Origin: Nitrosopumilus sp.
GTDB lineage: Archaea > Thermoproteota > Nitrososphaeria > Nitrososphaerales > Nitrosopumilaceae
Length of the DNA stretch: 64,000 nucleotides
Reading direction: 5' to 3'
NCBI GenBank assembly: GCA_965223425.1
Contig: OZ245003.1
Span: 320,001-384,000 of the forward strand
Shown here: piece by piece, positions 1 through 64,000 of the stretch
Numbering within the stretch: the first letter of the stretch is position 1
Layout: every line of letters begins with the position of its first letter
Notes under the pieces: generated by a model
Seen by the model: the letters and a program-made list of their open reading frames with translations, nothing else
Database searches by the model: none
What the model was told of the DNA's origin: nothing
Position numbers and translations under genes: made by a program

Positions 1-136
1 GCCGATAATTCACCAGATCCCTGTTGTTCATGTTCTGCAATGAGGGTACGTGACATGATATTGTGTATCCTCTCCTGTGCATGTCTGCCAGAATTCTGGC
101 ATCTGCCTTGCCAGTCTTCTTTTTGGACTCTGCTAT

Positions 137-1204
137 AGACCCTATCCGTTATTAACATAATTTTACCATTTTCCAGATATTTGTTCGCAACTAGATCCAA
201 AACAGGCAAAATGCCATGCATGTCATGTTAAACCACAAAAAGCTGGCAAAAAAACCAAAATTATTCCTGTCCATGACGGGAGTTACCCCCGGGCAGTTTT
301 ATGATCTGTGCCCGGAGATAGAGTCACAGTACAAGATAACGGAGGAAAGACGCCTCTCCAGGAATAACAGAATCCGAGACATCGGCGCAGGGCGCAGGTT
401 CAAACACTGCCGCAGGGACAGAATCCTGATGGCACTGATCCACTACAGGACATACGTCACACAGGGTCTCCTGAGCCTGCTTTTTGACCTGAGCCAGTCA
501 AATGTCAGCACCGGCATACGATACATGGAGCCTGCCATAAAATCTGCACTGTCACTGCCTGACAAAAAGCTTGCAGAGACCAGACAGATATCAGACATTC
601 GGGAGCTGGCATGCGCCTTTCCTGGGCTGCACGCAGTCATTGACGCATCAGAGCAGCAGATTCAAAGGCCCAAGAACAAGTCCATGAGAAAAACACACTA
701 TTCGGGCAAAAAGAAGATGCATACGGTCAAGACACAGTACGTTGTAAACGCAGACGGCATGATTATGCACAGGACGCCGCACTCGCCTGGAAGCAGGCAT
801 GACTATTCTGTCTTCAAGTCAAAGTGCCCAAAACTTTCAAGAGATCTGAAAATCCTTGTGGATCTTGGATATCAGGGGATACGGAAGGACTATCCGGAGC
901 TTGACGTGTTGATCCCGTACAAGAAGCCAAGGGGCGGCAAGCTTGATGATGCGCAGAAGGAATTCAACCGGGAGCTGTCCAGAGCAAGGGTACCGGTGAG
1001 CATGTCATCTCAAGGATCAAGAAATTCGGCATAATGAGGGACAAGTTTAGGAACAGACTGTGCAGGTATGACTGCATCAATGCCATAATCTGCGGCCTGA
1101 TCAACTACAAGCTGAAGACGCGCGATTTTGTTGTGATACCATGACGTAACAAGGAATCAGTTTGGTGAAACGTCAGGTTTTGTTAGTAATTACAGATCAG
1201 GTCT
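137..1204 (+). mobile_element. IS5-family (ISL2/IS702-like) insertion sequence
   Basis: Imperfect TIRs AGACCCTATCCGTTATTAAC / AGACCTGATCTGTAATTACTAAC (rc); 3-bp TSD TAT at 134-136 and 1205-1207; the flanks rejoin into IS110-A sequence. Confidence 0.9.
216..1144 (+). pseudogene. DDE_Tnp_4-type transposase, frameshifted near the catalytic Glu
   Basis: IDASEQ, YSGKKKMH, VDLGYQG motifs; the RVPV-EHVI motif is broken by a 1-nt deletion at about 998 and the C-terminus continues in another frame. Confidence 0.85.
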
Positions 1205-1631
1205 TATGAGTTGGTGGTGTACGGGTTTGATAGCGACGCGTCCATGCTTAGCTCGTCTCTTATCTGAAAGAACGGCGCCTTCCAACAGACGAGGATTCCA
1301 TTACAAGCTTAGAGTCCTTATGTAAATAGCTGATGTTGTACCTGATGTCTTTTGGTGTGTTTGCTATCTTTTTGTTGAGCAGTTCCTCGCCGTTTTCATC
1401 CATGACAGACATGTGATGGTCTTCTTGTGGACACCCAGGCCGACAAAGACAGCTGACATGCATATCCTCGGATCTGGGGTTGTGTGTTTGTTTGCATTTC
1501 TGATCTTTGCAGTACTGGCTCTGTTTTCTGAACCAGAACCATTCTTATCATCTAATTTCCTTGATCGAGGCACATCAGATTACTATTTGTAGACAAATTA
1601 TGTTATTAACAATGCTACATTATAAAAAAAA

Positions 1632-3128
1632 TTGAGTAGTATACGAGTAACGTATTCTGGCCTTATCGGGTTTGTAGTTGCTATGAGTGGAATTTTATTC
1701 GGACTGGCTTTTACAATTATTGTTACCAGGCAGTTAGAACCACAGGAGTTTGGCATTTGGGCAATAATTGGAAGAATGCTGGGGTACTCCATTATTACTG
1801 AGGTAATAATTTCTTATTGGTCTGTAAGACAAATTGCACGAAATGAGCCTATTGGAAAAACATCTATTATATCCAGCTCGCTTTTCTCTGTCGGTTCTAT
1901 TCCGATTTACGTAATTTGCGTATACTTGTTCTCAGATGTGAACGATGCGTTCTTTAGCTCTATGTTACTTGCTACGATTTTAATTCCCGTAATGTTCATC
2001 CGTGGCACCCTACATAGTATAAATTTTGGTCATATGCCACATGCTACAAGCATCGGAATAGCTGTTTTTCAACTTCTAAAAATTCCCTGTAGCCTTGGAT
2101 TGGTTTTTTTCCTAGACCTAGGACTGAATGGCGTAATTATCGCCATTTTCATTGCATACTTGGGTGAGATCGCAGTTCAACTTAGATATGCAATACCAAA
2201 GCTATCCGTCTCTCTGAACTTTTCATATTTAAAAAACTGGATTAAACAAAGCTGGATACCAATGTATGCAACAATATCAAATGTTATGGCAATCCTAGAT
2301 GTGATAATTTTTACAATAATTACCGGTTCCATTATTGGCGTTGCATATTATGCGGCAGCTGCAGTGGTGGCCAATCTTGTTGCTCGTACAGGATCAATCC
2401 ATAAGGCACTTTATCCAAAATTGTTAGCTAGTGGAAGTCGTGAACATATCAATGAAAATTTTATATTGATACTATATTTTGCAATACCCCTATTGTTCAT
2501 TACGATTATTTTCCCTAAACACATCTTGTTTGTACTAAACTCCGAATATGCCCATATGGGAATGGCAGTCACGTTCTTGTCCCTTCATGCATTTTTTTAC
2601 ATGATTACCACATTTTTCAATCGGACTCTGCTTGGAATAGAGGATGTAGACGTTGAGAAAAGACCTAGTCCGTCACAGTTGTTCAGAAGCAAATTATTCC
2701 TAATCTCTAGCATATCTAATATACGTCATGTACTTTACATAGGAACTTTGGCTACACTCCTATATGCCTTTCAAGATCTATCAGATACAGAACTAGTCAA
2801 CATGTGGTCAATGATTGCATTAGCGTTTTCAATTCCGTTTTTGATTTACTCGGGTATTTTAGTAAGAAGATATGCCATACTCCCAACACCCTATGTGCCA
2901 ATTCTAAAATATTTGATAGGCGGAATAAGCATAGCAATTACGTTTGTATTTACTAATGAGTATGTTGTGGTGTTTGAATCTAATATTTATTCATATTTGC
3001 CCAATCTAATATTGGAGCTAATGCTTTGCTGTGTCGTGTATGTGGGAGTTACATATGCAATTGACCGCAAAACTAGGAACCTCTTCAAACTGGTCGCCTT
3101 GGAAACTCTTTCCCGGTGGAAGAAATGA
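1632..3128 (+). CDS. Polysaccharide flippase (Wzx/MOP-superfamily) membrane protein
   Basis: 498 aa with many TM segments; ITRQLEPQEFGIW N-terminal motif typical of O-antigen/oligosaccharide flippases; glycan-locus context. Confidence 0.75.
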   Translation: MSSIRVTYSGLIGFVVAMSGILFGLAFTIIVTRQLEPQEFGIWAIIGRMLGYSIITEVIISYWSVRQIARNEPIGKTSIISSSLFSVGSIPIYVICVYLFSDVNDAFFSSMLLATILIPVMFIRGTLHSINFGHMPHATSIGIAVFQLLKIPCSLGLVFFLDLGLNGVIIAIFIAYLGEIAVQLRYAIPKLSVSLNFSYLKNWIKQSWIPMYATISNVMAILDVIIFTIITGSIIGVAYYAAAAVVANLVARTGSIHKALYPKLLASGSREHINENFILILYFAIPLLFITIIFPKHILFVLNSEYAHMGMAVTFLSLHAFFYMITTFFNRTLLGIEDVDVEKRPSPSQLFRSKLFLISSISNIRHVLYIGTLATLLYAFQDLSDTELVNMWSMIALAFSIPFLIYSGILVRRYAILPTPYVPILKYLIGGISIAITFVFTNEYVVVFESNIYSYLPNLILELMLCCVVYVGVTYAIDRKTRNLFKLVALETLSRWKK

Positions 3129-3145
3129 CAGTAGACTTTATGCAT

Positions 3146-3362
3146 CCATGTGAATTCTTTATAAACATTCCTTGCAAACTGTCACAGTGTTGAATGGCTC
3201 ACGTTAGGGTTGATCCAAATTCCAAAAGATGAGCGGACAAGTATCCATTCGGGATCTTACTCCCAGTGCCATTCTTCATCCATTTGTTAGATTGAACCGC
3301 AGTTAATTGCCCGAGGTGTAACCTCAACGCATAAAACGCAGACAGACTCTAACCGTAATAAA
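3146..3362 (-). ncRNA. Putative bridge RNA / seekRNA of the IS1111-type element
   Basis: Nested stems GUUAGA/UCUAAC and CUGCGUU/AACUGCGG enclose an internal loop UUUAUGCGU-[GAGGU-UAC-ACCUC]-GGG-CAAUUA that matches both halves of the insertion site. Confidence 0.75.
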
Positions 3363-4352
3363 TTATTTTTGGGCAACATACTCTTTTTTCTCCTTTAGCA
3401 TCCAATATATTACACGTATCAGCTTTGATGCCGCTGCAACCTTTGCCTTTGATCTTCCTCTCTTTTTTGCAAGACGGTTGTAGAATCTTGTAATGTCGCT
3501 GTCAGGCGCGTGTCTTGTATGGGTCTGGATTGCCTCCACTGCTATCCATCGCAGCATACGGCTTCCCCTCTTTGTTATCCTGCCGTGGTGTACCGTCTCA
3601 GCAGAGTTTCTCACGGACGGAACAATGCCCGCGTATGCACACAGTTTGTGCGAGTCTGAAAATCTTTTGACATTGCCAATCTCCGAATATATTGCAAGCG
3701 CAGAATAATACCCTATTCCAGGAACGGTGGTCAGCAGACTGATGTTCTGATCCCTTTTGACTATCCGGCGGGTTTTTACATCCATTTTGTAGATCTGCCC
3801 GTCTAGAAACGCTATGGAATCAAGGAACGAATCTATGCGATAGTTCCTCAGTTTTCTCAATTCCCTTACGTGGCCGGATCCGAATCCGCCGGATTTTGTC
3901 TTGATTCCGTTTTGCAAGAGTATCCCATGTATGGAATTCTTCATGACTGTTCTTGTCTTGACCAGTTTGTTTCTGTGTCTTGCAAGGTGTCTTAGCTCTA
4001 CTATGTCATTGTCGGGCACGTGGCACTGTGCAATGTAGCCCCCTCTCAATAGATTTGCCAGCGCCTGCGCGTCCACCTTGTCTGTTTTTTTGAGCGACGT
4101 TGCAATTACCTTGGTGCTAAACGGATTGGATACGATTACATTTAATCCCAGCGTATCTGTGAGAAACCGGTATAGGCCGTACCAGACAGATGATGATTCC
4201 AGCACGTATTTTGAGTCCCTTGGGATCATGGCAAATGTTTTCCTGATCTCCGCATGATTGTTCTTTATCTTCATGTTGGACTGCAGTGTCCCGCCGCCAT
4301 CCAGTACTGCAACTTGAATCGTCTCCTTGTGTACGTCTAGTCCAACATACAT
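3363..4352 (-). CDS. IS110-family DEDD recombinase/transposase, intact
   Basis: YVGLDVHK, LESS, KKTDKVDA RuvC-DEDD motifs; GIVPSVRNSA serine motif; probable ATG at 4352. Confidence 0.95.
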   Translation of the reverse strand: MYVGLDVHKETIQVAVLDGGGTLQSNMKIKNNHAEIRKTFAMIPRDSKYVLESSSVWYGLYRFLTDTLGLNVIVSNPFSTKVIATSLKKTDKVDAQALANLLRGGYIAQCHVPDNDIVELRHLARHRNKLVKTRTVMKNSIHGILLQNGIKTKSGGFGSGHVRELRKLRNYRIDSFLDSIAFLDGQIYKMDVKTRRIVKRDQNISLLTTVPGIGYYSALAIYSEIGNVKRFSDSHKLCAYAGIVPSVRNSAETVHHGRITKRGSRMLRWIAVEAIQTHTRHAPDSDITRFYNRLAKKRGRSKAKVAAASKLIRVIYWMLKEKKEYVAQK

Positions 4353-4519
4353 GATCTTGTCAGAACCACGGGTAATCTGTTTCTTTGTTTTTTTCTTTTT
4401 AAAGGACTTGATGCCAGTGTCATCTAAAATTCCTTTTCTCCGAGCCTTCACATATGGTTAATTGAATCATAAAAATTTTTCCGAAAGATTTAGATCCATT
4501 TTGATCGCCGCAACAGGTA

Positions 4520-5799
4520 ATGGAATCTTCAGAACAGACTATACGCAGGCTGCAAAGGGAGCTCAAGCAAAAGGACACAGCAATCAGGCAAAAGGACACA
4601 GCAATCAAGCAGAACAACAGAGCAATCAAGCAGAACAACAGAGCAATCAAGCAGAACAACAGAGCAATCAAGCAGAACAACAGAGCAATCAAGCAAAAGG
4701 ACGCAGCAATCAGCAGGCGCGAGAAGACGATTGGCCTGCTGCGCGAGCAGCAGCTGCTGCGCGAGGACAGCCTGTGGGCCGTTACAGATGCAGGCCGCCC
4801 TGATACGGACACGTCGCTGCTGCACATCAGGGAGGTGATCCACGGCATACTGCACAACAGCGCAAAGCTTGCAGGGATTACCTCGTATGACCTTGACCAG
4901 TTTGACTACATCTGCAATGACTTTGTGGTAGAGTCAAAGAGGCACAACAAAGACGCGCCGCTCTTTTCAGAGGACGGGACACCGGATCCCGGAAACCGCT
5001 GCCTGCCTGGCCGCAGGTCCGTCCTGCTGCTTGCGCTGTTCCGCAAGCGCTCAAACGTGACGCAGGACGCTCTGGGGCGCTGTTTGATGTTGACCAGTCC
5101 ACCGTGTGCAGGTACCTCCGGTTCGCAGATTCCGTGCTGGCAAAGATTCTGCCTACTGCAGACAGGATGACCCGTCTGGTAAAAAAGGCCGAGACATCAG
5201 GGCAGCTAGAGCAGCTAATGCCGGACAGAACCATCATAATTGACGGCACCGAGGTGGTGCCAAGGCAGCGTCCGCAGGACAGGGATAAAAGAAAAAACAC
5301 GTACTCTGGCAAAAAGAAGCGCTTTACGATTAACACCGCCATAACAACAAACAGGGCAGGCCTGATACCTGCAGCAGGCAGGTCCTTTGAGGGCGGGACG
5401 CACGACCTTACCATGATAAGAGAGGATCCGACAGACTTTGGCAGGCGGTCTAAATCCATGTACAAAAAGGACACTCCGGAAAAGGACAGGATACGGTGCT
5501 TGCAGACAAGGGGTACCAGGGATGCCAATCACTACACGGGAATGGCACTTGAGATGCCGGAAAAAAAGAGGCCGCGGACGGAGCTGACGCAGCAGCAAAA
5601 GGACTCGAACAAAAGGATCAGCGCCAAGAGGGTAAAGGCGGGGCACGCCATCGGAAGAATAAAGCAGTGGGCGAGGATGACAGACCCGTATGACGGCACG
5701 GTAGAGGAGTTTCGCGAGGAGCTGGCTGTGTGTACCGGCCTTGCAAACTTTCAACTGCTGTGGGATGCAAAGAAAAAGCGGCCGTCACTTGGTTATTGA
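4520..5799 (+). pseudogene. IS5-B transposase (coiled-coil N-terminus + HTH + DDE_Tnp_4), frameshifted
   Basis: ORFs 4520-5170 and 5104-5799; IIIDGTE and YSGKKKRF motifs; the ADKGYQG motif is out of frame. Confidence 0.85.
4565..4713 (+). repeat. 21-bp tandem repeat encoding heptads IKQNNRA / IKQKDTA
   Basis: CAATCAAGCAGAACAACAGAG x4 plus CAATCA(A/G)GCAAAAGGAC(A/G)CAG variants. Confidence 0.95.
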
Positions 5800-5987
5800 C
5801 GGCACAGCACAGGGTGCATGAGGCACTGCAAGAGTGCGCACGGATTTCTAATTTCTGCGAATTTACACGGCCTTTTGCGTCAAAATTAAATAATTTCCTG
5901 GACTGGCTTTGTGTGTCTTGGTAATGTATGCTGCAGAAAAAATTTGACGGGTCAATTATGCATAAAGTCTCTTATCCTTGGATTAGT

Positions 5988-6589
5988 GTAATCTTATGTG
6001 CCTCGATCAAGGAAATTAGATGATGATGATAAGAACAGTTCTGGTTCAAAAAGATCCACTGTTAAAAGGATCAGAAATGCAAACAAACACACTAGCTGTG
6101 CTGGGCCCACGAGATACGGCAGGTAAAGCACGTAGCGCAAAAATATGATATTGCAGGGGACGTACGGCGGCGGCAACAGTACCACGAGGATCTCAAATGG
6201 GTATTTGCAGAGGCAAAACAGCTTGCTCAGTGTGCTGCGCCATCGTCCCGCCTGTGGTACTCTATGAACTGTGCGCTACATGACATACTGGACAGGTACC
6301 GCAATACCGGAGACGGCTTGCTACAAAAGATCATAGAGAGGATGGAGCGGCATCTTCCGTGCATGTTTGCATTTCTGGAATATTCCGGTGTTGATCCGAC
6401 TAACAACGCATCTGAAAGGGCGCTGCGATATCTGGTGGTGTTCCGGAAGATAAGCGGGCAGACCAAGAGCGGCGTTGTTGCCATGAAGCGTCTTGGAGAT
6501 TTTGTGACATGTGTTCTGACATGGAAGGCTCATGGCAAATGTATTGCACATGAGGTTGCCAGACTGATATAGGGGGTAGGTGAAGTTAC
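5988..6589 (+). mobile_element. Chimeric remnant: IS110-A left end joined to an IS66-family 3' fragment
   Basis: 5988-6091 matches the IS110-A left end; 6264-6572 encodes DPTNNASERALRYLVVFRKISG (IS66 C-terminus); ends in GTTAC. Confidence 0.75.
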
Positions 6590-6621
6590 AATACGAGTAC
6601 TATGACTGATATAAGGGGTAG

Positions 6622-7623
6622 GTGAAGTCATACGCAGAGATGGTGCAAAAATTCAGCACAGTAATACCCTTTCGTGACACGCCGATAGAGCGCGAGTTCG
6701 CGAAGACATCAATCCCGTCAGCTATACGATTGAATCCCGACGAGTTGGTTATAGGTGTAGACGAACCTGCCGACGAGTCGTTTCTAGACTACATACGAGA
6801 TTTGTGCAACAAAGAGTCATATGCGAACTTCAAGATCGTGCGTGTGGAGCATTCTGATCAGTGGAGTTTTCAACTAGCCAATGTAATATGGCACTGCTAT
6901 AATGCCTGTAAAAACGACAAGATACTGGCAACGGATATAGACAATGTACTGAGAAATACGGTGCTAAAAGGGTACGACTTGATCGGTTCGAACAACAATG
7001 GCGTAGTATCTTTTACCAAAAAAACGTTGATCAGGAATGTGAGCGATCTAATAAGATATGTTTTTTATCGCTTGTCGGTACGCAGGCGATCCGATGTTTT
7101 TTCAGGTATTTACTGGGTGTACAAGCCGTATTATTTTGAGGATGTAGACATTGAGCAGTTCAAATCCATCCGCAACGGCATAGACGCCTACATGAGAGAC
7201 CAGATCACGGAAATGGGACGGCATTGCATCGTAACGCTAAAAGAGATCGGAGTGGAATCCTTGGATTACCAAAACGAAGATTATCCTTGGAGGCAGTTTC
7301 AAAAAGGCATATGGTTTTACGCAAACTATGAAAAGCATGGCAAACTGGAAATCGAACGGGAGCAGGATAGGCCTTTCATCTACAAATATGTGCACAAAAT
7401 CCTTGACAATCATCCTGGCTTGTATATACGGCTTATCAGCTATATGCACCAGCACCCATACTTCAAAAAAGGTTATTTTTGGGCCAAAAAAAACCCAACA
7501 CACGAATCTGTCCTAGTTGCAGGCAAAACATCTAGGAGCGGTTGGGGCTATCTGGGCTCCAAATACATCAAAGACATCTATTATTGGGAAAGACATGGTA
7601 GACATGGAACCGGGTTTGGCTAG
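6622..7623 (+). CDS. Putative GT-A (GT2-like) glycosyltransferase, paralogue 1
   Basis: STVIPFRD start, ATDIDN DxD-like motif, DYQNEDYPWRQF motif shared with 12470 and 36090; start may be ATG 6640. Confidence 0.6.
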   Translation: MKSYAEMVQKFSTVIPFRDTPIEREFAKTSIPSAIRLNPDELVIGVDEPADESFLDYIRDLCNKESYANFKIVRVEHSDQWSFQLANVIWHCYNACKNDKILATDIDNVLRNTVLKGYDLIGSNNNGVVSFTKKTLIRNVSDLIRYVFYRLSVRRRSDVFSGIYWVYKPYYFEDVDIEQFKSIRNGIDAYMRDQITEMGRHCIVTLKEIGVESLDYQNEDYPWRQFQKGIWFYANYEKHGKLEIEREQDRPFIYKYVHKILDNHPGLYIRLISYMHQHPYFKKGYFWAKKNPTHESVLVAGKTSRSGWGYLGSKYIKDIYYWERHGRHGTGFG

Positions 7624-8101
7624 AATAGTTGGTAAATTCAACGACATACACGAGACTGCTAAGATTTCGGACTCTGCACGCATATGCGGATGGTGCTATA
7701 TTGGATCAGATGTGGAGATTGGCAACGATACCGTGATTAGTAACTTTTGCGAGATAAACTCAGGAGTCAAGATAGGCAACAGGACTCTGATCAATTCACA
7801 CTGTCATCTAAATAGCGACACGCAGATAGGGGACGATACAATACTAGGCAGTGGCGTGCTAACGGCAGATGAAAAATACATGACAGCAAAAACGCGAAAC
7901 GTTGAAAAAAAACCCTGCAAGATAGGCAGTAATTGCCGTATAGGCCAGAACTCGAACCTGATATCCACAGTTCTGGGCGATCACGTGTCCATCGGTGCTG
8001 GATCCACAGTCCTTGAACCGGAGATCAAGCCGTATGAGGTGTGGGTTGGTACCCCGGCAAGATTCTTGCGCAAGATGACCGAGTACGAACTTGGAATATA
8101 G
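7595..8101 (+). CDS. Hexapeptide-repeat (left-handed beta-helix) acetyltransferase, WbpD/WxcM-like
   Basis: IGxx hexapeptide repeats, IGAGS and VWVGTPARFLR; overlaps the stop of the upstream gene. Confidence 0.85.
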   Translation: MVDMEPGLARIVGKFNDIHETAKISDSARICGWCYIGSDVEIGNDTVISNFCEINSGVKIGNRTLINSHCHLNSDTQIGDDTILGSGVLTADEKYMTAKTRNVEKKPCKIGSNCRIGQNSNLISTVLGDHVSIGAGSTVLEPEIKPYEVWVGTPARFLRKMTEYELGI

Positions 8102-8322
8102 ATGTGCGTTCGTTTATACGCATGAATAATGCGTATAATAATTCAGAGGATTATCGGAAAATGCTTCAAAATATCTGATTTTGCTGTATCTATCCGTACA
8201 TATGCTAAGAAAATCAAGAATGATTCTATGCAGTATTTGTGTATTCTGTCATGGAAATAATTAGTAGAAATTGTTCTATGTCATACATTGCAAAGTACAT
8301 TTGGATGTAAGATTGAGACACT

Positions 8323-10293
8323 AGACTTTATGCATAATTGACCCGTCAAATTTTTTCTGCAGCATACATTACCAAGACACACAAAGCCAGTCCAGGAAAT
8401 TATTTAATTTTGATGCAAAAGATCATTGTAAATTCGCAGAAATTAGAAATCCGTGCGCACTCTTGCGATGCGTCATCATCATCATCATGCACCCAGTATC
8501 GTACCGTCAATAACCAAGTGACGGCCGCTTTTTCTTTGCATCCCACAGCAGTTGAAAGTTTGCAAGGCCGGTACACACAGCCAGCTCCTCGCGAAACTCC
8601 TCTACCGTGCCGTCATACGGGTCTGTCATCCTCGCCCACTGCTTTATTCTTCCGATGGCGTGCCCCGCCTTTACCCTCTTGGCGCTGATCCTTTTGTTCG
8701 AGTCCTTTTGCTGCTGCGTCAGCTCCGTCCGCGGCCTCTTTTTTTCCGTAGTTAGCACATTAAATAATTGAATATTTTCACAGGCAGGATCTCCTTTCTG
8801 GCAAACAGCTTGCGTACTGACTGCTCCATCTCATCTAGCGTGCCAAACACTTTTGCAGACAGTACCCGCTTTATCACCCTCCACTGCATCTCAATGGGAT
8901 TAAGCTCCGGCGTGTACGGCAGCAGGTACTCCAGAACTATCTCGCCGTTGTATCTTTCCAGAAACTCCCTTGCCTTTTTGGATTTGTGATATGACGCATT
9001 GTCTACAAACAGCAGCACCTTGCCGAATCTTTTGTGAACCCGTTCCAAAAAGCTGCAAAAGCTGTCGCTGTTTGACTTTTCATAAAACATAAAGTAAAAT
9101 GCGTTTGCCGCCAAAGCTCCAAAGATGTATCTTCTTTCGCGTGACAAAACAGAGGGGGATGTGGCGCGCTTGCCGCGCCTTCTCCACCCGTAGCCGGGCC
9201 TGTTTGATGCCTTTTGAATCGAGGATGCATCGCCGGCCAGTACGGTGTATCCCTGCGCCGACTTTTCTGCAACGAGTTTTTTTGCCCGCTCCTGAAACTC
9301 TTTTTGCTTTCTTTTTGAGGCTGATCTTGGGTTTTTTGGACGCGCCTTGCTCCACGAAAAGCCCATCTCCCTGACCAGCTGCAGCGCGCCTGTCTTGCTG
9401 TACTGCACGCCGAACTTTTTCTTGATGTGCAGCCTTACCAGGTTGGAATCCCACAGGCTGCTCTCAAAGCCGCATGACTCCGGGCCCGCATCCAGGTCTG
9501 CTGCAAGCTGTCTTGCCTGCGGCCCGCCTATCAGGTGCTTTCGTCCCCTGCCGCTGCGCTCGAACCTTGCGCGTATTCCCTCGTCCTGTGCGCGGTTGAG
9601 CCATGCAGATATGGTGGACTTGGGCCTTCCCAGCATTCTTCCGATCCTGTCTAGCGGCACGCCGTCCTTGCGCTGCATGTACGCAAGCAGCCTGTCGCGC
9701 CTTCTGGGATCGGTCTCTTTTTTGTATGCCCTTTTGAGGTCTGCAACGCTGGTGTTTGGCAGAAATTTTGCCCCCCTTGCAACCTGTCTCTTTTTTTGTT
9801 TGTACATGCAGTGTGTGCGGTATGGCCGGTCTTGGATCTTTTGGCCAAAAATAATTGTCAAAATGATTCAGTTTTTTTATGTGCATACTACGGCATCTCA
9901 AGTGCCATTCCCGTGTAGTGATTGGCATCCCTGGTACCCCTTGTCTGCAAGCACCGTATCCTGTCCTTTTCCGGAGTGTCCTTTTTGTACATGGATTTAG
10001 ACCGCCTGCCAAAGTCTGTCGGATCCTCTCTTATCATGGTAAGGTCGTGCGTCCCGCCCTCAAAGGACCTGCCTGCTGCAGGTATCAGGCCTGCCCTGTT
10101 TGTTGTTATGGCGGTGTTAATCGTAAAGCGCTTCTTTTTGCCAGAGTACGTGTTTTTTCTTTTATCCCTGTCCTGCGGACGCTGCCTTGGCACCACCTCG
10201 GTGCCGTCAATTATGATGGTTCTGTCCGGCATTAGCTGCTCTAGCTGCCCTGATGTCTCGGCCTTTTTTACCAGACGGGTCATCCTGTCTGCA
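8323..10293 (-). mobile_element. IS5-family element B, copy 2; 5'-truncated and interrupted by IS630-A
   Basis: TIR AGACTTTATGCATAATTGA at 8323; near-identical to the reverse complement of 5155-5970. Confidence 0.9.
8749..9890 (-). mobile_element. IS630-family element A, intact (transposase 8752-9861)
   Basis: HTH + DDE (GDAS, VDNASYH, PELNPIE); TIR TAGT(TA/AT)GCACAT; 2-bp TSD CG. Confidence 0.95.
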
Positions 10294-11424
10294 TAGTGAA
10301 TTGGATTAACAATCGCTCACAAAACAGACAACATTATTCAACCACAAGATCTAGATCCCAGTGTATGGCAGAATCCGCATGAAATACAACGATTCCATAG
10401 TAATACCGGCAGACAAAAGATTCCTGTCCGGCGTCTCCAGTGCGCGCCTGCGCAGCATGCAAAAAAAGGAGACAGATCCCAGGGCCGCAGCAAGGCTGCT
10501 GGCATATGCCATGCGCAAGGAGGGCATGTCCATACGCCGGATATGCATGGCCCTCAACTGGCCATACTCTACAGTACGGGGCTGGCTTGTGCGCGCCGCA
10601 CAGCTTGGCACCGACGGCAGATACGACATCAAAAATGAAGGCGCGCCAAACAAGCTCGATCCGGAACAGACAAAGCAGCTGCGCGCAGACCTGCTGGCAG
10701 GCCCGCGCAGTTGCGGCTTTGAGTCCGGAGTGTGGACGGCACCGCTGCTGGCCGCACACATCAGAAAAAAGTTCGGCGTGCAGTATGCCACTGTCAGCAT
10801 ATATGACATACTGCACAGGATGGGCTTTTCGTGCAGAAAGCCGCGTCCAAAGCACCCAAGTCAGCCTCAGAATCAGAGAAAAAAGAGTTTAAAAAAAAGC
10901 AGGGGAGGTAATCCGGAGCCATCCAGGCCATACGGTGGTTACAGTTGACGAGGCCTCCTTTATCATTGGGTGGAATACCAAGAACGGGTGGTACCCCAAG
11001 GGCAGGCCCGTCACCACTCCAGTCAGCCTGTCGCGCAAAAGGTTCTACTCGTTTGGGGCACTACGACGGAGGCTTTGACTGCAGGTTCTATGCCAAGGCC
11101 GACAGCTACAGCTTTGTGGACATGCTCGGACACCTGCATCTCAAGCACGGCAAGATCATCGTCTTTCTTGATAACGCATCATACCACAAGTCAAAGATGG
11201 TCAATGATTTTGTCGACTCGTATGACGGCGACATAGTCCTTGTTTACTTGCCCGTGTACACCCCGGAGCTGAATACCACGGAGGGGCAGTGGAGGCTGTT
11301 AAGAAGGGCCACTGCAAACGTGATGTATGAAAGTACAAAGGTGATGAAGGAATCCATATGGACAATGCTGGATAGACGTGAGGTCAGGATAACAAGGATG
11401 AGCGGTTATTTATCCTAGTCACTA
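10294..11424 (+). mobile_element. IS630-family element B, frameshifted transposase
   Basis: TIR TAGTGAATTGGAT / TAGTGACTAGGAT; ORFs 10361-10948 and 10945-11418 with LDNASYH, PELNTTE; A-run slippery site near 10890. Confidence 0.9.
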
Positions 11425-12337
11425 CGTTATGTGTCCATAGTGCACGGACTCGCCGGAGGATCTCACAGACGGAACAACGCCGACATAAGAGCACAGCTTG
11501 TGCGAGTTGACGAACCTTCCTATGCCGTCTATTGTACATGCAATGACCAGTGCAGAGTATGCCCCGACACCCGGAACGGTCTGCAGCAGAGTTGCATCCT
11601 CGTTCTCCTTTGCTGCCTGGCGCACCCTTGCATCTGACTGGAGTATCTTGTCGTTTATGCTGTTTATCGTGTCCAGGTACGAGTCTATCCTATAGTCGCT
11701 TATCTTTCGAACCTGCGCAATCCATGGCCCGCAAAACGGCTTGCCGTCAGGCCGAATCGATCTCTGCAGCAGTATGCCGTGTATGGAGTTCTTCAGTCCT
11801 GTCCTGTGGCGTACCAGGTTGTGCCGGTAATTCACCAGGTCCCTGTTGTTCATGTTCTGCAACGTGGGTACGTGGCACGATACTATGTATCCTCCCCTGT
11901 GCATGTCTGCCAGAATTCTGGCATCCACCTTGTCAGTCTTCTTTTTGGACTCTGCTATGAGCTTGGTGGTGTACGGGTTTGACAGCGACACGTCCATGCT
12001 TAGCTCGTCTCTTGTCTGAAAGAACGGCGCCTTCCAGACAGACGAGGATTCCATCACAAGCTTAGAGTCCCTGTGCAAACAGCCTATGTTGTACCTGATG
12101 TCTTCGGCTGTGTTTGCTATCTCTTTGTTGAGCAGTTCCTCGCCGTTTTCATCCATGACTGACATCTGGATGGTCTTCTTGTGGACATCCAGGCCGACAA
12201 AGACAGCTGACATGCATATCCTCGGATCTGGGGTTGTGTGTTTGTTTGCATTTCTGATCCTTGCAGTACCGGCTCTGTTTTCTGAACCAGAACCACTCTT
12301 ATCATCTGATTTCCTTGATCGGGGCACATAAGATTAC
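11425..12337 (-). mobile_element. IS110-family element A, 3'-truncated (transposase from about 12213)
   Basis: VFVGLDVHKK, KKTDKVDA, VVPSVRSSG motifs; cut by IS630-B. Confidence 0.9.
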
Positions 12338-12539
12338 ATTTTTTTAAACTTGTATGATATAGAATTTTGTGGATGTTACGTTTTTAGTGCCATACAGAGG
12401 CATCCCAAAAGAGGCAGAGTTGGCAAAGATAACCATACATTTTTTTAAACTTGTATGATATAGAATTTTGTGGATGTTACGTTTTTAGTGCCATACAGAG
12501 GCATCCCAAAAGAGGCAGAGTTGGCAAAGATAACCATAC
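12335..12539 (+). repeat. Exact 101-bp tandem duplication
   Basis: 12335-12438 repeated at 12436-12539; includes a TTTAAA box and the first 23 codons of the downstream gene. Confidence 0.9.
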
Positions 12540-13363
12540 CTGCAATGGCTAGACTAAATCCATCAGAAGTATTATTTGGCATGGACTGGGGGGGGGGTGC
12601 AGATTCTTCTCCAATTCATGCAGACATGTTTAAACAATCTAGGGTTATTCGAGTAAAAAAATCAGGTTGGAACATGCAGCTTGCCAAAGTCATGTGGGAT
12701 TGCATACTAGAGTCTTCTAATGATATTATCTGCGTCATAAATATAGATGAGCTTGTAAATCCTATCCTGATGGAGGGAGCAGGTGTTGTTGGTGTGGATG
12801 GTGTGGCCTTGCATTCCGCACAAGCAAGGCCGTGCATAAAGACGTTTCGGGACAAAATAAGGCACATGGGTTATGAAAAGCACATCAGTACCGCACCAGA
12901 ACCGTTTGAGAATTTTACTGGTGTCTTCTGGCTTTATAGACCGTACATTCTTAAAACAATAGATTCAGCCAAGTATTCTAAAATCCATAACGGTAGTGAT
13001 GGTTTCATTTTTCATCATGTGCGAAAATCTAGATATGACATTGTATATTCTAGGAAATTCAGCCACACCATGCTTGACTATGATAACAATACTCTGCCAT
13101 GGAGACAGTTTCACGATGGTGTGTGGTCATATACGCATAACTGGCCATGCCCAGGTAGGATTTTAAGGAATGTAAAGACACGTACATGGTTTTATTCAAT
13201 AATAAAAAAACATCCATATTTTTACCGAGGTTGGATATGGGCTAGAGACAACAAAGGAAGCCATGCAGTAAGTATAGCACAAAAAGAATCGTTTTATGAA
13301 TGGGCATTTCGAGGAAATTGGATGAAGGCCGAAATATTACTATCTTGTGGCAGAGAACTCTAA
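12470..13363 (+). CDS. Putative GT-A-like glycosyltransferase, paralogue 2
   Basis: TFLVPYRG, RLNPSEV, WNMQLAKV, FTGVFWLYRPY, HNGSD, DYDNNTLPWRQF. Confidence 0.6.
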   Translation: MDVTFLVPYRGIPKEAELAKITIPAMARLNPSEVLFGMDWGGGADSSPIHADMFKQSRVIRVKKSGWNMQLAKVMWDCILESSNDIICVINIDELVNPILMEGAGVVGVDGVALHSAQARPCIKTFRDKIRHMGYEKHISTAPEPFENFTGVFWLYRPYILKTIDSAKYSKIHNGSDGFIFHHVRKSRYDIVYSRKFSHTMLDYDNNTLPWRQFHDGVWSYTHNWPCPGRILRNVKTRTWFYSIIKKHPYFYRGWIWARDNKGSHAVSIAQKESFYEWAFRGNWMKAEILLSCGREL

Positions 13364-13493
13364 TTTTTTTTCACATAATTTTTGAATTTTAGGAAAGTTT
13401 GGGAATAGGCATTTTTCTGATTCTTGTGGGTTCTGGAAGATTTCGGTGATCAGGTCACCAAAATTTACCAGATCCGTCCTAATTGCCGTGCCG

Positions 13494-14495
13494 CTACGGA
13501 TCGGAGACTGTCTTTAGGATCTCTCCTGCCACACACACAACCTCGTCGTTGTCAAGATTCGTAGTTGAAGGCAGATATAATCCGGTCTTATGCCGTCTCT
13601 CTGCGTTGGAAAACTCCCGGCTTCCCAGAAATCCCGAGGCCACCGGCTGATTGTGCAACGGTTTTGGGTACGGCCTACAGTGTATACCCTTGGCCTTTAG
13701 CGTTTGGTGTATCCTTTGCGCGTGTGACGTAAACACGTCTACATACCACTGGGGCTCGTCTGCATCAAACGATACTACGTCCCCGAGTATATCGCGGTAT
13801 ATCTCGTACATCTTTCCAAGCTTGGCGATCCGCCTCTTGAGGCTTGCCAGCTGAACCAAGCCAAATGCGGCCTGGATCTCGGTCAGCTTAAAGTTCATGC
13901 CCCATGAGTCATAATTATCTGACATGGGCTTGAGTATCTGGCGGTCGGTTCGCCCGTGATCCTTGAGCCGCACTAGCTTCATGAACAGATCATCGTCGTC
14001 ACAGCACACCGCCCCACCCTGTCCGCCCGTGGTTATGTGCTTGGTCGATGCAAAGCTGTATGTACTTACCTTTCCCCGTGTGTGATGCCCTATCGCCTGT
14101 GCGCAGTCCTCTATAATCCGCACATCTTGTACCAGCCGTCCGTTGGCGTGCACTGCGATGGCCTCATTCTCCACGGTCTCTATCAGACCCTGCTGATCAA
14201 CGTCTACGACCACCGGCGAGATGCCGGATGCCATGAGAGCATTGAACGCAAATATGCCGTCGTGTGCTGGCACCGCCACTCTTTTCTCCCGCCCGTACAC
14301 TGCATTTATCGCGCAGTAGAGCGCTACGGTGCCACTTGTGACTGTCACGCAGTGCTTTGCCCCCACATGTTCTGCAAAGCCGCGCTCAAAGGCCCTAACT
14401 GTCTTATGCTCGTTGAGATAGTCCGAGTTCTCAAGCACGTCTGCGACCGCCTTTACTTCGTCTTCTCCCCAGTAGGGGATAAACTGTGGGATCAT
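13494..14495 (-). CDS. DegT/DnrJ/EryC1/StrS PLP-dependent sugar aminotransferase
   Basis: SGTVAL, IEDCAQA, SFASTKHITTGGQGG; ATG 14495 overlaps the epimerase stop. Confidence 0.92.
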   Translation of the reverse strand: MIPQFIPYWGEDEVKAVADVLENSDYLNEHKTVRAFERGFAEHVGAKHCVTVTSGTVALYCAINAVYGREKRVAVPAHDGIFAFNALMASGISPVVVDVDQQGLIETVENEAIAVHANGRLVQDVRIIEDCAQAIGHHTRGKVSTYSFASTKHITTGGQGGAVCCDDDDLFMKLVRLKDHGRTDRQILKPMSDNYDSWGMNFKLTEIQAAFGLVQLASLKRRIAKLGKMYEIYRDILGDVVSFDADEPQWYVDVFTSHAQRIHQTLKAKGIHCRPYPKPLHNQPVASGFLGSREFSNAERRHKTGLYLPSTTNLDNDEVVCVAGEILKTVSDP

Positions 14496-15415
14496 TTTGC
14501 ACCCTTCACCGAAGACTTCCATGTGCTTACCAAGGAAGGTAAGGCCGATTCTGGGGTGTGTTTTGCCTCAAAGCCCAGATCCCTGCAGGCCTTTGAAAAG
14601 TCCACCTTGTAATCGCGATTGTCTATGCTCTCGATGATCTGGATCTCCGCGCCGGTGTGCTTACACACCATCTCTGCCAGCTCTCTCTTGGTAAAGTTCT
14701 GTGAGTTACTGCCCACGTTGTATACGGATTTTTCGTCCTGCTTTGCCTTGGACACTGCCAAGCCAATTGCCCGTGAGATGTCCTCTACGTGGCATATGGG
14801 CCTGCACGCATCAGGCTGGAAGACATCTACGATGCCATTTGAGATTGCCCTCTTAACAAAGTCATTGAGCAACACGTCCCAGCGCGTCCTGCCAGTTCCG
14901 ATGCCATATGCGGTGGCACACCGCAGTATGGTTACCCCTGGCACATTGCGCAACAGGTAGTTTTCTGCGTCCACCTTAGTGCGCGCATACATGGATACTG
15001 GAAGCAGTTCCGAGTCCTCGTCTACTGGCTTGTCAGACTTGCCGTAGTTGCTACATGTGCTCATGAACACCATCTCCTTCCCGAGCTTGGCGCAACAGTC
15101 GCCCACGATCTCTGCCATGTACTGGTTTACGAACATCCCGTGCTCCGGCCTCCTGGCCGTCTCTGGCATGGTAAGTGAGGCCATGTACACCACCATGTCA
15201 TGGTTCTTGAGCAGGTTCCATGTCAGGTTCATGTCAGCCACGTCACCCTTGACAAATCTGAACCGGTGGTCGCTGAATGTGCGGTGAAAGTATGCCGGCT
15301 CGACATCGAACTCTAACGTATCGAGCACTGTGACGCTGTACTTTTGGGTTCTCTGCAGGTGACCCATCAGGGTCGATCCTATATAGCCTAGGCCTCCGAT
15401 TACTAGTACGTTCAT
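14492..15415 (-). CDS. NAD-dependent nucleotide-sugar epimerase/dehydratase
   Basis: GGLGYIG, STCSNYG, YARTK catalytic motif. Confidence 0.92.
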   Translation of the reverse strand: MNVLVIGGLGYIGSTLMGHLQRTQKYSVTVLDTLEFDVEPAYFHRTFSDHRFRFVKGDVADMNLTWNLLKNHDMVVYMASLTMPETARRPEHGMFVNQYMAEIVGDCCAKLGKEMVFMSTCSNYGKSDKPVDEDSELLPVSMYARTKVDAENYLLRNVPGVTILRCATAYGIGTGRTRWDVLLNDFVKRAISNGIVDVFQPDACRPICHVEDISRAIGLAVSKAKQDEKSVYNVGSNSQNFTKRELAEMVCKHTGAEIQIIESIDNRDYKVDFSKACRDLGFEAKHTPESALPSLVSTWKSSVKGAK

Positions 15416-16656
15416 TGCCTTCCCAGATGGTGTACGGTGATGCCACTTTTGGGTTTTACGTATCCGAACGGATCTATGATAACGCTGCCCTCGGGGTAGT
15501 CAAAGTCCTGAAAATAGTCGTGCTTGGTACCTACAAAGAAGATCGCCGGCTCCCTGATTAGTCCTGCTAGTCCGTCGGTTCCGTCCACGTGAGGATCCCA
15601 TATGGTCACATGCACACCGGCGTCTTTGAGCTCGTTGTACAGCCGTACAGATGGGCTTCCCAGTGTGAGGTTGGTCTCCGGCTTGTAGGACTTGCCGAGT
15701 ATCACCTTTGGCATGTCGTAGGATTTTATCATGTCTGCAAACCACTCTATGTGGTGCTCGCGTACCACCATGCTCTCCGTGTATATGTCATTTGACAGCT
15801 CGTGGCGTTTTGCAAGGTCTGCCAGCGCTATGTTGTCACGCGGGTGGCATCCGCCTCCATCCGGCATGCCTCCTTTCATGTATGCCGGGCTGATTATGCG
15901 CTTTTTGCAGTCGGAGAGTGCGTCGATCACCACGTCCACGTCGGCTCCCATATCCTTCATCTTGTGGCACACCTCCATGAGGTTGTTGGCAAAGTTGATC
16001 TTCATGGTTATGTAGGTGTTGTAGTTGACCTTGACCAGCTCGGCGTTGACTATGCTCATCTCATGGAACGGCGCATCTGTTATGGTACTGTAAAACTCCT
16101 TTGTCTTCTCCACAGCCTGCTTGTCGTCCACTCCAAACAGGACTATCTCGGGGTTCAGAAAGTCGTGCACCGTCGTCCCCATCGCTATGAAGAACGGGTT
16201 GTAGCACAGCTTTACATGCGGCGAAAGCAACGGCTTTATCTCCCGGTCTATAGTGCCCGGTAACACCGTCGATATTATTATGATTATTCTGTCCTGTCCC
16301 ATCTTGTCCAACTCATCCGATATGGCCTTGCAGGCAGATTTTAGGTACTCGTAGTTAAAGTCGGCCGTGGTAGGCGGTAGCTTCGTGACCCCCTCGTATA
16401 GCGGATCATGCGGCGTCTGCACCGGCACGAAGACCATCTCGGATCTCTCTAGTACGTCCCTTAGCGGGAGCACCTGCAACCTTGTATTTTTTAGCAGCTC
16501 AGCTACCCCAGCCTCAAGGTAGGGTATGCTACCTGACTCGATGTATTCCTTGATTTTCGGGTTTATGTCATAGCCATTCACGGTGTGTCCCTTGGACTCT
16601 ACTGCCAATGCGGAGGGAAGGCCGAGCTTACCAAGTCCCACAAAACCTATATTCAC
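15412..16656 (-). CDS. ugd: UDP-glucose/GDP-mannose dehydrogenase family protein
   Basis: GLGKLG, VQTP, STVLPGT, GGGCHPRD catalytic Cys, YKPET. Confidence 0.9.
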   Translation of the reverse strand: MNIGFVGLGKLGLPSALAVESKGHTVNGYDINPKIKEYIESGSIPYLEAGVAELLKNTRLQVLPLRDVLERSEMVFVPVQTPHDPLYEGVTKLPPTTADFNYEYLKSACKAISDELDKMGQDRIIIIISTVLPGTIDREIKPLLSPHVKLCYNPFFIAMGTTVHDFLNPEIVLFGVDDKQAVEKTKEFYSTITDAPFHEMSIVNAELVKVNYNTYITMKINFANNLMEVCHKMKDMGADVDVVIDALSDCKKRIISPAYMKGGMPDGGGCHPRDNIALADLAKRHELSNDIYTESMVVREHHIEWFADMIKSYDMPKVILGKSYKPETNLTLGSPSVRLYNELKDAGVHVTIWDPHVDGTDGLAGLIREPAIFFVGTKHDYFQDFDYPEGSVIIDPFGYVKPKSGITVHHLGRQ

Positions 16657-16698
16657 AGAACATATCCGCGTATTGTAGTATAAAGATTTAACGTGATA

Positions 16699-17284
16699 CA
16701 GTAGTTGGGATTGTACATTTTGGATAGCCCAAACTGATCATTTTAAGAACAAAACACGATCAACCAGATCCAAATACAAGGCATGTTCACCCACCTTGAC
16801 TTGTACGAAAAAGATGGGCAAACACACCAACAGAACCAAGACATCAGGGGATTTAAAATCTTCCAGTCTGCGTTGCAGCGCCTGAACCTTGCCTTTGGCA
16901 CAAGACACAGCACGCTGTACGGCCTCAGGGATGCGGCGCACATGCTTCTTCTGGTCATGGCCAGCTCCAACGGATACGCCAACGGCGCACGCGATCTCGG
17001 CTCTCCCGGCATCCGCATGCCGTCGGGCAGCTGGCTGCTCAAAAAGCTGCGCATCACAAAGCAGGACAAGATGAGTCATTTCTGCAACCAGATGATGCAT
17101 GATACGGTCAACACGGCATGCCGCAGCATGAGGCGACGCATCAGCAACGAAACGACAGTGGCTGCAATAGACAAGCACAAGATTCCGCACCACGACAGGA
17201 ATCCCGACCTCAAACACCTCATACAGTCAAAATACGAGTCAGGAACGTACAGGTTTGAGTCATACATAACATCCAAGATATGCA
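16699..17284 (+). mobile_element. ISH3-family element A, truncated
   Basis: End CAGTAGTTGGGATTGTAC; matches the 5' half of the complete copy at 19799-21103. Confidence 0.9.
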
Positions 17285-18426
17285 TAGTAAGCACATAAAA
17301 AAACTGAATCATTTTGACAATTATTTTTGGCCAAAAGATCCAAGACCGGCCATATCGCACACACTGCATGTACAAACAAAAAAAGAGACAGGTTGCAAGG
17401 GGGGCAAAATTTCTGCCAAACACCGGCGTTGCAGACCTCAAAAAGGCATACAAAAAAGAGACCGATCCCAGAAGGCGCGACAGGCTGCTTGCGTACATGC
17501 AGCGCAAGGACGGCGTGCCGCTAGACAGGATTGGAAGGATGCTGGGAAGGCCCAGGTCCACCATATCTGCATGGCTCAACCGCGCACAGGAAGAGGGAAT
17601 GCGTGCAAGATTCGAGCGCAGCGGCAGGGGACGAAAGCACCTGCTAAACGGGCCGCAGTCAAGACAGCTTGCAGCAGACCTGGATGCGGGGCCGGAGTCA
17701 TGCGGCTTTGAGAGCAGCCTGTGGGACTCCAACCTGGTAAGGCTGCACATCAAGCGAAAGTTCGGCGTGCAGTACAGCAAAACAGGCGCGCTGCAGCTGA
17801 TCAGGGAGATGGGCTTTTCGTGGAGCAAGGCGCGTCCAAAAAACCCCAAGTCAGCCTCAAAAAGAAAGCAAAAAGAGTTTCAGGGGCGAGCAAAAAAACT
17901 CGTTGCAGAAAAGTCGGCACAGGGGTACACCATCCTGGCAAACGACGAGTCCTCGATTGAAAAGGCATCAAACAGGCCCGGCTACGGGTGGAGAAGGCGC
18001 GGCAGACATGCCACATCCCCATCTTTTTTGTCACGCGAGAGAAGATACATCTTTGGAGCTTTGGCGGCAAACGCATTTTACTTTATGTTTTATGAAAAGC
18101 CAGACAGCGACAGCTTTTGCAGCTTTCTGGAACGGGTTCACAAAAGATTCGGCAGGGTGCTGCTGTTTGTAGACAATGCGTCATATCACAAATCCAAAAA
18201 GGTAAAAGAGTTTCTGGAAAGATACAACGGCGAGATAGTTCTGGAGTACCTGCTGCCGTACACGCCGGAGCTTAATCCCATTGAGATGCAGTGGAGGGTG
18301 ATAAAGCGGGTACTGTCTGCAAAGGTGTTTGGCACGCTAGATGAGATGGAGCAGTCAGTACGCAAGCTGTTTGCCAGAAAGGAGATCCTGCCTGTGAAAA
18401 TGTTCAATTATTTAATGTGCTAACTA
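17285..18426 (+). mobile_element. IS630-family element A, intact (transposase 17314-18423)
   Basis: 369-aa transposase, NDES / DNASYH / PELNPIE; TAGT...ACTA ends. Confidence 0.95.
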
Positions 18427-18946
18427 CAGATTGTGTCTATAATTCACCAGGTCCCTGTTCTCCATGTTCTGTGATGAGGGTATGTGACATGATATTATGT
18501 ATCCTCCCCTGTGCATGTCTGCCAGAATTCTGGCATCCACCTTGTCAGTCTTCTTTTTGGATTCTGCTATGAGCTTGGTTGTGTATGGGTTTGATAGCGA
18601 CACGTCCATGCTTAGCTCGTCTCTTATCTGAAAGAACGGTGCCTTCCAACAGATGAGGATTCCATCACAAGCTTCGAGTCCTTGTGTAGGCAGCCGATGT
18701 TGTACCTGATGTCTTTTGGTGTGTTTGCTATCTTTTTGTTGAGCAGTTCCTCACCGTTTTTATCCGTAACAGACACCTGATGGTCTTCTTGTGGACATCC
18801 AGGCCGACAAAGCCAGCTGACATGCATATACCTGGATTAGGACTGTGTGTTTGTTTGCATTTCTGATCCTTTTAGCAGTGGATCTTTTTGAACCAGAACT
18901 GTTCTTATCATCATCTAATTTCCTTGATCGAGGCACATAAGATTAC
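18427..18946 (-). mobile_element. IS110-family element A, degenerate 5' part
   Basis: Same left end and KKTDKVDA fragment as the other copies; frameshifted. Confidence 0.85.
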
Positions 18947-18993
18947 GCCATGACACTAGCACCATTTTTATGCCTAGAATTTGCTAAATTGTT

Positions 18994-19779
18994 TTGTTGA
19001 ACAGGAAAATTCTGGGGGAGATCATTGATAGGGACTACATGCAGATGGCCAAGTCGATTGAGGAGTTCCTCCGTCGGGAGGTGTCCGAAAAAAGATCCAA
19101 CGGCGTAGTCCTCGGCTTGAGCGGTGGCATCGACTCGGCGGTGGTCGGGACTCTATCATGCAGGGCGCTAAAGGAGAAGGCCTTTGCTCTGATAATGCCC
19201 GACTCTGATGTCTCACCTGACAGCGAGACTAGGGATGCAGTAAGTCTAGCAGAATCACTTGGACTGGGATATGAGATGATCGACATAAACCCCATAGTAA
19301 AAGAGTACTCGAGTCACCTAGAACCGGACGAGATGGCCACGGGGAACCTGAGAGCTAGGATCAGAGCTAGCATCTTATACTACTATGCAAACTCAAAGAA
19401 TACCCTAGTTCTTGGTTCCAGTGACAGAAGCGAGTGGCTGATAGGATATTTTACAAAGTTCGGCGATGGCGCATCAGATCTACTCCCAATAGTCTCCCTG
19501 TACAAGCTACAGGTAAGGAGCATTGCAGAACACCTCGGGATCCCACGGAATATAATCGCCAAGAAGAGTAGCCCGCACCTGTGGAAGGGCCACTTGGCAG
19601 AAGAAGAGATAGGCTTGGATTACGAGGAGATGGATCCCATACTGTACTGTCTGATCGACAAGAAGATCTCCGCCGGGGAGACAGCAATCATATGTGATGT
19701 GGAAAAATCATCCGTGGATAGGGTGTTAACGTTATACAGAGATAGCGAACACAAAAGAAGTGATGCCGTAAGGTGGTAG
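18994..19779 (+). CDS. nadE: NH3-dependent NAD+ synthetase
   Basis: GLSGGIDS, GNLRARIR, GYFTKFGDG motifs. Confidence 0.95.
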   Translation: MLNRKILGEIIDRDYMQMAKSIEEFLRREVSEKRSNGVVLGLSGGIDSAVVGTLSCRALKEKAFALIMPDSDVSPDSETRDAVSLAESLGLGYEMIDINPIVKEYSSHLEPDEMATGNLRARIRASILYYYANSKNTLVLGSSDRSEWLIGYFTKFGDGASDLLPIVSLYKLQVRSIAEHLGIPRNIIAKKSSPHLWKGHLAEEEIGLDYEEMDPILYCLIDKKISAGETAIICDVEKSSVDRVLTLYRDSEHKRSDAVRW

Positions 19780-19798
19780 TAGGCAAACGGCCCGTTAG

Positions 19799-21103
19799 CA
19801 GTAGTTGGGATTGTACCGTTCCAAAACAGCCCACAAATCACCCGGTAGGCGGTGGTGGCCACCTGGCATACACATATTCTGCAAACACGCGGATCATCCT
19901 GTTTAAAACACCGGCAAGCGTCACATGATATCTTTGTCTGCACACCGTGCGACGCAGGCCTATCCAGATGTTGTTTATCACCAGTGACAAGACAAACAAA
20001 AGCATCCGTACGGAGGGGTTCCTGCTGGCAGTGCGCGCGCGTACGCTCTTTGCAGACCTGTACCCCGTTTCAATTCCCCAACGTTTTTTGTACTGCTCTG
20101 GGATGTACTTGACAACGTCCCTTTCATTCTCGCATGGCAGCGACGTTGCAAATGCGCGATACCTGTCAAACATGGTGCCGTCTTTTTTCCCGGCGTCATC
20201 CCTGATCAGAACCAGGTTGAACGTGAACTTTTCGGAGCCTGATTTTATGGTGTACCTGGAGACATCGCCGCGCTTTCCTTGGGCGTGCTGTACAATGGCG
20301 CGCTTGATGCCGGCATTCTTTTTTGCCGGCATGATAAAATGCCTGTGAAGCGATCTGACAGTCCGCATCACGTCTGTTGCGTAAAACTCCCTGTCAAGAA
20401 GGTAAAGATTGATTCCAAGGTGCAGCTTGGAGCACTTTTTGATGGTTTTACGCACGAACTCGCCGTTGGATGTACCCCGGGTGACCGGACTGAAGCACAG
20501 GTTGGCCTCCTTGCCGCCCTGCACTATCTTGGATGTCATGTATGACTCAAACCTGTACGTTCCTGACTCGTATTTTGACTGTATGAGGTGTTTGAGGTCG
20601 GGGTTTTTGTCATGGTGCGGAATCTTGTGCTTGTCTATTGCAGCTACCGTTGTTTCGTTGCTGATGCGTCGCCTCATGCTGCGGCATGCCGTGTTGACCG
20701 TATCATGCATCATCTGGTCGCAGAAGCGGTTCATCTTGTCCTGCTTTATGATGCGCAGCTTTTTGAGCAGCCAGCTGCCCGACGGCATGCGGATGCCGGG
20801 AGAGCCGAGATCTCGCGCGCCGTTGGCGTATCCGTTGGAGCTGGCCATGACCAGAAGCATGTGCGCTGCATCCCTGAGGCAGTACAGCGTGTTGTGTCTT
20901 GTGCCAAAGGCAAGGTTCAGGTGTTGCAGTGCGGACTGGAAGATTTTAAATCCCCTGATGTCTTGGTTCTGTTGGTGTGTTTGCCCATCTTTTTCGTACA
21001 TGTTAAGGTGGGTGAGCATGCCTTGTATTTGGATCTGGTTGATCGTGTTTTGTTCTTAAAATGATCAGTTTGGGCTATCCAAAATGTACAATCCCAACTA
21101 CTG
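19799..21103 (-). mobile_element. ISH3-family element A, complete (transposase 19838-21019)
   Basis: TIR CAGTAGTTGGGATTGTAC; 5-bp TSD GTTAG; AID / LLDREFY / YKKRWGIETGY motifs. Confidence 0.93.
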
Positions 21104-21239
21104 GTTAGAGTTTACCATAATATGAGATTTTTGCCACGCATGGTTAAAGAGATGATCTGGCAAGTGGAGGCCGTACTAACTTTAAATACGTCGTATGAAA
21201 AACGATTTTGTTTTTGGAAATCATTATTACATGTAGAAC

Positions 21240-22454
21240 ATGGAGAGTATTATGCAAGATGGTAAAAAACCACCAGAAATTAGGAGATACAAGATTGGAT
21301 TCTTCGTGTTGGCAGCAGTAGTAACGGTAATGATACTTTCTAGTTCTTTAATACTATCCGCATTTGACAGAAGCCCATCATACGTCATAAATCGTGTGTT
21401 TGATTCTGGTTATGTAGAGCCAGACTTGCCAATGGTTTTTCTACCTTCGTATTATTATGATGGCCTGGATGTACTACCCCACACGTTTGACAAAAATGTG
21501 AAAACGTTGGATGATTTTTACAAATGGAAGAATGGTCCCATACTGGATGGGTACAGAGACAGGCCCACGATACACCAAGTATCGCACAACTACACCATGG
21601 TACTTAGTGAGGAACGCGATGGATACACTTTAGACAAGTTTACAATGCAGACATTCTATCCGGACAACATAATATTCTACAAGCTGACTCCCCCCCCTAC
21701 AATAGCCAAGAAAGCAGGCGCGGTTCTCGTAATTCCCGGAAGCGGTAATCAGGGAGCTCGAGATGTGCTTGGAGAACCGTCTCCAATATCGCCCTATTAC
21801 TATCAAGGAGAGATAGCAAAGCGCCTCGTAATTGAAGGATATAACGTATATACTATAGAGCTTCACGGATACGGCGAGCGCGAGTTTAATGTAGGACATG
21901 CTTGCATATCCAAGATCAAAAAAGACTGGCTTCTAATCTGTTCTGCCAGACAGCTGGACAACCGGTTAAATATGTACGGCATAGACCTGCATACTATACA
22001 CACAGATGAGATAACACAGATTCTGGCACATATTGTGTATGATGAGGGTACGGAGGATATAGCAGTAGTAGGACTTTCTCTAGGTGCAGGCTATGCAATG
22101 TCCCAGGCAATAATAAACACCGATGCCGTAGACGCAGTGGTTGTGGCAAGCGGTTTGGGAAGTAACGTGAACTCACCCATATCGCACCAAACTCTTGGAA
22201 GAGGCCAGTTTTTGTGTTGTGATACCAATGACCGAGCCGCCACCATAGCACCCAAGCCTATGTATGTCTCATATGGAAAAAATGAGATAGGTATGCTTGG
22301 TTGGGAGGCGAATACCAACCATACAGGAAATTTCCTCAAAAACGTCTATGGACTACATGGTGCGGAAGATAATCTTTACTATCATGTCCACGATGGGATA
22401 CATGAATATCACGTAGAATCGGTAATTGATTTTCTTAAAACTCACATAAGATGA
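21240..22454 (+). CDS. Membrane-anchored alpha/beta hydrolase (esterase-like)
   Basis: N-terminal TM helix; GLSLG nucleophile elbow; C-terminal GIHEY His. Confidence 0.7.
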   Translation: MESIMQDGKKPPEIRRYKIGFFVLAAVVTVMILSSSLILSAFDRSPSYVINRVFDSGYVEPDLPMVFLPSYYYDGLDVLPHTFDKNVKTLDDFYKWKNGPILDGYRDRPTIHQVSHNYTMVLSEERDGYTLDKFTMQTFYPDNIIFYKLTPPPTIAKKAGAVLVIPGSGNQGARDVLGEPSPISPYYYQGEIAKRLVIEGYNVYTIELHGYGEREFNVGHACISKIKKDWLLICSARQLDNRLNMYGIDLHTIHTDEITQILAHIVYDEGTEDIAVVGLSLGAGYAMSQAIINTDAVDAVVVASGLGSNVNSPISHQTLGRGQFLCCDTNDRAATIAPKPMYVSYGKNEIGMLGWEANTNHTGNFLKNVYGLHGAEDNLYYHVHDGIHEYHVESVIDFLKTHIR

Positions 22455-22533
22455 CGGGCAGTTGCCTTGTATTCTAATACATAATTGCCATATTCTTCTT
22501 CATATTTGTCAATTCAAAATCACGTTTAGACAT

Positions 22534-22625
22534 TCATATTCCAAGCTCGTACTTGGGTCATTTTGTACAAGAATCTTGGAGAGGTATCAGCACGTACATC
22601 ATACGGCCTGATCACTGATTCAAAA
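22534..22625 (-). pseudogene. Degraded 3' fragment of a second hexapeptide acetyltransferase
   Basis: Reverse complement aligns to 8010-8101 (GATCAGGCCGTATGA...AAGATTCTTG...AGTACGAGCTTGGAATA). Confidence 0.7.
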
Positions 22626-23386
22626 GTATCTGATCATCATATACTTCACATATCGAAGTTTGTATTTGATTTCCAACATGGGATGTTAAAAATTATACCT
22701 CATGAATGCAACATAACCAGTCGTTAGTGGTTACATCTCATATCTACAAATCTCTCATCTTACACTTGAACCTAATCACTTGCAATCATAGTTAGCATAT
22801 TAAATAACTGAACATTTTCACAGGCAGGATCTCCTTTCTGGCAAACAGCGTGCGTACTGACTGCTCCATCTCATCTAGCGTGCCAAACACTTTTGCAGAC
22901 AGTGCGCGCTTTATCGCCCTCCACTGCATCTCAATGGGATTAAGCTCCGGCGTGTACGGCAGCAGGTATTCCAGAGCTATCTCGCCGTTGTATCTTTCCA
23001 GAAACTCTTTTACCTTTTTGGATTTGTGATATGATGCATTGTCTACAAACAGCAGCACCCTGCCAAATCTCCTGTGAATTCGTTCCAAAAAACTGCAAAA
23101 GCCGTCGCTGTCTGGCTTTTCATAAAACATAAAGTAAAATGCGTTTGCTGACAAAGCCCCAAATGTATCTTCTCTCACGTGACAAAACAGAGGGGAATGT
23201 GGCGCGCTTGCCGCGCCTTCTCCACCCGTAGCCGGGCCTGTTTGATGCCTTTTCAATCGAGGATGCATCACTGGCCAGTACGTGTATCCCTGTGATGATC
23301 TTTCTGCGGCAATCTTCCCTGCGCGCTCGAAACTCTTTTTGTTCCTTTTTTGAGGCTGATCTTGGGTTTTTTGGACGCGCCTTGCT

Positions 23387-25891
23387 TAGTGAATTGGATT
23401 AACAATCGCTCACAAAACAGACAACATTATTCAACCACAAGATCTAGATCCCAGTGTATGGCAGAATCCGCATGAAATACAACGATTCCATAGTAATACC
23501 GGCAGACAAAAGATTCCTGTCCGGCGTCTCCAGTGCGCGCCTGCGCAGCATGCAAAAAAAGGAGACAGATCCCAGGGCCGCAGCAAGGCTGCTGGCATAT
23601 GCCATGCGCAAGGAGGGCATGTCAGTAGTTCCCAGATGTAGATTTACCGCAACCGCAACTGGCACCGGCTCTACTTGCCTCGATCATTGACAAACAGCTC
23701 GTTCCTGCCTGTAATGTACACGATAAACAACGCCATGGTAAGTTTTTCCCCCGCAGAAGACACTCCTCCATACATCTTTCCTGCATCAAGGCAGAACCTG
23801 GCAATCCTCCACAGGTTGTACAGAAGCAGCGGCAGATAAAACATCAGCAGCCTCACAGCCAGGGAGTTGCTGCATGTCCTGCCCATGATTTTCTTTATGA
23901 CGCGAAACCCCGTCTCGATGCCCCATCTCTTGCGGTACTGCTCCGGTATGATGTCTGTCATGGCTCTGGCACTCCTGATGGGAATGTTTGTTGCAAATGC
24001 AATGTATTGCTCCTTCTCTTCCTCCTCCTCCCCCTCCTTTTTCTTCTTCTTCCTGTCTCTTTTGACAATTACAAGGTTGTAGGTCACAGTTACGCCGTCC
24101 TTGTTGGTCATTGACTGCTGCGATACCTGGCTTGCCTTTCCGTCCTTGTACATCTTGACTATCCTCTTGATCTTGGAGTTCATGATGACAGGCATAATGT
24201 AGCGGCACCCGCCCTTTCCTGCCTCTGTCATGCAGTCAACGTTGTAAAAGGCGCGGTCGTACAGGAACACAGTCTTTGAGTGTGCGCCCCCTCTGAGGAT
24301 TTTCGTGCGTGTTTTGGCTATAAAATCGGCCAGTTTTTCCTTTGCCGGCAGCAGCTTCGATTCCAGGACAATCTGCGAGGAGTCCCTGCCGACTCCGTGC
24401 ACTGCGACATACGAGAGAAACGTGGATGTTCCTGCCCTTGGACGCGACTTTCTTGTATGCTCCTGCAGCTGCTCCCCATGGTATGGTATGTCCGTAACGT
24501 CTATTGCAATGGCGTCGATGTCCTGCAGCATTCCTGCACGGCCGGCGTGCCGTACCGTGCGTGCCAATGTCTTTGCACACCAGTCCTGCACGTCTGCCGG
24601 TTCGACGCCACGGACTGCAGACATGACCAGGTCTGCATCAGGCGTACGTGCGCCCGTGTCTTGAAGCCTGCTGCGCCGTACGAGGGATTCTACAAACGTG
24701 TTTCTCTCAGACGCCCTGATTAGCACGTCCAGTATGTCGTTACATCCGTATACGGCGTTGTGCCTCTCAGACATTGGCATGCCAAGCTTTTGAAACGACG
24801 AGCGCAAGATTTTAAACTGGTTTGATGCTATGTTGTACTGGTGTGCGATCGGATCGTCGTGTGTTTGATTGCTCATGACACCTTGCACACCGTAACCTAA
24901 TCTAGATCTTTGCATTGCAATATGCGGTAACGCACCGGCATCTGGGCACAAGCATACATCTGGGCACAAATCTACATCTGGGAACTACTGATGTCCATAC
25001 GCCGGATATGCATGGCCCTCAACTGGCCATACTCTACAGTACGGGGCTGGCTTGTGCGCGCCGCACAGCTTGGCACCGACGGCAGATACGACATCAAAAA
25101 TGAAGGCGCACCAAACAAGCTCGATCCGGAACAGATAGAACAGCTGCGCGCAGACCTGCTGGCAGGCCCGCGCAGTTGCGGCTTTGAGTCCGGAGTGTGG
25201 ACGGCACCGCTGCTGGCCGTACACATCAGAAAAAAGTTCGGCGTGCAGTATGCCACTGTCAGCATATATGACATACTGCACAGGATGGGCTTTTCGTGCA
25301 GAAAGCCGCGTCCAAAGCACCCAAGTCAGCCTCAGAATCAGAGAAAAAAGAGTTTAAAAAAAAGCAGGGGAGGTAATCCGGAGCCATCCAGGCCATACGG
25401 TGGTTACAGTTGACGAGGCCTCCTTTATCATTGGGTGGAATACCAAGAACGGGTGGTACCCCAAGGGCAGGCCCGTCACCACTCCAGTCAGCCTGTCGCG
25501 CAAAAGGTTCTACTCGTTTGGGGCGCTGTACGACGGAGGCTTTGACTGCAGGTTCTATGCCAAGGCCGACAGCTACAGCTTTGTGGACATGCTCGGACAC
25601 CTGCATCTCAAGCACGGCAAGATCATCGTATTTCTTGATAACGCATCATACCACAAGTCAAAGATGGTCAATGATTTTGTCGACTCGTATGACGGCGACA
25701 TAGTCCTTGTTTACTTGCCCGTGTACACCCCGGAGCTGAATACCACGGAGGGGCAGTGGAGGCTGTTAAGAAGGGCCACTGCAAACGTGATGTATGAAAG
25801 CACAAAGGTGATGAAGGAATCCATATGGACAATGCTGTATAGACGTGAGGTCAGGATAACAAGGATGAGCGGTTATTTATCCTAGTCACTA
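23387..25891 (+). mobile_element. IS630-family element B, interrupted by ISH3-C
   Basis: Both TIRs present; 2-bp TSD CT. Confidence 0.92.
23623..24990 (-). mobile_element. ISH3-family element C, complete (transposase within 23671-24969)
   Basis: TIR CAGTAGTTCCCAGATGTAGATTT; 4-bp TSD ATGT; AIDVT / LYDRAFY / YRKRWGIETGF. Confidence 0.93.
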
Positions 25892-26054
25892 CTCCACGAA
25901 AAGCCCATCTCCCTGATCAGCTGCAGCACGCCTGTCTTGCTGTACTGCACGCCGAACTTTCTCTTGAGTGCAGCCTTACGAGGTTAGAGTCCCACAAGCT
26001 GCTCTCAAAGCTGCATGACTCCTGCCCTGCATCCAAGTCTGCTGCAAGCTGTCT

Positions 26055-26745
26055 CAGTAGATGAAAATGTGTTTTCACGGAGTGGAAGGACGACAAGATT
26101 TTGCCTGATCTGCAAACAATCTGGACAGAAAAGGCAATTGATCAGGTGCCCCTGCAGTTCCTTATGCTTCACCAAAAAGAGCAACAAAGACACCGACTTG
26201 GCATGGCAGGCAGGGCGTTTAAAATGTTGTCTGCAATGCTGGGAAGAGTCGGCATCAGTTTCTCTGGCAGATACAACGCCCTGTACGACATAGGCGACTT
26301 TGTGCGCGTCATCATATCGATGTGCGAGAGCAGCTCGTGCGCCTCTGGCGTGACAAAGATGCTCTCCGCGCGCCACGGGCCGTACCGCATACCGTTGTCG
26401 ATGTGGACCATCTCAAAGGTAAGGAATGCCTGCACTGACGCTGATGTGATGGAGAAGCGGTGCAGGGACATGATGCGCATCACCATACACGAGGCAAGGC
26501 GCACCGGCCTCCTCAGGAACATTCCCCACACCATGGCAATTGACACCCACCTGATACCCAGATATGACAAGAATCCCAGAACCTTGGAAGAGCAGCTGGT
26601 GCGCTCAAGACACCGCAGTGGAACCTCGCGGTTTGAGGATACAGGGATGCTGAAAGGACGAGGCCCAAAACCACCAGCCAGAATGCCCCTGTCAGAATGT
26701 TTCTGTTTTTCATGGCACTTGTGATGTACAATCTGTGGGTGATCT
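26055..26745 (+). mobile_element. ISH3-family element D, internally deleted remnant
   Basis: CAGTAGATG end; ORF 26101-26724 with MAIDTHLIPRYD resembling ISH3-A; right boundary uncertain. Confidence 0.7.
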
Positions 26746-27166
26746 CAGTTGCAAGGTCTGTTGCGTAGCATGGGAGCTACGACACTGCCGCAATCCAACT
26801 TGTGATTATGTAAGAGGCTAGGTTAGTCACGAACTCAAACATTCTAGATCATACTGATCCAAATTCGATGATCCCTGATTCTGTCTAATGAGTGACTCGG
26901 AGATCAAGATATTACGGGATGCTCTGGCAAGGGCGTTTGCTGAAAACGACAGCTTGCGAAAGATTGTCAGCCAGTTGGCAGGCGATGTAAAAAAATTACA
27001 GGCAAGGGAAGCCGAGAAGGATTTGACAATAGCGGAACTAAAGAGGCGCGTAGCGTTCTACGAGAATCCGCACTCACCGCCGTCGGCAAACTCCATTCCC
27101 ACGCGCCGAAAAAAGGCAGACCGTGCAAAAGGCAGTTCCTCCCCTCCAAACAAGGGCGGAGCAAGT

Positions 27167-29618
27167 CAGTAGTTCCCAGATGTAGATTTGTGCCCAGATG
27201 TAGGTTTATGCCCAGATGCCGGTGCGTTACCGCATAACTGCAATGCAAAGATCCAGATTAGGCTACGGCGTGCAATATGTCATGAAAGTCGAATTACATG
27301 ACGAACTGATCGCACGCCAGTACAATATAACATCAAACCGGTTTAAAATCCTGCGCTCGTCGTTTCAAAAGCTTGGCATGCCAATGTCTGAGAGGCACAA
27401 CGCCGTATACGGATGCAATGACATACTGGACGTGCTAATCAAGGCGTCTGAGAGAAACACGTTTGTAGAATCCCTCGTACGGCACAACAGGCTTCAAGAC
27501 ACGGGTGCACGTACGCCTGATGCAGACCTGGTCATGTCTGCAGTCCGTGGCGTCAAACCGGCAGACGTGCAGGCCTGGTGGGGGTTGTCGCCAAATTCGA
27601 CCAAATGATCTAATTTTGTGATTTTTCACGCATATTGATCAGGGAGGATGTGAGTTCTCTAATGATCTGTCATAAGAGACGTGATCAGTACTGGAAGTAC
27701 TATCACGATGCCCACACCCGAGAACTGGATTTTCTCACGTCCCATATAGTTTCTTTGATTGTGAAAAATCCGTGTCCCGTACATGCCAGAAGGTCTGGTG
27801 CGGGGCGCAAACCGGTACATGACAAAAACAAGCTTGCATTTCTCTGCATACTCACGGTGTGCCTTGACTTTACATTCAGGGACATGGAGAATCTTGCAGC
27901 CCTGCTGAGGATGCCGTGGAACGAACCCCTGCCGGATCACAGCACCATTGCCAGGTTCATGCAAAAGATTCCTGTTGCGTGGCTTGAGGACATGATTGCC
28001 GTCACGGCAGCATCGTGCCTTGCAGGATTTGATGTCTCTGATCTCACGCTGGCATCAGACAGCAGCGGCGTTGCCACTGACAGGTATGAAAGGGTGCAAA
28101 AAAAGGCCAGAAACAGGCACAAACCGGAGGCAAAGCGTCAAAAGAAGTATCTGAAATGGCACGTGGCCTCGGTACTGGGCCTGCAGGTCATACTCTCCTG
28201 CCGCATCACATCCAACAGGATGGCAGACACTACAGTCTTTGCCTCGCTGCTAAAGAAGATCAAAAAGACAGGCATTGCCTTTGCAGGCAGGTTCAACGCA
28301 GACAGGGGGTATGATTCTGATAGGAACTGCAGGCTTGTCTTTGGTGCCGGCATGACCCCGAACATAAAGCAGAGGGGCAATGCCGTGAACAGAACAAAAA
28401 AGTTCAGGAAAAAGGCCGCAGGGCTGTTTGACGGGGAGATCTACAAAAAACGAGGCATGATAGAGGGAATATTTGGAGCAGAGGAGACAGAGGGCCACCG
28501 GCTGCTGTGCAGGTTCAGAAAGACATCCACAAGAAGGCGGTTTGGACTGTGCAAGACAATAGGATGGAACTTGGAAGTGTTAAACCGTTTGGAGTGCGCC
28601 GCAAGGCGAAATATTCAGGTGGTGGCAGCTTGATGTGAATTTGGCGACAACCCCGGCCTGGTGTGCAAGGACGCTGGCACGCACGGTGCGGCACGCCCGC
28701 CATACAGGAATGCTGCAGGACATCGACGCCATTGCAATAGACGTTACGGACATACCATACCATGGGGAGCAGCTGCAGGAGCATACAAGAAAGTCGCGTC
28801 CAAGGGCAGGAACATCCACGTTTCTCTCGTATGTCGCAGTGCACGGAGTCGGCAGGGACTCCTCGCAGATTGTCCTGGAATCGAAGCTACTACCGGCAAA
28901 GGAAAAACTGGCCGATTTTATAGCCAAAACACGCACGAAAATCCTCAGAGGGGGCGCACACTCAAAGACTGTGTTCCTGTACGACCGCGCCTTTTACAAC
29001 GTTGACTGCATGACAGAGGCAGGAAAGGGCGGGTGCCGCTACATTATGCCTGTCATCATGAACTCCAAGATCAAGAGGATAGTCAAGATGTACAAGGACG
29101 GAAAGGCAAGCCAGGTATCGCAGCAGTCAATGACCAACAAAGACGGCGTAACTGTGACCTACAACCTTGTAATTGTCAAAAGAGACAGGAAGAAGAAGAA
29201 AAAGGGGGAGGGGGAAGAGGAGGGGGAGGAGCAATACATTGCGTTTGCAACAAACATTCCCATCAGGAGCGCCAGAGCCATGACAGGCATCATACCGGAG
29301 CAGTACCGCAAGAGATGGGGCATCGAGACGGGGTTTCGCGTCATAAAGGAGATCATGGGCAGGACATGCAGCAACTCCCTGTCTGTGAGGCTGCTGATGT
29401 TTTACCTGCCGCTGCTGCTGTACAACCTGTGGAGGATTGCCAGGTTCTGCCTTGATGCGGGAAAGAGGCACGGAAGAGCGTCTTCTGCGGGAAAAAAACT
29501 CACCATGGCGTTGTTTATCGTGTACATTACAAGCAGAAACGAGTTGTTTGTCAATGATCGAGGCAAGTAGAACCGATGCCAGTTGCGGTTGCGGTAAATC
29601 TACATCTGGGAACTACTG
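27167..29618 (+). mobile_element. ISH3-family element C, interrupted by an IS5-family element
   Basis: TIRs as at 23623; 4-bp TSD AAGT. Confidence 0.92.
27581..28654 (+). mobile_element. IS5-family (IS903/ISH1-like) element, intact (transposase 27635-28633)
   Basis: Perfect 18-bp TIR GGGGTTGTCGCCAAATTC; 9-bp TSD GGCCTGGTG; PDHSTI, DSSG, ADRGYD, RGMIE motifs. Confidence 0.93.
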
Positions 29619-30772
29619 AAGTGCAGGCCACGTCGGCGCATCCCACAAGAGAAGGCCTTGTCACACAACGGTGCACAGGCCAAAGAAATGCGCAAAGTGC
29701 GGCAGCAAAGGCATTACAGTTACAAAAACCACGACAAAGATGACAGTCGACATTCCGGAGATTCCAAGGACCGTATCCACAAACAACGTCATACAGCACT
29801 GCACCTGCAGGTGCGGACATGTCACAACGCCCCAGGTCGGAATAGACGGAACATCGATTGGCAAGAACCTCATGACAATAACCATGTCGATGTATAAACA
29901 AGGCTGCAGCCTGAACTCAATCAGGGAGGCAGCAAGCCTGTATGACACGTCAATCTGCAAAAAAACAATACAAAACGCGCTGTTTGCATTAGGAGGAGCG
30001 TTAGAGTCAGAGGTAGAGTCATGGAAAGAAAATATTGGCAGATCAAAATACCTGAAACTTGATGAGACGTCATATACAATATACGACAAACTGGGATATG
30101 TCTGGGTATGCATCGGTGATGATGCGGTACTGACTCATGTGGACAGAAGCAGGGCCGCTGCCGTACTGGATATTCACTTTCCTCACTGGGATATTCCCGT
30201 GACAGTCGACGGTTATGCGGCATACAACAGTTTCAGAACAATTCAACGGTGCTGGTCACACATACTGTGTGATGCCGAATTTGAACAGGATGATGATGAT
30301 GATGATGATGAACCAAAAACCATGCTGTATGAGAAACTGCGTTTGCTATACCACGATGCAAAGCAGGTTGCGCTGCGGCCTGACGCGCACACGCATTATG
30401 ACTCGTTTGTGATCTCCTGCACGGCAATTGCGGATTCGTACAAGGGTTGTCCGGACTGCAAGTTCGGAGACAAGCTGGAAAAGGCCACACCAAACCTGCT
30501 TACGTTTCTAAAGCATCCCGGAATGGATCCCACAAACAACGAATCAGAAAGGATGCTTCGCCGGGTCGTCATATCGCGCAAGATTAGACAGCGTCTTGTC
30601 ACCGAAGCAGGCATGAAGGTATTTGGCATACTTGTGAGCTGCTTGCTGACATGGCAGAAAAGGGGCACCAGCATTCAAGAAGAGATACTGAGACTGTACT
30701 AGAGACCTAGCCTCTTACGTGATTATTGACTATAACCTTATATTACAAAATTCTGTACGGTAAAAAGGGTTT

Positions 30773-31555
30773 GTGACAATGATCAGTGTGGATAGAATTG
30801 TACGGTATGCAAAACTCAAAATTTTTGGTCCCAAAATGACACAAGAGGCGCATGAATTCATTATCCGATACAGACAGATACTGGATGATGCAATGCTTGA
30901 TGCAGATCAGTTTATGGAAAAACATGCGGATTCCGACATGGTTGAATTCCTCAAATCGTCTAAGCAGTTCATGGATGATATGGCAACGATGCAGGATAAG
31001 AATAAGAAAAGTAGGGATTTGTATCTTCCAATTCACACGATGTTGTATATGCTCTGTAAAAAGCAAAAACCATCACGTATCATAGAGACAGGAGTTGAAA
31101 AAGGCGGTTCCACCTATGCAATTCTAAAAGCCCTCAACACAGTTAACATAAACACGTATCTTTATTCAATCGATATCGCCGAAAACTATACATACAAAAA
31201 TGAATATGTTGCCAAAATTGGACCGCTCGTAACTGATCATTTGAAAAAACGATGGAAGTTTGTTCACGGAGATGCCCAAAAAATACTTGGAACAGTGCTG
31301 GAAGAAACTGGCGAGTTGGATGCATTTATGGCATTGCAGGGACACACATACGAAGTGCAAAAACATGAGGGAGATACCGCGTGGCCGCACATAAAGAGTG
31401 GCGGGATATTTGTGCTTGACAGACCTGACTGGAACGAAGGCATGTACTTGAAGGAATTCCTTGCAGAACATGGCAGCGAAGTGGCTCATCATGAAACATA
31501 CAAGGAGGGTGCAGTGAGCGACCCATTCGAGTTTACCGTAATCATAAAGAAATAA
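30773..31555 (+). CDS. Class I SAM-dependent methyltransferase (Methyltransf_24-like)
   Basis: IIETGVEKGGST, LYSID, HGDA, KSGGIFVLD. Confidence 0.8.
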   Translation: MTMISVDRIVRYAKLKIFGPKMTQEAHEFIIRYRQILDDAMLDADQFMEKHADSDMVEFLKSSKQFMDDMATMQDKNKKSRDLYLPIHTMLYMLCKKQKPSRIIETGVEKGGSTYAILKALNTVNINTYLYSIDIAENYTYKNEYVAKIGPLVTDHLKKRWKFVHGDAQKILGTVLEETGELDAFMALQGHTYEVQKHEGDTAWPHIKSGGIFVLDRPDWNEGMYLKEFLAEHGSEVAHHETYKEGAVSDPFEFTVIIKK

Positions 31556-31607
31556 CCAGTTCAGTTATCAGTCTTCCCAGAAGTACCTCGAAAATAGTTC
31601 CTAAACA

Positions 31608-33131
31608 AGACTTTATGCATAATTGACCCGTCAAATTTTTTCTGCAGCATACATTACCAAGACACACAAAGCCAGTCCAGGAAATTATTTAATTTTGATG
31701 CAAAAGATCATTGTAAATTCGCAGAAATTAGAAATCCGTGCGCACTCTTGCAGTGCCTCATGCACCCTGTGCTGTGCCGTCAATAACCAAGTGACGGCCG
31801 CTTTTTCTTTGCATCCCACAGCAGTTGAAAGTTTGCAAGGCCGGTACACACAGCCAGCTCCTCGCGAAACTCCTCTACCGTGCCGTCATACGGGTCTGTC
31901 ATCCTCGCCCACTGCTTTATTCTTCCGATGGCGTGCCCCGCCTTTACCCTCTTGGCGCTGATCCTTTTGTTCGAGTCCTTTTGCTGCTGCGTCAGCTCCG
32001 TCCGCGGCCTCTTTTTTTCCGGCATCTCAAGTGCCATTCCCGTGTAGTGATTGGCATCCCTGGTACCCCTTGTCTGCAAGTACCCGTATCCTGTCCTTTT
32101 CCGGAGTGTCTTTTTTGTACATGGATTTAGACCACCTGCCAAAGTCTATCGGATCCTCTCTTATCATGGTAAGGTCGTGCGTCCCGCCCTCAAAGGACCT
32201 GCCTGCTGCAAGTATCAGGCCTGCCTTGTTTGTTGTTATGGTGGTGTTAATCGTAAAGCGCTTCTTTTTGCCAGAGTACGTGTCTTTTCTTTTATCCCTG
32301 TCCTGCGGACGCTGCCTTGGCACCACCTCGGTGCCGTCAATTATGATGGTTCTGTCCGGCATTAGCTGCTCTAGCTGCCCTGATGTCTCGGCCTTTTTTA
32401 CCAGACGGGTCATCCTGTCTGCAGTAGGCAGAATCTTTGCCAGCACGGAATCTGCGAACCGGAGGTACCTGCACACGGTGGACTGGTCAACATCAAACAG
32501 CGCCCCAGAGCGTCCTGCGTCACGTTTGAGCGCCTGCGGAACAGCGCAAGCAGCAGGACGGACCTGCGGCCAGGCAGGCAGCGGTTTCCGGGATCCGGTG
32601 TCCCGTCCTCTGAAAAGAGCGGCGCGTCTTTGTTGTGCCTCTTTGACTCTACCACAAAGTCATTGCAGATGTAGTCAAACTGGTCAAGGTCATATGGTAA
32701 TCCCTGCAAGCTTTGCGCTGTTGTGCAGTATGCCGTGGATCACCTCCCTGATGTGCAGCAGCGACGTGTCCGTATCAGAGCGGCCTGCATCTGTAACGGC
32801 CCACAGGCCGTCCTCGCGCAGCAGCTGCTGCTCGCGCAGCAGGCCAATCGTCTTCTCGCGCCTGCTGATTGCTGCGTCCTTTTGCTTGATTGCTCTGTTG
32901 TTCTGCTTGATTGCTCTGTTGTTCTGCTTGATTGCTCTGTTGTTCTGCTTGATTGCTGTGTCCTTTTGCTTGATTGCTCTGTTGTTCTGCTTGATTGCTG
33001 TGTCCTTTTGCTTGAGCTCCCTTTGCAGCCTGCGTATAGTCTGTTCTGAAGATTCCATTACCTGTTGCGGCGATCAAAATGGATCTAAATCTTTCGGAAA
33101 AATTTTTATGATTCAATTATGCATAAAGTCT
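31608..33131 (-). mobile_element. IS5-family element B, copy 3; both TIRs intact, transposase frameshifted
   Basis: 19-bp TIR AGACTTTATGCATAATTGA at both ends; followed by an internal IS5-B fragment at 33132-33260. Confidence 0.92.
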
Positions 33132-33260
33132 CTTGCAGGGATTACCTCGTATGACCTTGACCAGTTTGACTACATCTACAATGACTTTGTGGCAGAGTCA
33201 AAGAAGCACAACAAAGACGCGCCGCTCTTTTCAGAGGACGAAACACCGGATCCCGGAAAC

Positions 33261-34728
33261 GTAAGAGGCTAGGTTAGTCACGAACTCAAACATTCTAGAT
33301 CATGCTGATCCAAATTCGATGATCCCTGATTCTGTCTAATGAGTGACTCGGAGATCAAGATATTACGGGATGCTCTGGCAAAATCATTTGCTGAAAACGA
33401 CAACTTGCGAAAGATTGTCAGCCAGTTGGCAGGCGATGTAAAAAAATCACAGGCAAGGGAAGCCGAGAAGGATTTGACAATAGCGGAACTAAAGAGGCGC
33501 GTAGCGTTCTACGAGAATCCGCACTCACCGCCGTCGGCAAACTCCATTCCCACGCGCCGAAAAAAGGCAGACCGTGCAAAAGGCGGTTCCTCCTCCTCCT
33601 CCTCCTCCCCTCCAAACAAGGGCGGAGCATGCGCCGACGTGGCCTGCCCATCCCACAAGAGAAGGCCTTGTCACACAACGGTGCACAGGCCAAAGAAATG
33701 CGCAAAGTGCGGCAGCAAAGGCATTGCCGTTACAAAAACCACGACAAAGATGACAGTCGACATTCCGGAGATTCCAAGGACCGTATCCACAAACAACGTC
33801 ATACAGCACTGCACCTGCAGGTGCGGACATGTCACAACGCCCCGGGTCGGAATAGACGGAACATCGATTGGCAAGAACCTCATGACAATAATCATGTCGA
33901 TGTATAAACAAGGCTGCAGCCTGAACTCAATCAGGGAGGCAGCAAGCCTGTATGACACGTCAATCTGCAAAAAAACAATACAAAACGCGCTGTTTGCATT
34001 AGGAGGAGCGTTAGAGTCAGAGGTAGAGTCATGGAAAGAAAAGATTGGCAGATCAAAATACCTGAAACTTGATGAGACGTCATATACAATATACGACAAA
34101 CTGGGATATGTCTGGGTATGCATCGGTGATGATGCGGTACTGATTCATGTGGACAGAAGCAGGGCCGCTGCCGTACTGGATCTTCACTTTCCTCACTGGG
34201 ATATTCCCGTGACAGTCGACGGTTATGCGGCATACAACAGTTTCAGAACAATTCAACGGTGCTGGTCACACATACTGTGTGATGCCGAATTTGAACAGGA
34301 TGATGGTGATGATGATGATGAACCAAAAACCATGCTGTATGAGAAACTGCGTTTGCTATACCACGATGCAAAGCAGGTTGCGCTGCGGCCTGACGCGCAC
34401 ACGCATTATGGCTCGTTTGTGATCTCCTGCACGGCAATTGCGGATTCGTACAAGGGTTGTCCGGACTGCAAGTTCGGAGACAAGCTGGAAAAGGCCACAC
34501 CAAACCTGCTTACGTTTCTAAAGCATCCCGGAATGGATCCCACAAACAACGAATCAGAAAGGATGCTTCGCCGGGTCGTCATATCGCGCAAGATTAGACA
34601 GCGTCTTGTCACCGAAGCAGGCATGAAGGTATTTGGCATACTTGTGAGCTGCTTGCTGACATGGCAGAAAAGGGGCACCAGCATTCAAGAAGAGATACTG
34701 AAACTGTACTAGAGACCTAGCCTCTTAC
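33261..34728 (+). mobile_element. IS66-family element, intact (transposase 33339-34712)
   Basis: TIR GTAAGAGGCTAGGT; coiled coil, CxxC Zn finger, LDETS, VDGY, PTNNESER; flanks do not form a TSD. Confidence 0.95.
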
Positions 34729-35620
34729 GAAGGGAATCAGATGGCTGCATGAAATCAATCTGACAGAAGTTGACAGGATGGCAATGAACACATATCTTGA
34801 AAACATTGAGATGAATCAAAAACAGATTGACACATTTGAGACAAAGATTGCTACAATTAGCAACGAGGATGAAAGAACAAGACTAATCATGACAATACCT
34901 GGAATAAGCTATGTCACGGCACTGACAATAATATCCGAGATAGTTGATATTAACAGATTTGCAACAGTAGAGAAATTAGTGTCATATGCGGGACTTGCAC
35001 CATCACACAGAGACAGCGGAGAGACGCAAAAAGGAGGAGGCGGAATAACAAAACGGGGTTCTGCATGGCTGCGCAATGCAATGGTGGAGGCTGCAAACAC
35101 TACGATACGATTTGATCCAAGGATGGAATCATTTTATTCAAGAATTGCAAAAAGGAGAGGAAAACAAAAGGCAAGGATAGCAGCTGCAAGGCAGATGATG
35201 CTTGAGATAATCTGGTACATGCTAACAAACATGGAGGAATACCGCACACAGAATCACGAGTTGACGCAAAGAAAGTATAAGAAGATGCAGGACAAATCAG
35301 AAACGTCCTGATTCAGCAAAGCACACTAAGAATGGCCCGCAGTAGGATAAGAGACGATTTCGTATGGGAGAACCATTAGGATGTACAAATGTCGGTGTAC
35401 TCCGGCATGTATATCTTCCAAATAGGGAGGAGAGAAATTTGGAATTATCACTAGCAGTTTGGGGTTTTGAAGTTCTGTATAGATGAGAAGCTGCGTGGAA
35501 TGTAGGTGTCTGCTAAATGGGAATCCATACGATGAATCACAACTCCCAGCTATTCGCAATAGATCCAGAGACAACCGCCAAAATTCAATAGGGCATGATC
35601 TAAGCCCATATGTAACCATT
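34729..35620 (+). mobile_element. IS110-family element C, 3' half plus structured 3' non-coding region
   Basis: ORF 34778-35311 with TIPGI, YAGLAPSHRDSG, ITKRG; about 300 bp downstream with several stems; right boundary approximate. Confidence 0.8.
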
Positions 35621-35647
35621 ATTTAGAACCATATCAAATGTTTGTGT

Positions 35648-36040
35648 ATGTATGATAATTGGATGAGAAGACGGTGGTTTGACTTTAGGATGGGGCACAC
35701 CGTATACCTGATATTCCTGCTCTCGTTTGCCAACTTCGTCCTGATCTTCTACAGGTTGTTAATTGAGAGGGTGGACTTTCTAAACGAGGTAGTTAGTGAT
35801 CTATGGATCTTCATGGTTCTGTTCATCTCAATCTATATCCCAGTGGCCATGCTGGTGGGCGCATGGCACAGAAAGACGCAGATCAAGGTGGAAGCCGACG
35901 TGGGCATGCTACAAAGCCCGCTTGCCGCCAAGATATTCCGTGTGATGATAGACATACAGACCGGAAATATATCAAAGGAGGATCTCGAGGCCATGCGGAA
36001 TATGCTCAAGAAAATCGAGGAAGGGCGAGGACAAGAGTGA
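35648..36040 (+). CDS. Thaumarchaeal-type two-TM hypothetical protein
   Basis: RRRWFDFRMGHTVYLIF N-terminus with two hydrophobic helices. Confidence 0.7.
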   Translation: MYDNWMRRRWFDFRMGHTVYLIFLLSFANFVLIFYRLLIERVDFLNEVVSDLWIFMVLFISIYIPVAMLVGAWHRKTQIKVEADVGMLQSPLAAKIFRVMIDIQTGNISKEDLEAMRNMLKKIEEGRGQE

Positions 36041-36089
36041 CGAAGTGCTACTGCCATGCACTACCGGTCTAGGCTATGGGCATTTTGTC

Positions 36090-36998
36090 CTATGTGTATC
36101 CAGTGCCCAGCTTTCCTATCTTCTTCCAGTCCAGTATGTCCTTTACGGGGTTTGAACCTTGATAGATAAAATCGAGGAAGGCCTTGGATCTGGCATCCTT
36201 TACGGCTGGATGATTCGGGTTCTTCCTAGCCCACGTAAAGCCGCGGTACAGGTATGGCATGTCTAGCAGTATGGATTTTACGCGGATCTTAAAGTCCAGA
36301 CTACCGACTAAATACCCTGTAAGCTTATCCGGGTTTGCCCCGTACCATACGCCGTTTGCAAACTGCCTCCAAGGTATGTCGTTGTTGTTGTAGTCCAAGC
36401 TGTTGGCACCTATGGTAGATTCTGCCACCGTGTCTTTTCCCTTTGACTGGAACTGCTCGATCAATATTGTGTCACAGCCATTGTAGACGCTGCGCAACTT
36501 CGCAAAATCCACATGGTCAAAGTATGACCTCCTGTATATCCAGTACGTGCCGGTATTAGGAGGTCGGATGATCTGGTTTGTCCTGTATATGATGCCGGTT
36601 ATGAGATCGCGCAGCGTCCTGACGGGCCGTCTTTCTTGATACATGATCATCGGCGTCTGGGGGCCGACTCGGTCATATCCGCCTAACATACGCCTTTGGA
36701 GTATGGAGTCTATATTGTACGCCAGTATCTTTTCATGTGATGCGGCCTTGATGCACTCGTGTAATACGTGTGCCAAATGCATCTTCCACTCACCGGAACG
36801 TTCGACTTTTACTGTGCGCGCGTTTGCGTGCCCGGACGATGCAGCCTCTATGATGTCTAAAAACCCTGAATCGGTCGGCTTGTCTACGCCTATTATAGTC
36901 TCGGTAGGCCGAAGCGCCACGGCAGCGCGAAGGGATCTCTCGACGAACCTGCGCTCCCGCGGTGTGTCGCGTATGGCTACTATGAGGCTGAACTCCAT
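36090..36998 (-). CDS. Putative GT-A-like glycosyltransferase, paralogue 3
   Basis: SLIVAIRDTPRER, WKMHLAHV, TGTYWIYR, YNGCD, DYNNNDIPWRQF; start assigned by alignment to paralogue 1. Confidence 0.6.
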   Translation of the reverse strand: MEFSLIVAIRDTPRERRFVERSLRAAVALRPTETIIGVDKPTDSGFLDIIEAASSGHANARTVKVERSGEWKMHLAHVLHECIKAASHEKILAYNIDSILQRRMLGGYDRVGPQTPMIMYQERRPVRTLRDLITGIIYRTNQIIRPPNTGTYWIYRRSYFDHVDFAKLRSVYNGCDTILIEQFQSKGKDTVAESTIGANSLDYNNNDIPWRQFANGVWYGANPDKLTGYLVGSLDFKIRVKSILLDMPYLYRGFTWARKNPNHPAVKDARSKAFLDFIYQGSNPVKDILDWKKIGKLGTGYT

Positions 36999-37134
36999 TG
37001 CAGACCGGGTCGCCTTACCGCGATTACCGTAGGTCAATGTCAGGTGTGGGTGCAAGGCGCATATAATTATTGCTTGGATGTGTGGACAAAGCATAATCCC
37101 AGTTTTGAGATAAAATCCCAACCGCGTATACACA

Positions 37135-37303
37135 AGACTTTATGCACAATTGAACCGTCAAAATTTTTCCGAAAGATTTAGATCTATTTTGATCGCCGCA
37201 ACAGGTAATGGAATCTCCAAAACAGACGATATGCAGGCTGCAAAGGGAGCTCAAGCAAAAGGACAGAGCAATCAAGCAGAACAACAGAGCAATCAAGCAA
37301 AAG
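37135..37303 (+). mobile_element. IS5-B left-end fragment
   Basis: AGACTTTATGCACAATTGA plus the start of the heptad repeat. Confidence 0.8.
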
Positions 37304-37477
37304 GCCTAGATGTCAAATCCATCAAATCATTGTGATCTTTCATGCGATCTGTTTACCTCTACCGCATTTCTATTTGTATGTAGTCTTAGGTTTGTGTCCA
37401 TGACGATCAAGTCGCACTATAACATACTCCGAACCGATTACAGATAACATAAAATCATAGCTGCTCAAAGATGAAAG

Positions 37478-38473
37478 GTGGAAAATGGTCTAGTGGCAGG
37501 AGCTATCGCCGGCCCCGTCTTGGCATTCTTTGTGGTTTATGCTGCCACGCCGTACCTGATAAGGTGGCTTGAGAGCAAAAACATGTGCGTGGTGGATGTC
37601 AACAAGCCGGGTACAGTCATGGTAGCAAGGCCCGGCGGGATATCCATAATTTTGGGCATAGTGGCAGCAGAGCTTGCCCTGTACGCCCTGATGCCGCTAA
37701 GCGAGATACTAGCTGTAACTGCCACCACGGTTGCGGCGTTCACGGTGGGGCTAGTCGACGACCAAAAAAGGATGGGCGGGTGGTACAAACCAGTAGCCTT
37801 GGCCGCATGTGCAATCCCGATAATACTGCTGGGCGCATACGACTCTGACCTGGCGTTTCCCATATTTGGCGAGGTGCACATCCCGATACTGTACATCGTG
37901 GTGATCATAATGATGATCCCAATTACCGGAAACACGATCAACTCTATAGATGTGATAAACGGCGCCGCAAGCGGTTTCATGGTCATAGCCGGGGCGGCCC
38001 TTACAGCGTCGCTGTTCATAGTGCAAAACTACGAGGTTGCAATAGCAAGCCTGCCGCTGGTGTTTGCATCTCTTGCGTTTTACAGGTTCCACAAGAACCC
38101 AAGCAGGATCTTTCCGGGAGACTCGGGGGCGCTGACCTTTGGCGCCATGTACGGAGCGCTTGCCATAGTCGGCGGGGTGGAGGTCATCGCAGCAGTCGCC
38201 CTGCTTCCGGCCATAATCAACTCTTTTCTCTTTCTGGCCAGTACCAAGAGGATAGTAGAGTATAGGAAGATCAAGGCAAAGTCTACTGCTCACACCGAGG
38301 ACATGAGGATAAAGGCCACCGGAGAGAAGGACGCGCCAGTCACGCTGGTAGGGCTGATCGTCGCAGGCAGGCCGCTGACTGAAAGGCAGCTGTGCTCTGC
38401 AATACTCAGGCTTGCCGCATTCTCAGCTGTTCTTGCGGTGATCACGGCAGCCATGACAGGTGTGTGGGTGTGA
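37478..38473 (+). CDS. GT4/MraY-family UDP-GlcNAc:dolichol-phosphate GlcNAc-1-P transferase (AglH-like)
   Basis: DVNKP, GLVDD, NTINSIDVING, IFPGDSG motifs; multi-TM. Confidence 0.9.
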   Translation: MENGLVAGAIAGPVLAFFVVYAATPYLIRWLESKNMCVVDVNKPGTVMVARPGGISIILGIVAAELALYALMPLSEILAVTATTVAAFTVGLVDDQKRMGGWYKPVALAACAIPIILLGAYDSDLAFPIFGEVHIPILYIVVIIMMIPITGNTINSIDVINGAASGFMVIAGAALTASLFIVQNYEVAIASLPLVFASLAFYRFHKNPSRIFPGDSGALTFGAMYGALAIVGGVEVIAAVALLPAIINSFLFLASTKRIVEYRKIKAKSTAHTEDMRIKATGEKDAPVTLVGLIVAGRPLTERQLCSAILRLAAFSAVLAVITAAMTGVWV

Positions 38474-38709
38474 GCGGATCCCCGATAGTGATGTTCATCC
38501 TAGTGATGTGGGTTCTCATGCTGGCAGGCGGAGGCATCGCAGTAACGGTGCTCGGGTCATTCTCAGTAGCAGGCTTGGGGGGGGAGGCCCTTGATGGTGT
38601 CATATCGTCTGCTGCAAAGGCCATCATCGCAGTAGTCATGGTGGTACTCTGGGTGTTCATACTATCGAAGATCAAGAACTGGATGTTCCAAAGGCAGATG
38701 AGGCCCTAG
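38470..38709 (+). CDS. Small two-TM hypothetical protein
   Basis: GTG overlaps the upstream stop; two hydrophobic helices. Confidence 0.65.
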   Translation: MSGSPIVMFILVMWVLMLAGGGIAVTVLGSFSVAGLGGEALDGVISSAAKAIIAVVMVVLWVFILSKIKNWMFQRQMRP

Positions 38710-39046
38710 GTCGCCTTGTACACGGTGCCACGGTATAGCATTTACGGTGATGTTTTCATGAGTCTTTTTTTCCCAGCAGGAATCTGTCTGTGTGTCATGC
38801 CTTCATCTAACCAGTAAACGGCGGATCTCATCTAATGGGATGGAAAATACAACAGCCTGTTGGCATCATGCAAACAAACCGTCTGAAACGCAGCATGCTG
38901 ACAACAGCAGCGCATGATCGTGCTTTTGGGAATTCTGATTGTACTGCATTCCTGTCTGGCACAGGACAGCAAGCATGCGGCATTGCGGAGGGATGCTTGT
39001 CCTATCTTGAGTGTTGTTTTCATCTCATCTGCTGGGTTGGAACGCA

Positions 39047-40084
39047 TCACTGGACTATTGATTTTATGACTTGGACCAGCTTGATGTAGGGGTCCTCCAT
39101 GGATGCGACCACCTTTCTAGCTCTCTGCTTGGCGGCGTTCTTTGAGGAGAGCATTCTCTCCACAACTGGGACGATCTTTTTCGGATCCTTCTCCCGTGTA
39201 GCCAGCCTCTTACTTACCACATAGCGCTCATAAAAATTAGGTACGGCATCATACGATATTGTGGGGACCCCCATCAGGGCCGACTCTGCCGTCATCGTCC
39301 CGCCTGAGCCGATGAATACGTCGCAGTCCTCAAGCAAGACCTTTCCGTCATACGACATGCTAATGTTTTTGATTTTGTTGCCGAATGTCTTAGTCAGGCT
39401 TCTCCTCTGGGCTGCGTATCTGGAAAGCACTATGATGTTCTCCCCTCCGTACTTTTTGAGAACATTGTTGATTATGGGGACTATTATGTTCCGGTTTACC
39501 ATGTACGAGGCCTGATCCTCTGGAGGCCTGATCAGGATGGTCTTTTTGTGTGGATTGAGACGGAGTCTGGCGTTCTTTGATACGTCCCTTTTGAGCATGA
39601 TGGCCGGGTCGATCGCATTATACTGTATGATGTCATTTTTGTCTATGCCGAATTTTATAAACGCGCTTTTTGGTATTATCCAAGGGATCAGCAGCTTGTC
39701 CAAGAACGGAGCTGACAGCTTCATGATTGCCGTCGCATGCGGCATGTCTGAGAATCCCACATACTTGATCCCAAGGCCGTATGCCACTCTGGATGCCTCC
39801 GGTGAGCAAAAACTTACTGCCACGTCAGGCGAATACTCGTGGACTATCTTTGATAGTGCGGCAGTCCTGCCCACGCTGGCTGTCAGCTTGCCAAACTTCT
39901 CCCCGCCACCGTGTTTTCCTACCAGCTTTACCGGAAGATTCCTGATCTCTGCGAGGTGGGATGCCTCCCTGTACCGGCGCGATGTGCACAGAACCCTATG
40001 TTTCTTCTTCCTCTTCAGATCCCTGACCATCGGCTCGAAAAACAACACCTCTTTTGGGGTAAGTATGTCAAACCAGATTTTCAA
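39047..40084 (-). CDS. DUF354 family GT-B-fold protein
   Basis: MKIWFDILTPK, GKHGG, FIGSGGTMTAESALMGVPTISY. Confidence 0.88.
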   Translation of the reverse strand: MKIWFDILTPKEVLFFEPMVRDLKRKKKHRVLCTSRRYREASHLAEIRNLPVKLVGKHGGGEKFGKLTASVGRTAALSKIVHEYSPDVAVSFCSPEASRVAYGLGIKYVGFSDMPHATAIMKLSAPFLDKLLIPWIIPKSAFIKFGIDKNDIIQYNAIDPAIMLKRDVSKNARLRLNPHKKTILIRPPEDQASYMVNRNIIVPIINNVLKKYGGENIIVLSRYAAQRRSLTKTFGNKIKNISMSYDGKVLLEDCDVFIGSGGTMTAESALMGVPTISYDAVPNFYERYVVSKRLATREKDPKKIVPVVERMLSSKNAAKQRARKVVASMEDPYIKLVQVIKSIVQ

Positions 40085-40169
40085 ACATTTTTGTTGGAAT
40101 TTGCGGGGTCAATAAGTTTTTCCTAATCCTGACCCATTTGTAATGTCTTTGGTTGGTTCTTCTTCAAGT

Positions 40170-40676
40170 CAGTAGTTCCCAGATGTAGATTTGTGCCTAG
40201 ATGTAGATTTATGCTCAGATACTGGCGCGTTATCGCATAATTGCAATGCAAAGATCCAGATTAGGTTACGGTGTGCAAGATGTCATGAGCATTCAAACAC
40301 AAGACGATCTGATCGTGCACCATATATCGTGATTGTCACTCAGTCTCTTTGCGGTGCGCAGAACTCCCACGGGGCCGTCCTGGTATGCATCAGTCACCAT
40401 TCGTATCTGGGCAGCTGTGACTGGGACGTGCGGCCTGCCCATCTTCACGCGTGTTGTTCCAATTTTCTGGAACCGGGCCCACAGCCTTCTTACGTGTCTT
40501 GCAGTGATGCCAAGATCCTTGGCTATCTTGGTGGAGACGATTCCCTTTTTGCGCTGTCTGATTATGTGTTGTCGGGATTTTTCTGTCAGTCTTTTTGCCA
40601 TAGCTTTTCTGGATCGGTACAGCCTGAAATAATCAGTTATTGTCCTACTGATCCTAGACGGACTTGCTTTTCGCAC
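40170..40676. mobile_element. ISH3-C left-end fragment joined to an IS481-like transposase N-terminal fragment (minus strand)
   Basis: CAGTAGTTCCCAGATG at 40170; HTH KIAKDLGITARHVRRLW...GRP in ORF 40293-40676. Confidence 0.7.
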
Positions 40677-40829
40677 AATAGATGTTTACTTGGTTGGATA
40701 GAAAACTAAATGTAAACTCTGCATTTGATGAAGCATCAAAATTATATCAAAAATTACATACAATAAAAAATCAAATGTATGATAACAAACTTTGATTTGG
40801 AAATTTATTTTCTCTGAGTAGAAATACAT

Positions 40830-41425
40830 CAGTAGTTCCCAGATGTAGATTTACCGCAAACACAACTAGCATCGGTTCTACTTGCCTCGATCATTGACAA
40901 ACAACTCGTTTCTGCTTGTAATATGCGCGATAAACAGCACCATGGTAAGTTTTTTTCCTGCAGAAGACACTCTTCATGCCTCTTTCCTGCATCAAGGCAG
41001 AACTTGGCAATCCTCCACAGGTTGTACAGTAGCAACGGCGGCATGTAAAACATCAGCAGCCTCACAATCAGGGATTTGCTGCATGTCCTGCCCATGATTT
41101 CCTTTATGACGCGAAATCCCGTCTCGATGCCCCATCTTGCAGTACTGCTCCGGTATGATGTCTGTCATGGCTCTGTGGCACTCCTGATGGGAATGTTTGT
41201 TGCAAATGCAATGTATTGCTCCTCCTCCTTTTTTTCTTCCTCTTCCTCCTCTTCCTGTCTCTTTTGACAATTACAAGGTTGTAAGTCAGTTACGCCGTCT
41301 TTGTTGATCATTGACTGCTGCGATACCTAGTTTGCCTTTCCGTCCTCGTACAGCCTGACTGTCTTCTTGATCTTGGAGTTCATGATGACAGGCATGATAT
41401 AGCGGCACCCGCCCTTTCCTGCCAT
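40830..41425 (-). mobile_element. ISH3-C degenerate 3' fragment
   Basis: TIR at 40830; aligns to 23623-24225 with many indels. Confidence 0.85.
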
Positions 41426-41523
41426 TGACAACATCAAAAAAATGGCAGATGACAAAAAACGACAGGCATGAAAATTGTGACAATTTGTGACGTTCTAGTC
41501 ATAAAATAGGCATGAATCCAACA

Positions 41524-41555
41524 TTTTAAATAGAAATTGTGACACAAGTGTTACA
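41524..41555 (+). promoter_or_regulatory. TATA box followed by an imperfect palindrome (putative operator)
   Basis: TTTTAAATA then TGTGACAC-AA-GTGTTACA abutting the ATG at 41555. Confidence 0.55.
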
Positions 41556-41698
41556 TGGCATTAAGAGACGTAAAACCCTTTGATGAAAAACAAATGACCC
41601 GACTAAAGGAGATCATGGCTAGAGGTTCTACTGAAAAACAAATTGAAAACTATCAAAGAGCTAAAGAACATGTCAAAAACGTAAAAGCAAACTTCTAG
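41555..41698 (+). CDS. 47-aa protein, putative antitoxin
   Basis: MALRDVKPFDEKQMTRLKEIMARGSTEKQIENYQRAKEHVKNVKANF; 14 bp upstream of the GNAT gene; below the ORF-track cutoff. Confidence 0.6.
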   Translation: MALRDVKPFDEKQMTRLKEIMARGSTEKQIENYQRAKEHVKNVKANF

Positions 41699-41712
41699 AT
41701 TTTTAAAATAAA

Positions 41713-42258
41713 TTGTCATTATCAAAAATAGATTTTACTACTATTGATTACGAATACTACAAAGTGCCAAATACTGATCCATTAGATGATGATTTTAAAT
41801 CTGAAATTCAAGAATTTACAGATTATTACCATAGAGATTCTCTACAAGATATCCGAGAAAAACTTGTTCAAATGTATGTTCTAAAAATAGAAGGTAAGGT
41901 TATGGGCTATGTTACACTGGCAATGACACATATTCGAAATGACGTAACTGAGGCAATCAAAGAAAAAGATGTTAATGGTACTATTCCAGCTCTATTGATA
42001 AGTCACTTAGCTGTACGTGCTGGTCATAATAGACGTGGAATTGGACATGAATTACTTGACATGATATTTAGTAGATTAGTTCCAAAACTAAAAAAATTTG
42101 CTGGATGTAGATACGTAATGTTAAATCCACGAGATGATGCTGGTGTTAGAAAATTCTATGATGATTATGGATTTGATTATGCTGAAAATGCAATGAATGA
42201 TAAAGAATCTGATGCTTTTCTATATGATGTGATTGATATTCCAGATGAAGAAGATTGA
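41713..42258 (+). CDS. GNAT acetyltransferase, TacT/AtaT-toxin-like
   Basis: GYVTL, IPALLISHLAV, RRGIG acetyl-CoA motif, GCRYVML, FY..YGF. Confidence 0.8.
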   Translation: MSLSKIDFTTIDYEYYKVPNTDPLDDDFKSEIQEFTDYYHRDSLQDIREKLVQMYVLKIEGKVMGYVTLAMTHIRNDVTEAIKEKDVNGTIPALLISHLAVRAGHNRRGIGHELLDMIFSRLVPKLKKFAGCRYVMLNPRDDAGVRKFYDDYGFDYAENAMNDKESDAFLYDVIDIPDEED

Positions 42259-42505
42259 GGAAACTAATAATTAGAAAATAATTTTATTTTACTGTAACAA
42301 TATCTTTTTTTAAATATTCTATTTTCTTTGTTTCCCAGTCTGAACTCCTCTATGGTACAATCTCAAAACTTATCCCATGATTCATCAAGTATAACTATAA
42401 CCGTACCTTTTTCTTGTTCTAGTTTTTCGGACGTCATAATATTAAATCCAGACTCTTGCACTCCTTCTAAAGACATCTCCGTTAATTCTTTTAGTAGTTC
42501 ATCAG

Positions 42506-42780
<275 letters not shown>

Positions 42781-42863
42781 GTTCTGATTGTGCTCCCGGT
42801 CTCCTTGGCACAACAGCCCACAGAATTCCCAGAACGCAATGACTGCAAAGAAAAAAAAACGCG

Positions 42864-43877
42864 TCACAAATCCAGCTTCCCTTTGACGTAGTCAATTGAG
42901 CCAATCGACGTAGGATCAGTCTTGTTGATGACTGCCAGGTAAATTGACGTATAGTCCAGCAGATATATCAGATTAATCAGTTTTGAGATAATATTTCCCT
43001 TAACTGAATGAACCTCCCTAAACGGAATCTGTCTGCTACAAAAAAACTCTTTTAAAATATCCCACCTCTCTTTTGTCTTGGGAAAGTCATCCTCTCCTTG
43101 CAGCAGTATGGGCTGAACGTTTGACGGGGTCTCCCAGGCCATGACTCCGTTGTGACATGCCTCAATCACGTCTTCTGTAATGGCATGCACCTTGGAGTTT
43201 TCCTGCAGCGAGTTCTTGAATCTTGTTGCCGCCGCGTTTAGTCCCGCAGGAAAATAGATCATTGGAATCCCGCTAATCCATTTTGCAAGGCTCAGAGCAT
43301 CGTTTTGATCAGTGAGGTTGCCTGATGAAATTTCCCTGCTTGACTCTTCTAGTCTTCTCAATGACTCGTCAATTTCGTCTTTTTTGATTGGCAGTGCCGG
43401 CTGGAGAACTCTTAGCATTCCATAGAAGAACCCAGGGAATGATGCCCGCGGGGAATGCTCCATCGGTATGCTCCTGTAATCAATCTTGTTTTCCCTGCAA
43501 AAATTCTTCATTTTGCCGTCAGAGGAGAACGCTATAACCTTGCATGGCAGACCTGATGCCGATTTCAATATGCTTAGGGTCTCTGCTGTATTGCCTGAAA
43601 TGCTGGTGGCAACCACAAGCGTATTGGCATCAACAGTCTTTGGAAGAAGGTATCCCTTTACTACAGAGACGTGAATGTTTGTCTTTGATAGGATAGAGGA
43701 GAACATGTCCCCCAGAGTCCCAGAACCCCCCATGCCTGCAAATACGATATTGTCGATTTGGGTATAGTCTACAGGCTCCATTTCTGTAGAGGATGCCTCC
43801 TTTGCAATATGGTGCCAGCTATCATAGACCCGATACATCCTGTTTGAATCGTGCAGTTTCATATCCTCCAGTCTCAT
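42864..43877 (-). CDS. Bifunctional phosphoglucose/phosphomannose isomerase (SIS domain)
   Basis: GMGGSG, SISGNTAET, PRAS, RFKNSLQENSK, EACHNG. Confidence 0.92.
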   Translation of the reverse strand: MRLEDMKLHDSNRMYRVYDSWHHIAKEASSTEMEPVDYTQIDNIVFAGMGGSGTLGDMFSSILSKTNIHVSVVKGYLLPKTVDANTLVVATSISGNTAETLSILKSASGLPCKVIAFSSDGKMKNFCRENKIDYRSIPMEHSPRASFPGFFYGMLRVLQPALPIKKDEIDESLRRLEESSREISSGNLTDQNDALSLAKWISGIPMIYFPAGLNAAATRFKNSLQENSKVHAITEDVIEACHNGVMAWETPSNVQPILLQGEDDFPKTKERWDILKEFFCSRQIPFREVHSVKGNIISKLINLIYLLDYTSIYLAVINKTDPTSIGSIDYVKGKLDL

Positions 43878-43959
43878 TTACTTTGGTATGATGATGTGGA
43901 AATATAATAATTGATGGCTTGCTGTTCATTTTAAATATGGTTTTTCTTGAAAAAAATGG

Positions 43960-45015
43960 ATGGGTGAAATTGAGGCTCATTTCCCGCTTAGAACTGTGGA
44001 ATGGAGAGATAACAAGGTCCGAATGATTGATCAGACCAGGCTGCCCAACGAGCTTGTATTTGCAGAGTATGATGACTTTAACCAAGTTGCCGATGCAATC
44101 AGAACCCTTGTTGTTAGGGGCGCCCCTGCCATTGGAGTGTCAGGGGCATTTGGATTGGCATTGGCTGTTTTACAGAGCAAGGCAACAACAAAGGAGGAGC
44201 TGATTTCAAGTTTGGAGGATGCAAGAAACGTTCTCTTTGCAACCAGGCCGACTGCCGTAAACCTGGGCTGGGGATTGGAAAAAATTATGAATGTTGCAAA
44301 GACCGGAGATACAGTCGAGCAGATCAAAGAACTAGTTGTTTCTGCTGCCAAAAAAATGGCAGATGAGGACGTTGATATTAACCGGGCCATGGGAAAAAAC
44401 GGGTCTGCCCTTTTTGATGATGATGACACTGTTATGACCCATTGCAACGCCGGCGCTTTAGCTACTGTAGCATATGGGACTGCGTTGGGTGTGATTAGGG
44501 CAACCAGAGAAAGCGGAAAAAACATCAAGGTGATAGCCACTGAGACAAGGCCAATCCAACAGGGCTCCAGACTGACGGCATTTGAGCTAAAGCATGATGG
44601 GTTTGATGTCAGTCTGATTCCAGACACTGCAGTAGGGTATTCAATGGCAAACAGCCTAGTTGACAAGGTTGTCGTAGGTGCAGATAGAATCGTAAAGACA
44701 GGCCATGTATTTAACAAAGTTGGAACATACCAGATAGCTACCATGGCCAAACAACACGGAATCCCATTTTATGTCGCAGCGCCATTATCCACAATTGACC
44801 TGGAAACAAAGGCCGAAGATGTCATCATAGAGATGCGCAAAGGGAGCGAAGTTACCGGAATCGGCGATAAAAAGACTGCACCTGATGGCGTTGACGTGAT
44901 TAATCCCGCATTTGACATGACTCCGCCGGAATTAGTCTCAGGAATTATTACAGAAAAGGGCGTGGCTACTGCCCCGTATGGGGAGTCCATTCCAAAATTA
45001 TTTGAAGCTAATTAA
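43960..45015 (+). CDS. mtnA: Methylthioribose-1-phosphate isomerase
   Basis: VRGAPAIG, TRPTAVNL, THCNAGALAT, ETRP, NPAFD. Confidence 0.95.
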   Translation: MGEIEAHFPLRTVEWRDNKVRMIDQTRLPNELVFAEYDDFNQVADAIRTLVVRGAPAIGVSGAFGLALAVLQSKATTKEELISSLEDARNVLFATRPTAVNLGWGLEKIMNVAKTGDTVEQIKELVVSAAKKMADEDVDINRAMGKNGSALFDDDDTVMTHCNAGALATVAYGTALGVIRATRESGKNIKVIATETRPIQQGSRLTAFELKHDGFDVSLIPDTAVGYSMANSLVDKVVVGADRIVKTGHVFNKVGTYQIATMAKQHGIPFYVAAPLSTIDLETKAEDVIIEMRKGSEVTGIGDKKTAPDGVDVINPAFDMTPPELVSGIITEKGVATAPYGESIPKLFEAN

Positions 45016-45054
45016 TAGAAAGTTTTTATTGTTTTTCAAACTGCATTTTACAAT

Positions 45055-45696
45055 ATGAGTACCGTTTCTGCCCAGGCAATTGAGGATTCTTTAAAGCAGT
45101 GCATGGATCCTGAGGTTCCGCTAAACATTGTAGAGATGGGGCTAATCTATGGGATTGACGTTGCAGAAAACAACGACGTCAACATCAAAATGACAATGAC
45201 TACGCAGGGGTGCCCACTGCATGAAACTTTGGTTTCAGATGCAACACGATTTGTCAAAAAAGTCCCAGGGGTAAACAATGTCAACGTAGAGATTGTATGG
45301 GATCCCCCATGGTCAATGGATAAAATGTCTAAAGAGGCAAAAATTAAAATCAAAAACATGGGCGCCGGCATGAATACCCCCGCACCAATTAACTATGAAA
45401 CTGCATTGCCCCAAGGGGTCGGTAAGCTAGTCCAACAAGAAGATGGCTCCATGGTACTGGCAAATGAGCATGATCAGGGTTTTATGGTAAACCAGGCAAT
45501 TGTTGACTTTTGGAAGTCTTGCAACGGAGAACGCAAAGTAACTGATCTCGTGGAGGTATTTGCACAACAGACGGGACTGCAAAGAAACCAGGTGGAAAAA
45601 GAAGTCATGCAACTGCTGCAACAACTGCGTGATGGCGGACTGGTTGCAATTGCAGGCCAACGGCCTGATACGCCAAATGTTGAATTTAAAAAATAA
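45055..45696 (+). CDS. DUF59/SufT Fe-S assembly protein with a C-terminal PqqD-like domain
   Basis: DPEVPLNIVEMGLIY, TTQGCP, VWDPPW; C-terminal FWKSCNGERKVTDL...LQQLRDGGL. Confidence 0.85.
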   Translation: MSTVSAQAIEDSLKQCMDPEVPLNIVEMGLIYGIDVAENNDVNIKMTMTTQGCPLHETLVSDATRFVKKVPGVNNVNVEIVWDPPWSMDKMSKEAKIKIKNMGAGMNTPAPINYETALPQGVGKLVQQEDGSMVLANEHDQGFMVNQAIVDFWKSCNGERKVTDLVEVFAQQTGLQRNQVEKEVMQLLQQLRDGGLVAIAGQRPDTPNVEFKK

Positions 45697-45703
45697 TTTT
45701 AAC

Positions 45704-46099
45704 CTAATCCCGTCTGGGACTGCCAGCCCTCTTCTTCTTTGCTTTGGGCCTGCCCACTTTGCGTTCTTTTCTGATTACCTTTGTTTTTTCTTTAAAATCC
45801 ATTCCTTTTTCAAAAAATTCCCATATCAGGATTTTTACCATCTTTGAAATTTTCTGTTCAATGTTTCGCTGATATTCAGGACTGTTGAAAATTTCACCCA
45901 AATTCCTTCCACCAACTGTAATGTCTTTTTCTTCCAAGGCATCTGCAACTAACTCTTTTGCCAAAGTTAGCCCTACGTAGAACTTTACCCCTGAGCGAAT
46001 GATTTCATTATAACTTAATCCATACTGCTCTTTGATTCTCTCAATCTCGTCAAACTCGTCATCAGGAAACCTGGCTCGAAGGGTATTCCATTCTGTCAT
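45704..46099 (-). CDS. Hypothetical protein, possible RHH-like N-terminus
   Basis: 131-aa ORF with a basic GRPK tail. Confidence 0.65.
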   Translation of the reverse strand: MTEWNTLRARFPDDEFDEIERIKEQYGLSYNEIIRSGVKFYVGLTLAKELVADALEEKDITVGGRNLGEIFNSPEYQRNIEQKISKMVKILIWEFFEKGMDFKEKTKVIRKERKVGRPKAKKKRAGSPRRD

Positions 46100-46149
46100 G
46101 TTTTACAAGTACTACCTATCCTAATAACTTCTTAGAACCCCCCCTGTTT

Positions 46150-46797
46150 TTAGAATATGTGATTTGAATTTGCACCATCAAAGTTTATTGTAACCCCTGA
46201 CAGATACTTTATCTTATTTTCGACAATTGATTTTACAAAGTTTCCAATCTCTTTTGGATCTCCCAGTCTTTTCATGGGAAGCGATTTTTTGAACTCCTCC
46301 ATGTCTTCTACTAGTTCCCGAGTTCTGTCTGTGTTGATGGGACCTGGCGCAATGTTGATGCAACTGATGTTTTTTTGGGCATACTCTTTGCTCAAAATTT
46401 TAAAAACCTCACTGAATGCTGCACGGTATGCTGAGGAGATGATTAGTTTAGCACTTGGTTCCTTAATCACATTTGAGCTGATCAAAAAGATGTATCCCCC
46501 ATCGTTGATTCTGATGTTCTGCAAAACAGTGCAAAACCCCAAAAACAGCTGGTTGTGATATAGCTTCCAGTCCTCCTCGGTAATGGCTGCAAACTGCTTT
46601 GGGGCAGGACCCCCTGTATTTAGAACTAGAATGTCTGTTTGGCTGTGTTCATCCAGGAACTTTCTAACGCTGCTTAGATCTGATGTATCAATGTCGTTTT
46701 TAGAGGCTGCAAAAACATCAATGCCTGTGGATTTTAGTGACTCTGAAATTGCTTTTCCTATTCCCCTTGAACCGCCAAGAACAATTGCGTCAGTCAT
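46150..46797 (-). CDS. Short-chain dehydrogenase/reductase
   Basis: GGSRGIG, NTGGP, PGPINTDR. Confidence 0.88.
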   Translation of the reverse strand: MTDAIVLGGSRGIGKAISESLKSTGIDVFAASKNDIDTSDLSSVRKFLDEHSQTDILVLNTGGPAPKQFAAITEEDWKLYHNQLFLGFCTVLQNIRINDGGYIFLISSNVIKEPSAKLIISSAYRAAFSEVFKILSKEYAQKNISCINIAPGPINTDRTRELVEDMEEFKKSLPMKRLGDPKEIGNFVKSIVENKIKYLSGVTINFDGANSNHIF

Positions 46798-47928
46798 GCA
46801 ATTTTTAAAACGTTGCTTGATAATTAGATTTCTCTAGTACACAAATACTTTTTATTAAAACAAAAAATATCTCATATTATCTTGAAAAACCCTGCAGAAA
46901 AGCCTTAGAAAGGCACTCACACGAGAGAATCTAGAAAAACTCTACAGTAAAAACAAGTCTTCAGATCCCGTGTCATAACATCGGTGCTAATGGTTCTGGT
47001 AGATTTTAGTGATCCGTGACACAAAACGCAAAATGTTGATCCTCTCTAAAATCAAAGGTTACCATTATGTGTCAGGCGCACATGTAAGGAAGATCAAATT
47101 TCCGTCTTTTGTACCCTGCTGTTAAATTATGGTGATCTAGATGGGATTGTTGCCTAATTGTGCTTTATTGTCAGATTCATGATCCTCTGTCTCTCTGTAG
47201 ATACAGAACAAAGTCGAAGAATGAACAAGATTACTTGTAAACATGAATTACGCAACAACCCCGATCTAGATCCTAAAATATGCCAAAACCGCCGGGTCAG
47301 TATCGCATGGCAGTTTGAACACATGATAACCACCTCGTCGTAGTTGTAGTGATGGATCGACCCCTGTATGCATATGGGTCTTACGCCCTTGAGTTTGAAT
47401 GCATAACACGCCTAAGCCAGTCAAAAGTTGGGCAAGTTTCGTGCCTAGGATCCAAGTTATGCAACAAACTATCGCATGGAACCATTTGGGATTTGTTCTG
47501 GCATCAAAAGTCCCGATGATCCATGAATATCAGGACGTGTTTTTTGAGCACAGCATAAACCAGTATATTTTCAGTTGGAACCCTCTGCCTGATCTCGTCG
47601 TTTATTTTTCGCGGACATCTGTTCACTATGGAATAATGTGTGATGATTTCAGATGTGACTAGCGCAACCGTCTGCATTATTGCCTTGTACGTGTCATGGT
47701 GCACTGTTTTCATGTATTTTTCAAATACGCTGTTAAAGTGAACGTGAATTACTGGTGCCACGAAGAAAAATGATGAATTTGTTTATTTAACCTTGGTGGA
47801 TTTTGCGTATTTTGCAAATATTGCGTCGTCTTCCTTGCCCCAGTCAGGAGTTGGTTTTAGTTTTTTTCCTGCCATTGTCTCTCATTGCATCTTTATGATA
47901 ATTATGTGTTTCATCCGACACAGCATAG

Positions 47929-48221
47929 TGTAATATATGGAAAGTCGGTCCGCTAGTCATCGGTGTCCCTCTCCATCCATTTTGGGTTGCTTTTTCTGAT
48001 CGCTTCGGTAGCCGTTTTGTTGTGAAACGCCTCAAGCGGCTTTTCATAGTTGTCAATATCCAGCGCCCAGTGAAGCCGCCTCTCGTTGTAATAGTCGACA
48101 TACTCCTGCACCCCCTTGCGGTGAACCAGCTCCTTCTCAAGCGCCTGGAAGAACCTCTTCAGCTTGCCGTTTGTCTGAGGATGGTACGGCCTGGAGTTTA
48201 TCAGGCCGATGCCCTGCTCTA
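47929..48221 (-). mobile_element. IS481-family transposase C-terminal remnant
   Basis: RPYHPQTNGKLKRF...YNERRLH integrase-core tail; TGT-type end at 47929. Confidence 0.8.
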
Positions 48222-49366
48222 TAGTAAGTACATAAAAAACCTGAACCATTTTGACAATTATTTTTGGCCAAAAGATCCAAGACCGGCCATACCGCACACA
48301 CTGCATGTACAAACAAAAAAAGAGACAGGTTGCAAGGGGGGCAAAATTTCTGCCAAACACCGGCGTTGCAGACCTCAAAAAGGCATACAAAAAAGAGACC
48401 GATCCCAGAAGGCGCGACAGGCTGCTTGCGTACATGCAGCGCAAGGACGGCGTGCCGCTAGACAGGATTGGAAGGATGCTGGGAAGGCCCAGGTCCACCA
48501 TATCTGCATGGCTCAACCGCGCACAGGAAGAGGGAATGCGTGCAAGATTCGAGCGCAGCGGCAGGGGACGAAAGCACCTGCTAAACGGGCCGCAGGCAGG
48601 ACAGCTTGCAGCAGACCTGGATGCGGGGCCAGAATCATGCGGCTTTGAGAGCAGCCTGTGGGACTCCAACCTGGTAAGGCTGCACATCAAGCGAAAGTTC
48701 GGCGTGCAGTACAGCAAAACAGGCGCGCTGCAGCTGATCAGGGAGATGGGCTTTTCGTGGAGCAAGGCGCGTCCAAAAAACCCAAGATCAGCCTCAAAAA
48801 GAAAGCAAAAAGAGTTTCAGGGGCGAGCAAAAAAACTCGTTGCAGAAAAGTCGGCGCAGGGATACACCGTACTGGCCGGCGATGCATCCTCGATTGAAAA
48901 GGCACCAAACAGGCCCGGCTACGGGTGGAGAAGGCGCGGCAAGCGCGCCACATCCCCATCTTTTTTGTCACGCGAAAGAAGATACATCTTTGGAGCTTTG
49001 GCGGCAAGCGCATTTTACTTTATGTTTTATGAAAAGCCAGACAGCGACGGCTTTTGCAGCTTTTTGGAACGGGTTCACAAAAGATTCGGCAAGGTGGTGC
49101 TGCTGTTTGTAGACAATGCGTCATATCACAAATCCAAAAAGGTAAAAGAGTTTCTGGAAAGATACAACGGCGAGATAGTTCTGGAGTACCTGCTGCCGTA
49201 CACGCCGGAGCTTAATCCCATTGAGATGCAGTGGAGGGTGATAAAACGGGTACTGTCTGCAAAGGTGTTTGGCACGCTAGATGAGATGGAGCAGTCAGTA
49301 CGCACGCTGTTTGCCAGAAAGGAGATCCTGCCTGTGAAAATGTTCAATTATTTAATGTGCTAACTA
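48222..49366 (+). mobile_element. IS630-family element A, intact (transposase 48251-49363)
   Basis: Near-identical to 17285-18426. Confidence 0.95.
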
Positions 49367-49676
49367 CACCAAGATCATCTTTTGTTTCCTGAATGGCAAC
49401 AACATCAAATTTTTTGTAACAGCTCGAGTTTCTGAAGTGCCGTGCCTAAATTGGATGTAAAATCTGTGATTTTGATGTGTTTTACGCATGCAACTTCATA
49501 AACTCGATCAGTTACAATTTTTTGCATATTTCGCTAATGTATCGAATAGCCTTGTCTGACTTGTTTTTGTTCAGGTTACGGATGTTCCATGTGAGAAGAT
49601 GAAAGCGGTTAGAATGTAGTGGAGGTATCCTTTCATCTTTAATTCTAGAACGTAAATTCCTTAGCTCACTATTCAT
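49367..49676 (-). pseudogene. Endonuclease/exonuclease/phosphatase (EEP) family gene, 5' remnant
   Basis: After removing the MITE reads MNSELR...FHLLTWNIRNL...ICKKFDVVAIQETKDDLG; cut by IS630-A. Confidence 0.75.
49416..49515. mobile_element. 100-bp MITE with IS66-type ends
   Basis: TIR GTAACAGCTCGAGTTT / GTAACTGATCGAGTTT; 8-bp TSD AATTTTTT. Confidence 0.85.
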
Positions 49677-49827
49677 TAAAGACATTCATGAATCACCAAT
49701 GCATAAATAATAAAAATTTTTTGTTCACGCAAAAATCACGGAACATATGATCGAAATCACCCAATTTGGACAGCACCAAATTTAATATTAATTCATATAG
49801 AATAATTTTAACATAAAAGCGATCAAG

Positions 49828-50283
49828 ATGGAGAATGCAGGAAAACTAGGAGTGATTGTGGTAGTTGGGATCATTCCAGTCTTATTATTTTTGGCAACAG
49901 TTGGAATAGAAATTGAGATCAATTCTAAACTTAGTTGGATCATGGTTTCAATTTCTATTTCAAGTGCGTTAAGCATACCTTTTGTTTATGACCACATTAA
50001 ACAGAATAGAAAGAAGAATAACGCTAAGAAGTTTATTAAAAAACATAGAGACTCAATTGACCATATCAGAAAAAATGATACGGATTTAGAAATGATCTTA
50101 AACCAAATTGTAGAAGACCTTGAAAATATAGAACCATACATAAGAGAAGCTTATAATGAATTTGATTACACAGCATACATTAGAAAAATATCATTCATTA
50201 AAAAATCAAGAAACAAAAACAAACTAGAGGAATATTACAAGTTAATAAAATTAGAAACAGAGGATTTAGTAAGGCATTATTAA
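49828..50283 (+). CDS. Hypothetical protein with two N-terminal TM helices
   Basis: 151-aa AT-rich ORF. Confidence 0.6.
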   Translation: MENAGKLGVIVVVGIIPVLLFLATVGIEIEINSKLSWIMVSISISSALSIPFVYDHIKQNRKKNNAKKFIKKHRDSIDHIRKNDTDLEMILNQIVEDLENIEPYIREAYNEFDYTAYIRKISFIKKSRNKNKLEEYYKLIKLETEDLVRHY

Positions 50284-50496
50284 TTTCCAACAAACTTCAT
50301 GTTCACAAGAAGCAAGTTTAGAAGCGATTTGACCTTTACGAAACAACATAAAATAAGCAGAATCAGGAACATAACAATTCACAGTATCTCCAGAAGTATG
50401 ACCTGCAAATTTGTAAAATCCATCCACCTTAAAGACTTGCCCGCTTTTGATTATTTCTTCTTCTGTATGGTTTTCTATTGGATTTTGCAAACTCAA
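50266..50496 (-). CDS. Small Cys/His-containing hypothetical protein
   Basis: 76 aa; KSGQ...GFY...C...C...WKL pattern reminiscent of YjzC-like proteins. Confidence 0.5.
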   Translation of the reverse strand: MSLQNPIENHTEEEIIKSGQVFKVDGFYKFAGHTSGDTVNCYVPDSAYFMLFRKGQIASKLASCEHEVCWKLIMPY

Positions 50497-50541
50497 CTTA
50501 TCTCACTAATTTAGTAGGGTTATTAACTTTTTATTGTTTCG

Positions 50542-51185
50542 ATGATGTGCCAGCACCTTCCGCATATGTTTACGTTTGTCCAGTACGCCGGGGTGGAGCC
50601 TACTAACAACGCGTCGGAGAGGGCGCTGCGCTATCTGGTGGTGTTCCGGAAGATAAGCGGGCAGGCCAAGGGCGGCAGCAAGGCCATGAAGCGCCTTGGA
50701 GATTTTGTAAGCTGCGTCCTGACGTGGCAGAATCACGGCAAGAGCGTGGCGCAAGAGGTACAGAAAATGGTAGTCAACTGTTTAGAGTTTATGATAAATT
50801 GATGCTGTAACATTTGTAGGGTATCTAAGAGTTACATTGGAAATATGGCAAGATTGCAATCATGCTGGATAGAGCACCAGTTCACAAATCAAAGAAAGTT
50901 AAGGAATATCTTACAAATAATAGAGATGTCAAACTAATCTGGTTGCCAAAGGGATCGTCTTATCTAAACATGATAGAGCAGTGCTGGAAGACAAGCAAGT
51001 ATGCATTGTTAGTATCAGAATATTATACAATGTTTGCAATAATGAACAAAGCAGTCTCTGAATATTATACAATGTTTGCAATAATGAACAAAGCAGTCTC
51101 TGAATATTTTAGAGTGACACAGTTCAAGCTTGATGTTGCAAATTATATTTTTAGAAATCCTGCAAAGATGTTCACGAACTTTTGA
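50542..51185 (+). mobile_element. IS66 C-terminal remnant followed by an IS630 C-terminal remnant
   Basis: EPTNNASERALR (50542-50802); LDRAPVH...LNMIE (50862-51185) with a 42-bp tandem duplication at 51018-51101. Confidence 0.75.
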
Positions 51186-51201
51186 TCGTCGCTATATCAG
51201 T

Positions 51202-51300
51202 AGACCTTATGCATAATCGATCAAACTAATATTGCGAGATGATTTTTGCCTTAGTAAACCAATTTGATTTTGAATTTTTAGTCGATTACGCATAAGGTCT
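51202..51300. mobile_element. 99-bp MITE related to IS5-B
   Basis: TIR AGACCTTATGC(A/G)TAATCGA; 3-bp TSD AGT. Confidence 0.85.
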
Positions 51301-51330
51301 AGTATAACAAACTACAATTTTCCATTCATG

Positions 51331-51566
51331 TTATTTGACAAGTCCATTGTCATAATCACTAATGAATTCATCCCTATCAATCATAATTTCACCCAACAAT
51401 CCTAAGAGCGTTCCAATTTTGAGCGTATTGTTTCCTGCAGGAACAGTTATGAATATGCTGTCTTTTCTCAGCCTTACATGACTCCCTTTCTGCCTTAATA
51501 TGATAAACCTTTTTTGGTAACATATTTTATCATCGTATTACCTGAGATTCTAGGAATCTTAGTCAT
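51331..51566 (-). pseudogene. hicA: HicA toxin, frameshifted
   Basis: MTKIPRISG..KKG / IILRQKGSHVRL...VP...LKIGTL; 236 nt, one base short of an open frame. Confidence 0.8.
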
Positions 51567-51781
51567 TTGTGATTCTGAACAATCAACATATTAAAATCAG
51601 TTATACCATCATCATCTTCTACTGACACTTCTACTGCTTCTTTCATATTTTCCATAATTTCTCCATATGTCTCGCCTTGTGAATAAGCATGTAGCTCATC
51701 ACATTTGCCTACAAAACCGCCATCAACTTTATCAGGTGTTATGATAATGGTGTATGTCTTTTTCTGTATTGTAGAACTCAT
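51563..51781 (-). CDS. hicB: HicB-like antitoxin (short form)
   Basis: YTIII..DGGFVG.CDEL.AYSQGETYGEIMENMKEAV; ATGA overlap with hicA. Confidence 0.85.
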   Translation of the reverse strand: MSSTIQKKTYTIIITPDKVDGGFVGKCDELHAYSQGETYGEIMENMKEAVEVSVEDDDGITDFNMLIVQNHK

Positions 51782-52075
51782 GATGTAACATTGTTGTAAA
51801 AAGTATTAAAAGTATTACTAGTCTCATGCGTAGTTAGGTCATTAGAATCAGATCACACCCAAGACAATAATCCCTGATCAAGGAATCTAAGATCTGGCAG
51901 AACCGTACCGCTCCATGAAAGAATCAGCAATACCTGCAGGAAGCGACTTTCTGTCAAACACCCGCGCATGTCATACCTGCGACAGGCCCAGAGAGTGGAG
52001 GCAACCCCCAAGGCTGCGGCCAAACTGCCTTGGTTTTAGGTCACATTCTGGCAGGATCAATAGATTTTTAAAAAT

Positions 52076-52579
52076 TTGCCAAAAAAATACTGTGTGACAG
52101 AAAAACTGCATGACTCACAGGTGCTTGACTATTTTGAGGTGACCATGAAAGACTTTATCGTGGAACGGCTATCTGACACGGATAACTGGTGGAACGCATG
52201 CATTCCTCCAGAGATAAGAGAAGATGCATCACAGAGACATCAAAGGACAAAGAAGATCAACGATGTCCTAAACAAGCCAGACTATGGAATAGTAGAATAC
52301 ATCAACTTTGATGGATATGAAAAGATAATATCAAGAAAGGATAACTGGAGGAATCACTTTGAGGCAGTCTTTGTCGACAAGACAGTATTTGAGTACAAGA
52401 TGCGAGTTGTACTGTCACTTAGAAACGACATTAGGCATGGGCGACAGCTTGATGAGATAAACAGGATCAGGCTTAGATTGCACTGCTATGACATACTCTC
52501 GCAGATATATGAAACAAGAAAAGCAGACAAAGATGCTCACAACGCTATGATAAAAAAACTCGGCTTCAAGACGGATTGA
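52076..52579 (+). CDS. Stand-alone Swt1-like HEPN domain protein
   Basis: NWW...IP, YINFDGYEKII, NW..F..VF and RNDIRH (RxxxxH). Confidence 0.75.
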   Translation: MPKKYCVTEKLHDSQVLDYFEVTMKDFIVERLSDTDNWWNACIPPEIREDASQRHQRTKKINDVLNKPDYGIVEYINFDGYEKIISRKDNWRNHFEAVFVDKTVFEYKMRVVLSLRNDIRHGRQLDEINRIRLRLHCYDILSQIYETRKADKDAHNAMIKKLGFKTD

Positions 52580-52685
52580 CGTACCTGCACAAGAATCACC
52601 AATACAGGGCTTGCAACCTCAAAAGATACACAACTGAGAGAAGTTCAAAGCAGATCATTCTAAAATTTCTGCCTGTAATTTTTGA

Positions 52686-52943
52686 TCAGAATTTTTTTGT
52701 TACTTGGATTTCCTTAATTTCTGTAATTGTTCCCTGAACAGAATCCATCTTGATGATGGCCTTTTTTTCATCCCATCCTAACGCAACATACCAGTCTCCT
52801 GCATCATCATCGTATTTTGTTTCCAATGTTTTGGTGTCTTTTGGCTTTACGCCGTACTTTTTGGCAATGCCAGATACTGCAAGTGCTATCGCATCTTTTT
52901 CCTTTTCCAGCCTTCTTTTCATTAATCCTATTCCGGGACTCAC
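52686..52943 (-). CDS. Thaumarchaeal-type small hypothetical protein
   Basis: 85-aa ORF, PepSY-like WYVALGW...MDSVQGTI tail. Confidence 0.65.
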   Translation of the reverse strand: MSPGIGLMKRRLEKEKDAIALAVSGIAKKYGVKPKDTKTLETKYDDDAGDWYVALGWDEKKAIIKMDSVQGTITEIKEIQVTKKF

Positions 52944-53141
52944 AATAGCTGTAAACTGTAATATCTAATATAGTTAATTGACCGTGGGCCAACTCTGACA
53001 GATCCGAGAATTTTTCCCACGTTGCAAAACACTGCTTTGTGCAGCTTGCCTGCATTCACTACAAACCCGTGTCTTTCTTGTATTAATTGGGCATATGGCG
53101 TTCTGAGTGTTTTTGAAGTGCTTACAGCGGATGTCTCTGAT

Positions 53142-54623
53142 TTACAGCGTAATTGAACCGTGTTGATTGACAGTGGTGACATTTGAATGCCATTTTTTAT
53201 GATACTCGTCCTTCTTTGTATGGATCGGGATCAGTGATTTGGCATTGGCATTATCTATCACATACTTGATTTGCTCCCCGTCTCCGTGACCAGAAACATG
53301 GATTTGGTTCCAATCCTCCTCTTTTTTGAGTACGCCAAAGTGAACAAACCAGTTTCTAACCTGCTCGTCTTTTAACTCCATTTCCACATCAAATGGTTCA
53401 GTCAGCGAACGAATGTATGTAGAGCCTTCGATGGGTTTTATGTCAATCAAGTCCTGCAATCTAAAGTCACTGCAAAAAAAGACGTACTGGTTTTGTTTTT
53501 TCTTGATATCCATATAGTTGACCGCGTTTGGATAGCCTAAAAATTCCTGTTGCCAAATCCTATAGTCTGCAAGTAGCTGCTTTTCTGAAAATATGTCAAC
53601 ATTCTTATCAATTAATCCCCAAGAACCCCTCTGAACGTATATTTTGATATTTTTGTCAGTTGGAGATGGATATTTGCCCCTTAAGGATTCTGACTCGTTA
53701 AACAATTTCAGCAGATATGCCTGCTTCATATCTATTACTAGATCTCGGTTACTGTTTTTTGTTGCGATGTAAAATGATAATAGCCTGTCAAGATCCCTGA
53801 CAGGATAACCGCAAATCGCCAAGCCTTTTGTCTTTTTTACAATGTCTGCAACCTTGGATTCGACGTCATACTCTGTATCTGACGGTCTTGCATCAACCCT
53901 AGTTCCCTCACACAGTAATACATCCAAATCTGATTCTGCGCAGCGCCGTACAAAATTTTCTGTATCGTCTTTTCGCCTGCCGTGAAACCGTAAATCGCCC
54001 GTATTGCCAATGGAGCCGTCTGGCGTATGCAAAATAAATGCGTGAACTCCAGGTATTGAATGATCAACAGGTAGTGGTTCTGCCCTGATTGAGTCAATTG
54101 AGAATTCCCTCCCTGATTGAAACGTTTTGATTCTTCTGGGAACCGCAGTTTTGTCTCCACGGGATCTGATTTTTTCTCCCATTTTATTTTCATGAACCTG
54201 AAAATTTTCTTTTAGTGTAAGGTATTGATCAGAGCCTGTATCCTCAAAGTTCTGCATGATTAGTTTTGATTCTTCAGAACAGTAAATTGGAATATCGTCT
54301 CTGAGGTATGGAATGTATGCACAATGGTCAACATGTGCATGTGTAAGCAGCACTGCGTCAATTTCTGTATCCTCGTGTCCGTCAAAACCCATGTGTCTGG
54401 CATAGTCCCGCCTGTAGAGACCCTTGATTTTAGGCAATATTCCAAGTTCAAACATATCAATTAGGCTATTTGATGTTCTAGCCTTCAAAAACTGTGAGAA
54501 AAATTGCCCCTCTTCTGAGAAGGACATTCCAAAATCCATGAAAATTTTTGTTCCTTTGCTTTCAACTAGGAATTTGTTTCCGCCAATATCGTTTACGCCT
54601 CCATGAAATGTGATGCTTGTCAT
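53142..54623 (-). CDS. Metallo-beta-lactamase / beta-CASP nuclease (RNase J-like)
   Basis: GGVNDIGGN, DFG, THAHVDH, DHS, TGD, EGT, HVSGH, PIH motifs all intact. Confidence 0.9.
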   Translation of the reverse strand: MTSITFHGGVNDIGGNKFLVESKGTKIFMDFGMSFSEEGQFFSQFLKARTSNSLIDMFELGILPKIKGLYRRDYARHMGFDGHEDTEIDAVLLTHAHVDHCAYIPYLRDDIPIYCSEESKLIMQNFEDTGSDQYLTLKENFQVHENKMGEKIRSRGDKTAVPRRIKTFQSGREFSIDSIRAEPLPVDHSIPGVHAFILHTPDGSIGNTGDLRFHGRRKDDTENFVRRCAESDLDVLLCEGTRVDARPSDTEYDVESKVADIVKKTKGLAICGYPVRDLDRLLSFYIATKNSNRDLVIDMKQAYLLKLFNESESLRGKYPSPTDKNIKIYVQRGSWGLIDKNVDIFSEKQLLADYRIWQQEFLGYPNAVNYMDIKKKQNQYVFFCSDFRLQDLIDIKPIEGSTYIRSLTEPFDVEMELKDEQVRNWFVHFGVLKKEEDWNQIHVSGHGDGEQIKYVIDNANAKSLIPIHTKKDEYHKKWHSNVTTVNQHGSITL

Positions 54624-54967
54624 ATGTCTACACTTCCAGAATGTCTGTAAAATGTGAATCGGTGGTTTCTGACCCTGTGTCTAATTCTGCTGCACAATTT
54701 CAGTCCTATCTTTATAAAGTTGTCCTCAATGCCAAACTGCTCAAAAACTCTTCTCAAAAAATAACTTCTTGTAAATGAGACTGTTGCATAAACAGACGTA
54801 ATTACCAAGTTTGCAGTCAGAGGATCCTCTTGAATCCAGCCTGTGGATAACGGCAGAATAATAATTCCCAAACCGTATCCTATTGGATATCCGCCAAACG
54901 AATTGACAAACGCTTCTGATAGACTCTTCTTGTGAGAATCCAATTCAACCTCTTTTACTGTGGACAT
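54620..54967 (-). CDS. Small two-TM protein (DUF7220-like)
   Basis: S..KSLSEAFVN..GY...NL.IT..Y..VSF.RSYFLRRVF pattern; ATGA-coupled to the nuclease gene. Confidence 0.65.
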   Translation of the reverse strand: MSTVKEVELDSHKKSLSEAFVNSFGGYPIGYGLGIIILPLSTGWIQEDPLTANLVITSVYATVSFTRSYFLRRVFEQFGIEDNFIKIGLKLCSRIRHRVRNHRFTFYRHSGSVDI

Positions 54968-55065
54968 TCTAATCTCCCCGTCTGACGTGACCTTTTGTTG
55001 TCTGGTTCTTCAAAAATGATGGATGCGCATTTGCGGTATTGCAGCTGAATTTCTGCCAGTTTCAT
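54955..55065 (-). CDS. 36-aa micro-ORF
   Basis: MKLAEIQLQYRKCASIIFEEPDNKRSRQTGRLECPQ; ATGA overlap with the upstream ORF and overlap with the downstream start. Confidence 0.4.
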   Translation of the reverse strand: MKLAEIQLQYRKCASIIFEEPDNKRSRQTGRLECPQ

Positions 55066-55163
55066 CTTCCTCCTCTTCCTCTTCTTCCCTCATAAATCAT
55101 TGGCTCTTCATCTTTATCATCGTCTTCAAACTCTCGAATTATTCTTGGATACATCAAGGTCAT
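55062..55163 (-). CDS. 33-aa micro-ORF with an acidic core
   Basis: MTLMYPRIIREFEDDDKDEEPMIYEGRRGRGGR; starts 2 bp after the PIN stop. Confidence 0.4.
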   Translation of the reverse strand: MTLMYPRIIREFEDDDKDEEPMIYEGRRGRGGR

Positions 55164-55165
55164 TT

Positions 55166-55585
55166 TTAGATACCTCTTACCGTTGATGGGTGAAATGCTG
55201 TAACGCCGACAAACTGACAAGTCTGGAGAAGCATCCTGTCAAAAGTCACTAGGACAAAGCCATTTGCTTTGCATAAACTCAATATTTTATTGTCCCCATT
55301 ATGACAAATCTGGAACTGTTCTGTGATCTGCTTTGCATTTGAAATGTCATTTTGATCAATTTTGGAAAGTTCGATCTTTCTTCCTAACAGGCCTGAAATT
55401 TTGGCAATTATTTTTTCAGGCAAATGTCCCCGTACTCGTTTTACCTCCCCTAGCACAACGTCACAAAGAATGATTCTGACTGATTTTCCCCTCAAGCCGG
55501 CTTTGAGTCTAGATGCTACTCCTGGTTTCTCCATGATGTCAATTACGACGCAAGAATCCAAAGCTACGTTTTGCATCTTGTTCAT
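55166..55585 (-). CDS. PIN-domain ribonuclease
   Basis: ALDSC, VLGEV, GDNKI, LVTFDR: acidic active-site residues present. Confidence 0.85.
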   Translation of the reverse strand: MNKMQNVALDSCVVIDIMEKPGVASRLKAGLRGKSVRIILCDVVLGEVKRVRGHLPEKIIAKISGLLGRKIELSKIDQNDISNAKQITEQFQICHNGDNKILSLCKANGFVLVTFDRMLLQTCQFVGVTAFHPSTVRGI

Positions 55586-55648
55586 GAATTAACCCAGATC
55601 TGGAAAATTATTATATAGTATGTACATAGTATACATATTCCAGATACT
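55586..55648. promoter_or_regulatory. Divergent promoter with nested inverted repeats (putative operator)
   Basis: ATCTGGAA(55598)...TTCCAGAT(55645) flanking TTATATA and the palindrome TATGTACATA (55619-55628). Confidence 0.6.
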
Positions 55649-56395
55649 ATGGTTAAAATTGCGAAATTACGCATACATGTTGCCCCCGTAGGCTATGAAA
55701 TCGACAGGATCGTCCTTCCTGCAAAGCAGGAAAAGGCCGACAAGGTATGGCTGCTGATTCACGAAAATAGGAGCGAAGACAAGGCAGTCCCGTTTATCTC
55801 AAAAATTACAAGACAATTAGAAAAATCAGGAATTGAGACAGTTCAGGAATCTCATAACAGGCGTGATTTATTTCAAATTATTCGTACGGTGAAAAACATT
55901 CTGGAAAAAGAAAAGCAAAATGACGTCTATGTTAATTTGGCATCCGGCTCCAAAATACAAGCAATTGGAACCATGATGGCATGCATGATGTTCAATGATG
56001 ACTCTAACATCCATCCGTTTTATGTGGAGGCAAAAAATTATCCTGGATTTGAAGGAAAAACGCCACTATCTACAGGAATTAAAGAAATCCAAAATGTTCC
56101 ACCCTATTCCATAAAAATACCTGATCAAAAATTAGTTGCGGCGTTAAAAATCATTAAGGAGAATGGTGGAGAAATCACAAAAAAACAAATGGCAGATTTG
56201 GCCGAAAAACATGATCTAATCTCTGTCAATGCAAGAGATGAGGAACACCGCTCCATGGTAAGGTTCACTAGTCTTGACAAGAATATTATTCAGCCGCTAG
56301 AAGAATGGGGATTTGTTAAAATCAAAAAAATTGGAAGAAACAGATGGATAAAAATGACTCAGGAAGGACAAAATGCCTCAGAATTTTTAATTTAA
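55649..56395 (+). CDS. DUF6293/HFX_2341-like CARF-domain + wHTH transcriptional regulator (Csa3-like architecture)
   Basis: RIHVAPVGYEIDR, ADKVWL, VYVNLASGSK CARF motif; C-terminal wHTH PLEEWGFVKIKKIGR...TQEG. Confidence 0.82.
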   Translation: MVKIAKLRIHVAPVGYEIDRIVLPAKQEKADKVWLLIHENRSEDKAVPFISKITRQLEKSGIETVQESHNRRDLFQIIRTVKNILEKEKQNDVYVNLASGSKIQAIGTMMACMMFNDDSNIHPFYVEAKNYPGFEGKTPLSTGIKEIQNVPPYSIKIPDQKLVAALKIIKENGGEITKKQMADLAEKHDLISVNARDEEHRSMVRFTSLDKNIIQPLEEWGFVKIKKIGRNRWIKMTQEGQNASEFLI

Positions 56396-56475
56396 CTGGT
56401 TTTTAAAACGGCGTGAAATTACTGCTGCGCTACGGATCAAGAACCCGTCTGTCCTTTTAGGTCATAACCATCATC

Positions 56476-56931
56476 TTGAAGGAAGTCATTATGGAAAAAT
56501 ATGTAGATGTTACAGCCGTGATGATGAGAATGCCAATCTGTCTTGAAAAGGAAAAACTTGAGAACTTTTATAGAAAAAATAGATATGATATTATGGGAAA
56601 AATGACTGCAGAAAAATTTGAAGGATATTTCCAGCAATGGTTAGAAGAAATACAAAAACCAGAAATTATGATTAGCTCAGATACTGCTGACTATATTAAT
56701 AATGAACCATACCAAAAAATTATCAAACTTGGAAAAGACTCACTACCTTCCATAATGAATAAAATTGCACAAGGATATTTCTTCTTAAATCATGCAGTTT
56801 CTGAAATTACTGGAAAAAAAATATCTGAAATCATCTCTGGTGGAATGACACCAACTTCACAACAAGAAATTTCAAGATTATGGTTAATGTGGTGGAAAAA
56901 GCAAAAACACACCAGAAGAACCTTCTTTTAA
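56476..56931 (+). CDS. Hypothetical helical protein
   Basis: 151 aa; PYQKIIKLG..SLP.I...AVSEITG...WL.WW tail. Confidence 0.6.
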   Translation: MKEVIMEKYVDVTAVMMRMPICLEKEKLENFYRKNRYDIMGKMTAEKFEGYFQQWLEEIQKPEIMISSDTADYINNEPYQKIIKLGKDSLPSIMNKIAQGYFFLNHAVSEITGKKISEIISGGMTPTSQQEISRLWLMWWKKQKHTRRTFF

Positions 56932-57548
56932 ATCCCCGATAAAGATTTTTTATTCAATACACCTAGATAAAACACTTTCACCTGATGGTATCCTACAATC
57001 CAAGATATTTTCTGATACTCGCAAATTCATTAAAATTGATGATAATATTCTTGAAGAAAAAGACTGGTAATGTTTTAGACTTTTGTAAAGATAAATTTGA
57101 ACTGTGGATCTCATATTCTTATCTAAATTATAAAATTTTTTCAAACAACGTGAGCAGACATCTTTGTAACGTTCTTTAAGACAGGTTTACCAAATGTCTA
57201 GATTGTGGAGATATTCCCAAAAGCAAATATGTTATTAAAAAGTATCCAGTGTTTTTAATAATAAATGATATTTGTATTCTATTTTCACTGGATATCATAT
57301 ATCATGGTTTCAATTATCAGGCGTAAAAAAGGCAAAAACAAATATTGCATACTGATATACAATACAGGAAAACATCAGCATGAAAAATATCAGTGTCTCT
57401 TGGGAACCGAGTGGATGGGAAAGATCAGTGCCAGAGATTGGTACGCTGAACATGTCAGAATACACAGACACATTCAAAATTATCCATAATGTCGATTTTT
57501 TCTAATTGATAGTTTTTCAACTCTGAGCTCTATCAAAATCAGAATAGG

Positions 57549-58142
57549 ATGAAATTAATTCAGCGAATTTCAAACTCTGCACTTGCAAAGCCTGCCACCC
57601 TTGTATCGTTTGTTTCAATCTTGGCAGTAATTGGCCCCGTTGTGGTGGTTTTGGCAGGGTTTTGGGACGCCATATCCCATCTCCAAAAGGAACCAGAATT
57701 TTTCTGGAGCATACAACACATCATAGTATACTCGGGAGTGTCAATGACTAGCTGCGCTGCCATGGTGGGCTGCATTCTTTTATCTAGAAAATCAGTTCAC
57801 GGTTCCCTTAAAACAGGAATTAAACTCGTTATTGCCGGCTCGATAATTCAAATAATTTCAGGCTTTGGAGACTCTTTATCTCATGAAGTTTTTGGAATTG
57901 ATGGATTGGTATCTTGGTCACATCAGCCCCTCGAGTTTGGGCTTGTTCTTGCGTCCTTGGGAGGAGTCCTGATAGTAAAAAACAGAGAACACACAAACCT
58001 CAAAGCGCTTCTTCCCTTCTCCATTGCGGCATTCTTGTTTTTTGCAACGTGGCTAATCTTTAACTTGGTTCTAGTGTTTGGCCATACCATACAATGCATT
58101 CCTGTCTATGAGATCTTCTCCTCAGGCTGTGCCATACTGTAA
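57549..58142 (+). CDS. Multi-TM hypothetical protein
   Basis: WDAISH...FFW..H and DSLSH..FGIDGL..WSH His-rich membrane motifs. Confidence 0.7.
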   Translation: MKLIQRISNSALAKPATLVSFVSILAVIGPVVVVLAGFWDAISHLQKEPEFFWSIQHIIVYSGVSMTSCAAMVGCILLSRKSVHGSLKTGIKLVIAGSIIQIISGFGDSLSHEVFGIDGLVSWSHQPLEFGLVLASLGGVLIVKNREHTNLKALLPFSIAAFLFFATWLIFNLVLVFGHTIQCIPVYEIFSSGCAIL

Positions 58143-58600
58143 TTTTTTATTCTCAGATATGACATTATCATCACAGTGACGGCCCCCACCAATATCAAGA
58201 CTCCTGCAGGAGTCATCTGTTGAGAATTTGTATTTCCAAACTCTACTTCTAAACTGGTCTGACTTTCTGAAATATTTGTAATTCTTACAGTGTATGTGCC
58301 ATCTTCATCAAAATCAAAATACCCCACTGACATTTTTGTCTGAATCTTCTGTTCTTGTATTACGTTGCCCCTGATATCTAATATCTGAACAAACACCTCC
58401 TCTCCTGAAAATTCTGGCATGTATACCTTGTAAAAGCCGACATCTGCACCTGTGAATTCTGCCTTTAATTCAAAAGAGTTTGAGTGTTTTAGCACTACTG
58501 TTTCATCATGCATTTTCTCAGTTTCAACAAAAACAAAGGAAATCCAAACGGTTCCTATGCTGATTAGCACCAGTCCCAGTTTGAATAGTGAAACTCTCAC
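58106..58600 (-). CDS. Hypothetical protein with N- and C-terminal TM helices and a beta-rich domain
   Basis: 164-aa ORF. Confidence 0.7.
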   Translation of the reverse strand: MRVSLFKLGLVLISIGTVWISFVFVETEKMHDETVVLKHSNSFELKAEFTGADVGFYKVYMPEFSGEEVFVQILDIRGNVIQEQKIQTKMSVGYFDFDEDGTYTVRITNISESQTSLEVEFGNTNSQQMTPAGVLILVGAVTVMIMSYLRIKNYSMAQPEEKIS

Positions 58601-58642
58601 TTCATCTAGATGAAATGTTGTTTGCCTAATAAGATAATCTAA

Positions 58643-58717
58643 AGGGCTCGGAGGGCTTCGATCCCTCGACCTGGCGGTCCGAAGCCGCCTGCACTATCCA
58701 GGCTGTGCAACGAGTCC
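58643..58717 (-). tRNA. tRNA-Arg(TCG)
   Basis: Cloverleaf: D-stem GCAC/GTGC, anticodon arm GGCGG-CTTCGGA-CCGCC, T-arm GAGGG/CCCTC. Confidence 0.9.
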
Positions 58718-58761
58718 AAAGAAGTAAGATTTTAACAGGCCTAAATATCTGTCTAGATACT

Positions 58762-59937
58762 TTGAAGGTATCAAAAAAAGTTGCAGGTGTCGAGTATGCA
58801 ATTCGGGATATCGTTTTGGCTGCTAGAAAAGTGCAACAAAAAGGAATGCATGTTGACTATCTCAACATTGGCGATCCTGTGCAATTTGGTTTTCAGCCAC
58901 CTGACAACGTTAAACAGGCTTTGATTGACGCAATTAACAAGGGAGAGAACTACTATTCCACATCTGAGGGCCTCTTGGAGCTAAGACAAGAGATTGCAAA
59001 CAAAGAAAATGCAAAGGGGCTCTCAATTTCAGCTGATGATGTTTTGGTTACCAACGGCGTTTCTGAAGGGCTTGACATGGTAATTTCTTCAATTGTAGAA
59101 GAAGGCGATGAAGTGCTGTTGCCAGGTCCGTATTATCCGCCATACGCATCATATGTGCGACTCCATGGCGGTATTCCTGTGGAATTTGCAGTTGATTTGA
59201 ACAACTCCACTCCTGACATTGATGATATCAAATCCAAAATTACTTCAAAGACTGTCGCCATTTGTTTGATCAGTCCAAACAATCCCACAGGTGTGGTCTT
59301 CAACGAGAGTTCTCTCAAAGAACTGGTAGATATTGCAAACCAACACAGTCTCTACATAATATGTGATGAAATTTATGATCAGATTGTTTTTGATGAAAAA
59401 TTTGTGGGAATTGGCAGGGTCGCAAAAGACTCGCCGGTAATTGTTCTAAACGGATTCTCAAAAGTTCATCTCATGTCTGGCTGGAGAATTGGCTATGTTG
59501 CATTTAATCAATCGCCACAACTTGAGGCAGTTAGAGAAAACCTTCCAAAGCTGGCAAGAGTTAGGATTGCAGCTAACCTACCGGTTCAACATGCAGCTTT
59601 GGAGTCACTTCGCGGTCCGCAAGATTACATTGCTGACTTTGTATCTGAACTCAAAAAACGAAGGGACCTGGTCGTAAAACGCCTCAATGAAATGCCTGGT
59701 ATTTCTTGCGCTAATCCAAAAGGCGCATTTTATGCATTTCCAAAGATTGAGGAGAACAAATTTGGTACAGACAAGGAATTTGTTACAAAACTTTTAGAAA
59801 CAAAAGGTGTGCTGACTGTTCACGGTTCCGGGTTTGGAGCACAGTTTGGAGGCGGGCATTTTAGACTTGTTTATCTTCCCAGTCTTAAAGTATTGGATTC
59901 TGCAATGGACAAAATTGAAGACTTTGCTAGTCAGTAA
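58762..59937 (+). CDS. Class I/II PLP aminotransferase (alanine/aspartate type)
   Basis: LNIGDP, SPNNPTG, DEIY, GFSKVHLMSGWRIGY; start moved to TTG 58762 to avoid the tRNA. Confidence 0.92.
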   Translation: MKVSKKVAGVEYAIRDIVLAARKVQQKGMHVDYLNIGDPVQFGFQPPDNVKQALIDAINKGENYYSTSEGLLELRQEIANKENAKGLSISADDVLVTNGVSEGLDMVISSIVEEGDEVLLPGPYYPPYASYVRLHGGIPVEFAVDLNNSTPDIDDIKSKITSKTVAICLISPNNPTGVVFNESSLKELVDIANQHSLYIICDEIYDQIVFDEKFVGIGRVAKDSPVIVLNGFSKVHLMSGWRIGYVAFNQSPQLEAVRENLPKLARVRIAANLPVQHAALESLRGPQDYIADFVSELKKRRDLVVKRLNEMPGISCANPKGAFYAFPKIEENKFGTDKEFVTKLLETKGVLTVHGSGFGAQFGGGHFRLVYLPSLKVLDSAMDKIEDFASQ

Positions 59938-60332
59938 CTCCAAACTGAAAATTTTTCGGGAACTATTTCTATGATACAGTCAGTATCATCAAGTAATTCT
60001 TTTGCCGACCTGTTATTTAGGGTCCTAAAGTATCTTAAGAGAATTTTTCTTGCAATTGTTTTTACTTTGTTTTTCTCTAAAATCAAATTAGCATTTCCCT
60101 GTCCCATGACTCCGTAAATATTCGGGGCATTGATGCCGACATCCACACAAAACGAAACACGCTTGTTTCTTTTTGCATTTTTAGCCTTTTCTGTCTTGGT
60201 GTTTGTCCCTATGTAGATCTTTTTTCCAGCATACACATACCAAACAGGAGCGATGTGTGGAGTTTTGTTTTTGCCAACAGTTGCAAGCCGCAATACCTTC
60301 TGTGATCTTAGAAACTCATCTCTTTTGCTCAT
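59931..60332 (-). CDS. Pyridoxamine 5'-phosphate oxidase-like (split barrel) protein
   Basis: LRLATV...PHIAPVWY...KAKN..RNKRVSFCVD. Confidence 0.85.
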   Translation of the reverse strand: MSKRDEFLRSQKVLRLATVGKNKTPHIAPVWYVYAGKKIYIGTNTKTEKAKNAKRNKRVSFCVDVGINAPNIYGVMGQGNANLILEKNKVKTIARKILLRYFRTLNNRSAKELLDDTDCIIEIVPEKFSVWSY

Positions 60333-60549
60333 GTTTTCTAAATCCCCACGCTATCATAAAAATCCCAAAGCCTAACATTGCCATTGAGATTTTTTCATTT
60401 GTTATTTCGGCATTAAACAGGAATTCTTCAACAAAGGCTGGTCCCCATATTAATAACTGCCTGACTAGCACAATTCCTGCCATTACAGAAAAAAGAACAC
60501 CGATTGCCGTAAACCAATTCCTGCCCCTCCTGTAGTATTCGTGACTCAT
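60316..60549 (-). CDS. Small two-TM hypothetical protein
   Basis: 77 aa, in an apparent operon with its neighbours. Confidence 0.65.
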   Translation of the reverse strand: MSHEYYRRGRNWFTAIGVLFSVMAGIVLVRQLLIWGPAFVEEFLFNAEITNEKISMAMLGFGIFMIAWGFRKHEQKR

Positions 60550-60568
60550 GATAAGTGAAAAAACTGAC

Positions 60569-61240
60569 CTAGATAATTTTGATACCTGGATTTTTTATCT
60601 TGTTTCTTATCATTGCATTTAGAAGAAGCGGTGTAGACATTTCTGCAAAATAAGACAGTTCTATTGGACCCAAGTAAATTGGTCGCAGTCCCTTGATTTC
60701 ATTAATCAATCCATTTACTACCTGAACTGACTCGTCATCATCCCCACACACAAAGATGTCGTAGTCAAGTTCCATGGTTGGATTGACTAGCTTCTTTTCT
60801 GAAATCACATGAAATGCTGAAACAAGCTTTGATTTATCCTTCATGTGGTTTGCCACCAGTTGGTATGAAAATGGCTTGTTTTCTTTAACTGACACACATT
60901 CAAATCCAACATCTGTCTTTGTCATTGGAACAATCGGAGATACAACAACGCAGCCATCTTTGATCTCAGGCAATATTCCAGAACACGTTGAATCTATGTT
61001 CTCGTATGGAATTGATAAAATCAAAACATCACTTTCTTTTGCAACTGAAAGATTGTCACTTCCAGAAACAGTTCCCTCCATTTCTCCAAATGCCTGTTTT
61101 GCAAGATTAACGTATTCTGCAGCCGAGTCTGCTGCCCGTCTGGCGTCTCTTGAACCTACAATTACATCATGATTCTGAGACCACCTTAGCGCAAAGCCTT
61201 TTCCCATCCCGCCTGTTCCGCCAATAATCCCCACTTTCAT
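60569..61240 (-). CDS. npdG: NADPH-dependent F420 reductase
   Basis: MKVGIIGGTGGMGKG, VGSRD, VSAFH, VCGDD. Confidence 0.9.
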   Translation of the reverse strand: MKVGIIGGTGGMGKGFALRWSQNHDVIVGSRDARRAADSAAEYVNLAKQAFGEMEGTVSGSDNLSVAKESDVLILSIPYENIDSTCSGILPEIKDGCVVVSPIVPMTKTDVGFECVSVKENKPFSYQLVANHMKDKSKLVSAFHVISEKKLVNPTMELDYDIFVCGDDDESVQVVNGLINEIKGLRPIYLGPIELSYFAEMSTPLLLNAMIRNKIKNPGIKII

Positions 61241-61291
61241 GATAATCCATCTGATAATGTTATTATTATCTCTATTTGAAGTTCGATCAGG

Positions 61292-61915
61292 TTGGGACAG
61301 ATTATTTTTCTCAGACACGGTCAGGCAAAAAACAATGTTGATAGAATTTTGGCTGGCAGAACAGGAGGTGTTCCATTAACTGATGTTGGAATAAAGCAAG
61401 CTGAACATACTTCTGAGCTGCTCAAACACATGAATGTTTCTGCGATTTATTCAAGTCCTGTCGAACGGGCAAAGCATACTGCAGAAATTGTTGGAAAAAA
61501 TAATTCCCTTGATGTTACAACTGATGAGCGTCTAAACGAACTTGACATGGGCAAATTCACTGGAATGCCATATGATGAAATTTTTAACAGTCACGGTAAT
61601 GTCTTTATGAAGTTCTATAATGGCGAACTTGAGATTGCTCACAATGGAGTAGAAACTTTCTCAGAAGTCAAGAAACGAATCTTAGGAATAGTTGATCATG
61701 TAACTGAAAAACATCCTGGCAAGAACGTGTTGCTTGTAACCCATATGGAACCAATCAAGGCGATGCTCTCAACCATCGTTGATTTGTCTCCTACGAATCT
61801 CCTTGAGCTAATAATTGCAAATGCCTCTCTTAACATCTTTCGAGAAAAGGATGGCAAGTTTTCACTTTCGGGACTTAATGTAATGCATCCGTCACGTTTC
61901 GATCAAGGTTGGTAG
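61292..61915 (+). CDS. Histidine phosphatase family protein
   Basis: RHG, SSP..RA..TA, LNELDMG, LVTH. Confidence 0.9.
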   Translation: MGQIIFLRHGQAKNNVDRILAGRTGGVPLTDVGIKQAEHTSELLKHMNVSAIYSSPVERAKHTAEIVGKNNSLDVTTDERLNELDMGKFTGMPYDEIFNSHGNVFMKFYNGELEIAHNGVETFSEVKKRILGIVDHVTEKHPGKNVLLVTHMEPIKAMLSTIVDLSPTNLLELIIANASLNIFREKDGKFSLSGLNVMHPSRFDQGW

Positions 61916-61971
61916 CTAATAATCTTGAAAACCCTTAAATAGAAATTATAGGGCACGTCAGTCAATCGCTA

Positions 61972-62232
61972 ATGAAGGGTATGGTCGGGTTATTCTTAGT
62001 ATTGGCAGTTTTAGTAATGATTCCAGCTTTAGAGTCAGCGTTTGCTGCCGGCGACGAACCTGGAGAATATCTTGACCGCAGAGTGATTATTTGGAATTTG
62101 TTCTTTAGAATGATGACTGTTGCATTTACAGTTGGTGCCGTAGTTTCAGGAACAATTATCTGGCTATGCTGGAGGTTTAGGGAATCCCATCCAAAGGCAA
62201 CACCAACTGCATATGAGGGGAAGGACTGGTAG
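61972..62232 (+). CDS. Cytochrome c oxidase subunit II N-terminal membrane part (split coxB)
   Basis: IWNLF...CWRFRE pattern; 2 bp upstream of the cupredoxin gene. Confidence 0.7.
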   Translation: MKGMVGLFLVLAVLVMIPALESAFAAGDEPGEYLDRRVIIWNLFFRMMTVAFTVGAVVSGTIIWLCWRFRESHPKATPTAYEGKDW

Positions 62233-62234
62233 AA

Positions 62235-62666
62235 ATGGGTGGACATTCTAACTGGCCTGAATGGATTTATGTCGCTATCGTAATTGCATTGATGACGTGG
62301 GTAGGAGCAGAAGCATGGGAGGCAGAAAGGCTCATAGAGCATGTTCCTGAGGATGCCGAAGTCATCAAGGTAACCGGACAACAGTGGTTCTGGACATTTG
62401 AACACGAAGACGGGACAAAAGAAATTGGCGAGCTTCATGTTGAAGTCGGAAAGGCCTACAAATTTGAGATAATGGCAACAGATGTTATTCATTCTTTTAA
62501 TATTCATGACTATGTTGTTTTGATGGATGCAGTTCCAGGCAGAGTCAATACTGTATGGTTTGCACCAGATGCGCCGGGAGTTCATGACATTCAATGCAGA
62601 GAATATTGCGGATTAATTCACTATAACATGCGTGGAACCCTATATGTGGAGGAACCATCCTTATGA
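62235..62666 (+). CDS. coxB: Cytochrome c oxidase subunit II, CuA cupredoxin domain
   Basis: GQQWFW, DVIHSF, CREYCGLIHYNM CuA ligands. Confidence 0.93.
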   Translation: MGGHSNWPEWIYVAIVIALMTWVGAEAWEAERLIEHVPEDAEVIKVTGQQWFWTFEHEDGTKEIGELHVEVGKAYKFEIMATDVIHSFNIHDYVVLMDAVPGRVNTVWFAPDAPGVHDIQCREYCGLIHYNMRGTLYVEEPSL

Positions 62667-62715
62667 TAACATTATTGTTACGATTTGTCAGCATTTCAAG
62701 TGAGGAGATCAACTG

Positions 62716-64000
62716 ATGGTTCTAGAATTCCAAAAACCACGTCCAATTTGGCAAATAATGTTTTCAACGCATCACACTGACGTTGGATTGCTCTATCTTA
62801 TTTCATCACTGGCGTTCTTGTTCCTGGGCGGCACACTGGCACTTGCAATCCGGGCAGAATTGTTCCTACCGGGCTCGCAAATCATTGCAGACTCTATGAC
62901 CTTTAACAGAATATTTACCGTTCACGGTACGACGTTAATCTTCTTGTTTATCATTCCTTTTGCGTCTGCAGTTGGTAACTACTTTGTTCCAATAATGGTT
63001 AGATACAAAGATATGGCATATCCAAAACTTAACGCAATTGCGTTTTGGATGATTCCGCCTGCCGGTGCACTCATCTGGTTGGGCTTTGCAGATTTTACAT
63101 GGTATGCAACTCCTCCGTATTCTATTATCAGCGCCCCCGGTCCGGCAGCTGACATGTGGATATTCGGACTAAAGATTCTGGGCATCTCATCAGTGCTTGG
63201 TGCAATCAACTTTGTTGTAACAATTCTCAAATGCAAGCACCCAGACATGTCAATTGGCCAGGTACCACTATTGGCATGGTCCTTTCTGTCATCATCTCTG
63301 ATTATCCTTGTCGCAATTCCGACATTTGCAGCAGCCCTCCTGATGCTTTTAACTGACAGGCTCGGCGTAAGCGGATTCTTCAATCCTGCAATGGGCGGAG
63401 ACCCGATTGCCTATGCGCATTTGTTCTGGTTTACATTCCATCCAGAAGTTTACGTTTTGGTAATTCCGGCAATTGGCATGATGTATGAGATTATTCCAAG
63501 ATTTTCAAGAAAACCAATTTACAGCTACAACTCTGGCGTCTTTGCATTTGTGCTGCTATCCATTGTCGGTTTTTCATCATGGGCGCACCACATGTATGCA
63601 ACCGGAATGTCATTTACCGAAAAAACAGTCTTTATGGTGGGAACTCTTGCAGCGGTTCCAGCATCTGCCATGCACGTGTTCAACTTTATTGCAACAATGT
63701 GGAACGGCAGAATAAGATTCTCAACGCCGATGATGTGGGCAGTTGGCGGAATTGCATTGTTCTTCTCTGCAGGCGCAGGCGGCGTAGTAAACAGCGCGAT
63801 GCCATTGGACTTTTCGACACATGATACATACTGGGTAGTTGGTCACTTCCACCTCTTTGTGATGGGCACTATTGCATTTGGCTCCATCGGTTATCTCTAC
63901 TACATGTTCCCATATGTAACAGGTAGAATGTACAATGAAACTATGGGCAAGATCCACTTTTTGCTGTCATTTGTAGGAACTATTTTGGTATTCTTTACGC
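62716..64000 (+). CDS. coxA: Heme-copper oxidase subunit I, partial (runs off the window)
   Basis: MVLEFQKPRP..STHHTDVG, TVHG, WFTFHPEVY, WAHH, HDTYWVVGHFH. Confidence 0.95.
   Translation, partial: MVLEFQKPRPIWQIMFSTHHTDVGLLYLISSLAFLFLGGTLALAIRAELFLPGSQIIADSMTFNRIFTVHGTTLIFLFIIPFASAVGNYFVPIMVRYKDMAYPKLNAIAFWMIPPAGALIWLGFADFTWYATPPYSIISAPGPAADMWIFGLKILGISSVLGAINFVVTILKCKHPDMSIGQVPLLAWSFLSSSLIILVAIPTFAAALLMLLTDRLGVSGFFNPAMGGDPIAYAHLFWFTFHPEVYVLVIPAIGMMYEIIPRFSRKPIYSYNSGVFAFVLLSIVGFSSWAHHMYATGMSFTEKTVFMVGTLAAVPASAMHVFNFIATMWNGRIRFSTPMMWAVGGIALFFSAGAGGVVNSAMPLDFSTHDTYWVVGHFHLFVMGTIAFGSIGYLYYMFPYVTGRMYNETMGKIHFLLSFVGTILVFFT

Follow-up and report, generated by a model that had tools for sequence, protein, structure and literature searches.

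A putative IS1111-like insertion sequence of an ammonia-oxidising archaeon with a predicted guide RNA matching the terminal repeat of an IS5-like element

Relation to known RNA-guided recombinases

To our knowledge, the RNA-guided DEDD recombinases that have been characterised experimentally so far are only bacterial. Their mechanism is established by experiment, by Siddiquee et al. 2024 (PMC11187229) and Durrant et al. 2024 (PMC11208160). In the former, the seekRNA of IS1111 elements is described as carrying the guide that is complementary to the top strand of the target 5′ of the one complementary to the bottom strand, with both overlapping in the target. The window considered here (the whole stretch of 64,000 nucleotides that was analysed) contains a locus that we read, with a probability of about 0.85, as an IS110-family insertion sequence of an ammonia-oxidising archaeon that is organised like IS1111 and encodes a two-module guide RNA in its 3′ non-coding region. 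The genome encodes an archaeal AmoA (E 3.9e-118), which agrees with the thaumarchaeal host proposed in an initial annotation of this DNA. The central idea of that annotation, an IS1111-type recombinase with a 3′ guide RNA directed at the terminal inverted repeat (TIR) of another insertion sequence, is borne out here and in relatives. This reading is based on the positions of the copies, the covariation of helices, the covariation of guides with flanks and with element ends, and the aligned catalytic residues. On these grounds the locus appears to be a well-supported case, in an archaeon, of the mechanism known from bacteria.

The element resembles ISEc11, ISPa11 and ISKpn4, as these are presented by Siddiquee et al. 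(PMC11187229), in its DEDD recombinase, long downstream non-coding region and subterminal inverted repeats as well as in its guide order (top-strand guide 5′ of the bottom-strand guide, overlapping in the target), its single insertion orientation and the natural retargeting among relatives. Unlike these three it has an archaeal host, a distant protein with S-A at the serine motif in most members and a putative TATA-type promoter element instead of the bacterial junction promoter, and it is read here from sequence only. With IS621 it shares the protein domains, the catalytic residues (by alignment) and, according to Durrant et al. (PMC11208160; PDB 8wt6), internal target and donor loops with both strands read around a 2-nt core; unlike the archaeal element, IS621 is described there as carrying its RNA gene in the left end and as having the strand order reversed. 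The IS621 protein shows weak similarity to the recombinase of the element (E 1.9e-8, 37 bits). Its core is CT, unlike the TA of the archaeal element.

Like IS4321, the element is inserted in a site- and orientation-specific manner within the TIR of another mobile element; unlike IS4321, its host is an archaeal IS5-like insertion sequence and not a bacterial Tn3-family transposon. Grouping with IS1111 is suggested by layout and subterminal repeats, the protein having been compared pairwise only, with IS4321 (20% identity, E 4e-7) and with ISHvo10 from Haloferax volcanii (NC_013966.1), which is also archaeal and, of the named relatives found, the nearest, with 37% identity across 91% of the protein (E 3e-55). 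ISHvo10 is portrayed as diverged and with long non-coding regions on both sides by Siddiquee et al. (PMC11187229), whereas the present element has such a region downstream only. At E <= 1 the RNA model described below matches neither the locus of ISHvo10 nor one locus each from Natrinema and from a Nitrosopumilaceae MAG.

Full-text searches of the literature returned no paper on seekRNA or bridge RNA elements of ammonia-oxidising archaea; the supplements to Durrant et al. and Siddiquee et al. may list archaeal elements with predicted RNAs. Because the mechanism is already established, the gain is in breadth and detail and not in principle. The clade supplies dozens of natural archaeal pairs of recombinase and guide with readable target and donor codes, which are useful for understanding guide-code variation and represent compact candidates presumably already working with TATA-type promoters. 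Additionally, it clearly illustrates how one insertion sequence homes into another's terminal repeat, and this may restrict IS5 expansion in genomes otherwise full of IS5 copies. The insertion may also immobilise the IS5-like host, an effect that the initial annotation took as probable.

Element and recombinase

The features of the locus are collected in Table 1. The element and its intact DEDD recombinase had initially been placed at 3146-4459; both are present in the sequence, and the limits given here have the same length with a shift of one nucleotide because one T can be assigned to either side. The genome holds three full copies and two end remnants. The full copies differ pairwise by 4-9 SNPs over 1314 bp, and their ORFs are intact and their guides identical. 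A search for related loci in genome contigs, with the single recombinase protein as query, gave only two distant ones. As in the IS1111 layout, the gene leaves 8 nt of the element in front of its GTG and a non-coding stretch of 217 nt behind its stop codon.

Table 1. Features of the archaeal element, its predicted guide RNA and its host insertion sequence (positions in the window)
Feature	Position	Strand	Basis or remark
Outer part of split IS5-like TIR	3133..3144	+	Sequence and flank comparison
IS1111-type element proper	3145..4458	-	1314 bp between core dinucleotides; 3 genomic copies, junctions read
Right-end subterminal inverted repeat, CACATGG (element sense)	3146..3152	.	Sequence
TATA-like box TTTATAAA	3158..3165	-	13 nt before last base of right end; candidate archaeal junction promoter
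Predicted seekRNA/bridge RNA, 153 nt, two modules	3202..3354	-	Covariance model, helix covariation
Donor-binding module	3235..3281	-	RNAalifold (P4, P5); loop-to-end comparison
P4, GGAUG with UGUCC	3281-3277 with 3239-3235	-	RNAalifold
Donor 5′ loop	3276-3266 (AUGGC at 3272-3268)	-	Comparison with reverse complement of left end in relatives
P5 hairpin	3265-3250	-	RNAalifold
Donor 3′ loop	3249-3240 (AUGGAUA at 3248-3242)	-	Comparison with right end and core in relatives
Target-binding module	3286..3353	-	Single-sequence fold; P1 by RNAalifold; P2/P3 by pair counts
P1, GUUAGAG with AUCUAAC	3353-3347 with 3292-3286	-	Fold and RNAalifold
P2, CUGCG with UGCGG	3341-3337 with 3301-3297	-	Fold and pair counts
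Top-strand target guide UUUUAUGCGU	3327..3336	-	Pairs with A-TGCATAAAG, i.e. core A and outer TIR part
P3 hairpin	3326-3312	-	Fold and pair counts
Bottom-strand target guide GGCAAUUAAC	3302..3311	-	Sequence, flanks, family test
Recombinase gene	4451..3363	-	362 aa from GTG 4451; Pfam, NCBIfam, IS621/ISCro4 alignment
Left-end subterminal inverted repeat, CCATATGTG (element sense)	4449..4457	.	Contains GTG start codon
TA core, left-end junction	4459..4460	.	Matching right-end TA missing in window copy
Rest of host IS5-like element	4461..5970	+	DDE_Tnp_4 ORF 5104-5799; other TIR 5958-5970
Unoccupied target site in window, AGACTTTATGCATAATTGAATCAT	33131..33108	-	Sequence

The recombinase has the domain arrangement of IS110, with a RuvC-like DEDD_Tnp_IS110 domain (PF01548, E 3.7e-24) at the N-terminus and Transposase_20 (PF02371, E 2.9e-22) at the C-terminus, both above the gathering scores, and it matches NCBIfam NF033542 “IS110 family RNA-guided transposase” with 240 bits (cut-off 140). 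The DEDD residues and the C-terminal serine align with those of IS621 and ISCro4 (VGLDV, LESSS, KTDKVDA and PSVRNSA), and a motif survey found these catalytic motifs conserved among the relatives. The C-terminal motif GIVPSVRNSA ends in S-A, as compared with GL-P----S(t)G of the IS1111 group. For IS1111 transposases SG, TG and occasionally TA are given at this position by Siddiquee et al. (PMC11187229). Among the 30 relatives in which the serine motif was found, 23 have S-A and 7 have S-G; given this wide occurrence, we do not take S-A as the mark of a dead enzyme.

Insertion sites in the IS5-like element

The TIR motif of the host insertion sequence occurs seven times in the window (at most one mismatch; 0.12 expected). 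Both the TIR split by the window copy, with the halves AGACTTTATGCAT at 3133-3145 and AATTGA at 4460-4465, and the unsplit site had been pointed out in the initial annotation and are read as described. A mapping of all genomic copies, proposed there as a check, places every junction at one point of the IS5-like terminal repeat: the right-end junctions (5/5) at AGACTTTATGC-RY^AATTGA and the left-end junctions (3/3) at the same position, all in a single orientation. The target site lies 13-14 bp inside the TIR, and 39 cognate sites are still free in the genome. The insertions occupy both IS5 ends and three TIR variants (GCAT, GCGT and GCAC) and are therefore the result of several independent events. 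A relative with 54% identity from a genome of another genus (G104) is inserted at the same TIR point (TA-TGCATAAGGTCT). This TIR has 32 occurrences in its own genome versus one in the control, and the guide of the relative, CUUGUGCAU, covaries with it.

In the two other full copies and in both remnants the right-end junction reads GC-RY-AT|CCATGTG, which corresponds to a 2-nt TA core on both sides. The claim that the insertion has no target-site duplication thus stands for the window copy, which is 2 bp shorter, and is limited to it because four of the five junctions have the duplicated TA core. Contigs of three public runs bridge this shortened junction without difference, and other contigs of the same three runs contain the extra AT. 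Owing to the same loss the circle junction predicted initially, CATATGGTTCCATGTG, was given without TA and has to be corrected; the canonical junction should read CACATGGA-TA-ACCATATGTG in element sense. With its right-end TA missing, the window copy may be unable to excise itself. Contigs of four DNA runs contained neither a circle junction nor an empty site; rare circles are invisible to contigs.

Structure and covariation of the predicted guide RNA

A covariance model derived from 25 relatives picked up 43 RNAs (39 distinct ones) across 56 loci and has its sole match in the window at 3354-3202 (126.5 bits, E 1.4e-36). The pairings that were initially proposed for the target module, i.e. GUUAGA (3353-3348) with UCUAAC (3291-3286), CUGCGUU (3341-3335) with AACUGCGG (3304-3297) and the hairpin GAGGU (3325-3321)/ACCUC (3317-3313), are present. 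When an 86-nt piece is folded, the structure of minimum free energy shows these helices and no others (-23.6 kcal/mol, z = -2.27; 5 of 200 shuffles do equally well). For the 220-nt region as a whole, the fold does not surpass that of shuffles (z = -0.55).

Across the relatives the helices remain constant while the guide nucleotides vary. Paired helix cells amount to 89.2%, versus 34-50% after shifting the 3′ partners by 1-3 columns; compensatory changes occur in 15 of 22 helix pairs, and the covariation score of 0.414 (0.229 in shuffles) was reached by none of 500 shuffles. Independent RNAalifold runs on the MAFFT and the model-based alignment returned P1, P4 and P5 and predicted neither P2 nor P3. 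These two helices were taken from the fold of the single sequence, and their counts (81% and 80% of cells paired, compensatory changes in 4/5 and 3/5 pairs) come from an alignment that had itself been fitted to this structure. MAFFT alone misaligned the target module.

Target guides and their flanks

The two guide segments recognised initially, UUUAUGCGU (3335-3327) and CAAUUA (3309-3304), are confirmed in the sequence and backed by the relatives. Pairing of the top-strand guide with the common TIR includes one G.T and one U.G wobble, and with the GCGT variant the G.T wobble disappears. Within the bottom-strand guide, CAAU-UA-A is identical to the CAAT of the left flank followed by the TA core and the base with which the element begins. 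When the non-coding region was shuffled 5000 times with dinucleotides preserved, a target-complementary run of the observed length (11 nt, wobble allowed) came up in 52 shuffles and its combination with a 6-nt left-flank match at most 45 nt downstream in 7; the 6-nt match alone is not significant (2503/5000).

The comparison of each guide with its own flank and with those of other elements comprised 22 of 31 loci (L040, L041, L078, L084 and L087-L091 were not parsed and dropped). Beyond the constant UAA, bottom-strand guides agree with their own left flanks over 3.14 nt on average, versus 0.32 nt for other flanks, and the mean Watson-Crick run of the top-strand guide is 5.45 versus 3.61 nt; the latter comparison includes the mis-parsed top-strand guides of L042, L069 and L072, a choice that counts against the finding. 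For each guide the observed mean was reached in none of 10000 permutations, a value that overstates independence because the relatives are kin. Natural retargeting is apparent in L074 (guide UUAACCUAGU, flank AGGTTAG) and L075 (guide UUAUCCUAGU, flank AGGATAG); poor flank matches are seen for the top-strand guide of L080, L082 and L091 and for the bottom-strand guide of L067 and L070.

Donor module, element ends and candidate promoter

A second, donor-binding loop had been missed initially. In 27 of 38 relatives, its 3′ loop is identical at all seven positions to the final five nucleotides of the right end together with the core, and the variant types ATAGATA, ATGAGTA, ATGGGTA and ATGGATG are among these; five of the eleven imperfect rows (second hit of L076, L078, L041, L024 and L058) reflect a wrongly picked right end and were scored as misses. 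The 5′ loop agrees with the reverse complement of the first five nucleotides of the left end at all five positions in 13 of 30 relatives and at four or more in 29 of 30. Neither mean was reached in 10000 permutations, with the same caveat of kinship among the relatives.

The same element ends recur across the relatives. The subterminal repeats (left CCATATGTGAA, right the complement of CCATGTGAA) have nine matching positions with a 2-nt indel and are set in by one nucleotide plus the core, within the 7-17 bp that characterise IS1111. The TATA-like box is found at a distance of 13 nt in 23 of the 39 distinct relatives examined and, on the predicted circular junction, lies 27 nt before the GTG start.

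Proposed mechanism and alternative explanations

In the target module the 5′ loop strand would pair with top-strand sequence on the right side of the TA core and the 3′ loop strand with the bottom strand across the core and on its left side, both together specifying CAAT-TA-TGCATAAAG in the IS5-like TIR. The donor module would apply the same logic to the joined ends of the element, CACATGGA-TA-ACCATATG. The element would excise as a circle, on which the right-end TATA box, by now upstream of the left-end GTG, would drive a leaderless transcript of recombinase gene and guide RNA. The guide RNA, presumably processed from it, would be loaded on the DEDD/Ser recombinase, which would exchange strands at the TA core and insert the element in one orientation.

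The shared flanks might also originate from a single ancestral insertion that was spread by its IS5 carrier transposing as a unit, i.e. by hitch-hiking and not by RNA-guided targeting. This would suit copies 1 and 2, which share both IS5 type and IS5 end and have inner flanks identical over at least 60 bp, but copy 3 occupies the other IS5 end (AATTGACCCGTC), the five junctions show all three TIR variants (GCAT, GCGT, GCAC) and different outer flanks, and such a composite would need mobilising through a split TIR. Moreover, it leaves unexplained the relatives in other genomes whose different flanks match their own guides, and we consider this origin improbable. Even less credible, and in our judgement highly improbable, is recognition of the target by protein or DNA structure, with a 3′ structure that serves transcript stability, termination or another role and with merely coincidental guide matches. 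The chance level of the 6-nt left-flank match alone (2503/5000 shuffles) and the unremarkable fold of the whole region speak for it, but own- versus other-flank tests for both target and both donor guides (0/10000 permutations each), the variation of guide nucleotides between constant helices and the RNA-guided mechanism demonstrated in bacterial relatives (PMC11187229; PMC11208160) argue against it.

A larger share of probability, though still a minor one, goes to the view that the RNA-guided design is real for the family and that the copies of this genome, the window copy especially, are immobile. The right-end junction without TA core, the small number of three full copies versus 39 free cognate sites, the truncation of two of the five insertions to remnants and the lack of joints among contigs all point in this direction. 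Against it stand the close similarity of the copies (4-9 SNPs in 1314 bp) with intact ORFs and identical guides, the kept catalytic residues and the fact that rare circles are not visible in contigs; present-day activity of the element is presumed here.

Starting from the RNA-guided IS1111-like element as the preferred reading, a wider one can be put forward tentatively, with somewhat more doubt than confidence. An IS1111-like clade of ammonia-oxidising archaea could have adapted the bridge-RNA mechanism to archaeal expression, with one lineage acting as a cross-genus hyperparasite of IS5 that disables the occupied IS5 end. The TATA box would be fixed 13 nt from the right end and form a promoter only on the circle, the leaderless mRNA would start at the GTG inside the left-end repeat, and wobble-tolerant guides would track the TIR variants of IS5.

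Further features of the guide RNA region

An Rfam scan of positions 2900-4700 (E <= 10) returned no family match, the only hit being a snoRNA at chance level (E 6.6). By eye, an alternative closing helix of the donor module can be drawn between GGAUGAAG and the segment after UGUCCG, and a conserved motif CCUAGCG..GCCAU is noticed further 3′.

The element and its recombinase

The window (C1:320001-384000) is part of a 2.64-Mb genome that encodes an archaeal AmoA (E 3.9e-118), and the organism is therefore an ammonia-oxidising archaeon. The initial annotation had described an insertion sequence that splits the TIR of an IS5 element and carries RNA segments with guide potential; element, split TIR and all the named segments were found in place. 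Its main interpretation, namely a guide-RNA recombinase aimed at the TIR of another IS, gains support from the junctions, from RNA covariation and from the comparison of guides with flanks. Together these place the element, with its predicted RNA and putative activity, as a new archaeal representative among the known seekRNA/bridge-RNA systems. The insertion may also immobilise the IS5, as the initial annotation proposed.

The single ORF is preceded by 8 non-coding nucleotides before the GTG and followed by 217 after the stop codon. Its product matches the Pfam entries DEDD_Tnp_IS110 and Transposase_20 as well as NCBIfam NF033542, “IS110 family RNA-guided transposase” (240 bits, cut-off 140). 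In a weak alignment (E about 1e-8) with the solved structures IS621 and ISCro4, the motifs VGLDV, LESSS, KTDKVDA and PSVRNSA coincide with the catalytic Asp, Glu, Asp, Asp and Ser. This serine is followed by alanine in place of glycine, but S-A predominates in the clade (23 of 30 relatives with the motif found, S-G in the other 7) and is therefore no sign of decay. The nearest named relative is ISHvo10 from Haloferax (37% identity), and identity to IS4321, the classical example of an IS1111 member that targets TIRs, is just 20%. Membership in the IS1111 group thus rests on organisation and RNA logic and not on a tree.

Coordinates of the features (window positions, or positions on C1, the contig of this genome, G000)
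Feature	Position	Strand	Length	Remarks
IS5-like host element	3133-5970			left TIR interrupted by the element; DDE_Tnp_4 ORF and weak NCBIfam IS5 match
Element	within 3133-4470	minus	1314 bp	
Single ORF of the element	4451..3363	minus	362 aa	
Predicted RNA	3354-3202			one covariance-model match in the window
TATA-like octamer	3158-3165			TTTATAAA, 13 nt before the right end's last base
CCUAGCG..(A/G)GCCAU motif	3202-3225	minus		3' of the donor module; same place in relatives
First ORF of the IS5 host	4520-5170			
Tandem 21-bp repeats in this ORF	4560-4690			encode heptads (AIKQNNR and similar)
MITE-like element (example)	51202-51300		~110 bp	terminal repeat AGACCTTATGCGTAATCGA, related to the IS5 TIR
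Truncated right ends	C1:66866-66900; about C1:2260272			still joined to the outer TIR part
Second IS1111-like family	C1:1500638-1503201 (L012/L013); C1:1159050, 1203001, 1804405, 2373768			
Degenerate or partial IS110-family genes	11422-12207; 18400-18648; 34757-35251			internal stops, fragments
Further such DNA	C1:319613-319976			just upstream of the window

Target site and junctions

The genome contains three full copies, mutually 4-9 SNPs apart, and two truncated right-end remnants, one cut by another IS end and the second by an additional IS5 insertion. At each of the five right-end junctions the sequence is AGA(C/T)TTTATGC-RY followed by CCATGTGAATTC, and at each of the three left-end junctions it is CACATATGGT-TA-ATTGA. 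Since both IS5 ends were hit (inner flanks AATTGAATCAT and AATTGACCCGTC) and three TIR variants are occupied (GCAT, GCGT, GCAC), several independent events occurred, all at a single site and with the same orientation. Another 39 cognate sites, TTTATGC[AG][TC]AATTG, are unoccupied. The MITE-like elements have ends that are near-cognate for the guide (CTTATGC..AATCG), and none of the 42 found genome-wide is occupied. Contig depth over the tandem repeats of the IS5 host is far above that elsewhere.

Four of the five right-end junctions carry two extra bases (AT, plus strand) between the TIR part and CCATGTG. Comparison with the unsplit site shows the element flanked by TA at either end, GCA-TA-TCCATG ... 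ATGGT-TA-ATTGA, which is the product that would be expected of recombination at a shared 2-nt core. The window copy is devoid of the right-end TA; its junction is bridged without difference by contigs of three public runs, and other contigs have AT. Given this contig support the loss is real and no assembly slip. Being peculiar to the window copy, it also explains why the initial annotation reported no TSD and predicted a circle junction accordingly: both are artefacts of reading one copy.

Predicted conserved RNA and its two guide modules

Of 400 genomes sampled from the organism's family, 43 contain relatives of the recombinase (44-61% identity); the count takes in one unpublished genome (G285) that contributed nothing further. 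A sequence of ~155 nt that lies behind the stop codon is common to these relatives, and a covariance model built on 25 of these sequences gave 43 matches (39 distinct) in 56 loci and 12 in the element's own genome. In the model alignment, which was fitted to a structure supplied by us, 89.2% of cells pair versus 34-50% with the 3' partners slid by 1-3 columns, compensatory changes are present in 15 of 22 pairs, and none of 500 shuffles reaches the covariation score. An independent RNAalifold run recovered the helices P1, P4 and P5, and P2 and P3 were not recovered by it. As single sequence the 86-nt target module folds modestly better than shuffles (z = -2.27); the whole region folds no better than shuffles (z = -0.55).

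The predicted target module consists of P1 and P2 around an internal loop with hairpin P3 as cap. Its 3' loop strand always ends with UAA, and the preceding bases repeat the element's own left flank (GGCAAUUAAC versus ...TTCAAT-TA-A here); the 5' loop strand shows complementarity to the right flank. In our element this 5' strand, UUUUAUGCGU, forms two wobbles in its pairing with A-TGCATAAAG, and with the GCGT variant beside copy 2 it pairs without the G.T wobble. This strand order is the one reported for IS1111 seekRNAs (PMC11187229). Among 22 elements with parsable junctions the 3' strand matches beyond UAA by a mean of 3.14 nt in its own flank versus 0.32 nt in flanks of other elements, and the mean Watson-Crick run of the 5' strand is 5.45 versus 3.61 nt; for either strand 0 of 10000 permutations reached the observed mean. 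The close relatives L074 and L075 differ by one guide base, mirrored by a matching difference in the flank. The fit is poor in loci L080, L082, L091, L067 and L070, some of them with broken genes.

The RNA reading of the initial annotation holds for this target module but overlooked the second, donor module, in which P4 closes an internal loop and hairpin P5 forms the cap. Its 3' loop strand, AUGGAUA, corresponds to the right end's last five bases followed by the TA core; 27 of 38 relatives show full identity (7/7) with their own end, and the strand changes in step with that end (ATAGATA, ATGAGTA, ATGGGTA, ATGGATG). The 5' loop strand, AUGG(U/C), matches the left end's first five bases in reverse complement; of 30 relatives, 13 agree at 5/5 positions and 29 at 4/5 or more, including the covariants AUAG with CTAT ends and ACGG with CCGT ends. 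Thus, both predicted modules would apply the same logic to target and donor, as bridge RNAs do. The conserved CCUAGCG..(A/G)GCCAU motif resembles the left-end top strand and shows complementarity to the 5' loop of the donor module (GAAUGGC with GCCAUUC here).

Candidate junction promoter

A TATA-like octamer is found at the same 13-nt distance in 23 of the 39 distinct relatives examined. On a circle with TA core its centre would be located 27 nt upstream of the GTG, a spacing usual for archaeal promoters of leaderless mRNAs. The GTG sits inside the left-end repeat, in frame with the recombinase; the frame is open from the left tip in the 10 loci inspected with the left end in view, and protein matches of the closest relatives start at query residues 5-30. 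The octamer is likely to be an archaeal junction promoter. It would be the counterpart of the bacterial promoter formed by joining of the two ends that is mentioned by Siddiquee et al. (PMC11187229).

Related elements

A relative in genome G104 (other genus, 54% identity) occupies the same point of a homologous TIR with 32 occurrences there, to which its guide is adapted; TIR-like flanks also surround the relative in G409 (59% identity). The link of these elements with this IS5 family therefore seems old.

The second IS1111-like family of the same genome (recombinase 49% identical, 6 RNA-model matches) has a top-strand guide, AUGAACUCGU, that matches its own flank TA-CGAGTTCAC. Two of its copies lie head to head in both ends of a ~100-bp element whose inverted ends read GAGTTCAC; like the first, this family thus seems to target the ends of a different repeat. 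The region with degenerate IS110-family genes is an IS graveyard, and one of these genes has a weak RNA-model match.

What the first reader, a model, noticed from the sequence alone, without database searches (positions are those of the whole stretch)
53142..56395. CARF-wHTH regulator divergent from a PIN / micro-ORF / membrane protein / beta-CASP nuclease operon: candidate defence or stress system
Seen: five minus-strand ORFs are tightly coupled (2-bp gap, two ATGA overlaps, one 13-bp overlap): PIN RNase, 33-aa and 36-aa micro-ORFs, a DUF7220-like two-TM protein and an intact RNase J-like beta-CASP nuclease. They share a 63-bp palindrome-rich intergenic region with a DUF6293 CARF-wHTH gene. 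Established: CARF-wHTH proteins such as Csa3 are nucleotide-ligand-responsive regulators, and PIN and MBL nucleases are common immune effectors. No CRISPR-Cas genes are in this window. Inference: a ligand-controlled two-nuclease module that I do not recognise as a named system, inside an island that also holds HEPN, HicAB and an EEP remnant.
Basis: partly seen in the sequence, partly recalled or inferred. Interest (0 to 1): 0.82.

Follow-up and report, generated by a model that had tools for sequence, protein, structure and literature searches.

The report
CARF-regulated nuclease and membrane-protein gene module
A sensor-type regulator gene sits back-to-back with a small operon of nucleases, tiny membrane proteins and a conserved micro-protein; the set recurs in many marine ammonia-oxidising archaea, is not a housekeeping locus, and its function is unknown.

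Summary
All six ORFs, their overlaps and the 63-bp intergenic region are as described, and the domain calls are right.

The core is the CARF-wHTH regulator, a 25-57 aa micropeptide with a PRIIREF-acidic-PMxYG motif, a Zn-ribbon protein that this window lacks, DUF7220 and an RNase J-like beta-CASP nuclease. PIN is optional (17 of 51 loci). The 36-aa ORF is probably a gene remnant.

About 46 nt of the intergenic region are nearly invariant across 50 distinct versions.

The nuclease is patchy: 8 of 24 genomes of the same genus have it. It scores far below the RNase J family cut-offs.

No Cas10 passed the cut-off in 121 family genomes, so the CARF ligand is unknown.

The module often lies beside nurA-herA-mre11-rad50, and the nuclease often lies beside known defence genes.

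Best reading: a locally regulated, inducible nucleic-acid-processing cassette for defence or stress. A DNA-damage-response role is a serious rival. Nothing has been shown experimentally. It is a new variant of a known kind.

The parts
55649..56395 (+). CARF-wHTH regulator (HFX_2341_N + DUF6293_C; PADLOC 'CARF3')
   Evidence: Pfam 126.9 and 79.1 bits. PADLOC PDLC01847 2e-78. The AF2 model (pLDDT 74.9) matches the CARF proteins Can2, Cam1, Card1, Csa3 and Sis0811. Both CARF loops, H10-R20 and N96-K102, are invariant in 11 orthologues.
55586..55648 (.). 63-bp shared intergenic region: probable back-to-back promoters plus operator
   Evidence: A core of about 46 nt is at least 90% conserved in most columns over 50 distinct versions. 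It holds an A/T-rich ATTATTATATA box, ATAGYATG direct repeats 11 bp apart, and a 10-bp palindrome GTATGCATAC that is degenerate in this window. The window's 26-nt core is unique in the genome at up to 5 mismatches. Promoter and operator roles are inferred.
55166..55585 (-). PIN-domain nuclease; an optional first gene of the operon
   Evidence: Pfam PIN 29.7 bits. The four acidic residues are invariant. Orthologues are 61-75% identical in L033, L034, L050, L058 and L070. Present in 17 of 51 CARF-anchored loci.
55062..55163 (-). 33-aa conserved micropeptide (PRIIREF - acidic run - PMxYG)
   Evidence: Found in 42 of 51 CARF-anchored loci. There were 59 distinct peptides. P6, I8, R10, E11, F12 and P21 are invariant. 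Codon-position entropy is 0.24/0.13/0.96 bits over 44 distinct nucleotide versions, a coding signature.
54955..55065 (-). 36-aa ORF, probably a truncated remnant of a 55-70 aa coiled-coil family ('F10')
   Evidence: It is the top hit of the F10 profile among the window's ORF fragments, but the match is weak (E 0.011, 9 bits, profile positions 21-39). It has the same position and strand as F10 in relatives. Tentative.
54620..54967 (-). DUF7220 small two-TM protein
   Evidence: Pfam 61.5 bits. phrog_4276 1.1e-11. Found in 26 of 28 CARF-anchored loci with at least 2.5 kb upstream. There are 2809 homologues, none with a functional name among the 120 listed.
53142..54623 (-). RNase J-like beta-CASP metallo-beta-lactamase nuclease (EF2904-like)
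   Evidence: Pfam Lactamase_B_2 and RMMBL. Best solved relative is 2az4, 2.8e-25. AF2 model pLDDT 87.2. Foldseek: 2az4 TMt 0.82, then bacterial and archaeal RNase J. All catalytic motifs are invariant.

Best explanation
This is an accessory gene module specific to Nitrosopumilaceae.

Proposed mechanism: a dedicated CARF-wHTH regulator binds the conserved core of the 63-bp intergenic region. That region carries its own promoter and the divergent operon's promoter back to back, so the regulator both autoregulates and gates the operon. A small-molecule signal bound in the CARF pocket switches the operon on. The signal is unknown, and it is not Cas10-made cyclic oligoadenylate.

The operon supplies a micropeptide, small membrane proteins (DUF7220 here; a second two-TM protein and a Zn-ribbon protein elsewhere) and nucleases. 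The nucleases are an RNase J-like beta-CASP enzyme, here also a PIN, and elsewhere a Cas4-like enzyme. These would degrade or process nucleic acid during invasion by a mobile element or a similar stress. In short, an inducible defence or stress cassette.

Shown: the gene set, its conservation, intact catalytic and CARF motifs, the conserved intergenic core, that the micropeptide is coding, and the patchy distribution.

Inferred: DNA binding, ligand control, direction of regulation, nuclease substrates and the biological role.
For: Co-occurrence when anchored on CARF (80 metagenome loci): DUF7220 26/28, Zn ribbon 25/28, micropeptide 42/51, MBL 14/18. Gene order is collinear.

Co-occurrence when anchored on MBL (23 genome loci): CARF is nearby in 10/23.

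Full sets occur in same-genus genomes G014 and G009.

The module looks accessory:
- MBL in 8/24 same-genus genomes.
- HFX_2341_N in 39/73 family genomes (the tally includes the unpublished G289).
- Broken copies occur in G007, L070 and L056.
- None of the window's flanking genes was found in any other locus.

The intergenic core is conserved and unique in the genome, which fits a local regulator.

The CARF fold and loops are conserved.

Nuclease active sites are intact.

Defence-type neighbours were identified: PbeA 3e-215, PbeC 5e-72, PDC-S02 Mrr 1e-130 (inside the module in L054), and a GmrSD protein whose best PADLOC hit is PDC-M55C 6e-32. Ten of 24 MBL-anchored loci of at least 10 kb carry one of these or an HNH-HIT gene. 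That count is biased, because the queries came from these same loci.

The window itself has a HEPN PDC-M34B-like gene.
Against: - None of the five operon proteins matches any PADLOC model.
- No signal synthase was found. There is no Cas10 or SMODS in this genome. Cas10 passed the cut-off in 0 of 121 family genomes.
- Defence-type neighbours are much rarer when loci are anchored on CARF: 2/12 and 1/20.
- The module is often next to nurA-herA-mre11-rad50 (with 75), which fits DNA repair as well as defence.
- Some genera keep the CARF gene in a core context with no operon (L152-L155).
- There are no expression, binding or phenotype data.
Confidence: 0.45

Rival explanations
1. DNA-damage-response or DNA-end-processing module. 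The CARF-wHTH acts like Sulfolobus Csa3a, which activates herA, nurA, dpo2 and the ups and ced genes. Here it would switch on nucleases and small membrane proteins that act with the neighbouring NurA-HerA-Mre11-Rad50 machinery in repair or DNA exchange.
For: CARF and Rad50 lie within 7 kb of each other in 8 of the 14 genomes where both are on one contig. I compared the coordinates by hand.

NurA, HerA, Mre11 or Rad50 occur in 9 fetched loci.

In L167, from another family of the order, the CARF gene is divergent from two Zn-ribbon genes followed by nurA-herA-mre11-rad50. In L038 a 35%-identical MBL paralogue follows rad50 on the same strand.

By my reading of N-terminal motifs (not domain-scanned), other lineages pair the CARF gene with UvrD-like helicase/nuclease genes (L171, L156, L157) or a 488-aa Cas4-like gene (L166).

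Cas4-like (PDDEXK_1 1.7e-6) and RusA genes recur in the module or its flanks.

Csa3a precedent: PMC7515695 (passages read) and PMC5587795 (search listing only).
Against: - The nuclease is closest in fold to RNase J ribonucleases, with no SNM1/Artemis-type entry in the top 50. PIN domains are usually RNases (recalled).
- Rad50 was not found in this window's own genome with the query used, yet the module is intact here.
- The rad50 cluster is itself patchy (22/73), so adjacency may only mean that both sit in one variable region.
Confidence: 0.25
2. Remnant or cargo of a mobile genetic element, for example an addiction module, with the regulator acting as its repressor.
For: Genomic contexts vary. 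The window copy lies between IS630-like transposase genes and a tRNA-Arg in low-GC DNA. DUF7220 matches a phage family (phrog_4276), and its nearest Atlas clusters include ones labelled Uroviricota. The small Zn-ribbon and TM proteins resemble archaeal virus gene content (recalled). Decayed copies exist.
Against: No integrase, replication or capsid gene family recurs in three or more of the 30 clustered loci. No relatives of CARF, MBL or DUF7220 were found on viral contigs. The phage collection gave nothing for DUF7220 and only 27%-identity Enterococcus phage hits for MBL. Protein sequences are under strong purifying selection across genera.
Confidence: 0.12
3. The CARF-wHTH is chiefly a trans-acting or global regulator, like HFX_2341 of Haloferax, which represses type I-B cas genes. 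Its adjacency to the operon would be secondary.
For: It shares the HFX_2341_N and DUF6293_C domain pair with HFX_2341. This genome has a type I-B CRISPR-Cas locus with an array of at least 74 repeats. HFX_2341 is described as a global regulator that represses cas genes (PMC11434293, abstract read). Some genera keep the CARF gene alone.
Against: The type I-B Cas7 was found in only 3 of 73 family genomes, and only 1 of those 3 has the CARF domain, against 39 of 73 genomes with the CARF domain. The window's operator-like core has no second copy in the genome. The divergent arrangement and spacing are tightly conserved. The protein scores 16.7 bits against the HFX_2341 equivalog cut-off of 500.
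Confidence: 0.08
4. Housekeeping RNA turnover: the MBL is this lineage's RNase J and the neighbours are incidental.
For: The fold and motifs are RNase J-like. One source labels relatives 'ribonuclease J'.
Against: Found in only 8 of 24 same-genus genomes, and 16 of 29 high-quality genomes overall. It scores 59.8 and 64.3 bits against cut-offs of 400 and 820. Pseudogenised copies exist. The genome has other beta-CASP genes, with open frames of 659 and 422 aa.
Confidence: 0.04

Closest known systems
Csa3a / Csa3b (Sulfolobales CARF-wHTH transcription factors)
   Same: Both have an N-terminal CARF domain and a C-terminal winged helix. Both are divergently arranged next to nuclease genes; for Csa3a these are csa1-cas1-cas2-cas4, which I recall. 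There is a precedent for control of herA, nurA and small membrane-protein genes (PMC7515695, passages). Foldseek hits 6wxq, 2wte and 6w11. Pfam Csa3_N scores 34.1 bits against a cut-off of 27.
   Different: It scores below the NCBIfam Csa3 cut-off (30 vs 60.2). There are no adjacent cas genes and no Cas10 in the genome, so there is no known source of cA4. The target operon is entirely different.
HFX_2341 (Haloferax mediterranei DUF6293 regulator)
   Same: Same Pfam domain pair, HFX_2341_N and DUF6293_C. Its host also carries type I-B CRISPR-Cas. Homologues occur in CRISPR-less species (PMC11434293, abstract).
   Different: It scores 16.7 bits against the equivalog cut-off of 500. HFX_2341 is reported as a global repressor. 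Here the conserved arrangement points to a local divergent operon, and the operator-like core is unique in the genome.
RNase J family and EF2904 (PDB 2az4)
   Same: MBL plus beta-CASP fold with all catalytic motifs. 2az4 is the best match by sequence (2.8e-25) and by fold (TMt 0.82).
   Different: It is far below the RNase J family cut-offs. The model aligns better with the shorter chains (TMt 0.74-0.75 for the 447-463-residue archaeal mpy-RNase J) than with the 550-residue bacterial chains (TMt 0.53-0.59). EF2904 is itself uncharacterised.
VapC-type PIN toxins of VapBC systems
   Same: PIN domain with four conserved acidic residues.
   Different: No antitoxin gene lies upstream; the upstream gene is the divergent regulator. 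The downstream micropeptide occurs without PIN: the motif is in 42 of 51 loci and PIN in 17 of 51, and long-form peptides sit directly next to the regulator in loci that lack PIN. So it is not a dedicated PIN antitoxin.
CARF-wHTH ring nucleases (Crn1 / Sis0811)
   Same: CARF plus wHTH architecture. Foldseek hits 7pq2, 7pq6 and 7pqa with TMq 0.44-0.46.
   Different: No cyclic oligoadenylate pathway is present to reset. Catalytic residues were not assessed.

Membership tests
CARF superfamily (HFX_2341_N / PADLOC CARF3) | Profile match above the curated cut-off | tested here: met
   PF19810 scores 126.9 bits against a cut-off of 30. PDLC01847 2e-78.
CARF superfamily (HFX_2341_N / PADLOC CARF3) | Rossmann-like CARF fold with conserved loops after beta-1 and beta-4 (the motif definition is recalled) | tested here: met
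   Foldseek hits many solved CARF domains (the model pLDDT is only 74.9). H10-R20 and N96-K102 are invariant in 11 orthologues. NLASGSK aligns with LDLTSGTK of Thermus Csm6, but weakly (E 0.9).
Csa3 family | NCBIfam TIGR01884 above cut-off | tested here: not met
   30 bits against 60.2.
HFX_2341 family regulator (NF051475 equivalog) | Equivalog score above cut-off | tested here: not met
   16.7 bits against 500.
Type III CRISPR / cOA ancillary signalling | A Cas10 (or CD-NTase) signal synthase in the same genome | tested here: not met
   TIGR02578 gave only a 22-bit HD-region hit. TIGR02577 and PF18144 gave none. Cas10 passed the cut-off in 0 of 121 family genomes. SMODS passed in 15 of 121, at marginal scores of 26.6-31.7 bits (the tally includes the unpublished G289).
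Ligand-responsive regulator | Binds a nucleotide ligand and its operator DNA | not testable with these tools
   Needs EMSA or footprinting and ligand-binding assays.
RNase J family | TIGR00649 / NF047419 above cut-off | tested here: not met
   59.8 against 400, and 64.3 against 820.
beta-CASP metallo-beta-lactamase nucleases | MBL motifs 1-4 and beta-CASP motifs A-C present | tested here: met
   D30, H95xH97xD99H100, D187H188, D210, E239, H442/H446 and H468 are invariant in 25 sequences. The motif names are recalled. The fold was checked.
Universal housekeeping RNase | Present in nearly all genomes of the lineage at a syntenic core locus | tested here: not met
   Found in 8 of 24 same-genus genomes. 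Flanks are not shared between loci.
PIN domain nuclease | Pfam PIN above cut-off and four acidic active-site residues | tested here: met
   29.7 bits against 23.6. D10, E47, D98 and D115 are invariant.
VapBC toxin-antitoxin pair | Cognate antitoxin gene directly upstream in the same operon | tested here: not met
   PIN is the first gene after the promoter. NCBIfam TIGR00305 scores 16.6 bits against 29.15.
Named anti-phage systems (PADLOC-DB v2) | Component proteins match system models | tested here: not met
   No families for MBL, DUF7220, PIN or either micro-ORF, nor for the Zn-ribbon, TM75 or DUF5615 proteins of relatives.

The most novel reading that the evidence does not exclude
Ammonia-oxidising archaea may run a CARF signalling pathway that is independent of CRISPR. 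In this reading the CARF-wHTH senses a nucleotide not made by Cas10, for example a nuclease-generated or virus-derived oligonucleotide. The invariant micropeptide acts as a co-factor. Together they switch on a membrane-plus-nuclease apparatus that works with the neighbouring NurA-HerA-Mre11-Rad50 machinery. That would make it a thaumarchaeal counterpart of the Csa3a-controlled Ced/Ups DNA-damage and DNA-exchange response, or a new abortive-infection system built on an RNase J-like enzyme.
Probability: 0.12. Interest if true: 0.85.

Novelty: new variant of a known kind. Interest (0 to 1): 0.6.

Why it matters
Nitrosopumilaceae are among the most abundant archaea in the ocean (recalled), and I know of few described defence or stress systems in them.

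This module is frequent: HFX_2341_N is in 39 of 73 sampled family genomes, and 237 CARF relatives were found in one capped metagenome scan. It is tightly conserved, yet I found nothing about it in print. Searches for DUF7220 gave 0 papers. DUF6293 and HFX_2341 gave one paper, on Haloferax. 'Nitrosopumilus' with 'CARF' gave nothing relevant.

It offers three things:
- A CARF sensor in a lineage without a Cas10 above the cut-off, which asks what else CARF domains sense.
- A short, nearly invariant operator and promoter region, ready for binding assays.
- A conserved micropeptide of unknown role.

It may also link CARF-wHTH regulators to DNA-end-processing genes outside Sulfolobales.

Tried and rejected
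- **Complex prediction**, CARF (A1) with the micropeptide (A2): no answer, score 0.00 against a mark of 0.32. It counts neither for nor against binding.
- **The look-up of sequencing runs:** no RNA holder listed.
- **Viral contigs:** scans with the single CARF and MBL proteins and with the CARF and DUF7220 alignments found no relatives.
- **Phage collection:** none for DUF7220. Three records at 27% identity for MBL, two of them Enterococcus phages.
- **Rfam** on 50-59 kb: nothing.
- **Second operator copy:** none in the genome at up to 5 mismatches of 26 nt. One 13-mer match elsewhere is within chance by my rough estimate.
- **ESM Atlas**, Zn-ribbon and DUF7220: returned only unnamed or same-family clusters.
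- **Makarova et al. 2020** CARF classification could not be read; it is not held. It and its supplements may list this neighbourhood. Supplements of the papers I did read were not available.

Readings rejected:
- Housekeeping RNase J, on distribution and scores.
- The micropeptide as a PIN antitoxin, because it occurs without PIN.
- The 52-aa TTG form of the micro-ORF, because relatives start right after the PIN stop.
- The upstream 'MHT..' extension of CARF seen in relatives as coding, because the window has ATA at that ATG and the stretch lies inside the conserved DNA core (inference).
- The window's 11-nt inverted repeat as the operator, because it is not conserved.

Full report
**1. What is in the window**

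- a 493-aa metallo-beta-lactamase/beta-CASP protein, 53142-54623 (-)
- a 115-aa DUF7220 protein, 54620-54967 (-)
- a 36-aa ORF, 54955-55065 (-)
- a micro-ORF ending at 55062 (-)
- a 139-aa PIN protein, 55166-55585 (-)
- a 248-aa CARF-wHTH protein, 55649-56395 (+)

Reading the minus strand directly confirms the junctions. There is a 2-bp gap between the PIN stop and the ATG at 55163. Two ATGA overlaps and one 13-bp overlap follow.

Pfam confirms every domain call. NCBIfam places the MBL protein far below the RNase J cut-offs: 59.8 against 400 and 64.3 against 820. It places the regulator below the Csa3 cut-off (30 against 60.2) and the HFX_2341 cut-off (16.7 against 500).

PADLOC matches only the regulator (CARF3 model PDLC01847, 2e-78). 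It matches none of the five operon proteins.

Each protein is encoded once in the 2.64-Mb genome.

**2. Organism and distribution**

Record titles of related loci name Nitrosopumilus, Nitrosarchaeum and other Nitrosopumilaceae.

The MBL protein has 2212 database relatives at E<=1e-5. The best 120 are 69-100% identical. Even so, the gene is patchy:
- 19 of 41 genomes in the 'relatives' draw have it.
- 8 of 24 genomes of the same genus have it.
- 16 of 29 high-quality genomes have it.
- One copy carries an in-frame TAG and is split (G007).

None of the window's flanking genes was found in any other locus. This excludes a universal housekeeping RNase at a core locus.

**3. Co-occurrence**

Anchored on MBL:
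- Same-genus genomes G014 and G009 carry the full set. Identities are CARF 79/72%, PIN 75/63%, DUF7220 60/66% and MBL 81/75%. G007 and G021 carry decayed or rearranged versions.
- Of 23 genome-contig loci, 10 have the CARF gene within a few kb, 10 have DUF7220 and 4 have PIN.

Anchored on CARF:
- A metagenome scan found 237 relatives, and 80 loci were kept.
- I built profiles from the genome loci and searched stop-to-stop ORFs.
- Counts are restricted to loci with enough upstream DNA:

| Component | Loci with it | Upstream DNA required |
|---|---|---|
| DUF7220 | 26/28 | at least 2.5 kb |
| Zn-ribbon protein | 25/28 | at least 2.5 kb |
| 'F10' small coiled-coil protein | 15/28 | at least 2.5 kb |
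| second two-TM protein | 12/28 | at least 2.5 kb |
| micropeptide motif | 42/51 | at least 700 bp |
| PIN | 17/51 | at least 700 bp |
| MBL anywhere in the locus | 14/18 | at least 5 kb |
| MBL collinear on the operon strand | 8/18 | at least 5 kb |
| Cas4-like nuclease | 8/18 | at least 5 kb |

The usual order is CARF <-> [PIN] - micropeptide - [F10] - Zn ribbon - [TM] - DUF7220 - [Cas4-like] - MBL.

The window copy is a reduced variant. It has PIN but no Zn-ribbon or second TM gene. Its 36-aa ORF is the best, though weak, hit of the F10 profile (E 0.011). I read it as a truncated remnant.

Other inserts seen in relatives:
- a DUF5615 (PIN-like) protein and a RusA protein
- in L054, a PADLOC PDC-S02 Mrr-type gene lying between the regulator and the MBL

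A second MBL subtype, 35% identical, replaces the window type at the end of the operon in L101. In L038 it follows rad50.

**4. The micropeptide is a real gene**

Fifty-nine distinct peptides carry the motif. Where the peptide sits next to the regulator it is 35-57 aa long. Where PIN precedes it, it is 21-33 aa long and starts just after the PIN stop.

In an alignment of 30 sequences, P6, I8, R10, E11, F12, D14 and P21 are invariant. Indels come in whole codons.

Across 44 distinct nucleotide versions of the 8-codon core, mean entropy is 0.24, 0.13 and 0.96 bits at codon positions 1, 2 and 3. That is a clear coding signature.

The peptide occurs without PIN: the motif is in 42 of 51 loci and PIN in 17 of 51, and long-form peptides lie next to the regulator in loci with no PIN gene. 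It is therefore not a dedicated PIN antitoxin.

One contig (L087) has the peptide fused in frame to the Zn-ribbon protein.

**5. The intergenic region**

I collected 51 distinct upstream sequences from 57 loci; 50 could be put in register. In those, about 46 nt next to the CARF start are at least 90% identical in most columns. The roughly 20 nt next to the operon's start codon are variable.

The conserved core holds:
- an ATTATTATATA box. By my count it lies about 22-32 nt from the operon ATG. I infer that this is the operon's TATA box and that the transcript has little or no leader.
- two ATAGYATG direct repeats 11 bp apart
- a perfect 10-bp palindrome, GTATGCATAC, between a second A/T-rich patch and the CARF start. 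In the window it is degenerate (GTATACATAT).

Many relatives have an in-frame ATG 21 nt upstream of the CARF start. The window has ATA there. So that stretch is probably conserved as DNA rather than as protein (inference).

The window's longest inverted repeat, with 11-nt arms, is not conserved.

The window's 26-nt core has no second copy in the genome at up to 5 mismatches. That fits a dedicated local regulator.

**6. The proteins**

*MBL.* All MBL and beta-CASP catalytic residues are invariant in 25 sequences that reach down to 28% identity. The AF2 model (pLDDT 87.2, pTM 0.89) matches EF2904/2az4 best (TMt 0.82). Next come bacterial and archaeal RNase J, and then CPSF-type enzymes. It is an RNase J-like enzyme of an uncharacterised subfamily. 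Its substrate is not known.

*CARF.* The model is of moderate confidence (pLDDT 74.9). It matches Can2, Cam1, Card1, Csa3, Csm6 and the CARF-wHTH ring nuclease Sis0811. Both CARF loops are invariant in 11 orthologues.

*PIN.* The four acidic residues are invariant.

*DUF7220.* It matches phrog_4276. Its nearest Atlas clusters include ones labelled Uroviricota. No close relative was found on viral contigs.

**7. Where could a signal come from?**

No Cas10 or CD-NTase was found in this 99.99%-complete genome.

In 121 family genomes, Cas10 passed the cut-off in none. SMODS passed in 15, with marginal scores (the tally includes the unpublished G289).

The genome does hold a complete type I-B CRISPR-Cas locus: cas4-cas2-cas1, an unidentified 557-aa ORF in the position of a large subunit, cas7-cas5-cas3, and an ORF with a weak Cas6 match. 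Its array has at least 74 repeats and lies about 1 Mb away.

That Cas7 was found in only 3 of 73 family genomes, and only 1 of those 3 has the CARF domain. The CARF domain itself is in 39 of 73. The module is therefore CRISPR-independent at the lineage level.

**8. Genomic company**

Downstream of MBL, relatives often carry defence-type genes:
- PbeA 3e-215 and PbeC 5e-72
- a GmrSD/Schlafen-domain protein (Pfam GmrSD_N 4e-36; best PADLOC hit PDC-M55C 6e-32)
- an HNH-HIT protein
- PDC-S02 Mrr

Ten of 24 MBL-anchored loci of at least 10 kb hold at least one of these. Only 2 of 12 and 1 of 20 CARF-anchored loci do. The queries came from these same loci, so the count is biased.

The CARF gene is often next to nurA-herA-mre11-rad50:
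- Nine fetched loci show this.
- I compared the coordinates by hand. CARF and Rad50 are within 7 kb in 8 of the 14 genomes where both lie on one contig. Three more are 32-42 kb apart.
- That cluster is itself patchy (22/73). It was not found in this window's genome with the query used.

In other lineages of the order the CARF gene has different partners:
- In L167 it is divergent from two Zn-ribbon genes followed by nurA-herA-mre11-rad50.
- In L171 it is divergent from PIN, a Zn-ribbon gene and a UvrD-like helicase with a PD-(D/E)XK piece.
- In L166 it is divergent from a 488-aa Cas4-like gene.
- In L152-L155 it stands alone in a core context.

The helicase and Cas4-like readings for L171, L156, L157 and L166 rest on N-terminal motifs that I read by eye, not on domain scans.

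In Sulfolobus, the CARF-wHTH regulator Csa3a activates herA, nurA and dpo2, and the ups and ced genes. The ced genes include two for small membrane proteins (PMC7515695, passages; PMC5587795, listing only).

**9. Window context**

From about 47.9 to 58.6 kb the DNA is low in GC (0.35-0.41). It holds:
- an IS630-like DDE_3 transposase gene and an rve_3 fragment, plus two shorter ORFs at 50542-51185 that look like transposase fragments by eye (not scanned)
- a HEPN gene matching PADLOC PDC-M34B
- the module
- three ORFs with no family match (56476-56931; 57549-58142 and 58106-58600)
- tRNA-Arg(TCG) at 58643-58717

**10. Verdict**

The conserved unit, however, is regulator, micropeptide, Zn ribbon, DUF7220 and RNase J-like nuclease, with PIN as an optional extra.

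I favour an inducible, locally regulated nucleic-acid-processing cassette used in defence or stress (0.45). A DNA-damage-response role tied to the neighbouring end-resection genes is a strong rival (0.25). Lesser rivals are cargo of a mobile element (0.12), a mainly trans-acting regulator (0.08) and housekeeping RNA turnover (0.04).

I found nothing in print on this module. The 2020 CARF classification and all supplements could not be read.

Noticed in passing
outside the window: G000:C1:1357298-1371000 (loci L172, L173): A complete type I-B CRISPR-Cas locus: cas4-cas2-cas1, divergent from an unidentified 557-aa ORF, cas7-cas5-cas3 and an ORF with a weak Cas6 match. Its array has at least 74 repeats. 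This is rare in the family: the Cas7 was found in 3 of 73 sampled genomes. A second Cas1 fragment lies at C1:1379849-1380046.
   Followed up: partly
window 58643-58717 (-), 47953-51185: tRNA-Arg(TCG) lies at one edge of the low-GC island that holds the module. An IS630-like DDE_3 transposase gene (48251-49363), an rve_3 fragment and two shorter ORFs that look like transposase fragments by eye lie at the other edge. The GTG start of the aminotransferase ORF at 58705 overlaps the tRNA and is probably called too far upstream.
   Followed up: partly
window 52076-52579 (+): A 167-aa HEPN-like protein matches the PADLOC candidate-defence family PDC-M34B (3e-15). Pfam HEPN_Swt1 matches only at 0.0023.
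   Followed up: partly
G000:C2 (123,097 bases, GC 0.47 against 0.41 for C1): The second contig differs in composition. It carries RNase J-like beta-CASP open frames at C2:4816-5034 and C2:5870-6430, the latter a 543-aa frame. It could be a plasmid or a foreign contig.
   Followed up: no
Nitrosopumilaceae genomes; loci L038, L056, L162, L167: The nurA-herA-mre11-rad50 cluster is itself patchy in the family: Rad50 was found in 22 of 73 genomes. It was not found in this window's genome with the query used.
   Followed up: partly
L087:393-677 (-): The micropeptide is fused in frame to the Zn-ribbon protein, giving 94 aa. The close relative L088 has them as separate genes. This is either a natural fusion or an assembly error.
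   Followed up: no
L050:9486-9767, L053:9485-9763, L066:9482-9766: A 92-94 aa Cys-rich protein lies directly downstream of the MBL gene on the same strand in three loci. It had no Pfam family. It is absent from the window.
   Followed up: no
L152-L155 (genus g30): The orthologous CARF-wHTH genes sit in a conserved core neighbourhood with no divergent operon. By my reading of the translations, the neighbours look hemerythrin-like and metallophosphoesterase-like upstream and TFB-like downstream (not domain-scanned). This suggests an older, operon-free state or a second role for the regulator.
   Followed up: no
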